DNA of 30,186 bases. Origin: Thermomicrobiales bacterium (lineage in GTDB: Bacteria; Chloroflexota; Chloroflexia; Thermomicrobiales; CFX8). The translations under genes were made by a program, and so were the position numbers. Positions 1-30,186 of this stretch are shown in pieces (position 1 is the first letter of the stretch; the number at the start of each line of letters is the position of its first letter). Where the stretch lies: the NCBI GenBank assembly GCA_035304105.1, contig DATGQR010000391.1, positions 1-30,186 of the forward strand, given 5' to 3'. The notes under the pieces were generated by a model. The model did not search any database. It worked only from the letters and a program-made list of their open reading frames with translations, and was not told where the DNA came from.

Positions 1-719
1 CCGGTGGCAAAGTAGGGATTCTCGAAGAGCGCTTCAGTGGTGAAGACACCGTTGGCGTAGACCGTGCCGGTCGAGTTCATGAACTCCCAGAAGGGCGCGG
101 CGATGGCGTGGTTGGTGACGTCGTCGATGACCGCCACGGTGACGCCGGCAGCGGCCAGCGAGTCGTCCTGTGAGACGACGCCCTCGCGGCTCACCGTCTT
201 CGTCAGGAGCGTTCCGGGCGCTGCCGGCGGGCTGTCGAGCAGTGCCGCGAAGGTGGCGTATTGCGGCCCGTTGTCGTCGTCGGCATCCCCGGCGACGTTG
301 ACCCTGGCCGGTTGCCGCTGCTCGAAGATGTCATCGCCGAGCTGCATGCGCCCGGTGATCAGCTCGACGACCAGCAATCCGTTGGTCACGTCCCAGGGCG
401 GGCCGTCGGCGCGGTAGCTGTTGTCTTCCATTCGGGCCTTGTCGAAGTACTGCACGTTGCGCTGGCCGCCGGGCGCGTCGGCGTAGGGTTCCTGGAGGAC
501 GCTCGTATTGGCCTCGGGCCCCCACATCCAGGTACGCGCGGTCACGCCGTCGCGCACCGCCAGGTCGGTGCGTTCCCAGGTGCGCTGGAAGGCCGGCGTG
601 CCGGGCGGCGCGGCGCGCGCACCGTAGAGCGAGAGAAGCACCATCGCCAGCGCGGCCAGCAGGCCGGCTGCCGGCAGATGACGGCGGAAGAATCGAGCGC
701 CAGAAGCCCCCGGTACCAT
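1..719 (-). CDS. Secreted protein with a Chloroflexota-type conserved domain; runs off the left window edge, so the 3' end is missing
   Basis: Translated by hand (absent from the ORF track). ATG at 719, SD GGAAGGGG. MVPGASGARFFRRHLPAAGLLAALAMVLLSLYGARA is a signal peptide ending in A-x-A, followed by AFQRTWERTD..RTWMWGP..YADAPGGQRNVQYFDKARME..VTNGLLVVELITGRMQLGD..PFWEFMNS. Confidence 0.85.
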   Translation of the reverse strand, partial: MVPGASGARFFRRHLPAAGLLAALAMVLLSLYGARAAPPGTPAFQRTWERTDLAVRDGVTARTWMWGPEANTSVLQEPYADAPGGQRNVQYFDKARMEDNSYRADGPPWDVTNGLLVVELITGRMQLGDDIFEQRQPARVNVAGDADDDNGPQYATFAALLDSPPAAPGTLLTKTVSREGVVSQDDSLAAAGVTVAVIDDVTNHAIAAPFWEFMNSTGTVYANGVFTTEALFENPYFAT

Positions 720-1006
720 GGCAGCACCCCTTCCACGGCGACGCGAAAGGGTGGTACGAGCGTCGCCGATCCAATCCCTGTTCCATTCAGGTCAGTGGAG
801 CAGCCGCAGCGCCGGCCGGCGCTTGAGCCTGTCGGGGCACATCGTACTATCTCGCCGCCGGCGACGGGCGCTTCACTTTTCCGCATGCCCGCAGTCTAGC
901 CGCTGGGCGATTTTTCCGGAACCGCCCCGGCACGATATGGAATATCGAAGTTTCTCGATGCAGGCGCCATGCGCGGCCCATCGCACGTGAGGATGGTCGG
1001 CCGGGC

Positions 1007-2050
1007 CTAGTTCATCGTCAGTGCGCCGTCCCAGCCGTCCACCGTGTCGAGGGCGCGGCGGATGTAGCCGGCCAGCTCGTCGACGTTGGGCTGGCCGTCG
1101 ACGCGGTTGAGCGGCCGCTCGTAGGGTGGCAGGCCGGGCTCCAGGGCCCGGATCGCGGCGTGGATCTCAATGTGTGGGTCGGCGCCGTCGAGCGGCGGGG
1201 CGTGGACCAGCAGCGCCCGGTTGAAGCCGCGCGATTGCCAGCGCAGCACCATCTGGATGCCGCCGCGCTGGGCGTCGGCGACCAACTCGACCGGGTGCTG
1301 CCAGCGGTCGGTCGCCTGGGTCGCGGCGCTGGCCATGATCCGCGCCAGCTCCGAGCGACGGCTGATCTGCTCGCGGGTGCGGTAGACCTGCCCGGTGCGC
1401 TCGGCGTAGCCGCGGCGGACCTCCTCGCTGCGCCAGGCCAGCAGCCCGCCAGCCAGGATGGTGGCGTGGACGATCGCCACCGGGATCATGATGCCCGGCG
1501 TCTCGGTGCGGTAGATCTGGCGCCAGTCGCCGCCGTCGCCGGCGCCGCCGAGCGCGTCGAGGACCGGGTAGAAGATCAGCGCGTTGGCGATCTCCAGCGC
1601 GCCAAAGAGCAGCAGCACGTAGTTGATCGGTGCGCGCGTCGGCTTGAACCAGCCGATCGTCAGCGCCGCCAGACCGATGGCCACGCTGACGGCTGGCCCG
1701 GCCAGCGCGATGAAGCCTTGCTCGTAGGGCGTCAACCCGTAACCGTTGTAGGAGACGTAGCCATAGATGAAGTAGAAGCCGAAGTCGAGCACTTCGCGCC
1801 CGACTGCTCGGATCGCGGCGGCATGCCCCAACTCGTGGAGGATGATGCTGGCCGGGAGGAGGACGAAGATGACTAGCCGCAGCAGGCGGCTGCGCGTGTC
1901 GGCGGTCATCGGCTCGGCGAAAAGCGTCTCGTGGTGACGCACGGTGTCCCAGAGCGTGGCGATCGACGCCAGCGCCATGATCAGGCCGAGAATCCCTACT
2001 TCTTGAAAGATCGTGTCCGCTCCCGGATGATGCCGTTCTGAGGCCGCCAC
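1007..2050 (-). CDS. M50-family (site-2 protease-like) membrane zinc metalloprotease with extra soluble C-terminal domain
   Basis: LHELGH (HExxH) in a TM segment, ALAGP motif, several TM helices, GDW motif; GTG start. Confidence 0.8.
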   Translation of the reverse strand: MAASERHHPGADTIFQEVGILGLIMALASIATLWDTVRHHETLFAEPMTADTRSRLLRLVIFVLLPASIILHELGHAAAIRAVGREVLDFGFYFIYGYVSYNGYGLTPYEQGFIALAGPAVSVAIGLAALTIGWFKPTRAPINYVLLLFGALEIANALIFYPVLDALGGAGDGGDWRQIYRTETPGIMIPVAIVHATILAGGLLAWRSEEVRRGYAERTGQVYRTREQISRRSELARIMASAATQATDRWQHPVELVADAQRGGIQMVLRWQSRGFNRALLVHAPPLDGADPHIEIHAAIRALEPGLPPYERPLNRVDGQPNVDELAGYIRRALDTVDGWDGALTMN

Positions 2051-2095
2051 AACAGTCGCCGGAATTGTATCGATTCGTCGCTCACGATCGGGGCG

Positions 2096-2419
2096 TCACT
2101 CCGCGGGGAAGTCGGACCCGTCGAGCGGGCGCGCGGTGAAGGCCAGCGACGTGGCGTCGGGTTCGGCGTCGCGCAGCCAGACTGCGAAGCGGCGGCCGTC
2201 ATCCAGCACCAGCACCCTGGCATGGCGCATCGCGAGCGTCCCCGTCCGGCCGGCTTCGGCAGCCTGCAGGCGGCCGGAGACCGACAGCCGCTCGCTGCCG
2301 TCGCCGCCCGCTTCCCAGCCGAGCGTGAGCGCATAGAACACCGGGATCGCCCGGGCGTGCTGGCCGACCAGCAGTGTGCCCAGGCCGCGCGCGACCTGCC
2401 GCGGACGAGGATCGGACAT
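2096..2419 (-). CDS. Hypothetical protein (107 aa)
   Basis: ATG 2419 with AAGGA SD; alternating beta-strand pattern; no family recognised. Confidence 0.65.
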   Translation of the reverse strand: MSDPRPRQVARGLGTLLVGQHARAIPVFYALTLGWEAGGDGSERLSVSGRLQAAEAGRTGTLAMRHARVLVLDDGRRFAVWLRDAEPDATSLAFTARPLDGSDFPAE

Positions 2420-2460
2420 TGAGCAGTTCCTTTGCGCCGGGCAGCCGCGAATAGCCACCT

Positions 2461-2675
2461 AAAGAGGAGGCCCCGCGGCGCGGTGAAGGGTGGCGCGCCG
2501 CGGGGGTGTCGTTCCCTTGTCCCCTGGCTAAGGGGAACGGTCGAGGCGATACACTCCGACGGAGGGGCGAAAGAGCGGGGACCGCCGCCAGAGTGCCGGG
2601 TCACACTTGGTCGGATGTGACCCTGGGGGTAGGTGGGTGGAAAGACATCGGGGTGCCTTGTTCCACCTTGGGTGC
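2461..2675 (-). ncRNA. Candidate structured sRNA or leader RNA with C-rich loops
   Basis: Extended -10 TGCTACTAT (2690-2682); stems at 2636-2667, 2598-2623, about 2510-2540 and a 12-bp stem at 2471-2505 followed by CCUCCUCUUU. Confidence 0.5.
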
Positions 2676-2809
2676 AATTTGATAGTAGCAACGCCCCGCC
2701 GGAGCGTCGTGATGCCCCGGTCCAACGCCCGGGTATATGTCGAGTCATGCCTTTCGGATGCGTCACTCAGGGGCGCGACGACCCCGAAAACCGTACAATC
2801 CCTCTCACC

Positions 2810-3658
2810 ATGCACGCGCCACATCCGCCGATTCGAGGCTCGCTTCAAGAGTACGGCCGGGGGATCGCCGGTGGCCTGCTGTTCAGCCTGCCGATGCTCT
2901 ACACCATGGAAATGTGGCAGTTCGGCTTCATCCTCAGGCCCGAGCGGTTGCTGCTCTACGCGGTCATCAGCTTTGTCCTGCTGCTGGGCTACAACCGCTA
3001 TGCCGGGCTCCACCACGATGCCAGCTGGGCGGAAGTGGCAATCGACTCGGTCGAGGAGATGGGCATCGGCATCGTCCTCTCGGCGCTCTTCCTGGCCATC
3101 CTGGGCATCATCACGCTCGACATCGCGCTCTCCGAGGCGGTCGGCAAGACGGTCATCGCCGGGATGACCGTGGCGATGGGCGTCTCGGTCGGGACCGCCC
3201 AACTCGGCGCGCCGCCGGAAGATGAAGACGAAGCTGCAACAGCCCGGCGCCGCGAGCGCCCGTCGTCATTCCCCGAGCAGCTCGTCGTCGCTTTCATCGC
3301 CGCCATCCTGGTAGCCGGCAACATCGCGCCGACCGACGAGATCGCCATCCTGGGAATGTATCTGGGCACGCTGAACCTGGTCGCGCTGGTCCTGCTCTCG
3401 CTGGCGCTGATCGCCATGATCCTCTTCTTCGCCAACTTCACCGGGGCCGGCCGGCATGTGCCCGAGAACCTGACGCTGGCGACGGTCCTGGGCCGCTCGG
3501 CATCGTTCTACGCCGTCGCGCTGCTCGTTTCGGCGCTGATGCTGTGGTTCTTCGGCCGCTTCGAGGGCGCCGGGCTGATGCAGTGCCTTTCGGCGACGAT
3601 TGCGCTCGGCCTGGTCGCCAGCTTCGGCGCGTCGGCTGGGCGGCTGCTGCTGCAATGA
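2810..3658 (+). CDS. TIGR02587 family (DUF2391) integral membrane protein
   Basis: RGIAGGLLFSLPMLYTMEMW and NIAPTDEI motifs, about 8 TM helices; start chosen at ATG 2810, 10 nt downstream of TACAAT at 2794-2799. Confidence 0.85.
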   Translation: MHAPHPPIRGSLQEYGRGIAGGLLFSLPMLYTMEMWQFGFILRPERLLLYAVISFVLLLGYNRYAGLHHDASWAEVAIDSVEEMGIGIVLSALFLAILGIITLDIALSEAVGKTVIAGMTVAMGVSVGTAQLGAPPEDEDEAATARRRERPSSFPEQLVVAFIAAILVAGNIAPTDEIAILGMYLGTLNLVALVLLSLALIAMILFFANFTGAGRHVPENLTLATVLGRSASFYAVALLVSALMLWFFGRFEGAGLMQCLSATIALGLVASFGASAGRLLLQ

Positions 3659-3671
3659 GGAGTCCGGCCAG

Positions 3672-4052
3672 GTGGTGAGGAAGAACGCGCTGGAGTGGAG
3701 CATCTTCGCGGTCAGCGGCGTCCTGTTGCTCCTGGTCTTCGGTTACCTGGGCTACCACGCGTTGACGTCGGAGGATGAGCCGGCCGAAATCGAGATTGAG
3801 GTCGGCGTGGCGCACCCGCAGGGTGGACGCTACATCCTGCCGGTCTCCTTGCACAACCGTGGCGGCCAGTCGGTCGAGGATGTCGAGATCGAGATTAGCT
3901 TGCTCCAGGGCGGCGTGACGACCGAGACGGCCGCGATCACCATGCCTTTCCTTCCGCGACTGTCGACCCGCGAGGGCTCGGTCTTCTTCGACTCTGACCC
4001 TGCCCAGGCCGACGAGATCGAAACCCTCGTCATCGGTTACATCGTGCCCTGA
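3672..4052 (+). CDS. TIGR02588 family protein (single TM plus extracytoplasmic beta domain)
   Basis: GAGGAG SD then GTG; LEWSIFAVSGVLLLLV TM; LHNRGGQSVEDV and FLPRLSTREGSVFFDSDP motifs; directly follows TIGR02587. Confidence 0.8.
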   Translation: MVRKNALEWSIFAVSGVLLLLVFGYLGYHALTSEDEPAEIEIEVGVAHPQGGRYILPVSLHNRGGQSVEDVEIEISLLQGGVTTETAAITMPFLPRLSTREGSVFFDSDPAQADEIETLVIGYIVP

Positions 4053-4123
4053 GCGCCGCTCAGCTTCGGCTATGATCGTGCCGGGAATCAGCAGAGCACG
4101 ATCAGGGAACGGGAGCGCGGGAT

Positions 4124-4975
4124 ATGCGGCGTCGATTCAGCGAGTGGGAAATCGAGACCAATGGCATCACCACCGTCGTCAGCGAATGGGGCGCGGGCGA
4201 CCGCAACGCCGTCCTGCTCCACGGCGTCAGCGGCAACCGGCACTACTGGTCCGACCTGGCCGAGGAGCTGGTCGCCGAGGGCTGGCACGTCTTCGCCCCG
4301 GATCTGCGCGGCGCTGGCGAGAGCAAGATCGACTCGGACGATCAGGTCGGTCGCGAGATCCAGACTTACGTCGAAGACCTGCGCGCCTGGACGAGCGCGC
4401 TAGGGCTGGAATCCTTCGTTTTGGCCGGGCACTCCTTTGGCGGGCGGCTGGCAGTCGACTTCACGGCGGCCTACCCAGAGCAGGTCGAGCGGCTGATCCT
4501 GATCGCGGCGGCCGGGCCGGATGCCCTGGCGGAAGTCGCCAAAGCCCACCCGGAGCTGGTTGACCCTGCCTCCCCGGGCTTCGGGGAGCTGGCCGAGATC
4601 GAAGGGCCGGTCATCGAGGTGCTGCAGCGGCTTCATCAGCGCCAGCCCGACCGAGCCGTCACCCGCGCCGTCGTGCGCCGTTGGCTGGAGAACCTGGATA
4701 TCGGCCCGGACGGCTACGCCCGCCACCACAACATCACAGCCACCGCCGACGCGCAGATGAACATCATCCGCACCGTCGACCAGACCCCGCTGCTGGCGAA
4801 GATCAGCCAGCCGACGGTGGTGTTGCGCTCGGTCAACGAATCGCGCATGTTGCGCCACGTCATCCCGCACTACGCCGAGCAGATCCCCAACGCCACCTTC
4901 ATCGACGATGTCCCCGGCGGCCACGACACCCCGACCGCCGCGCCGGACTACGTCCTGCGCGCGTTCCGGGATTAG
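4124..4975 (+). CDS. Alpha/beta fold hydrolase
   Basis: LLHG oxyanion motif, APDLRGAG, GHSFGG nucleophile elbow, C-terminal GGH. Confidence 0.9.
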   Translation: MRRRFSEWEIETNGITTVVSEWGAGDRNAVLLHGVSGNRHYWSDLAEELVAEGWHVFAPDLRGAGESKIDSDDQVGREIQTYVEDLRAWTSALGLESFVLAGHSFGGRLAVDFTAAYPEQVERLILIAAAGPDALAEVAKAHPELVDPASPGFGELAEIEGPVIEVLQRLHQRQPDRAVTRAVVRRWLENLDIGPDGYARHHNITATADAQMNIIRTVDQTPLLAKISQPTVVLRSVNESRMLRHVIPHYAEQIPNATFIDDVPGGHDTPTAAPDYVLRAFRD

Positions 4976-5099
4976 GCCGCCCCAACCCAGTTGCGCTGCG
5001 GGCCCCGCGGATGACTGAGAAGCCGGGTGGAGCTCGTCTCCACCCGGAAAGAACGACGGCGCGACGAGGAAAAAATCGTCCTCTGACCGGCAATGACAA

Positions 5100-5125
5100 C
5101 GGCCCCGGCATCATCGCCGGGGCCG
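5100..5125. terminator. Likely bidirectional terminator hairpin between the convergent hydrolase and htrA genes
   Basis: CGGCCCCGGC-atcatc-GCCGGGGCCG perfect 10-bp stem; a second 10-bp hairpin lies at 5023-5047. Confidence 0.6.
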
Positions 5126-5141
5126 CGTCGTGTCCCTTGGC

Positions 5142-6488
5142 TTAGCCGTCGAGATCGGCCGGGCGCTCGCCGAGGGTGACCTGGAAGGTCAGCGTCTCGC
5201 CGGTGCTCGGCCGGTAGACCTCGACGTCGATCGTGTCGCCCGGCGCGTACTGGAACAAGATCGTCTGCAGCGAGCGGTTCTGGGTGATCTCCTCGCCGTT
5301 CAGCTTGGTGATGATGTCGTCGACCTGGATGCCGCTGTTGGCGACCGGCCCGCCGGGTGTCATCTCCATGACGATCGCGCCATAGTCGATCGGCAGGTCT
5401 TCGGCAGCCGCCAGGCTGGGCGTCAGGATCTGGAACGTTATGCCCAGGAAGGGCCGCACCACCTGGCCGGTGTTGATGATCTGGTCGACGATGTCGCGCA
5501 CCGTGTTGCTGGGCACCGCGAAGGCCAGGCCTTCGGCCGTAATGCCGGTGCCGGCGTTGCGGATGACCGCCGTGTTGACGCCGACGACTTCGCCGCGCAT
5601 GTTCAGCAGCGGCCCGCCGGAGTTACCGGGGTTGATCGCCGCGTCGTGCTGGATCAAGTTATCAAGGTCGTCGAGTTGGCGGCCCAGACCCGAGATAACG
5701 CCAGTGGTGATCGTGTTGGTGTAGTCGCCCAGCGCGCTGCCAATCGCCACGATCGGCTCGCCGGGGCGCAGCGCGTCGGAGTCGCCCAGCGGCACGACGG
5801 CGGGCACCTCGGCGTCGACCTTGATGACCGCCAGGTCGGTGCGCGCGTCGGCGCCGACGAGCTGGCCGGTTACCGCCGTGCCGTCAGTGAAGATCACGCG
5901 CAGCTCGTCGCTGCCCTGGACGACGTGGTGGTTGGTGACGATGTAGCCGTCTTCGCTGATGATGAAGCCGGTGCCCGCGCCGGCCGGCACAATCTGATCG
6001 GCATCGCCGAAGAAGCCGCCGGCGAAGCGCTGCTCGTTGATGATCGTCACTACAGCCGGGCTGACCTGCTCGAAGATGTCGGCCGGAGTCGCATCGGTAC
6101 CCTGGTCGCTTGGCGCCGTCGGCTCGTCCTGCGCCGCCTCATCGCCCGTCTGGGCGACCGTCTGGGCCTCGTCGGCGGTGTCCGGGGCGGTCGTCGGCGT
6201 GGGCGCCGAGGTCTGCTCTCCGGTCGGGGTGGCGGTGGCGACGGCTCCGCTCCCGTTGTCATCTCCCTCGTTGAGCGCATAGCCGATCACGCCGCCGACG
6301 ACCCCGCCGCCGATCACCCCGAAGAACAGGACGACGACGGCGATCAGCGCGGCCAGGCGACGGCTGATTCCACCATCGCCGTTGCCGCCGTTATTGCGGC
6401 CAGCCGACGGTGGTTCGCTCGGAGGTTGTGGATACTGATAATAGGGGCGTGATGAAGAGGACCACTGCTGTCTGTCGCGATCGTACAT
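5142..6488 (-). CDS. htrA: HtrA/DegP-family S1C serine protease: N-terminal TM anchor, T/A/E-rich linker, one PDZ domain
   Basis: GTGFIISEDGYIVTNHHV, TDLAVIKV, DAAINPGNSGGPL, C-terminal PDZ (FLGI...GGP..DDII). Confidence 0.95.
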   Translation of the reverse strand: MYDRDRQQWSSSSRPYYQYPQPPSEPPSAGRNNGGNGDGGISRRLAALIAVVVLFFGVIGGGVVGGVIGYALNEGDDNGSGAVATATPTGEQTSAPTPTTAPDTADEAQTVAQTGDEAAQDEPTAPSDQGTDATPADIFEQVSPAVVTIINEQRFAGGFFGDADQIVPAGAGTGFIISEDGYIVTNHHVVQGSDELRVIFTDGTAVTGQLVGADARTDLAVIKVDAEVPAVVPLGDSDALRPGEPIVAIGSALGDYTNTITTGVISGLGRQLDDLDNLIQHDAAINPGNSGGPLLNMRGEVVGVNTAVIRNAGTGITAEGLAFAVPSNTVRDIVDQIINTGQVVRPFLGITFQILTPSLAAAEDLPIDYGAIVMEMTPGGPVANSGIQVDDIITKLNGEEITQNRSLQTILFQYAPGDTIDVEVYRPSTGETLTFQVTLGERPADLDG

Positions 6489-6529
6489 CCGTGTGCTTTT
6501 CCGTTCTGTGCCCGATGCCTGTCGATGTG

Positions 6530-6583
6530 ATTGTCGCGTGTCTGGCTGAACGCTACCTGAATCATGGCTGAATTCTGGCTAAA
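6530..6583 (-). promoter_or_regulatory. htrA promoter: four TT(C/T)AG(C/G) hexamers at 11-bp period, then N9-GACAAT
   Basis: Plus strand TGGCTGAA 6543, TACCTGAA 6554, TGGCTGAA 6565, TGGCTAAA 6576; exact 11-bp spacing is typical of OmpR/PhoB-family sites. Confidence 0.7.
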
Positions 6584-6639
6584 ACCCTACCGGAATTATG
6601 ACGAATCCGTAGCTCCGGCGGCTTGTTCTTGAGGCTTCA

Positions 6640-6856
6640 ATGACGCCGGCCGCCTCGTGCGATTCGAGGCGGCCGGAGAGTAAGGAGGGTGTGGGGGTGT
6701 GTTGTGGGCCGTTCCGGCCGGGGGAAGGCGGAACAGCTCCTCGCTCTTCTGGCGTGGAGAGTTCGCGTGCCGGGTCCCGGCCGTGGGCGGCGGGGGGGAC
6801 GCCGCCGGGGTGGTGTGCTCTGAGGCCCGGCGCGCGAAACGCCATCACGTTTTCTA
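6640..6856 (-). ncRNA. Candidate sRNA with C-rich loops and an anti-SD tract
   Basis: Loops UCCCCCC (stem 6786-6806) and UUCCCCC (stem 6708-6737), single-stranded CCCUCCUU (6689-6682), terminal 12-bp hairpin 6646-6676. Confidence 0.6.
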
Positions 6857-6862
6857 TGCTCT

Positions 6863-6916
6863 ATGATCGTGCCCCTAGCTGAACCGCGGGTTAAGTGTTC
6901 CTGAGAATAACCTGAA
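6863..6916 (-). promoter_or_regulatory. Second 4x11-bp direct-repeat promoter with the same orientation and spacing as the htrA one
   Basis: Minus strand TTCAGG-N5-CTCAGG-N5-TTAACC-N5-TTCAGC-N9-GATCAT. Confidence 0.65.
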
Positions 6917-6981
6917 ATCTCCGCGGCAGGCACAATTGCGCCGGCTGGTCGCGGGCCGGCTGTGGCCACGAAGGGGGCGCG

Positions 6982-7968
6982 GTGAGGCAAGCGCGTGGAA
7001 GAGCAGTGTTGGATAGAAGGCTGACCCGCCGGGCGTGGCTGGCGTTGCTCGCGGTCGCGGCGGCCGGCTGCGCCCGCAGCGAGGCCGGGACGCGCACGGC
7101 AGTCCCATTCGACCCGTCGGCGCTGACGCCCATCTATCCGGCTGGTGAGCAGCTGGTCGATCCCGATTGGCTGCGTGGGCGGCTGGACGACGCGAACCTG
7201 CGCCTCTTCGACCTCTCCGACCTGCCCGGCTACCGCGACGGCCACATCCCCGGCGCGGCCCACTTCTGGTGGCAGGACCTGATCGAGATCCACAACCCGG
7301 TCTACGGGATGCTGCTCGGCCCTGAGGGGCGCGCCCGGCTGATGCGCGACGCGGGCATCGAGCCGGACAGCACCCTCGTCTGCTATGACCGCTCCGGCGG
7401 CATCTACGCCAGCCGCCTGCTCTGGGTGCTGCGCTACATGGGCTTTCCCCGCGAGCGTGCCCACCTGCTGCTCGGCGGTCTCCAGGGCTGGGTCGAGACC
7501 GGCGGCGAACTCGAGCGCGACGCCCGCAGCTACGCGCCGGCCGCAACGCTCCTAGATGACGCCCGCGACGAGACGATCAACGCCAACGCGGCCGACATCC
7601 TCGCCCGCCTCGGCGAGCCGGGACTGGCGATCCTCGACACCCGCGCCGGGGCCGATCTGCGCGAGACCTGGCGCGGGCAGCTCCGCGAGGGCCGCATTCC
7701 TGGCAGCCTGCACCTGCCGCGTGACCAGTTTCTGCTGGACGGCCCGGCGCCGGCGCTTGTCTCCCCGGAGACGCTGACCGCTCGCCTGGCCGCGGCCGGC
7801 CTCGACCTCGCCGTGACCGACGAGATCATTGTCTACGACCTCCACGCCACGCTCGCCAGCCTCCCCTGGCTGGCCCTGACCGCCCTCGGCGGCCCCCATG
7901 TCCGCCTCTACGACGGCTGCTGGGCCGACTGGGGCAGCAACCACGAGCTGCCGCTGGAGGACCTCTAG
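6982..7968 (+). CDS. Tandem-domain rhodanese-like (sulfurtransferase-fold) protein, predicted Tat lipoprotein, canonical catalytic Cys absent
   Basis: TRRAWL twin-Arg and AAGC lipobox; YRDGHIPGA, GRIPGS and LYDGCWADW rhodanese signatures; active-site loop reads VYDLHATLA. Confidence 0.85.
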   Translation: MRQARGRAVLDRRLTRRAWLALLAVAAAGCARSEAGTRTAVPFDPSALTPIYPAGEQLVDPDWLRGRLDDANLRLFDLSDLPGYRDGHIPGAAHFWWQDLIEIHNPVYGMLLGPEGRARLMRDAGIEPDSTLVCYDRSGGIYASRLLWVLRYMGFPRERAHLLLGGLQGWVETGGELERDARSYAPAATLLDDARDETINANAADILARLGEPGLAILDTRAGADLRETWRGQLREGRIPGSLHLPRDQFLLDGPAPALVSPETLTARLAAAGLDLAVTDEIIVYDLHATLASLPWLALTALGGPHVRLYDGCWADWGSNHELPLEDL

Positions 7969-7993
7969 GCCCACGGCGCAGGCCGGTGCGGGA

Positions 7994-8857
7994 TTAAGCT
8001 TCTCGTGGCGCGCCCACGAACCTGTACTCGTTAACGTCCACTACCGGGCGATAGCCGATCTCCTGGTAGATGTGGTTCGTCGTCGCATTGTCCCGGTCGG
8101 TGAAGAGGAAGCAGTGGCGATACCCGCCGTCGAGCAATAGCTGGCTGACGGACGCCGTCGCGGCGCTGGCATAGCCCCGCTGGCGGTGCTCGGGCGGGGT
8201 GTAGACCGGGCCGACGCGGATGCCGTTCGGCGTCGGCCCGCCGTAGCCGGCCATGGAGACCGGCCCGCCGTCGTGCCAGACGTAGAGGCCGCGCGTCGAT
8301 GAGGAGAAATAGTTACTGAGCCGCCGGGCGGCGCTGTCGAGGCTTGGCGCGCCGCCGTGGATCGCCACCTCGAACGCCATCAGCCAGTCCAGCAACAGGT
8401 CGGACTCCTCCAACGTCGCAGGGCGCAGCTCGCCGGGCACACCGGCGGGTGGCGTCACCGCCTCCAGCGCGTAGATGCGCTGTGGGATGCCCGGTTGGTA
8501 GCGCTGCCCGGTGATCCGTGCCCACTCGCGCGCGAACGCCAGCCCGGCTTCCTCAGTGCCCTGGACGCCGGGCAGATCGGCGTGCTCCTGCAGCGCGTCG
8601 GCGGCGAGAAGCGCGGCGGCTTCGGGCGGCGCCAGCGAGAGCTGGAGGTTGTGCGGCGGCGTCCGCAAGGCGGCCGCGACGATCTCACCGCCCAGCTCGA
8701 CCGTCACGAGGTAGGGCGTGTAGTCGCTGTAGAGCGTGGTGTTGAGCAGATCGCCCGTGATGCCCAGGATCAGGCAATTGGCCGCCTCGTCCCGTAGCAG
8801 GAAGTCCCGCGTCACCGCCTCGAACTCCCGCGCGTCCCGGTAGCGCCTGAGCTTCAC
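7994..8857 (-). CDS. GNAT family N-acetyltransferase (two-domain, FR47-like C-terminus)
   Basis: RVGPVYTPPEHRQRGYASAAT acetyl-CoA motif A; LFTDRDNATTNHIYQEIGY. Confidence 0.9.
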   Translation of the reverse strand: MKLRRYRDAREFEAVTRDFLLRDEAANCLILGITGDLLNTTLYSDYTPYLVTVELGGEIVAAALRTPPHNLQLSLAPPEAAALLAADALQEHADLPGVQGTEEAGLAFAREWARITGQRYQPGIPQRIYALEAVTPPAGVPGELRPATLEESDLLLDWLMAFEVAIHGGAPSLDSAARRLSNYFSSSTRGLYVWHDGGPVSMAGYGGPTPNGIRVGPVYTPPEHRQRGYASAATASVSQLLLDGGYRHCFLFTDRDNATTNHIYQEIGYRPVVDVNEYRFVGAPREA

Positions 8858-8912
8858 GCCTTCCTCCCGCCTGGCTTGACTCGTCTCTGCGAAGGCTCAA
8901 GCCTAAGCCAGC

Positions 8913-9230
8913 TCAGGCGAACTGTCTGCTGACGAACGCCTTGGCCTCGCTGAGATAGCCCCGCCAGGTGGCCTCGTCTGGCTCGGGGATCGCGACCCAC
9001 TCCCGGAAGACGCGCCCAGCTGGGGCGACGTTCTCACCGACGCCGGCATCGACCAGCTCGTTGACGCGCTCGGCCGGGAGCTTGACGACTAGCTGCCTGC
9101 GGCCGTTGATCATCCCGAAGAACTCGCCGTTGAGCCGCAGGCAGTCGTGGCCCATCATCGTCGAGTCCTCGACATCGGGGTCCTGGCAGAACTCCTCGAC
9201 CAGCTTCCAGTAGATATCGTCTGGCCCCAT
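8913..9230 (-). CDS. TfoX N-terminal / MmcQ-YjbR-like small protein
   Basis: STMMGHDCLRLNGEFFG..LVVKLPAERV..FREWVAI pattern. Confidence 0.75.
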   Translation of the reverse strand: MGPDDIYWKLVEEFCQDPDVEDSTMMGHDCLRLNGEFFGMINGRRQLVVKLPAERVNELVDAGVGENVAPAGRVFREWVAIPEPDEATWRGYLSEAKAFVSRQFA

Positions 9231-9257
9231 GGCGCAGCCCTTCTCTCAAACCGGATA

Positions 9258-9271
9258 AGAACATTTGTTCT
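9258..9271. promoter_or_regulatory. LexA (SOS) box, Gram-positive/Chloroflexota type
   Basis: AGAACATTTGTTCT = GAAC-N4-GTTC, immediately downstream of the minus-strand extended -10 TGCTACGAT (9281-9273). Confidence 0.75.
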
Positions 9272-9369
9272 CATCGTAGCATGAGATGTGACTGAATGGC
9301 AGAAATCTTCTTTCAGGGCTGACTACAATCGTCGCAGTCACAGCACCCGATGGAAGGAGCTTCCCCCCA

Positions 9370-9873
9370 ATGACCGCTACCGATCAGCTCGCCCTGCCCG
9401 ACCGCTTCGGCCTGAAGGCGCCCTTTGCCGCGCTGCACCACGTCGCCCTGGTCACCAACGACATGGAGGCGACCGTGCGCTTCTACCGCGATGTGCTGGG
9501 CAGCGAGATCGCGATGGCGCACCGTCAGGGCGAGCACAACGTGCGCCACTACTTCATCACCGTCGCGCCGAACACCGTCTTCGCCTTCTTCGAGTTCCCC
9601 GACGCCGAGCTGCCGGAGTACCTGCCGCCGACCAAGCCCAAGACTGGCCGCGCGCTCGACCACATCTCCTTCTTCCTGAACTCGCTGGACGAGCTGGAGT
9701 CCTGGAAGCGCAAGCTGGAGGACCACGGCATCGAGTACACCTCGATGGAGGTCCCCGGCACGGTTACCGCCATCTTCTTCCCCGACCCCAACAACATCGT
9801 CATCGAGCTCATGGTCGTCCCCGAAGGCGGCTTCAACTTCCCGCAGCTAGCCGACCCTGAGCCAGCGTATTAA
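9370..9873 (+). CDS. VOC (glyoxalase/bleomycin resistance/dioxygenase) family protein
   Basis: LHHVAL..DMEATVRFY..VLG, LDHISF, FFPDPNNIVIEL; AAGGAG SD. Confidence 0.9.
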   Translation: MTATDQLALPDRFGLKAPFAALHHVALVTNDMEATVRFYRDVLGSEIAMAHRQGEHNVRHYFITVAPNTVFAFFEFPDAELPEYLPPTKPKTGRALDHISFFLNSLDELESWKRKLEDHGIEYTSMEVPGTVTAIFFPDPNNIVIELMVVPEGGFNFPQLADPEPAY

Positions 9874-9946
9874 GGGAGAGGGAAGAGGGAACAGGGAAGA
9901 GGGAAAGACAGCCCTCATCCCCGGCCGCGGTCGGGGGTGAGGGCTG
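9874..9946 (+). repeat. GGGAA(G/C)A heptamer tandem repeat plus GCCCTCA..TGAGGGC REP-like hairpin
   Basis: 9879-9911 is an exact 33-nt reverse complement of 20611-20643; hairpin at 9909-9946 has an 18-bp stem with G-U pairs. Confidence 0.75.
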
Positions 9947-9993
9947 CTTCGAAAGCTCAACTCTTCCCCACAAACCCAAGCCCATCAACAGGA

Positions 9994-10040
9994 CACCCCT
10001 CCGATATCGGAGGGGTGCCCTCTGGGCTGCGGCTGGGGGG
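9994..10040. repeat. REP-like palindrome
   Basis: Perfect 24-nt palindrome CACCCCTCCGATATCGGAGGGGTG (9994-10017); GGGGTGCCCTCTGGGC is shared with the copy near 20570-20587. Confidence 0.65.
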
Positions 10041-10054
10041 CGGGAGCCGCTCCC

Positions 10055-11719
10055 TCAGTCGCCCGCCGGGTGCGTGGCCACCTCCGCGACGGGGATCGGC
10101 TCTTCGGCCGCTTCCGCCGTTTCCGGGGTGTGGCTGCCGACGACGTTGCGGATCAGCAGCGCCGTCACGGCGGCTGCCGCCACCACCACGATGCTGATCG
10201 TGAAGGTGCTCTGCATCGCGTCGACGAAGGCTCGCTGGACGCCATCGATCACGACCGGGAGCTGGGCGCTCTGGTCAGCCGGGAGCAGGCCCGGGATGAG
10301 CTCCAGCCGCCCGTCGCCGGCCGCGTCGGCGACCTGATCCTTCACCGCCGGGTCGATGGCGACGTTCGCCAGGCGGTCGGACGTGTTCGAGCCGGCCCAG
10401 CTTTGCAGCGCCGAGCCGAGGATCGCGATGCCGAACACCTGGCCGACGTTGCGGACGGTGTTGAGGATGCCGGAGGCGCTGCCGGAGATGCGTGGCGGCA
10501 CCTCGCGCATCGTGGCGTTGGTCATCGGCGGGAAGGTCATGCCCATGCCCAGGCCGGTGACCACCAGCGCCGGGAAGAGGTTCCAGACGCTCGTGCCCAT
10601 GCTGATCTGCGTCGTCAGGAACGCCACGCCGGTCGCCGCCGTCGAGAGCCCGACGACCAGCAGCCAGCGCGAGCCGATGCGGTCGCTCAAGCGCCCGGCG
10701 ATCGGCGCGACGAACATGATCGTGACGGCCATCGGCGTCATCGCCAGCCCGGCGCGGATCGGCGTGTAGCCGAGGATCGCCTGCAGGAAGATGGTCAGCG
10801 GGAAGAAGATGCCGAACATCCCGAAGGCCATCACGCCAGAGATCACGTTGCCGGCCCAGAAGTTCCGCAGCTTGAACAGCTCGACCTTCATCATCGGATC
10901 CGGAACGCGCAGCTCCCACCAGATGAAGGCCGCGATCAGCGCCGCGCCGAGCGTCAGCAGCCCCAGGATCAGCGGGCTGGTCCAGCCGTAGTGGTTGCCC
11001 TCGATCAGGGCGAAGACGACCGCGAAGATGCCGGCGCCGGAGAGCAGGATGCCGCCCCAGTCCAGCTTGGTCGTCGCCTGCGGGTCGCGCGATTCCGGCA
11101 CTATGTACATGGCCGCCACGATCCCGATGAGGCCCACCGGGACGTTGATCAGGAAGACCCATTCCCAGCGGTAGTCGGTCACGATCAGCCCGCCGATGAT
11201 CGGGCCGAAGACGGCGCCGAGCGCGGTGATCCCGCCCCAGATGCCCATCGCCGCGCCGCGCCGCTCGGGCGGGAAGGCGACGGTGATCAGCGAGAGCGTT
11301 TGCGGCATCATGAAGGCGCCGCCGACGCCCTGGAGCGTGCGGAAGATGATCAGCGAGGTGGCCCCGCCGATCGGCGTGACGTCGCCGATCCAGCCCGATA
11401 CGGCGCAGAGCGCCGAGGCGGCGGTGAAGATGGCCATGCCGAGGATGAAGAGCCGTTTCCGGCCGAAGACGTCGCCGAGCCGTCCGAAGGTCAGCAACAG
11501 GACGGCGAAGGCGAGCAGGTAACTGTCGAGGATCCACTGGATCTCTGAGAGATCCGCGTTGAGTCCCTCGCGAATCCGAACCTGGGCCACGTTGACGATC
11601 GTGGTGTCCAGCAGGAGCATGAAGATCGCCCCGGCCAGTACGGCGAGCACCAACCATGGATTGCGCTGCGTCGCCGGGGCGTCTGCCTGCGCCGGCATAC
11701 GCGTCGATGCGTTCGTCAA
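10055..11719 (-). CDS. DHA2 (EmrB/QacA, 14-TMS) MFS efflux transporter
   Basis: LDTTIVNVA, GRLGDVFGRK (motif A), WEWVFLINVPVG, DWGG; TTG start with GGGGAG SD. Confidence 0.95.
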   Translation of the reverse strand: MTNASTRMPAQADAPATQRNPWLVLAVLAGAIFMLLLDTTIVNVAQVRIREGLNADLSEIQWILDSYLLAFAVLLLTFGRLGDVFGRKRLFILGMAIFTAASALCAVSGWIGDVTPIGGATSLIIFRTLQGVGGAFMMPQTLSLITVAFPPERRGAAMGIWGGITALGAVFGPIIGGLIVTDYRWEWVFLINVPVGLIGIVAAMYIVPESRDPQATTKLDWGGILLSGAGIFAVVFALIEGNHYGWTSPLILGLLTLGAALIAAFIWWELRVPDPMMKVELFKLRNFWAGNVISGVMAFGMFGIFFPLTIFLQAILGYTPIRAGLAMTPMAVTIMFVAPIAGRLSDRIGSRWLLVVGLSTAATGVAFLTTQISMGTSVWNLFPALVVTGLGMGMTFPPMTNATMREVPPRISGSASGILNTVRNVGQVFGIAILGSALQSWAGSNTSDRLANVAIDPAVKDQVADAAGDGRLELIPGLLPADQSAQLPVVIDGVQRAFVDAMQSTFTISIVVVAAAAVTALLIRNVVGSHTPETAEAAEEPIPVAEVATHPAGD

Positions 11720-11787
11720 ATCGAACTCCCCTTCGTTCGTGCGTTCGGATCGCCGTCGATCGAACTAGTACGGGTAGCGCTCTTTGC

Positions 11788-12402
11788 TTAACCCGTTTCT
11801 CTGGAAGATATTTCCGCCAGCACCTCGCGCGGGTCGCGCTGCAGCACCTGGCTGAAGACTTCGAGCGTGCGGATGACGATCGGCCGCTCCTCCGGCTCGA
11901 AGGCCTCGAGCACGGTCTGGACCTGGGCGCGCTGGAGATCGTTGACGTAGCTGACGAGCTCAATCGCCTTGGGCGTTAGCTCGACCAGCACCTCGCGCCG
12001 GTCCTCGGGATTGACGCGCCGCTCGACCCAGCCGCGCTTGACCAGATGGTCCACCTGCTCCGACACCGTTGGCGGGGAGACCCCCAGCCACTCGGCGATG
12101 TCGCCGACCTTCGCCGGGCCGCGGCGGAAGAGGTACATGCCCATCTTCAGGCCGGGGAGCGACCCCGGACCGGGCCGCCCGTGCGGGCCACCCCGATGGT
12201 GCCGTCCGCCACGCTCGACGAAGAGACCCTTTGGCCCACCGCGTCCAACGTGGGACTCTCCGCGCCCTCCGAACTTGCTCTTACCGTTCTGGATCACGGC
12301 GTGGTAGCGCCCAATCGCGTGGATCACGGAGCGCCCGAACTCGGGCAGCAGGTCCATTCCGCGCTCGATCAATTCGTCATCCGGTGATGAGTGGTCAGTC
12401 AT
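11788..12402 (-). CDS. MarR family transcriptional regulator with a Gly/Arg/His/Pro-rich insertion
   Basis: DIAEWLGVSPPTVSEQVDHLVKRGWVERRVNPEDRREVLVELTPK winged helix; directly upstream of the DHA2 pump. Confidence 0.9.
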   Translation of the reverse strand: MTDHSSPDDELIERGMDLLPEFGRSVIHAIGRYHAVIQNGKSKFGGRGESHVGRGGPKGLFVERGGRHHRGGPHGRPGPGSLPGLKMGMYLFRRGPAKVGDIAEWLGVSPPTVSEQVDHLVKRGWVERRVNPEDRREVLVELTPKAIELVSYVNDLQRAQVQTVLEAFEPEERPIVIRTLEVFSQVLQRDPREVLAEISSRETG

Positions 12403-12432
12403 GGCGTTCCTTTCATTTCGTTCGGTTGCCGA

Positions 12433-12485
12433 TTAGATTTCCGAATAATAAGGCCGCCAAATGAAATTGTCAAGGTTTCCGAATG
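12433..12485 (-). promoter_or_regulatory. Sigma70 promoter of the marR-MFS operon with flanking operator-like repeats
   Basis: TTGACA (12473-12468)-N17-TATTAT (12450-12445); ATTCGGAAA repeated upstream of the -35 and overlapping the -10. Confidence 0.75.
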
Positions 12486-12563
12486 AATTCGTTCGCGGAC
12501 GCGACTTCCCGGCCGGCGTGGCGATGTGCGAGCCGCGCCGCGCAACGGCCGGCGAGAACGCGC

Positions 12564-13823
12564 TTAGCTCTCGAAGGCCGGGGCGGCGGCGCGCGCCCGG
12601 GGGCTGAGGGCGAGCCAGAGCGGCACCATCGACATCAGCGCGGCGGAGAGCAGCAGGGCCGCGCGCAGGCCGAAGGCGTCGACCGCCAGCCCGCCGGCGA
12701 GCGCGCCCAGCGGTGTGGCGACGGTGAAGAGCGTGAAGATCGCGCTGATCACGCGGCCGAGCATCTGCTCGGGTGCGCGCAGCTGCACGAGCGTCTGGAG
12801 CAGCGGCGTGAGTGGGCCGACGCCCAGCCCCAGGCAGAACAGCGTGACGAGGTCGGTCGGGAGGGATGCCGCCAGCGCGAACAGCCAGGTGGCGGCGACG
12901 GCGAGCGCGAAGCCGCCCAGGAAGATGCCGTAGCGGCGCGCGCGATGGCCGATGGCACCGAACAGCAGGATGCCCACGAGCATGCCGATGCCGAGCGCGG
13001 TGACCAGCACTCCAAAATAGGCGGCGCTGTCGTACTCGGAGCGCACGTAGACCGGCAGCAGGACGGCGCCATAGGCCGTGCCGACGAAGTTGAACAGGAT
13101 CGCCGCCGGCAGCATCGTCTGCAGCACCGGATCGCGCACGACGAAGCGGAATCCCGCCAGGACATTGTCGATGAAGCGCTCGGCCTCGCCTTGCTCGGCG
13201 GCGTCCGGGTCGCCGGTGGCGCTCGCGGGCGGCCGCGCGATGAGCAGCGCGACGATCAGGATAGACACGCCGAAGGTGCCGGCATCGACGTACAGCACCT
13301 CGACCGCGCCGAGCGCGGCGATCAGGACGCCAGCCAGCAGCGGCGCGACGACCGAGTCGCTCAGCCGGTTGGAGAGCTGCATGACCGAGTTCGCGCGCTC
13401 CAGCGGCGTGCCGGCTCGCCGGGCGAGGGCGGGCACCAGCGCGCCCCGGGCCGCGCTGCCGGGCACGTCGAAGAAGGCCCCGAGGAAGATCAGGATCAGC
13501 AGCTGCCAGTAGGTCAGCCAGTCCAGCAGGTAGAAGGTCGGGATCAGCGCGACGGTGACGCCGCTCAGCGCATCGGAGATGATGCTGGTGGCGCGGAAGC
13601 CGAGCCGGTCGACGATCGGCCCGGCGATTAGCCCGGCCACGACCGGGGAGAGCGCGACGACTGCCCCGGCGATTCCGGTCCGGCTGGCGCTGCCGGTCGT
13701 GGCCAGCACGAACCAGGGGATCGCCAGCGTGGTCATCGAGTTGCCGGTCTGCGAGATGCCGTTCGCCAGCGCGAGCGACCAGAGCCCGAGCCGCTCGCGC
13801 GGCGCGGCCGTAGTGGCGTTCAC
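12564..13823 (-). CDS. MFS transporter, Tap/MefA-like (DHA3) family, second tandem paralog
   Basis: GISQTGNSMTTLAIPWFVLATTGSASRTG, GPIVDRLGFR, QLRAPEQMLGRV. Confidence 0.9.
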   Translation of the reverse strand: MNATTAAPRERLGLWSLALANGISQTGNSMTTLAIPWFVLATTGSASRTGIAGAVVALSPVVAGLIAGPIVDRLGFRATSIISDALSGVTVALIPTFYLLDWLTYWQLLILIFLGAFFDVPGSAARGALVPALARRAGTPLERANSVMQLSNRLSDSVVAPLLAGVLIAALGAVEVLYVDAGTFGVSILIVALLIARPPASATGDPDAAEQGEAERFIDNVLAGFRFVVRDPVLQTMLPAAILFNFVGTAYGAVLLPVYVRSEYDSAAYFGVLVTALGIGMLVGILLFGAIGHRARRYGIFLGGFALAVAATWLFALAASLPTDLVTLFCLGLGVGPLTPLLQTLVQLRAPEQMLGRVISAIFTLFTVATPLGALAGGLAVDAFGLRAALLLSAALMSMVPLWLALSPRARAAAPAFES

Positions 13824-13829
13824 CGCAGC

Positions 13830-15146
13830 CTACGTCGCCGTGCTCGCGTCGGCACGCGCGTCGAAGCCACGCACGAGGTCGCGCACCATGAAGACGCGCA
13901 GCATCGCGATCGTCACACCGATCGCCGCTGCGACCATGACCGCTGGCAGTCCGGCTGCCTCGATCATGATCCCGGCCAGGAAGACGCCCAGCGGCGCCAG
14001 CGCCCCGCCGAAGGCGAACAGGACGCCGAAGACGCGCCCCAGCATCTCCTCGGGCACACGCTCCTGCATGATCGTCAGGGCCAGGACGTTGGTCGGGCCA
14101 ATGGCCAGGCCGACGAGCGCCATGGCGATCATCGCGTGCCAGGCGCTGGTGGCGAAGGGCAGGATCCAGAAGCCAGCCGAAATCAGCATGACCGAGAGGA
14201 TGAAGATGCGCGAGCGGCTGATCCGAGGGCCCTTCCAGCCATAGAGGATCGTCCCGAGCGCCGAGCCGGCGCCGAACGAGGCCAGGATCAGGCCCAGTGC
14301 CCCGGCGCTGTCAAACTCATCGCGGGCCAGCACTGGCAAGATGACCGCGGCGGTCGGCGAGACGATGAAGTTGTAGAGCAGCGAGATGGGGATCACCAGC
14401 CGCAGGAAGTCGTCACGCAGGGTGTAGGCGAAGCCGGAGCGGATCGACTCGATCAGTGATTCCTGCTGCGCCGGCTCGGCGCCTGGGGCGCTCGCTTCCC
14501 CGTTGGCTCCGGCTGCCTGACCGCGCACCCGCACCAGCAGGCCCACGATGACGATCGAGAGCGCGAAGGTGGCGGCGTCGACATAGAGCACGGCGGCCGC
14601 GCCCATGAAGCCGATCAGCAGGCCGGCCGCCAGCGGGCCGAACAGCGAGCGGCTGCTCTGGTCGGCGAACTGCATCGCCGCGTTGGCGCGCTCCAGCGGC
14701 ATATCCGCCTGGCGCGCCAGCCGGGGCACCAGCGCGGTGCGCGCGACGCCGCCCGGCGCGTCGAAGACCGCGCCGACGAAGATCAGCACCAGCAGGTGCC
14801 AGAACTCCAGCACGCCCAGCAGGTGCAGCGTCGGGATGATCGCCACCGTCACGCCGCTCAGCAGGTCGGAGATGATGCTGGCGCGCTTGAAGCCCAGGCG
14901 GTCGACCAGCGCCCCGCCCAGCGCGCCGGAGAGCACGGTCGCCAGCACGGTCAGCGCACCGGCGATGCCGGTGCGCGCCGGGCTGCCGGTCGTGACCAGC
15001 ACGAACCAGGGGATCGCCAGGTTGGTGATGCCGTTACCCAGGTTCGAGATCGTCGTCGCCGCGACGAGCGCCGGGATACCCAGCCGGTCGAGCCGGTCCT
15101 GCCGGACCTCCTCAGTCTGCTCGATTATCCGGATGGACGAAGACAT
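13830..15146 (-). CDS. MFS transporter, Tap/MefA-like (DHA3) family, first tandem paralog
   Basis: TISNLGNGITNLAIPWFVLVTTGSPARTG, GALVDRLGFKR, QERVPEEMLGRV. Confidence 0.9.
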   Translation of the reverse strand: MSSSIRIIEQTEEVRQDRLDRLGIPALVAATTISNLGNGITNLAIPWFVLVTTGSPARTGIAGALTVLATVLSGALGGALVDRLGFKRASIISDLLSGVTVAIIPTLHLLGVLEFWHLLVLIFVGAVFDAPGGVARTALVPRLARQADMPLERANAAMQFADQSSRSLFGPLAAGLLIGFMGAAAVLYVDAATFALSIVIVGLLVRVRGQAAGANGEASAPGAEPAQQESLIESIRSGFAYTLRDDFLRLVIPISLLYNFIVSPTAAVILPVLARDEFDSAGALGLILASFGAGSALGTILYGWKGPRISRSRIFILSVMLISAGFWILPFATSAWHAMIAMALVGLAIGPTNVLALTIMQERVPEEMLGRVFGVLFAFGGALAPLGVFLAGIMIEAAGLPAVMVAAAIGVTIAMLRVFMVRDLVRGFDARADASTAT

Positions 15147-15218
15147 CGTTGAACCCTCCCCTGGGCACGGGCTGTTGAGCTACCTACGAGGAATTGCGTG
15201 GCGTTAGGCGCCTGCCTG

Positions 15219-16601
15219 CTAGCTGGTGTCGCGCTCCAGCGCCGCGAGCAGGATATCGGCCTCGTCGGTGGTCAGCTTGCCCTGAGCCAGCGCTTCCAGG
15301 ATCGCTCGCCGCTTGCGCTCGCGCTCGCCGGGGCGCGCCTGACGGACGGGTTCGCGCGGCGCGTCGTGGGTTCGGACGCGGATGTCACCGCGGTTTGTGC
15401 GCGCGCGGATCAGGATGCGCTCGGTCTCCGAGCTGTCGCTCACGCCGACGTAGCGGCGCGTGGTACTGCGCGGCCCGGGCCGGCCCACTTCGACCAGGGG
15501 GATGTCGCTCTGGACCGTGCCGCGGTTGACGATCAACTCGACGCGCGCTGGCTGGTCCTCGCTGATGTCGAGCATGATGTTGCCGCGCGTCGTGGCGAAG
15601 CGGAACTGCTCGTCGCGTCGGCGGCGGGTTGCCGAGCCGGTGATGATGCCCTGCTCGCTGGCCATGAAGATCGGCTTGCCGTCGCGGCCGCGGATGACCA
15701 GCCCCTGCGGGCCGGCGTGGAAGCGCTCGGTGCCGCCGGTGCTGACGCGCACGCCCGCCTCGCCGGCGATGAACTCCAGGCTGCCGAGATTGAAGCGGAC
15801 CTCCTCGGCCGCGGTCGCGACATCCTCGAGAGCGGCTTCCAGATCGTCGAGCTCGTCGATGCCGACATCGTCGAACTCTTCGACCGCTTCAGCCGGAGCC
15901 GTGAACAACAGGCGGGCCGACGAGTGGATGTCGCCCCGCACGATCTCGACGTCCGCCGATTTCAGGCTGCCGCCCTGGATCGTCACATTGCCGCGCGTGT
16001 TGCGCGCGCGCAGGTGCTGCTCAACCGGGCGCGCGATGATCATCTCGCCTTTCTCGATGTTGACCGCCATGTTGCCGGCGCAGCCGCGCGTCGTGACGTT
16101 GCCTTTGGCCACGCTCAGCGCAATGTCGCCGTTGCACTGCTGCAGGTCGATGTTGCCGCTCTCGACGCGGCAGGCGAGATCGCCTTCCCGGGCGCGAACG
16201 GCGACGTTGCCGTTCGCGATATTGATGGCCGCGTCGCCATCACCCCCCGAGAGGCTCAGATTTCCGCTGCCGATGTTGATCCCCAGCTTCGTCGCCAGGT
16301 TCTCCACCGACAGATTGCCGCGTTCGAGATTGATGCCGAGGGTCGGCAGATCGACGGGCGGCAGCTTGAGCACGAGCGGGCTGGCGCCCCGGTAGCGGCC
16401 GTCCTGGCTGATGCGCAGACGGTCACCGCGGCGCGTGAATTCCGGCGCGTCGGCGCTCGCCTCGGCCAGCAGCCGGGCCACGCCTTCGACCTCCGGGTCG
16501 GCCTCGATCACCAGATCGAGGCGTTCGGACTGAATCTCGATGGCGTTGATGCCGTCGAGCGAAAGTTCCTGGATGTGAGCCGGGTTGGAATACGGGGACA
16601 C
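15219..16601 (-). CDS. DUF4097 (Toastrack) beta-strand repeat protein with C-terminal SHOCT-like domain
   Basis: Repeated xSGN/xNGN/xRGD-type beta repeats; C-terminal RRAILEALAQGKLTTDEADILLAAL; no signal peptide; GTG start with AGGAG SD. Confidence 0.8.
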   Translation of the reverse strand: MSPYSNPAHIQELSLDGINAIEIQSERLDLVIEADPEVEGVARLLAEASADAPEFTRRGDRLRISQDGRYRGASPLVLKLPPVDLPTLGINLERGNLSVENLATKLGINIGSGNLSLSGGDGDAAINIANGNVAVRAREGDLACRVESGNIDLQQCNGDIALSVAKGNVTTRGCAGNMAVNIEKGEMIIARPVEQHLRARNTRGNVTIQGGSLKSADVEIVRGDIHSSARLLFTAPAEAVEEFDDVGIDELDDLEAALEDVATAAEEVRFNLGSLEFIAGEAGVRVSTGGTERFHAGPQGLVIRGRDGKPIFMASEQGIITGSATRRRRDEQFRFATTRGNIMLDISEDQPARVELIVNRGTVQSDIPLVEVGRPGPRSTTRRYVGVSDSSETERILIRARTNRGDIRVRTHDAPREPVRQARPGERERKRRAILEALAQGKLTTDEADILLAALERDTS

Positions 16602-16614
16602 CTGAGGCTCCTAC

Positions 16615-17016
16615 CTAATCGCTATCCGCGGGCAGCGCTTCGAGCATTGCCATCGCTTCGTCAACGCTCAACTCGCCGCGCTGGACGCGGTCCATGATCT
16701 CGGCGCGGCTCAAATCGGAGCCGGCCGGCTGCTCGACCACCTCGCTGGCGGGCTCCAGCGCGGCGATCAGGTCATCCAGCTTGGCGCGCACCGTCGGGTA
16801 GCTCACCCCCAGGCTGCGCTCGATGTCGGACATGTTGCCGCGGCTGGTGACGAACAGGTGCAGAAACGCCAGCTGGTCGTCGCTGAGTCGCGCGAATGGG
16901 CCTCGCCCTTCCAGCGGGAAGCGCCCGCGGATCGTGATGTCACAGTTCTCACAGTACAGCTCGCGGATCTCGAGCCGCCCGCCACAGGATATGCATTGTT
17001 CGATTGGCATCGTCAT
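16615..17016 (-). CDS. DUF2089 family protein (Zn ribbon + HTH + SHOCT-like)
   Basis: CISC..CENC, FLHLFVTSRGNMSDIERSLGVSYPTVRAKLD, EIMDRVQRGELSVDEAMAML; ATG 17016 with AAGGAGG SD. Confidence 0.9.
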   Translation of the reverse strand: MTMPIEQCISCGGRLEIRELYCENCDITIRGRFPLEGRGPFARLSDDQLAFLHLFVTSRGNMSDIERSLGVSYPTVRAKLDDLIAALEPASEVVEQPAGSDLSRAEIMDRVQRGELSVDEAMAMLEALPADSD

Positions 17017-17038
17017 AGCGGCCTCCTTATTTGTGGCA

Positions 17039-17093
17039 ATGCTACAGAGGATAGTGAGAAATGTCAAGAGATCGTATCAATTTCTAACACTAT
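17039..17093 (-). promoter_or_regulatory. Sigma70 promoter of the DUF2089 operon with an overlapping imperfect inverted repeat
   Basis: TTGACA (17067-17062)-N17-TAGCAT (17044-17039); arms ATAGTG-AGAAAT (17051-17062) and ATTTCT-AA-CACTAT (17080-17093). Confidence 0.7.
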
Positions 17094-17219
17094 GCTTCGA
17101 AATTGAGGGCGTCGAACCTGAATTTTTGATCTCCATAGGCCCAAGAATACTCAAATTGCTCGTAAATTTCACCGTTCGGCGCCGGCTCGGCTGCCCACGT
17201 GGCGAACAGCACCTCGGGA

Positions 17220-17960
17220 CTAGCCGCGCCGCCACATCCCGGCCAACCACTCGGCGTGCGGCATCCCGCTCGTCCGCACGGCGTCGAGGAACTCCTCGAC
17301 GTCGAAGGGAACCCGGTGGAAGTGCCAGCTGAAGCGGTCGCCATCTCGCTCCAGGATGCCGAACTCGGCGTATGGCACGAAGCGAATATCGTCAGCCGGC
17401 GGGGCGGGGTCATAAGCCCGCCCGACTGAGCCGGGATTGACGATCAGCAGTCCCCGGTGACGCCGCATGAACGGGAAGTGGGTATGAGCGACGACCACCA
17501 ACGGGGCGTCGACCCCCGCCATCGCCGCGTCCAGCTCTTCGGCACTGCTGGCGGCGTGGACGATCTCGTCGAACGAGCGCGGCGAGCCGTGGGCGCAGAG
17601 CGCCAGCACCTCGCCGCCCTCCTCCAACGTCAGCGTCGGCGCGAACCCGGCCATGTACGCCAGGTCGTCCTCGCCGAGCTGGGTGGCGTTCCAACTGCAG
17701 ATCTCCAGGATCTTGACCAGATCGCCCTCCACCTGGCTCGGGTCGGTCGGGTTGAGGATCTCGTCGTCGGCGTTGCCCATGACCGAGGCGATCTCCCGCG
17801 CGCGCAGCTCCTGAACCACCCCGCGCGCCTGTGGCCCGCCGGCGGCCACATCGCCCAGGCAGACGATGCGTTCCGCGCCCAGGCGGCCGATCTCCTCCAG
17901 GGCGCGCCGCAGCGCGACGGCGTTGCCGTGAATGTCTGCGATCAGGGCGATGCGCGTCAT
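17220..17960 (-). CDS. Calcineurin-like metallophosphoesterase (YfcE/MJ0936-like)
   Basis: ADIHGN, LGDV, MGNAD, AHGSP, AHTH, NPGSVG motifs. Confidence 0.92.
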   Translation of the reverse strand: MTRIALIADIHGNAVALRRALEEIGRLGAERIVCLGDVAAGGPQARGVVQELRAREIASVMGNADDEILNPTDPSQVEGDLVKILEICSWNATQLGEDDLAYMAGFAPTLTLEEGGEVLALCAHGSPRSFDEIVHAASSAEELDAAMAGVDAPLVVVAHTHFPFMRRHRGLLIVNPGSVGRAYDPAPPADDIRFVPYAEFGILERDGDRFSWHFHRVPFDVEEFLDAVRTSGMPHAEWLAGMWRRG

Positions 17961-18005
17961 CGGGCGCCCTTCCTCTCGTGTTGCGAGTCGGTTCCCGCGA
18001 CGCCG

Positions 18006-18449
18006 TCAGCCGTCGCCATCCTCGATGGCGACGACTGGCAGCGCCAGCTGCTGGCCGGCCGGGCGCCGCGCCTCCTGCTCGTCGGCGTGGCGCTCGAACA
18101 GGAAGCGCAGCAGCGCCCGCAGCACCTCCCGGTCGCGGGCGTCCAGCTCCGGCAGGCGGCGCAAATAGAGCATCAGCTCCGGGTCGTTGATGCCCTCGGC
18201 GATATCAGCCAGCGTCACGTCACCGGGCAGGCTGAGCCCGGCATCGCGATACAGCTCCGCCCAGCTATGCCCCATCGTGCCGCAGACGCGGCTCAACACC
18301 GCCAGCCCCGGCTGCTCGGGGATGTCGCGCTCCAGCCGCGAGAGGTAGCCGCGGCTGATCCCGGCGCGCTGCGCCAGCTCCTCCTGTGTCCAGCCCAGCT
18401 CCTCGCGCCAGCGCGCCAGCACCGGGCCGATCCGGCCGCCGAACGCCAT
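18006..18449 (-). CDS. XRE-family helix-turn-helix transcriptional regulator
   Basis: LARWREELGWTQEELAQRAGISRGYLSRLERD; starts 4 nt after the LLM gene stop. Confidence 0.88.
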   Translation of the reverse strand: MAFGGRIGPVLARWREELGWTQEELAQRAGISRGYLSRLERDIPEQPGLAVLSRVCGTMGHSWAELYRDAGLSLPGDVTLADIAEGINDPELMLYLRRLPELDARDREVLRALLRFLFERHADEQEARRPAGQQLALPVVAIEDGDG

Positions 18450-18453
18450 CGCT

Positions 18454-19311
18454 CTATGCCAGCTCCTCGCGCAGCGCCGGCAGCGTCCGCTCCGCGAAGT
18501 CACGTAACACCTTCATGTCCTTCGGGACGTGGAAGAGGAAGTCGGTCATGCCCAGCGCGCGCAGCTCCTTGAGGTCGGCGAGGATCTGGTCCTCGTCGTT
18601 GTCGACCAGGTAGGTATCGCTCTTGGTCGTCGAGCGGCGAATCTCAGCCGGGTCACGCCCGATCTCGGCGCAGACCGCCTCGACGCGTGCCAGCCGCGCC
18701 TTGTACTCCTCGATGTCGCTGAAGTTGTTGTCCCACCAGTCGGCGTAGCGGGCGACCAGCCCCAGCATGCGCGGCATCGAGCCGCCGATGACGGTCGGCA
18801 TCGGATTGCGCACCGGCTTCGGCTCGAAGATGGCGTCCTTGAGCTGGTAGTACTTGCCGTCGAAGGTGCTGCGGTCTTGCGACTGGAGCATTTTGAACAT
18901 CTGCAGCGCCTCTTCGAGCATCGAGACGCGCTGGCCAGGGCCGGGGAAGTCAAAGCCGAACATCTCATGCTCGCCTTCGAACCAGGCCGCGCCGACGCCC
19001 AGCAACGCCCGGCCGTTCGAGATGTGGTCGACGGTCGTGGCCACTTTCAGGAGCATCGCCGGGTTGCGGTAGGTGATCCCGGTGACCATCGGCCCGATCT
19101 CGACGTTCCTGGTCGCCTCAGCCAACCCGGCCAGCAGCGTCCAGCCCTCCAGATTCGGGTTGTCGCGCGGGTCGCTGAGCGGGATCATATGGTCGAAGAC
19201 CCAGGCCGACTCGAAGCCCAGCTCATCCGCTGCCTGGAACCACTCCTTGATCTCCGCCCACTCCCGGTGGTGCTGGCTGCAGCGGATGCCGAATCGAACG
19301 TTATGCGCCAT
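18454..19311 (-). CDS. LLM-class (luciferase-like) flavin/F420-dependent oxidoreductase
   Basis: ADELGFESAWVFDH, LEGWTLLAGLA, YRNPAMLLK..TVDHISNGR..LGVGAAWFEGEH, PKP..IGG. Confidence 0.92.
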   Translation of the reverse strand: MAHNVRFGIRCSQHHREWAEIKEWFQAADELGFESAWVFDHMIPLSDPRDNPNLEGWTLLAGLAEATRNVEIGPMVTGITYRNPAMLLKVATTVDHISNGRALLGVGAAWFEGEHEMFGFDFPGPGQRVSMLEEALQMFKMLQSQDRSTFDGKYYQLKDAIFEPKPVRNPMPTVIGGSMPRMLGLVARYADWWDNNFSDIEEYKARLARVEAVCAEIGRDPAEIRRSTTKSDTYLVDNDEDQILADLKELRALGMTDFLFHVPKDMKVLRDFAERTLPALREELA

Positions 19312-19376
19312 AAGGGTTGCGTTCCTCTCTCGCCGGGGCATGAGATGTTTTCATTGAGATGCTAGCAGGGGGAGGA

Positions 19377-19465
19377 AAGAGGGAACAGGGAGAAGCAGTT
19401 TGTAGGTTGTAGGAAGGGCGACGCACTCCGGTTTTTCCTACAAACTACAGCCTACAATCTACAAA
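19377..19465. repeat. Heptamer tandem repeats (GGGAACA type and CTACAA(A/T) type)
   Basis: CTACAAA CTACAGC CTACAAT CTACAAA at 19438-19465; inverted TTTGTAG GTTGTAG at 19399-19412. Confidence 0.7.
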
Positions 19466-19489
19466 CTCTGTCTTAAGGAGTGAGAGACC

Positions 19490-20302
19490 GTGGAGCGCCT
19501 GAAGCTCGACAACGTGAAGCGGGTGATCGCCGTCGCCAGCGGTAAGGGCGGCGTCGGGAAGTCGACCGTGGCCGTGAACCTGGCGGTCGGGCTGGCGCGG
19601 CGCGGGCTGCGCGTCGGGCTGCTGGATGCCGATGTCCACGGGCCGAACGTGCCGCTGATGCTCGGCGTGCGGCGCAGGGAAGCCGCGAAGGGCTGGCAGG
19701 CCTTCGTGCCGCTCGCCAGCGGCGAGGGCATCGAGAACCCCCAGAAGATGCCGCCGCTGGAACGTCACGGTGTGAAGATTATGTCCATTGGCCTGCTCGT
19801 CGGCGAGGATCAGACCGCCATGCTCGACAACGTCGAGACGGTCGGCTGGCTGGTCCGCAACTTGCTGACACTGGTCGACTGGGGCGAGCTCGATGTGCTG
19901 CTGATCGACTTCCCGCCGGGCACCAGTGAGCCGCAGGCCACCCTGCTTAAGACGGTCGTTCTCGACGGCGTGGTGCTGGTCGTCACGCCGCAGGACCTCG
20001 CCCGGCTCGATACCACCCGCGCCCTGCGAGCCTTCCAGCGTGCCGGCGTGCCGGTGCTCGGCGTCGTCGAGAACATGAGCTACCTGCGCTGCCCGCACTG
20101 CGGCGAGCGCATCGAGATCTTCCACCGCACCACCGTCGAGCGCCCGATCAGCTCTGAAATCCCGCTCCTCGTCGAGATCCCCCTCGACCCCGCCCTCTCC
20201 GTCGCCGGCGACACTGGCCGCCCCATCCTCATCACCGACCCCGACGCCGAGCAATCCCGCGCCCTCTGGACGATGGTCGACGCTGTGAGGCAGAGGTTGT
20301 AG
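19490..20302 (+). CDS. mrp: Mrp/NBP35 (ApbC-like) P-loop ATPase, Fe-S cluster carrier
   Basis: VASGKGGVGKSTVAVNLA, LLDADVHGP, DFPPGT, VVTPQ, GVVENMSYLRCPHC; AAGGAG SD and GTG start. Confidence 0.92.
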   Translation: MERLKLDNVKRVIAVASGKGGVGKSTVAVNLAVGLARRGLRVGLLDADVHGPNVPLMLGVRRREAAKGWQAFVPLASGEGIENPQKMPPLERHGVKIMSIGLLVGEDQTAMLDNVETVGWLVRNLLTLVDWGELDVLLIDFPPGTSEPQATLLKTVVLDGVVLVVTPQDLARLDTTRALRAFQRAGVPVLGVVENMSYLRCPHCGERIEIFHRTTVERPISSEIPLLVEIPLDPALSVAGDTGRPILITDPDAEQSRALWTMVDAVRQRL

Positions 20303-20647
20303 CGGGTAGGCTGTAGTTCGTAGGGGGCCCTCCTTCAGCACCTCTCTCACGCCCACAATCGGGTACTCAGAGGGGCCCTGACGTACGGGTTGGGCCAGCG
20401 ATGAGAATTTCGTTATCGAGGGAGGCGCTCACCCGCGACCCGCTGTGCGGGTACCCCGCCCCTCTCCCAATCACCCAGAGGGTACCCGGGAGAGGGATAC
20501 CCTGTTGTGTTACTAGCGCTAGCGATCAAGCGCACGCTGTCTCCCCCTCACCCTCCGCGCAGCGAGAGGGCGGGGTGCCCTCTGGGCCGCGGGCTGGGAG
20601 TGAGGGTCTTCTGTCTTTCCCTCTTCCCTGTTCCCTCTTCCCTACTA
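20296..20647. repeat. Mosaic of heptamer repeats and REP-like palindromes between convergent genes
   Basis: NNNGTAG x4 at 20296-20323; CTCACCCGCGACCCGCTGTGC (about 20428-20448) is shared in reverse complement with about 26476-26496; CCCTCTCCC..GGGAGAGGG; 33-nt copy of 9879-9911. Confidence 0.7.
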
Positions 20648-21571
20648 CTACTCCACTCCCCGCGCATCGCGCATGTAGGGGTCGAGGATGTCGCGGAGGC
20701 CGTCGCCGAGGAGGTTGAGGGAGAGGACGACGATCATGATCGCCACGCCGGGGAGGATGGCCAGCATCGGCTCGGAGCGCAGGTACTGGCGCGCTTCGGA
20801 GAGCATGTTGCCCCAGCTCGGCACCTCCGGTGAGGCGCCCACGCCCAGGAAGCTCAGCGAGGCTTCGGAGATCACGGCGTAGGCGAAGATGAAGGTGCCC
20901 TGCACCACGATCGGCGCCACACAGTTCGGCAGGATGTGGCGGAAGATCAGCCGCGCGTCGCCCCCGCCCAGCGCGCGGGCAGCCTCGACGTAGTCCATCT
21001 CCCGGATCGAGAGCACGCTGCTGCGCACCACGCGCGCGACGCGCGGGGTGTAGACGATCGAGAGCGCGATGACGATGTTGATGATCGACGGCCCCAGCAC
21101 CGCCATGATGCCCAGCGCCAACAGGATGCCCGGGAAGGCCATGAAGGCGTCCATGACGCGCATCAGGGCGTTGTCCAGTCCCCGGTAGTAGCCCGAGAGC
21201 ATGCCGATCGTGATCCCCAGCAGGTTCGAGAGAATCACCGTCGCCAGCCCCACGCCGAGCGAGATGCGCGAGCCGTAGACCAGTCGGCTGGCGACGTCGC
21301 GGCCCAGCCGGTCGGTGCCCAGCGGGTAGGTACTGTCGCCGATCGGCTTGAGCCGGTCGACCGCGTTGATCTCGATCGGGTCGTGCGGCGCGATCAGCGG
21401 CGCGGCCAACGCCACCAGCGCGGCCAGAGTCAGCGCGATCGCGCCCGCGAACGCGAACTGGTGGTTCTTGAGCGACCGGAACCAGGCGCGCGGCCCGGTC
21501 CGTTGCGCCTGGCGCGGACCCAGTTCGCGCTGGAGGCTCGCACTCGAGGCGGCCGCCGGTTGCGTGCTCAT
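20648..21571 (-). CDS. Peptide/nickel ABC transporter permease (DppC/OppC-like)
   Basis: LGTDRLGRDV, EAA motif DYVEAARALGG..IFRHILPN, SLSFLGVG..SWGNML. Confidence 0.95.
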   Translation of the reverse strand: MSTQPAAASSASLQRELGPRQAQRTGPRAWFRSLKNHQFAFAGAIALTLAALVALAAPLIAPHDPIEINAVDRLKPIGDSTYPLGTDRLGRDVASRLVYGSRISLGVGLATVILSNLLGITIGMLSGYYRGLDNALMRVMDAFMAFPGILLALGIMAVLGPSIINIVIALSIVYTPRVARVVRSSVLSIREMDYVEAARALGGGDARLIFRHILPNCVAPIVVQGTFIFAYAVISEASLSFLGVGASPEVPSWGNMLSEARQYLRSEPMLAILPGVAIMIVVLSLNLLGDGLRDILDPYMRDARGVE

Positions 21572-21588
21572 AGACGGTCTCCGCCTTC

Positions 21589-22533
21589 CTAGCTCAAGCG
21601 AATGCGCGGGTCGACGTAGACGTAGATCAGATCAATCACCAGATTGATCAGGACGTAGGCCGTGGCGACCATCATGATCGCGCCCTGGATGACCGGGTAG
21701 TCGCGCCGGATGACCGAGTTGACCACCAGCCGCCCGGCTCCCGGAATCGTGAAGACCGTCTCGGTGACGACCGTCCCGCCGATCAGCACGGTGAGCACCA
21801 GGCCGATGACCGTGATCGTCGGCAGCAGCGCATTCTTCAGCGCGTGGGTGATGTAGACCCGCGAGGCCGGCAGTCCTTTCGCCCTGGCCGTGCGCACGTA
21901 GTCGGTGCGGATGACGTCGAGCATGCTGGCGCGCGTCATGCGGGCCACCAACGCTGCCTGGCTGAAGCCCAGCGCGATCGCCGGCAGCATGACCGACTTG
22001 AACGCGCCGACGACGCTTTCGCCGAGCGGGGTGTAGCCACCGGTCGGGAACCAGCCGATATAGACCGAGAACAGCAGGATCAGATTCAGCCCCAGCCAGA
22101 AGTTGGGCATCGAGACGGCCAGCAACGCCAGCAGCATCAGCGATTGATCCAGGTAGGAGTTGTGCTTGATCGCCGCGATGACCCCCGACGGGATGCCGAT
22201 GATCAGCGTGAAGAAGAGCGCCACGATCGCCAGCATCAAAGTCGGCTCGGCGCGCTCGATGATCATGCTGGTGACCGGCTGGTTGACGTAGATGCTCTGG
22301 CCCAGGTCACCGCGCAGGGCGTCCCCAACCCAGATCAGGTACTGCTCGTAGACTGGCCGGTCGAGGCCCAGGTCATGGCGCACGCGCTCGATCTCGTCGA
22401 CCGTCGCGTCGTCGCCCAGGATTTGGGCCACCGGATCGCCCGGCGTCAGGTGCACCAGCGTGAAGCTGATCAAGCTGACGAGGATCAGTACCGGGATCAG
22501 CGCCAGCAAGCGTCGCAGGAGATATCTCAGCAT
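21589..22533 (-). CDS. Peptide/nickel ABC transporter permease (DppB/OppB-like)
   Basis: PGDPV, LGLDRP, GDLGQS, DYVRTARAKGL..HALKNA, RRDYPVIQG; start set at MLRYLLRR. Confidence 0.95.
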   Translation of the reverse strand: MLRYLLRRLLALIPVLILVSLISFTLVHLTPGDPVAQILGDDATVDEIERVRHDLGLDRPVYEQYLIWVGDALRGDLGQSIYVNQPVTSMIIERAEPTLMLAIVALFFTLIIGIPSGVIAAIKHNSYLDQSLMLLALLAVSMPNFWLGLNLILLFSVYIGWFPTGGYTPLGESVVGAFKSVMLPAIALGFSQAALVARMTRASMLDVIRTDYVRTARAKGLPASRVYITHALKNALLPTITVIGLVLTVLIGGTVVTETVFTIPGAGRLVVNSVIRRDYPVIQGAIMMVATAYVLINLVIDLIYVYVDPRIRLS

Positions 22534-22563
22534 TGTCCGCGTCCCGTGTCTCTTCACTGAGCA

Positions 22564-22599
22564 GCGTGCCCCGGGCGCTCACTTTCGCCTGGGGCACGC
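22564..22599 (-). other. Intercistronic hairpin after the substrate-binding protein gene (partial terminator or mRNA stabiliser)
   Basis: GCGTGCCCC/GGGGCACGC plus an inner GGCG/CGCC stem. Confidence 0.5.
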
Positions 22600-22633
22600 C
22601 GCAATTGGCAGGTCGCCCGCGCTGCAGCGGGGG

Positions 22634-24430
22634 CTAATCTTCGAGCCAGACGTTCCAGAAGATCGGGAACGAGGAGACTGGCAGGGCCTCGCCCTTGAGG
22701 TTCGAGCGGAAGATGCTCAGCCCGAAGAAGTCGCCGACGCGGATGGCCGGCACCTCTTCGAAGTAGAGCTGCTGGAACTCCTCCCAGATCGCAAAGCGCT
22801 CGTCGAAGTCGGTAGCCGTCATGATCCGGTCGAGGATCTCCTCCTTGGCTTCGCTCTCCCACCAGCCGGGCCAGTTGGCCGGGATGAACGAGAGCGTGGT
22901 CGGCTCGGGGTTGAAGCTGAAGCCGGTGTTGAAGATCTCGTACTCCTCGGGGTTGGTGCGCCGCTCGACGACCGAGCCCCAGTCCATCGAGACGAGCTCG
23001 GCGTTGATGCCGACGTCTTGCAGGTGTTGCACGCCGGTCAACGCCACGGCGAAGTAATCCTCGCGGTCCGACGGCCCCATCCAGCGCACTGTCTCGCCGT
23101 TGTAAGCGCTCTGCTCAACCAGCTCACGGGCGCGGTCGGGGTCGTACGGGTTGTAGAACTCCGCGCCGACCTCGGTGAACCAGACGCTCTCCGGCGGCAT
23201 CAGCGAGGGCTGCAGGCGCCAGAAGTCCGGCGGGCCGAAGGCGGCCGCCATGATCTCCTCGTGGTTGAAGGCGTAGAGCGCCGCCTGGCGCAGCACCGGG
23301 TCAGCCATCGGCCCCTGAGCCTTGTTGAAGATGATTCCCATGAAGCGCAGCGGCTTGATGACCAGCGCCTCGACATCGCTGGAGTCCTGCAGCCGCTCAT
23401 GCTCGTCGCGGGTGACCTCCTCGGCCCAGTGGTAGTCCCCAGCCTCGACGCCAGCGATGCGCGCCGCGGCGTCGGGCACGGTGATGAACTCGAGCTCTTC
23501 GAAGTAGGCCGTGCGCCGGCCGGCATAGGCGTCCGGCGCCTCCTCTCGCGGGCTGTAGTCTTCGAAGCGCTCCAGCAGGATGTGGCGGTCGGGGATGTGC
23601 TCGACGAAGCTGTAGGGCCCGGTGCCGACGTATTCTTCCAGCCGCTCGGTGCCGGCCGCTTCGGCGATCTCGCCGGGCATGACCATCATGCCGCCGCCCG
23701 GGCCGGTCAGGTAGGCCAGCAGCGGCGAGAACGGCTTGCTCAGGCTGATCTCGACGGTGTAATCGTCGACCGCCACCACGTCAGTAATCGACTCGTAGGC
23801 CGCGATACCTTCGCCAACCAGCTGCCCCCAGCGATTGAAGCACTTGACGATATCGTCGGCGACCATCTCGTCGCCGTTGTGGAACTTGATGCCCTCGCGT
23901 AGCTGGAAGGTGTAGGTCAGCCCGTCGGCAGCGATCTCGAAGCTGTCGACCAGGCACGGCTGGATGTCCCAGGCGCTGTCCCAGGCGAAGAGGTACTCGA
24001 AGACATGCTGCGACGGCACGAGCACGACGATGGCCGTCGTCCAGCTGCTGTCGAGCGTTGGTGGCTCGGAGTAGAGCGCGACCCGGCCGGTGCCGCCCAT
24101 GACGCCGGGCGCGTCGCCGCCAGTCGCCTCCCCGCCATCCGTTCCCCCGTCGTCTTCTTCGGTGCCGGAGTCGGCGTCTTCTTCGGAGTCGTCGTCCTCG
24201 GCCGCAGTCTCCTCCGGTTCGTCGCCCTCCGCTGCGGCAGTGGCCGTGGGCGCGTCGGTGGAGTCGCCTCCCGACGTTTCCTGGTCGCTGTCATCGTCGT
24301 CATCGTCGCCGCCGCAGGCCGCGAGCAGTGACGATGCCAGTGATAAGGCGCCGGCTCCGGCCGCCATCTGCAGCATGCGTCGACGTGACAGACGGACCTT
24401 GCTGGTCGTCTCGTGCTCCTCAGAAAGCAT
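22634..24430 (-). CDS. Family 5 ABC substrate-binding protein, Tat lipoprotein with a long acidic linker
   Basis: SRRRML twin-Arg, LAAC lipobox, DGLTYTFQLREGIKFHNG, GTGPY; GGAGGAGG SD before ATG 24430. Confidence 0.95.
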   Translation of the reverse strand: MLSEEHETTSKVRLSRRRMLQMAAGAGALSLASSLLAACGGDDDDDDSDQETSGGDSTDAPTATAAAEGDEPEETAAEDDDSEEDADSGTEEDDGGTDGGEATGGDAPGVMGGTGRVALYSEPPTLDSSWTTAIVVLVPSQHVFEYLFAWDSAWDIQPCLVDSFEIAADGLTYTFQLREGIKFHNGDEMVADDIVKCFNRWGQLVGEGIAAYESITDVVAVDDYTVEISLSKPFSPLLAYLTGPGGGMMVMPGEIAEAAGTERLEEYVGTGPYSFVEHIPDRHILLERFEDYSPREEAPDAYAGRRTAYFEELEFITVPDAAARIAGVEAGDYHWAEEVTRDEHERLQDSSDVEALVIKPLRFMGIIFNKAQGPMADPVLRQAALYAFNHEEIMAAAFGPPDFWRLQPSLMPPESVWFTEVGAEFYNPYDPDRARELVEQSAYNGETVRWMGPSDREDYFAVALTGVQHLQDVGINAELVSMDWGSVVERRTNPEEYEIFNTGFSFNPEPTTLSFIPANWPGWWESEAKEEILDRIMTATDFDERFAIWEEFQQLYFEEVPAIRVGDFFGLSIFRSNLKGEALPVSSFPIFWNVWLED

Positions 24431-24532
24431 CGGACCCTCCTCCCGGGATGGGGATAGCCGTTGAGAGGGTCTGTCCAAACAGGCCGTCGGCTATCGCCGC
24501 CCGGTCGTTACAGGAAATTGCTCGATGATGGC

Positions 24533-24561
24533 ACGTTAGCAATACGGTATTGGACTGTCAA
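24533..24561 (-). promoter_or_regulatory. Sigma70 promoter of the ABC operon with a palindromic operator in the spacer
   Basis: TTGACA (24561-24556)-N17-TAACGT (24538-24533); CAATAC-G-GTATTG at 24540-24552. Confidence 0.6.
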
Positions 24562-24782
24562 ATGGATGCCCGAATTGACTGATGACCGGCCTCTCGACGC
24601 CGGCTCGCACCGGCGCCGGTAGGGCACCTGTTCCAACCAATCCAGGAAGCGGCGGCTCCACCCCGGTTCTCGGCCTCCTTCGCGGGACTGAGAAGGCCGC
24701 TTTCGCACCTATCCCGAATCACGTGGAACAGATCGGGTGGGGCTCTAGCCGCGCGCAGCGCTGGCTGGCCTGTTGGGTGTAC

Positions 24783-25127
24783 CTACCGCGCTCGGATCAG
24801 CGTGCCTTCCGGGGTCAGCTCAACGAAGTGCTGCGTCCGGCCGTCGCGATAGGCCTGGCACTGATTGGCGGGGTCGTCGTCCACGGCCTCGCGTGGGTCG
24901 TGGGCGATGTCGACCGACCAGCCGGGCACCGCCTCCAGCTCCTCGGCGATGCATGGACCGTTCGAGAGGTCGGCGCCCCCGGCAGCGACCTCCGCGTACA
25001 CCTCCAGCGCCGCTTCGATCGCCCGCTCCCGCTCCGCGTTGCTTGGATCGTCATCGTCCCCCGAGATGCAGGCCGTCGCCAGCCCGCCGATCAGGAACAT
25101 CAGGCAGATCAGCCTTGTCAGGTACAT
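24783..25127 (-). CDS. Small uncharacterised lipoprotein with two periplasmic cysteines
   Basis: LATAC lipobox-like end of a hydrophobic signal; DLSNGPCIA..DIAHDPR..DDDPANQC..HFVEL. Confidence 0.8.
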   Translation of the reverse strand: MYLTRLICLMFLIGGLATACISGDDDDPSNAERERAIEAALEVYAEVAAGGADLSNGPCIAEELEAVPGWSVDIAHDPREAVDDDPANQCQAYRDGRTQHFVELTPEGTLIRAR

Positions 25128-25185
25128 GACGCGCCTCGCATTTCAGCTCGCTGCTGGTGTCGATGAGTATTGCAGGCACGTTGAT

Positions 25186-26442
25186 TCAGTGTGCGCCGGC
25201 CTCGCCCGTCAGATAGTCGAACGCCGACAGGATATGGACCTCGACGGTCGCGATAAGGTCGTCAATCAACACATACTCGTCGGGCGCGCCCATGGCGTAG
25301 GGCGTGGGGCCGTAGACATAGGCCGGGATGCCGCGGTAGCGCCAGAGGCGGCAGTCCGTGCCGCCCAACCCCAGCGACGGCAGGGGGCGGATGCCGCGGG
25401 CTACTTCGGCGTTGCGCTGGATGATGTCGACCAGCTCGTGGTCAGGCGTGCAGGCGTTGGACTCGGCGCGGTTGATGATCCGGTAGCTCGCGCCCGGGTG
25501 CCGGGCGACGATCTCGTCGATCCGCGCCAGCACCTCATCGGTCGAGGCGCCGACCGGGGTGCGGATGTCGACCACGACCCGGCAATCGGCGGCGATCATG
25601 TTGACCTTGTCGCCGCCCTGAATGACGCCTGCGTTGACCGTGACGTGGGTCAGCGCGTCGACCGTACCCGGGCCGAACACCTCCTCCAGCCGCTCGCGGC
25701 TGGCCTCGACCGAGCGCAGCACAGCGCCCGAGGCGCGGATCTCGATCTCGCTCAATGCCTGGAGGTCGCGCAGCACGTCGCCAGCGACCATGATCGCGTT
25801 CGGGCTGATCTGCGGGTAGCCGCCGTGGCCGCCCGGCGTCTGGACGCGCAGCTCGATCCAGAGCGGCCCCTTCTCGGCGTAGCGCACGAAGTAGGGCGTG
25901 CTCGGCTCGCCGCTCAGCACGACGTCCCCGAGCACATCCGGCCGGTTCTCGATCAGGTAGCGCGTGCCGTACGGCCCGAAGGTCTCCTCGTCCGACACCA
26001 GCGTCAGGGTGAGCCGCCCCCGCCACTGCTCGCGCCGCTCGTGGAGGTAGAGGAAGGAGAGGATCGCAGCCGCTGCGCCCGCCTTCATGTCGTTGGCGCC
26101 GCGCCCGTAGAGCTTCCCGTCGCGCACGATTCCGGAGAACGGATCATCCGTCCAGGCGTCCCGGTCTCCGGCCGGGAAGACGTCGAAGTGCGCGTTGAGT
26201 ACCAGGTGCTTACCCAGCCCCGCCCCATCGGCGTGCGCGATCAGATTCGGCATCGACGGCTCCGGCGCGACAATCTCGCACTCCACCCCGTGCTGCCGCA
26301 GATATCCAACGACGAAGTCGCACACCGCGGTCGTATCCCCCGGCGGGTTCTCGCTCGGAATCCGAACCAACTGCCGCGTCAGCTCAATGATCCGCTCCCG
26401 CTCGCCCCGCAGCTGACCGAGTAGGTGTCGTCGCGCGTCCAT
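25186..26442 (-). CDS. M20 family (ArgE/DapE-like) metallo-amidohydrolase
   Basis: LNAHFDV, GRGANDMKAG, DEET, GEPS, GGHGG; start set at ATG 26442 with GGAGGGG SD. Confidence 0.92.
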   Translation of the reverse strand: MDARRHLLGQLRGERERIIELTRQLVRIPSENPPGDTTAVCDFVVGYLRQHGVECEIVAPEPSMPNLIAHADGAGLGKHLVLNAHFDVFPAGDRDAWTDDPFSGIVRDGKLYGRGANDMKAGAAAAILSFLYLHERREQWRGRLTLTLVSDEETFGPYGTRYLIENRPDVLGDVVLSGEPSTPYFVRYAEKGPLWIELRVQTPGGHGGYPQISPNAIMVAGDVLRDLQALSEIEIRASGAVLRSVEASRERLEEVFGPGTVDALTHVTVNAGVIQGGDKVNMIAADCRVVVDIRTPVGASTDEVLARIDEIVARHPGASYRIINRAESNACTPDHELVDIIQRNAEVARGIRPLPSLGLGGTDCRLWRYRGIPAYVYGPTPYAMGAPDEYVLIDDLIATVEVHILSAFDYLTGEAGAH

Positions 26443-26457
26443 TTTGTGTGCCCCTCC

Positions 26458-26534
26458 GGCCCTTACCTGCGACCTGCACAGCGGGTCGCGGGTGAGGGCT
26501 CTTCCCTGCAACGTACAAACTACAACCTAACCCC
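26458..26534. repeat. REP-like hairpin plus CTACAA-type heptamers
   Basis: Minus strand GCCCTCACCCGCGACCCGC-tgt-GCAGGTCGCAGGTAAGGGC; GTACAAA CTACAAC CTAACCC at 26513-26533. Confidence 0.65.
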
Positions 26535-28448
26535 CTAGTCCCTCCTCTGCCGTCGCACGCCGACCCGCACGCGCCCATCCTGGCCGCGAGCGATCTCGCG
26601 GTCGGCCTTGTCGAGGTTGACGGCGGCGTTGATCAGCGCCATGTGGGTGAAGGCCTGGGGGAAGTTACCCAGGAATTCACCGGTCTCGGGGTCGATCTCC
26701 TCGGAGTACAGGCCGAGGTCGTTGGCGTAGTTGATCAGCCGGGAGAAGAGCTCGCGTGCCTCGTCGATGCGGCCCAGGAAGGTCAGATTGTCGACCATCC
26801 AGAAGGAGCACAGCGTGAAGGTCGCCTCGCTGCCGGGCACGCCGTCATCGATCTCGTCGGTCAGGTAGCGATAGACCAGGCCGTTGCGCATCAATTTCCT
26901 TTGGATGGCTTCGACGGTGCCGACCATGCGCGGGTCGTCGGCGGGAATGAAGTGGACCATCGGCATTAGCAGGGCGCTGGCATCGAGAGCGTCGCCATCG
27001 TAGGTCTGGGTGAAGCTGTTGAGCTCCGCGTTGAAGCCGCGCTCAAGCGTCGTCGCCTTGATCTCATCGCGCACTTTGCGCCAGCGTTCGGTGTCGGCCG
27101 GCAGGTTGAAATGCCTGGCCAGCAGCAGGGCGCGCTGGAGCGCCACCCAGCACATCACTTTGGAATGCACGTGGTGGTCGGGCTCGCTGCGCATCTCCCA
27201 GATGCCGCTGTCCTTCTCCATCCAGACCTCGCAGACCTCGTCGGCCAGGCGGCGCAAGTTGGCCCAGACCTGCGCGTCGAAGCGCTCGCGGTCAACTCCA
27301 TAGCGCTCGATCCCGCCCCAGACATCGTAGAAGAGGTAAGCGGTGTCGAGGATCTGGCCGTAGATGTCGAGCTGGCGTTGCTTGTAGGCCGCGTTGCCGA
27401 TCCGCACCGGCCGGGAGTCGCGATAGCCCGAGAGATGGTCGAGCGTTTGCTCGGTCAGCTCGGTCTCGCCACGGATGCCGTACATGATCTGGAGCTTGCC
27501 GTTGGGCGTGTCGAGGAAGCGCTCGTGGATCCACTCCATGAAGTCGTGCGCTTCGTCATAGAAGCCGATCAGTCCGAAGGACCACAGCGTCAAGGTGGCG
27601 TCGCGGATCCAGGTGTAGCGATAGTCCCAGTTGCGCTGGCCGCCGATCTCCTCGGGCAGCGAGGTCGTGGCCGCGGCGATGATCGCGCCGGTCGGACGAA
27701 ACGTCAGCAACTTGAGCGTCAGCGCGCTGCGAATGACCATATCGCGGAACAGGCCGAAGTAGGGGCACTCGCTGACCCACTGGCGCCAGAAGTTGACGGC
27801 GTGGTTGATGGCGCGGCGCACGTCGCCGGGCAAGGGCGTGCGTGGGCGAGAGTCGGAGAGCACGGCATAGAGGCGGTCGCCCGTCCGCAGGGTCACGCGC
27901 GCGCCGATCGCGGCCGGTCTCTCCTGCTCGTGGACGAACGGCCAGTTACCGATCAACCAGACCTCGCCGTCCTGATAGGACCAGCGCACCACGCCCGGCT
28001 CGACGATCTCGGCGCGCGCCTGCTGGCGGGCATAGTCCGGCGTGACCAGGCAGTTCAACTCCATCTCGATCGTGCCATGGGTGCATTCGACCAGCCGGAT
28101 GATCTCGTGGGGCGGCTCTCCTTCGCGCTCGGTCGTGGCCGGCGCGGTGAAGCAATCGGTCAGCGTGGCGACTCCGGTGGGAGAGGTGTAGATGATGCGC
28201 AGGACGTTGCTGTCGTCAATGTAGCGGCGCTGGGCCTGGTACTCGCCGGAGGGCTTGATCTGGAAGCTGCCGCCCAGCTCGGCGTCGAGGATCTTGAGGA
28301 AGAACGGGGGGCTGTCGAGGTGCGGCAGGGCGCACCAATCGATGCCGCCGTCGCGATTGACCAGCGCCAACCCGCGGGTGTCGCCGATGATGCCGTAGTC
28401 CGAGATCGGGCAGTAGGTCGCCGTTCTGCCGTAGGTGTCACTTGCCAT
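26535..28448 (-). CDS. Glycoside hydrolase family 15 (trehalase/glucoamylase-like)
   Basis: ISDYGIIGD, IDWCALPHLDSP, TTSLPE..RNWDYRYTWIRD, GIWEMR, FTLCSFW, GLYSEEID..LGNFPQAFTH. Confidence 0.95.
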   Translation of the reverse strand: MASDTYGRTATYCPISDYGIIGDTRGLALVNRDGGIDWCALPHLDSPPFFLKILDAELGGSFQIKPSGEYQAQRRYIDDSNVLRIIYTSPTGVATLTDCFTAPATTEREGEPPHEIIRLVECTHGTIEMELNCLVTPDYARQQARAEIVEPGVVRWSYQDGEVWLIGNWPFVHEQERPAAIGARVTLRTGDRLYAVLSDSRPRTPLPGDVRRAINHAVNFWRQWVSECPYFGLFRDMVIRSALTLKLLTFRPTGAIIAAATTSLPEEIGGQRNWDYRYTWIRDATLTLWSFGLIGFYDEAHDFMEWIHERFLDTPNGKLQIMYGIRGETELTEQTLDHLSGYRDSRPVRIGNAAYKQRQLDIYGQILDTAYLFYDVWGGIERYGVDRERFDAQVWANLRRLADEVCEVWMEKDSGIWEMRSEPDHHVHSKVMCWVALQRALLLARHFNLPADTERWRKVRDEIKATTLERGFNAELNSFTQTYDGDALDASALLMPMVHFIPADDPRMVGTVEAIQRKLMRNGLVYRYLTDEIDDGVPGSEATFTLCSFWMVDNLTFLGRIDEARELFSRLINYANDLGLYSEEIDPETGEFLGNFPQAFTHMALINAAVNLDKADREIARGQDGRVRVGVRRQRRD

Positions 28449-28503
28449 GGCAACTCCTCGCGTCGCTTGCCGGGGTGCCGTGCCGGCTTGATCTTAACTG
28501 GGA

Positions 28504-29739
28504 TCAGGGCGGCGTGGCGGTAGTCGCGCCGTCGCTCCGCGCGCCGGGCAGCCACAGCAGCAGCGCGGCGACAAAGGCGAACAGCGGCAGGACCATGCCC
28601 AGCAGGCCGTAGCCGCCGACACCGATCAAGCCGCCGCCGATCAAGGTGCCCAGCCCGGCGCCGAGCGTGATGATCGAGGCGTTGAGGACCATCGTCGTCC
28701 CCGCGCCAGCCGGAGATTCGTCTGCCAGCAGGGTGGTGAACGCAACCCTGCCGATGCCTCCGGCGAGCGTCAGGGTTGCCAGCATCAGGATTGCCAGATA
28801 GGGGCCAGTTCCCAGCGTCAGGATCGCCGCCCAGAACACGCCGATGATCGCCGTCGAGACGCTGAAGATCGGCGCCAGCCCGATGCCGCCCAGGCGACCA
28901 CCACCGATCATGCTGCCCAGGAAGAAGCCCGCCCCGGTGGCCATATAGCCGTAGCCGATCTCGCCGGTGGAGAAACCGTGCTGGTCGTCGAGGAACGCGC
29001 CCAGGTAGGTGAACGGTCCGGCCCAGGCGATCGCCTGGAGCAGCGACGCGCCGTAGAACAGCAGCATGCGGCGGTCTTCGAGCAACGGCAGGTAAGCTCG
29101 GCCCAGGCCGCGCAGCGAGGTCCGCCCCGCGCCGCGCCCGCCATCGGGGAAGCTGATCGCGAAGGCCACCAGCACAGCGAGGGCCACGAGCGCGACGAAG
29201 CCGAAGGCGCTGCGCCAGGAGAGGAACGAGCCGATGCCGGTCAACAGCGGCGCGCCGGCCACCGCGCCAGCCGCGACGGTCGCCGTGATGATGCTGAGCG
29301 CCCGGCGGCGGGCCGGGCCGGCGAAGCGCGAGCCGGCGACTGCCAGCGGCACGCCCGAGGCGATCGAGCCGCCGATCCCGCCGATCATGCGGGTGATCAG
29401 CACGGTGGTGAAATCCGGCGCCAGCGCCGTGCCGCTAGCGCTGAGGACTGTCGCCAGCAGCCCGGCCAGGATGACCCGGCGGTGACCCAGCTGGTCCGCC
29501 AGCGGGCCGACGAGCAGCCCTCCGAAGGCGGTCATGAAGAAGGTGGCCGTCGCCACCTGCCCGAGCACCGGGACCGCCGTATCGATGTCACGGCTGATTG
29601 CCGGCAGAAACGGGCCGAGCGCGAAGCTGTTGAGCAGCCCGACGAACGAGGTGAGCGCCAGGGGAGCGAGCACGCCGCGCTGGAGCCTGGTCGCGCTGCG
29701 CGCCGGCAGCGTTGCTCCCTTGTGCCCGGAAATCTTCAT
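28504..29739 (-). CDS. MFS transporter (12-TMS, DHA1/AraJ-like)
   Basis: GPLADQLGHRR motif A, TRMIGGIG, SWRSAF; many TM helices. Confidence 0.9.
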   Translation of the reverse strand: MKISGHKGATLPARSATRLQRGVLAPLALTSFVGLLNSFALGPFLPAISRDIDTAVPVLGQVATATFFMTAFGGLLVGPLADQLGHRRVILAGLLATVLSASGTALAPDFTTVLITRMIGGIGGSIASGVPLAVAGSRFAGPARRRALSIITATVAAGAVAGAPLLTGIGSFLSWRSAFGFVALVALAVLVAFAISFPDGGRGAGRTSLRGLGRAYLPLLEDRRMLLFYGASLLQAIAWAGPFTYLGAFLDDQHGFSTGEIGYGYMATGAGFFLGSMIGGGRLGGIGLAPIFSVSTAIIGVFWAAILTLGTGPYLAILMLATLTLAGGIGRVAFTTLLADESPAGAGTTMVLNASIITLGAGLGTLIGGGLIGVGGYGLLGMVLPLFAFVAALLLWLPGARSDGATTATPP

Positions 29740-29770
29740 GCGCGCATCCTAGCAGCCGCCATCGACGAAC

Positions 29771-29809
29771 AGCACCCGCCAGGCGGTCATTGGAATCCTG
29801 GCGGGTGCT
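29771..29809. terminator. Hairpin downstream of the collagen-like gene
   Basis: AGCACCCGCCAGG-N13-CCTGGCGGGTGCT perfect 13-bp stem. Confidence 0.55.
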
Positions 29810-29852
29810 TGTCCTTGGAGCGTTCTCGAGGGGCCTGGCGTCCTACGCGTCG

Positions 29853-30186
29853 CTACGATCCGCAGACGGCGATGGCACGCAGGTTGACCGTGCGATCGGT
29901 TCCGTTGAACGCCGTGACATCCCAACCTATGACGCGCCCGCTGACGATGTCTACGTTCGGGGCGCTAAACAGGATGTCGACGCCGGGCGGGACGAGATCA
30001 TGCCCGCCACCGGTGGCGATCGTCTCCAGGGGGCAGGTAGCGATCACCGAACCGAAGTCGCCGGCAGCGATGTCGACGGTATTGACCGCCCGGAAGGTGA
30101 AGTCGATCCCCGATCCTGCCGGACCTTGTGGGCCGGGTGGACCCTGAGGACCTTGCGGCCCTGGCTCGCCCTGCGGCCCCTGAGGA
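29853..30186 (-). CDS. Collagen-like protein, 3' end only (5' part beyond the window)
   Basis: Hand translation: PQGPQGEPGPQGPQGPPGPQGPAG (Gly-X-Y) then a globular tail SGIDFTFRAVNTV..VIATCP..ATGGG..GWDV..RAIAVCGS*. Confidence 0.85.
   Translation of the reverse strand, partial: PQGPQGEPGPQGPQGPPGPQGPAGSGIDFTFRAVNTVDIAAGDFGSVIATCPLETIATGGGHDLVPPGVDILFSAPNVDIVSGRVIGWDVTAFNGTDRTVNLRAIAVCGS

Follow-up and report, generated by a model that had tools for sequence, protein, structure and literature searches.

A genus-restricted candidate family of C-rich, five-hairpin RNAs in Thermomicrobiales

RsaE/RoxS-type sRNAs carry several unpaired C-rich motifs within one RNA. These C-rich sRNAs of Firmicutes (PMC6158497) serve here as a comparison system. 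The 6C sRNA of Actinobacteria acts chaperone-free through C-rich loops (PMC6486639), and the cuckoo RNAs of Alphaproteobacteria are defined by CCUCCUCCC in each of 2-4 hairpin loops (PMC4615179). Searches of the literature found no described regulatory sRNA from Thermomicrobiales and no description of the RNA reported here, which is encoded on the minus strand of a 30,186-nucleotide stretch of DNA (the window) from a Thermomicrobiales genome with a GC content of 67%.

A reading of the letters alone (the sequence-only reading) had proposed a multi-hairpin minus-strand RNA at 2461-2690 and had named the promoter, hairpins H1, H2, H4 and H5 and the tail at the positions listed in Table 1, all of which were confirmed. 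Folding of the minus strand revealed a 220 nt segment of −94.9 kcal/mol (z −4.6) that none of 200 shuffles equalled, and homologues covary in its stems. The extended −10 motif lies at a constant position relative to the RNA in every member of the family described below, four of which have an additional TTGACG −35 box, and the same motif is found upstream of tRNA-like genes elsewhere in the genome. When the 170 extended −10 sites of the genome were ranked by downstream folding, this site came third, and its RNA is the most C-rich among the top 15. Two other such sites, on G000:C102 (−) and C528 (+), precede very stable 215-nt folds (z ~−8 and ~−5). The upstream box is retained irrespective of the divergent neighbour, and the two distances at which it precedes the promoter TG, 47-48 nt in the window's clade and 59 nt in the G003 clade, differ by one helical turn; scanning the genome for a regulon of this box found none. 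The RNA is present in a single copy per genome, with no paralogue detected in its own genome by BLAST or nhmmer. The view that the gap holds no credible ORF was borne out, as the 256-codon minus frame has a GC2 of 0.74 and homologues carry frame-breaking indels. Small-peptide coding by the RNA region was rejected because these indels break every frame among the homologues.

A plain DNA search of 61 relatives returned no homologue, missing even the true ones, and homologues were instead reached through synteny and through relatives of the 107-aa protein encoded downstream. This identified nine further homologues (ten members in total), all apparently from one Thermomicrobiales genus. The Thermomicrobiales MAG G004 carries a 61%-identical copy between its DUF2391 and M50 genes, without the 107-aa gene. 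Of the 44 pairs in the fold predicted on the window sequence by itself, 43 are kept in G004; 8 pairs carry double changes, and the 10 single changes are all to or from G-U, none being to A-C. A model of the window and G004 then matched a locus in G003 (32 bits), the third copy, which precedes a relative of the 107-aa gene with 29% identity. Starting from relatives of the 107-aa protein, six further distinct copies were located in metagenome contigs. In an alignment of these nine members (window, G004, G003 and the six metagenome copies; identity 43-90%), pairing is kept in 90.8% of cells and double changes are seen at 24 pairs, a result matched by none of 500 shuffles and compared with <50% in slid controls. 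As the nine-member structure was chosen on the alignment itself, the G004 pairs are the cleaner test of covariation. G-U pairs outnumber A-C (43 versus 9) across the alignment, which fixes the strand: because G-U wobbles are tolerated on one strand only, selection acts at the level of a minus-strand RNA. The tenth, diverged member (L106, 25.7 bits) lies outside the training set in the same neighbourhood, and its M50 gene is 71% identical, within the range of the genus. Overall, copies of the RNA occur beside at least four different neighbours. The covarying stems sought in homologous intergenic regions are thus present, and the comparative data show a predicted five-hairpin minus-strand RNA under selection for structure. 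Judged from sequence comparison, it is a real and new genus-restricted family of structured RNA that was previously uncatalogued.

Table 1. Features of the RNA locus and its neighbours (window coordinates).
Feature	Position	Strand	Remarks
Structured non-coding RNA	2461..2675	−	~215 nt (211-223 nt across nine aligned members); folding and covariation
Extended −10 promoter, TGnTAnnnT	2682..2690	−	10/10 members; predicted start ~2675
Upstream box, candidate regulator site, consensus MTGTAYCC	2731..2738	−	8/10 members; putative function
Hairpin H1, C-rich loop L1 (2653-2648)	2636..2667	−	12/12 pairs kept in G004, 3 double changes
Linker J1/2, conserved CCYCA motif	2624..2635	−	possible pseudoknot partner of L4 (41/45 cells paired; cognate test not significant)
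Hairpin H2	2598..2623	−	GGG/CCC base near-invariant, top variable; homologue covariation
Hairpin H3, large C-rich loop L3 (2582-2574) with invariant CGC	2551..2596	−	double changes in 7/10 outer pairs
Linker J3/4	2540..2550	−	anti-Shine-Dalgarno-like CCUC in 5/9 members (alignment); not conserved in L067
Hairpin H4, G-rich loop L4 (2529-2519)	2510..2539	−	AGC and GG invariant in nine aligned members
Hairpin H5, perfect 12-bp	2471..2505	−	probable 3′ end or terminator-like stem; 96% of cells paired, double changes in 5 pairs
Pyrimidine tail, CCUC then short U run	2461..2470	−	conserved in most members; no terminator call
107-aa orphan gene, predicted six-strand beta barrel	2096..2419	−	downstream of RNA; linked but decaying in window's clade
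M50 peptidase gene	1007..2050	−	neighbour; own conserved −10 at 2071-2064
DUF2391 gene, divergent	2810..3658	+	neighbour outside RNA unit; own −10 at 2793-2799

Among the hairpins first drawn, H1, H2, H4 and H5 were retained and the third was replaced. The conserved H3 helix pairs 2596-2585 with 2562-2551 (−23.4 kcal/mol), versus −9.6 kcal/mol for the hairpin originally drawn, a weak alternative fold that keeps just 3-6 of 8 pairs in the more distant homologues. The stem, U run and CCUC of the tail are present as read; the cuckoo likeness seen in this tract was not upheld, and the tract is no canonical intrinsic terminator, the terminator scan making no call at the tail, where four bases separate stem and U run. 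In the nine-member alignment, unpaired sequence is conserved in the tail, in J1/2 and in the loops L1, L3 and L4. All but the last are C-rich single strands, and it is these that are likely to be the working parts, because they are kept while the stems vary freely. In the near-identical strain L006, two substitutions in H1 (window 2660 and 2642) could pair U-A by a bulge shift.

L1 and L3 carry closely similar C-rich motifs, to which the G-rich L4 is complementary. L3:L4 can form 9 bp in the window (p 0.02), with L1:L4 weak in the window's clade, and L1:L4 can form 8 bp in the G003 clade. Both sides of L1:L4 are changed in L106 and can form 10 bp (−19.7 kcal/mol, shuffle p 0.001), compared with −6 to −12.5 kcal/mol for its L4 with the L1 of other members; its L3 and J1/2 are altered in the same way as L1. 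Cognate tests across the ten members, uncorrected and made on related sequences, gave p 0.013 for L3:L4, 0.056 for L1:L4 and 0.09 for J1/2:L4. A J1/2:L4 pseudoknot, good by column count, was rejected on its non-significant cognate test. The patterns are suggestive of internal masking of the C-rich seeds, with the partner of L4 shifting between clades. A fuller version, in which the twin seed loops L1 and L3 would be held by L4 as a G-rich decoy in alternative kissing states, or would link molecules into oligomers, so that a tertiary switch gates target pairing, is a speculative and rather improbable one.

We searched the family, order and class, all GTDB species, phage contigs and plasmids for credible members outside the genus and found none, plasmids yielding no copy of the RNA at all. 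When 401 genomes of the class, all GTDB species and IMG/VR were scanned for motifs, only the known members and chance matches came up, and no RNA was found in two genomes of the genus that are 82-85% complete. As a genome-wide search with model R1 missed G003, these absences are read as 'not found'. A hit in another genus (L081, genome G011; E 0.003 per genome) was not accepted, as it overlaps a coding start and resembles an H5-like intergenic palindrome. This palindrome (L081:1690-1730), which is like the H5 of the G003 clade, lies between the end of an ABC permease gene and the start of an RDD-like gene and is possibly a shared terminator or of REP type. Two further loci were not counted: L062, at most a diverged 3′ remnant, and L107, with 196 upstream bases lacking the RNA.

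The second RNA of the window, on the htrA side at 6640-6856, is alike in size, C-rich style, folding (z −4.55) and genus, and differs in its fold and promoter region. The possible link through a shared 10-mer, already called weak in the sequence-only reading, was not borne out: this 10-mer occurs 15 times in the genome, varies among members and is a chance match, its sharing being equalled or beaten by 17% of resampled pairs, and neither of the two valid models matched the 6640-6856 RNA. Two unrelated RNAs 4 kb apart suggest more than one origin of chaperone-free C-rich sRNAs in this lineage.

Structure searches with the 107-aa protein named no family and no function, returning generic barrels (phage neck, PilZ-like, DUF4873-like); the best match to the predicted fold has a Z of 7.1 and an rmsd of 3.3 over 83 aligned residues. 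This ~100-aa barrel family is restricted to the genus, and the window's protein lacks the PWLE motif found in most relatives. Its gene is polymorphic among near-identical strains, with 4 of 8 changes non-synonymous and a 3-residue deletion in some. The flanking genes, DUF2391 (window 2793-2810, +) and M50 (2071-2050, −), each have a conserved TACAAT −10 box lying only ~10-15 nt upstream of the called start, which suggests near-leaderless mRNAs for both across the genus.

The RNA had been proposed as either an sRNA or an attenuating leader, and we favor the standalone sRNA because the RNA persists where the 107-aa gene is absent or broken and because no covarying pairing of leader to ribosome site was found. 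Between the window and L068, identity is 91% for the RNA, 88% for M50 and 74.5% (nt) for the 107-aa gene, as in intergenic DNA, and this gene drifts at a neutral rate in the window's clade. L068 has an in-frame stop in the gene (in a low-coverage contig) and an intact RNA, and in G004, which lacks the gene, the RNA is followed by M50 with its own conserved promoter, so selection appears to act on the RNA itself, in the window's clade at least. A cis-acting leader, whether attenuator or riboswitch-like, would sense a signal through loop-loop contacts and set read-through at H5 into the 107-aa gene. In keeping with such a leader, 8 of the 9 aligned members lie just upstream of that gene, although most were found through it, and wherever a homologue of the gene is preceded by enough DNA, the RNA lies there on the same strand at a distance of 51-111 nt, a linkage kept across several rearrangements. 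The tail would be a weak terminator that allows read-through, L3 is complementary to the H5 3′ arm in nine members (cognate p 0.026, uncorrected), and L4 is able to pair with the H5 5′ arm. Yet the first of these pairings is poor in L106, the second is not favoured in cognate combinations (p 0.99), nor is pairing between RNA segments and their own downstream start region, and the spacer of some members holds a −10-like hexamer. The constant downstream gene expected of an attenuator or riboswitch was not found, given G004 and L068, and we regard the leader as unlikely.

A standalone, genus-restricted sRNA that base-pairs in trans, 6C-like and independent of Hfq, is the reading to which we give an even chance, by analogy with 6C. 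Transcription from an extended −10 promoter of housekeeping type, which the upstream box may tune, would yield an RNA of ~215 nt that folds into the five hairpins and presumably ends at or near H5 and the pyrimidine tail. Several mRNAs may be targeted at their G-rich ribosome-binding regions by its C-rich strands, which would pair there without Hfq and lower translation, as 6C does. Within one molecule, L4 may pair with either L1 or L3 and so mask the seeds until a better target or a signal opens them. Hfq was looked for in 5 genomes of the genus and not found. A genome-wide target ranking, circular and with starts chosen by SD score, was uninformative and gave no specific target that stands out. 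The C runs could instead be kept for internal tertiary pairs. That would suit a compact or oligomeric structural RNA or a protein-binding decoy, its C loops kept for intra- or intermolecular kissing with L4 or for recognition by a C-binding protein, a role that the 107-aa barrel may originally have filled, and the tight conservation of length and spacing, the invariant unpaired AGC, GG and CGC, the concerted change of L1, L3, J1/2 and L4 in L106 and the long-standing linkage to one small protein all speak for it. L4 prefers L1 in the G003 clade and L3 in the window's clade, a shift that would not be expected of a fixed scaffold, and the 107-aa protein is dispensable and its fold matches no RNA-binding family clearly; we consider this reading doubtful. 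ToxIN/CptIN loci consist of a promoter, a pseudoknot RNA, a terminator stem and a small ORF. The locus has this layout, with a pseudoknot-capable RNA and a terminator-like stem, and the RNA would then be the antitoxin in a type III-like toxin-antitoxin system whose other component is the 107-aa protein, and the copy in G004 would be an orphan antitoxin. The alignment, however, contains no tandem repeats or internal repeat array, nothing of ToxN or MazF type is among the generic barrels of the listed folds, searches of phage contigs and plasmids yielded no copies, and selection is stronger on the RNA than on the 107-aa gene, which leaves this pairing very improbable. Chance hairpins, REP-like palindromes or DNA binding sites without a functional RNA might be expected in GC-rich intergenic DNA, and an H5-like palindrome does occur at the unrelated place in L081. 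Against a non-functional origin stand the covariation with its one-strand G-U bias, the single copy per genome and the conserved promoter, and we hold it to be highly unlikely.

The RNA adds a covariation-supported new family in a lineage without detected Hfq, and loop-loop masking, if real, would explain what keeps a sticky C-rich regulator from pairing indiscriminately in a transcriptome of this GC content. Its weight is limited by its narrow range (one uncultured genus) and its predicted function.

No known family had been matched to the RNA in the sequence-only reading, and the Rfam 15 covariance models, run against the window and ten homologue loci, likewise gave chance matches only, none of them at or near the gathering score. 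A 6S RNA was rejected, as five tandem hairpins without a closing helix differ from one long rod with a central bubble. A separate, sub-threshold 6S-like locus is found in each of 5 genomes of the genus (L094-L098, one per genome; 23-34 bits, cut-off 46), exemplified by G000:C195:7804-7892 (−) = L097; these are probably a divergent Thermomicrobiales 6S RNA missed by Rfam. SRP RNA and RNase P RNA were dismissed because genuine copies lie elsewhere in the genomes carrying the RNA (SRP is not assembled in G000). The RsaE/RoxS-type sRNAs share several unpaired C-rich motifs in one RNA and differ in size, fold and host, with no Rfam match. The likeness to 6C lies in a high-GC host, no Hfq and two C-rich hairpin loops that could pair with G-rich mRNA regions. 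In contrast to 6C, this RNA has ~215 nt, five hairpins, variable C runs of 3-6 and, in the same molecule, a G-rich loop that complements its C loops; it has no Rfam match to 6C, and loop 1 of G004 lacks a C run. As in cuckoo RNAs, hairpins whose stems vary follow one another in a row, and anti-SD-like single strands are conserved. The proposed cuckoo likeness nonetheless fails on the defining element, as no loop of any member holds CCUCCUCCC; CCUC lies in the linkers and tail, the hairpins are not one repeated module, and the host belongs to another phylum. Most plausibly, then, the RNA would act in a mode like that of 6C or cuckoo RNAs, while being a member of neither family.

Follow-up and report, generated by a model that had tools for sequence, protein, structure and literature searches.

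A putative C-rich small RNA gene beside htrA in Thermomicrobiales, preceded by a promoter of the same build as that of the protease gene

The window, by which is meant the whole stretch of DNA analysed here (30,186 nucleotides), is contig C391 of a Thermomicrobiales MAG of 4.17 Mb in 660 contigs, with a completeness of 83.6%. The gene htrA was found on the minus strand at 5142-6488 and encodes an S1C serine protease with a PDZ domain and a long N-terminal region (Pfam Trypsin_2, 1.4e-36; PDZ_2, 1.2e-14). Divergent from htrA, on the plus strand at 6982-7968, lies a gene for a tandem-rhodanese lipoprotein (Pfam Rhodanese, 5.6e-23, in two stretches), whose product has a lipobox-like signal peptide as read from the sequence. 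The true start of the rhodanese gene is probably a later GTG or TTG near 7006. This divergent arrangement is maintained throughout the family and was used as the synteny anchor. The candidate RNA gene described here sits inside the 493-nt divergent intergenic region between the two genes. In the genus that carries the RNA this region measures 400-490 nt, compared to about 170 nt in most other genera.

Both the candidate RNA gene and htrA are preceded by an array of four hexamers on the minus strand. The boxes of the RNA promoter, at 6879-6917, are TTTCAG (6917-6912), TCTCAG (6906-6901), CTTAAC (6895-6890) and GTTCAG (6884-6879). A predicted -10 hexamer, GATCAT, which is CATCAT in most relatives, was found at 6863-6868, exactly 10 nt after the last box. 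The htrA promoter lies within 6530-6584 and consists of TTTTAG (6584-6579), ATTCAG (6573-6568), ATTCAG (6562-6557) and GTTCAG (6551-6546), with the -10 hexamer GACAAT (6535-6530) likewise placed 10 nt after the last box. Four hexamers with the consensus tTTCAG, a period of 11 nt and a distance of 10 nt to a -10-like hexamer were observed at both promoters in all ten homologs described below. The -10-like hexamers were CATCAT, GATCAT or CATACT for the RNA, and GACAAT, CAGACT and variants of these for htrA. In every homolog the RNA promoter could be written as TTCAG-N10-(C/G)AT(C/A)(A/C)T. A promoter PWM was built from the 20 promoters (RNA and htrA of the ten homologs) and used to scan the 4.17-Mb assembly. 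The RNA promoter was the best site with 65.3 bits and the htrA promoter reached 64.5 bits; the next site scored 15.5 bits, and no third promoter of this kind was found in the genome as assembled.

By their conserved direct repeats at an 11-nt period, the RNA and htrA promoters would both be of the OmpR/PhoB type, and we infer that a shared response regulator of this type drives the RNA together with htrA. The genome encodes 19 OmpR-type regulators, none of which lies in the window. The recognition helices closest to that of CiaR were found in the regulators at C568 and C592, which is a lead only. A preliminary description of this DNA had assigned htrA and the small RNA to one response regulator. 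The identical four-box build of the two promoters, the sole two sites of this kind in the assembled genome, agrees with that assignment, while the dependence on a regulator is read from the promoters themselves.

When the 20 genomes of the family were searched for three phased TTCAG boxes, exact or nearly so, the matches were almost specific to htrA promoters, and a reversed control pattern gave zero to one match per genome. Outside the genus carrying the RNA, htrA is run from one array only, in intergenic regions of the short type. The family-wide presence of phased TTCAG arrays at htrA suggests that the link between the regulator and htrA is old and that the RNA was added later, within one genus. 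In genus g7 (L099 and L115) a four-box TTCAG array was found in front of another gene, which encodes a protein of about 380-430 aa that is seemingly membrane-bound and is not HtrA. This suggests that the regulon has other members in other genera.

The 15.5-bit site from the PWM scan lies at C593, in a locus with a PepSY gene and a regulator-kinase pair. It was rejected as a member of the regulon, its hexamers (CTTCAT, CTTTAT) being different, and is probably the autoregulated site of that locus's own regulator. At C593:3080-3240 (L125) the PepSY gene is divergent from the response regulator and histidine kinase genes. Both divergent promoters read CTTCAT-N5-CTTTAT followed after 10 nt by a -10-like hexamer, which is the geometry of the htrA boxes with other hexamers.

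The predicted RNA is about 213 nt long and extends over 6644-6856 on the minus strand. Its 5' end was placed about 7 nt after the -10 hexamer and its 3' end 2 nt past the terminal stem; counted from the -10 hexamer, the homologs are 210-234 nt long. The 5' domain (6750-6844) is made up of a closing helix and a long helix (6844-6823 with 6781-6750), which bears the apical hairpin P3 at 6806-6786 (GGCGGCG, 6806-6800; loop UCCCCCC, 6799-6793; CGCCGCC, 6792-6786). Hairpin P4 follows at 6708-6737 with the C-rich loop UUCCCCC at 6726-6720. The pyrimidine-rich linker (6677-6707) contains an exposed CCCCC at 6697-6693 and the anti-SD motif CCUCCU at 6688-6683. The RNA ends with P5 (6646-6676), a terminal GC hairpin of 12 bp in which 6676-6665 pairs with 6657-6646 around a loop at 6664-6658. 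P5 is presumed to be the transcription terminator of the RNA. No clear U tract was found after P5 (a terminator scan returned nothing, the T run being missing), so the hairpin does not have the form of an intrinsic terminator; the tails past P5 in relatives are weakly U-rich.

The six-C hairpin P3, hairpin P4, the C-rich tract and the terminal 12-bp stem of the preliminary description were all found again on the minus strand at the positions given there. The tract had been described as unpaired and as ending in an anti-SD. Both the tract and CCUCCU are present and the runs of at least four C stay free, whereas the anti-SD end is predicted to pair with GAGGA (6742-6738) in the MFE structure as well as in the centroid structure. 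This GAGGA/anti-SD helix is absent from relatives.

A BLASTN search with the intergenic region against 40 relatives gave a single match, 43 nt within the promoter, and homologs were therefore sought by synteny and with a covariance model. In four genomes of the genus the shared layout was recognized by eye and then aligned. A covariance model, R1, was built from the 3' 120 nt of the RNA and scored 92-108 bits on these four genomes. When R1 was applied to loci fetched through relatives of HtrA, the module was found in seven more contigs with 35-92 bits. The total came to 10 distinct Thermomicrobiales sequences (genomes or contigs) and one near-identical strain. Every homolog is located on the htrA strand and upstream of htrA, where the preliminary description had proposed to look for homologs, and helices P4 and P5 covary among them. 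A metagenome scan with HtrA returned the same organism and distant relatives only, and the extra homologs came from look-ups of exact proteins.

A strict pattern of the promoter and 5' end was searched against 185,579 species genomes, and the matches were two known members of the genus only. Across the family R1 gave weaker matches of 17-32 bits at other loci and no convincing copy in other genera. These weaker matches were ruled out as the same gene since none of them has TTCAG boxes. R1 also gave no match at 2461-2690 of the window, so that by this criterion the stretch holds no paralog of the RNA. The restriction of the pattern to two genomes, together with the lack of a convincing R1 copy elsewhere, indicates that the gene is confined to one small uncultured clade. 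The sequencing runs that contain the sequence include compost, manure and soil metagenomes and metatranscriptomes; among the compost metatranscriptomes with the locus are X15, X16, X35 and X36.

Relationships to known RNA families were studied with Rfam. Nothing in the whole window reached the gathering score, and a search of 6350-7100 with E values up to 10 resulted in two chance-level matches, PreQ1-III (14.9 bits) and atpB (12.7 bits). The comparison with the 6C, csRNA and cuckoo models suggested in the preliminary description thus gave no family match. In the literature searched, no regulatory small RNA from Thermomicrobiales and no small RNA with C-rich seeds from Chloroflexota was found.

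The region was found to fold more stably than expected from its composition. The minus strand of a 241-nt stretch had a fold z of -4.53 against dinucleotide shuffles, with none of 200 shuffles as good, and the 3' 120 nt of the RNA alone had a fold z of -4.74. In the 11-row alignment of the 3' module, whose rows are mutually related and were fitted to the covariance model, so that pair counts lean towards structure, compensatory changes were seen in 16 of the 21 pairs of P4 and P5 (8 of 11 in P4 and 8 of the 10 modelled pairs in P5), with 92.5% of the cells paired in both helices together and 98% in P5. None of 500 column shuffles matched this alignment on any of five measures, and sliding the partners by 1-3 columns as a control reduced pairing to 23-50%. 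An independent MAFFT/RNAalifold analysis of four sequences already gave compensatory changes in 9 of the 21 pairs.

A common layout was seen in all homologs: a 5' domain, P4, a G-poor linker of about 21-29 nt and a terminal hairpin of 12-16 bp. The conserved 5' end, which reads GCGAUGCG in most homologs, pairs with the segment directly before P4 and thereby closes the 5' domain. This closed topology was found in 9 of the 10 homologs, though the sequences of the long helix have been swapped between species. The fold z of the 5' domain was -2.1 to -5.5 in eight of the ten, the domains of L086 and L084 being no better than shuffles, and in an alignment of six sequences compensatory changes were present in 8 of 25 predicted pairs.

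Three to seven runs of at least four C were counted per homolog. They occupy conserved positions in the P3 loop region, in the P4 loop and along the linker, and were on average unpaired with a probability of 0.92, compared to 0.39 for the remaining RNA. The P4 loop had a run of at least five C in 10/10 homologs (five here, 5-8 in relatives), with an unpaired probability of about 0.94-1.0. The P3 loop has six C here, and a C-loop at this place is kept in about seven of the ten homologs. In the four genus genomes the linker contains little G and much C, and its C content is similarly high in the other homologs. An exact CCUCC anti-SD was found in six of the ten homologs, and the remaining ones carry tracts of the CCCCUU(U)CC type. 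Loss of the C-loops and of the anti-SD in relatives had been named beforehand as evidence against the proposal; the C-runs were retained in every homolog, whereas the exact anti-SD was restricted to the six. No CAU was seen at a consistent position across the homolog sequences.

Taken with the promoters, these results make it very probable that the locus holds a real, conserved RNA gene under a regulator-type promoter shared with htrA. An OmpR/PhoB-type regulator would bind the four tTTCAG hexamers and activate the RNA promoter, and the same regulator would activate htrA about 330 nt downstream through the equivalent array. A single envelope or secretion-stress signal could in this way induce a trans-acting RNA along with a protease for quality control. 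Through its three or four exposed C-runs the RNA would bind mRNAs at G-rich ribosome-binding regions and reduce the translation of these mRNAs. The trans-acting reading of the C-runs is drawn from analogy with the csRNAs (PMC3091779) and 6C RNA (PMC6486639), and the full mechanism, with these runs as seeds, is at most somewhat probable. The pairing of the C-runs would probably be Hfq-free. An Hfq gene was not found in the 83.6%-complete MAG.

Similar regulatory logic is known from Proteobacteria, where the inducer of DegP/HtrA also induces an RNA that curbs the synthesis of envelope proteins, as with MicA, RybB and MicL under sigma-E and CpxQ under Cpx. The likeness to these RNAs is one of analogy only; they are Hfq-dependent and have unrelated seeds and promoters, whereas no Hfq was found here. 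RsaE/RoxS of Firmicutes and the CcsR 'cuckoo' RNAs of Alphaproteobacteria, which are made under the control of stress regulators, also expose several C-rich motifs for pairing with ribosome-binding sites. The present RNA had no Rfam match to these families and differs from them in structure, regulator and genomic context.

The closest parallel in promoter design is offered by the csRNAs of Streptococcus. Promoters of CiaR-dependent csRNAs consist of TTTAAG-N5-TTTAAG with 10 nt to the -10 hexamer and an invariant final G (PMC3091779). The arrangement of hexamer-N5-hexamer ending 10 nt before the -10 hexamer was found in 10/10 homologs, with TTTCAG instead of TTTAAG and with four boxes instead of two (PMC3091779). 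Further common features are an OmpR-type regulator for htrA and a small RNA, which is deduced here from the promoters, and an intergenic gene that ends in a hairpin and has an unpaired pyrimidine-rich stretch between stem-loops (PMC3091779). The differences are considerable. No similarity in sequence, Rfam family or model was found, and the host belongs to the Chloroflexota (Thermomicrobiales). There is one copy per genome compared to two to six csRNA genes, and the RNA is longer (about 213 nt), with an extra closed 5' domain and without a U-tailed terminator. Its C-runs are placed in loops, whereas csRNAs carry a conserved anti-SD plus an anti-AUG.

The C-runs are more reminiscent of 6C RNA from Actinobacteria, in which C-run hairpin loops are the seeds for G-rich mRNA sites (PMC6486639). 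High-GC hosts, C-run hairpin loops and an apparent independence of an RNA chaperone are common to both RNAs (PMC6486639). The RNA described here differs by the absence of an Rfam match, by being about twice as long, by its closed 5' domain and long C-rich linker, by the regulator-type promoter that ties it to the neighbouring htrA and by its phylum. The RNA is a new family with its own architecture, an analogue and not a member of 6C, csRNA or cuckoo. The earlier label of a csRNA/6C-like system fits the promoter geometry and the exposed C-runs and does not extend to an Rfam relationship or to the exact anti-SD, which is predicted to be paired and occurs in six of the ten homologs. A csRNA-like mechanism would, by this analogy, be plausible.

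Transcription of the region was studied in assembled metatranscriptome contigs. In sample X35 the stretch 6300-6527, comprising the start of htrA and a leader of about 39 nt, was covered at a depth of 11, and this contig ended close to the predicted htrA start. A second contig ran at a depth of 5.3 from 6644 to beyond 7200; it covers the RNA region, crosses the RNA's own promoter and continues into the rhodanese gene. Its end at 6644 is 2 nt past P5 and fits the predicted 3' end of the RNA. Neither simple carry-over of DNA nor read-through into htrA would readily account for the gap at 6528-6643 in this sample. The contigs are unstranded, and they are compatible with the predicted discrete minus-strand RNA. 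In X19, a soil metatranscriptome, a contig was found at 6428-6628; its upstream edge lies about 100 nt beyond the predicted htrA start and 16 nt short of the RNA 3' end.

An explanation without trans targets would be a cis-acting leader, in which the upstream array is a distal second promoter of htrA and P5 an attenuator that tunes htrA. The location of the RNA directly upstream of htrA on the same strand fits such a leader, as does the missing U tract after P5, which makes read-through plausible, and the X19 contig does extend upstream of the proximal htrA promoter. A leader is difficult to reconcile with the coverage gap in X35 between the RNA and htrA and with the complete second promoter that lies between them. 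The spacer from P5 to the htrA boxes varies in sequence and in length (about 55 nt at the shortest, over 200 nt at the longest), and other genera drive htrA with a single array in their intergenic regions of about 170 nt. Conserved exposed C-runs, moreover, have no obvious role in cis. The cis-acting leader was therefore judged unlikely, and a discrete RNA acting in trans is the preferred reading.

Candidate targets of such an RNA were sought by complementarity. In a blastn-short search the RNA linker proved perfectly complementary over 15 nt to a G-rich 20-mer, which belongs to the leader of a gene for a 156-aa protein. Rhodanese leaders were also rich in G, with 40-48% G in most species compared to 23-33% in htrA leaders. 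For three leaders, the G-rich one of the 156-aa protein gene and those of the rhodanese gene and htrA, the duplex energies with the RNA did not improve on those of composition-matched shuffles. When the RNAs of other species were paired with the G-rich 20-mer, the pairing was no better than with shuffled sequence.

Two observations were made along with this search. The P4 loop and its flanks have a 16-nt perfect complement in the ribosome-binding region of a gene for a LigD primase-polymerase (C8:379-405, L124), a match that may be due to chance (blastn-short E 0.005, one strand). The G-rich 20-mer, GAGGGTGTGGGGGTGGAGAG, is located at 925-944 of C327 (region 880-1010, L123). It is single-copy and 100% conserved in the four genus genomes, the orthologous places being L127, L128 and L129. 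It lies between a conserved TATACT promoter and a strong, terminator-like hairpin, which in three species has a U7 tail. The 156-aa protein encoded after it has no Pfam match, and the element has no Rfam match. Possible roles of the 20-mer are those of an attenuator, of a G-quadruplex or of a pairing partner of C-rich RNAs.

The RNA could also act in trans as a sponge or decoy, with C-loops that bind a protein recognizing C-rich RNA or that titrate a G-rich RNA, for which the conserved G-rich leader would be an example. Each molecule exposes three or more C-motifs of a similar kind, which is reminiscent of multi-site sponges, and the conserved single-copy 20-mer does have its 15-nt perfect complement in the linker. 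In most species, though, the G-rich leader was no more complementary to the RNA than shuffled G-rich sequence, there is no known candidate for a protein partner, and the C-rich seeds of 6C RNA act on mRNAs (PMC6486639). A sponge is for these reasons distinctly unlikely. Quite improbable, too, is a variant in which the RNA is the effector of a minimal two-promoter regulon that arose independently of CiaR and the csRNAs, and in which a C-motif may pair with the G-rich 20-mer and so switch attenuation instead of blocking a ribosome-binding site. Pairing of the C-runs with ribosome-binding regions is the reading retained here.

The strand of the functional transcript was addressed by comparing the pairs formed in the modelled helices. 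G-U pairs can form on the htrA strand only and A-C cells would be their equivalent on the opposite strand only, and the count of 16 G-U cells to 4 A-C cells favours the htrA strand. A natural variant at 6790, present in two samples, changes a G-C pair of P3 to G-U on the minus strand only. At 6790-6792, metagenome and metatranscriptome contigs showed strain-level variation, consisting of a C-run one base shorter and a plus-strand G-to-A change.

A functional transcript on the other strand would be a long, G-rich 5' UTR of the rhodanese gene that starts near 6644 and opens with the hairpin. The X35 contig, unbroken from 6644 into the rhodanese gene, is in line with this, the plus strand of the 241-nt stretch also folds well (fold z of -3.87), and the complement of the RNA -10 hexamer, TATGAT, could be a plus-strand promoter element. 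Yet the G-U to A-C ratio points to the minus strand, and the block outside the terminal hairpin, the site for any such plus-strand promoter, is unconserved. The best-conserved block of the region is instead the minus-strand promoter, with a geometry equal to that of htrA. In X17 the rhodanese contig begins at 6938 and the RNA region is missing, and no plus-strand ORF is conserved. A plus-strand UTR as the functional transcript is accordingly very unlikely, and the minus-strand RNA is preferred.

Coding of a small protein, for example from the plus-strand GTG at 6690 or an 89-aa minus-strand ORF, was rejected on both strands as extremely improbable: open frames do exist on both strands and AAGGAGG precedes plus-strand GTG codons, but open frames are expected anyway in DNA of 67% GC, no ORF on either strand is conserved across the homologs (position and length vary in every one, and L092 lacks a sense-strand ORF altogether), the frame of tblastx matches changes from one part of the alignment to the next, and indels of 1, 2, 4 and 5 nt separate close relatives, with a 2-nt indel between two near-identical strains.

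The locus is a candidate backed by comparative genomics, with a readable circuit in which one regulator would serve two promoters, that of a protease and that of an RNA. If the proposed reading is true, the CiaR logic of htrA and csRNAs, including the spacing of the promoter, would be present in an unrelated phylum and would represent convergent wiring of the envelope stress response. The distribution is narrow, being limited to a single uncultured genus of compost and soil. The locus provides a defined DNA motif and an RNA model which can be used to find the cognate two-component system and the targets.

Other C-rich elements were encountered in the family. At L041:1501-1635 and L045:1501-1638 (genus g5), at L040:1501-1603 (G001) and at L055, a hairpin with a CUCCCCCG-type loop is followed by a tract rich in C and U and then by a GC hairpin that has a U-rich tail. 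These loci have no TTCAG boxes, and one of them is the 3' end of a small ORF. They may be further C-rich RNAs or 3'-UTR elements.
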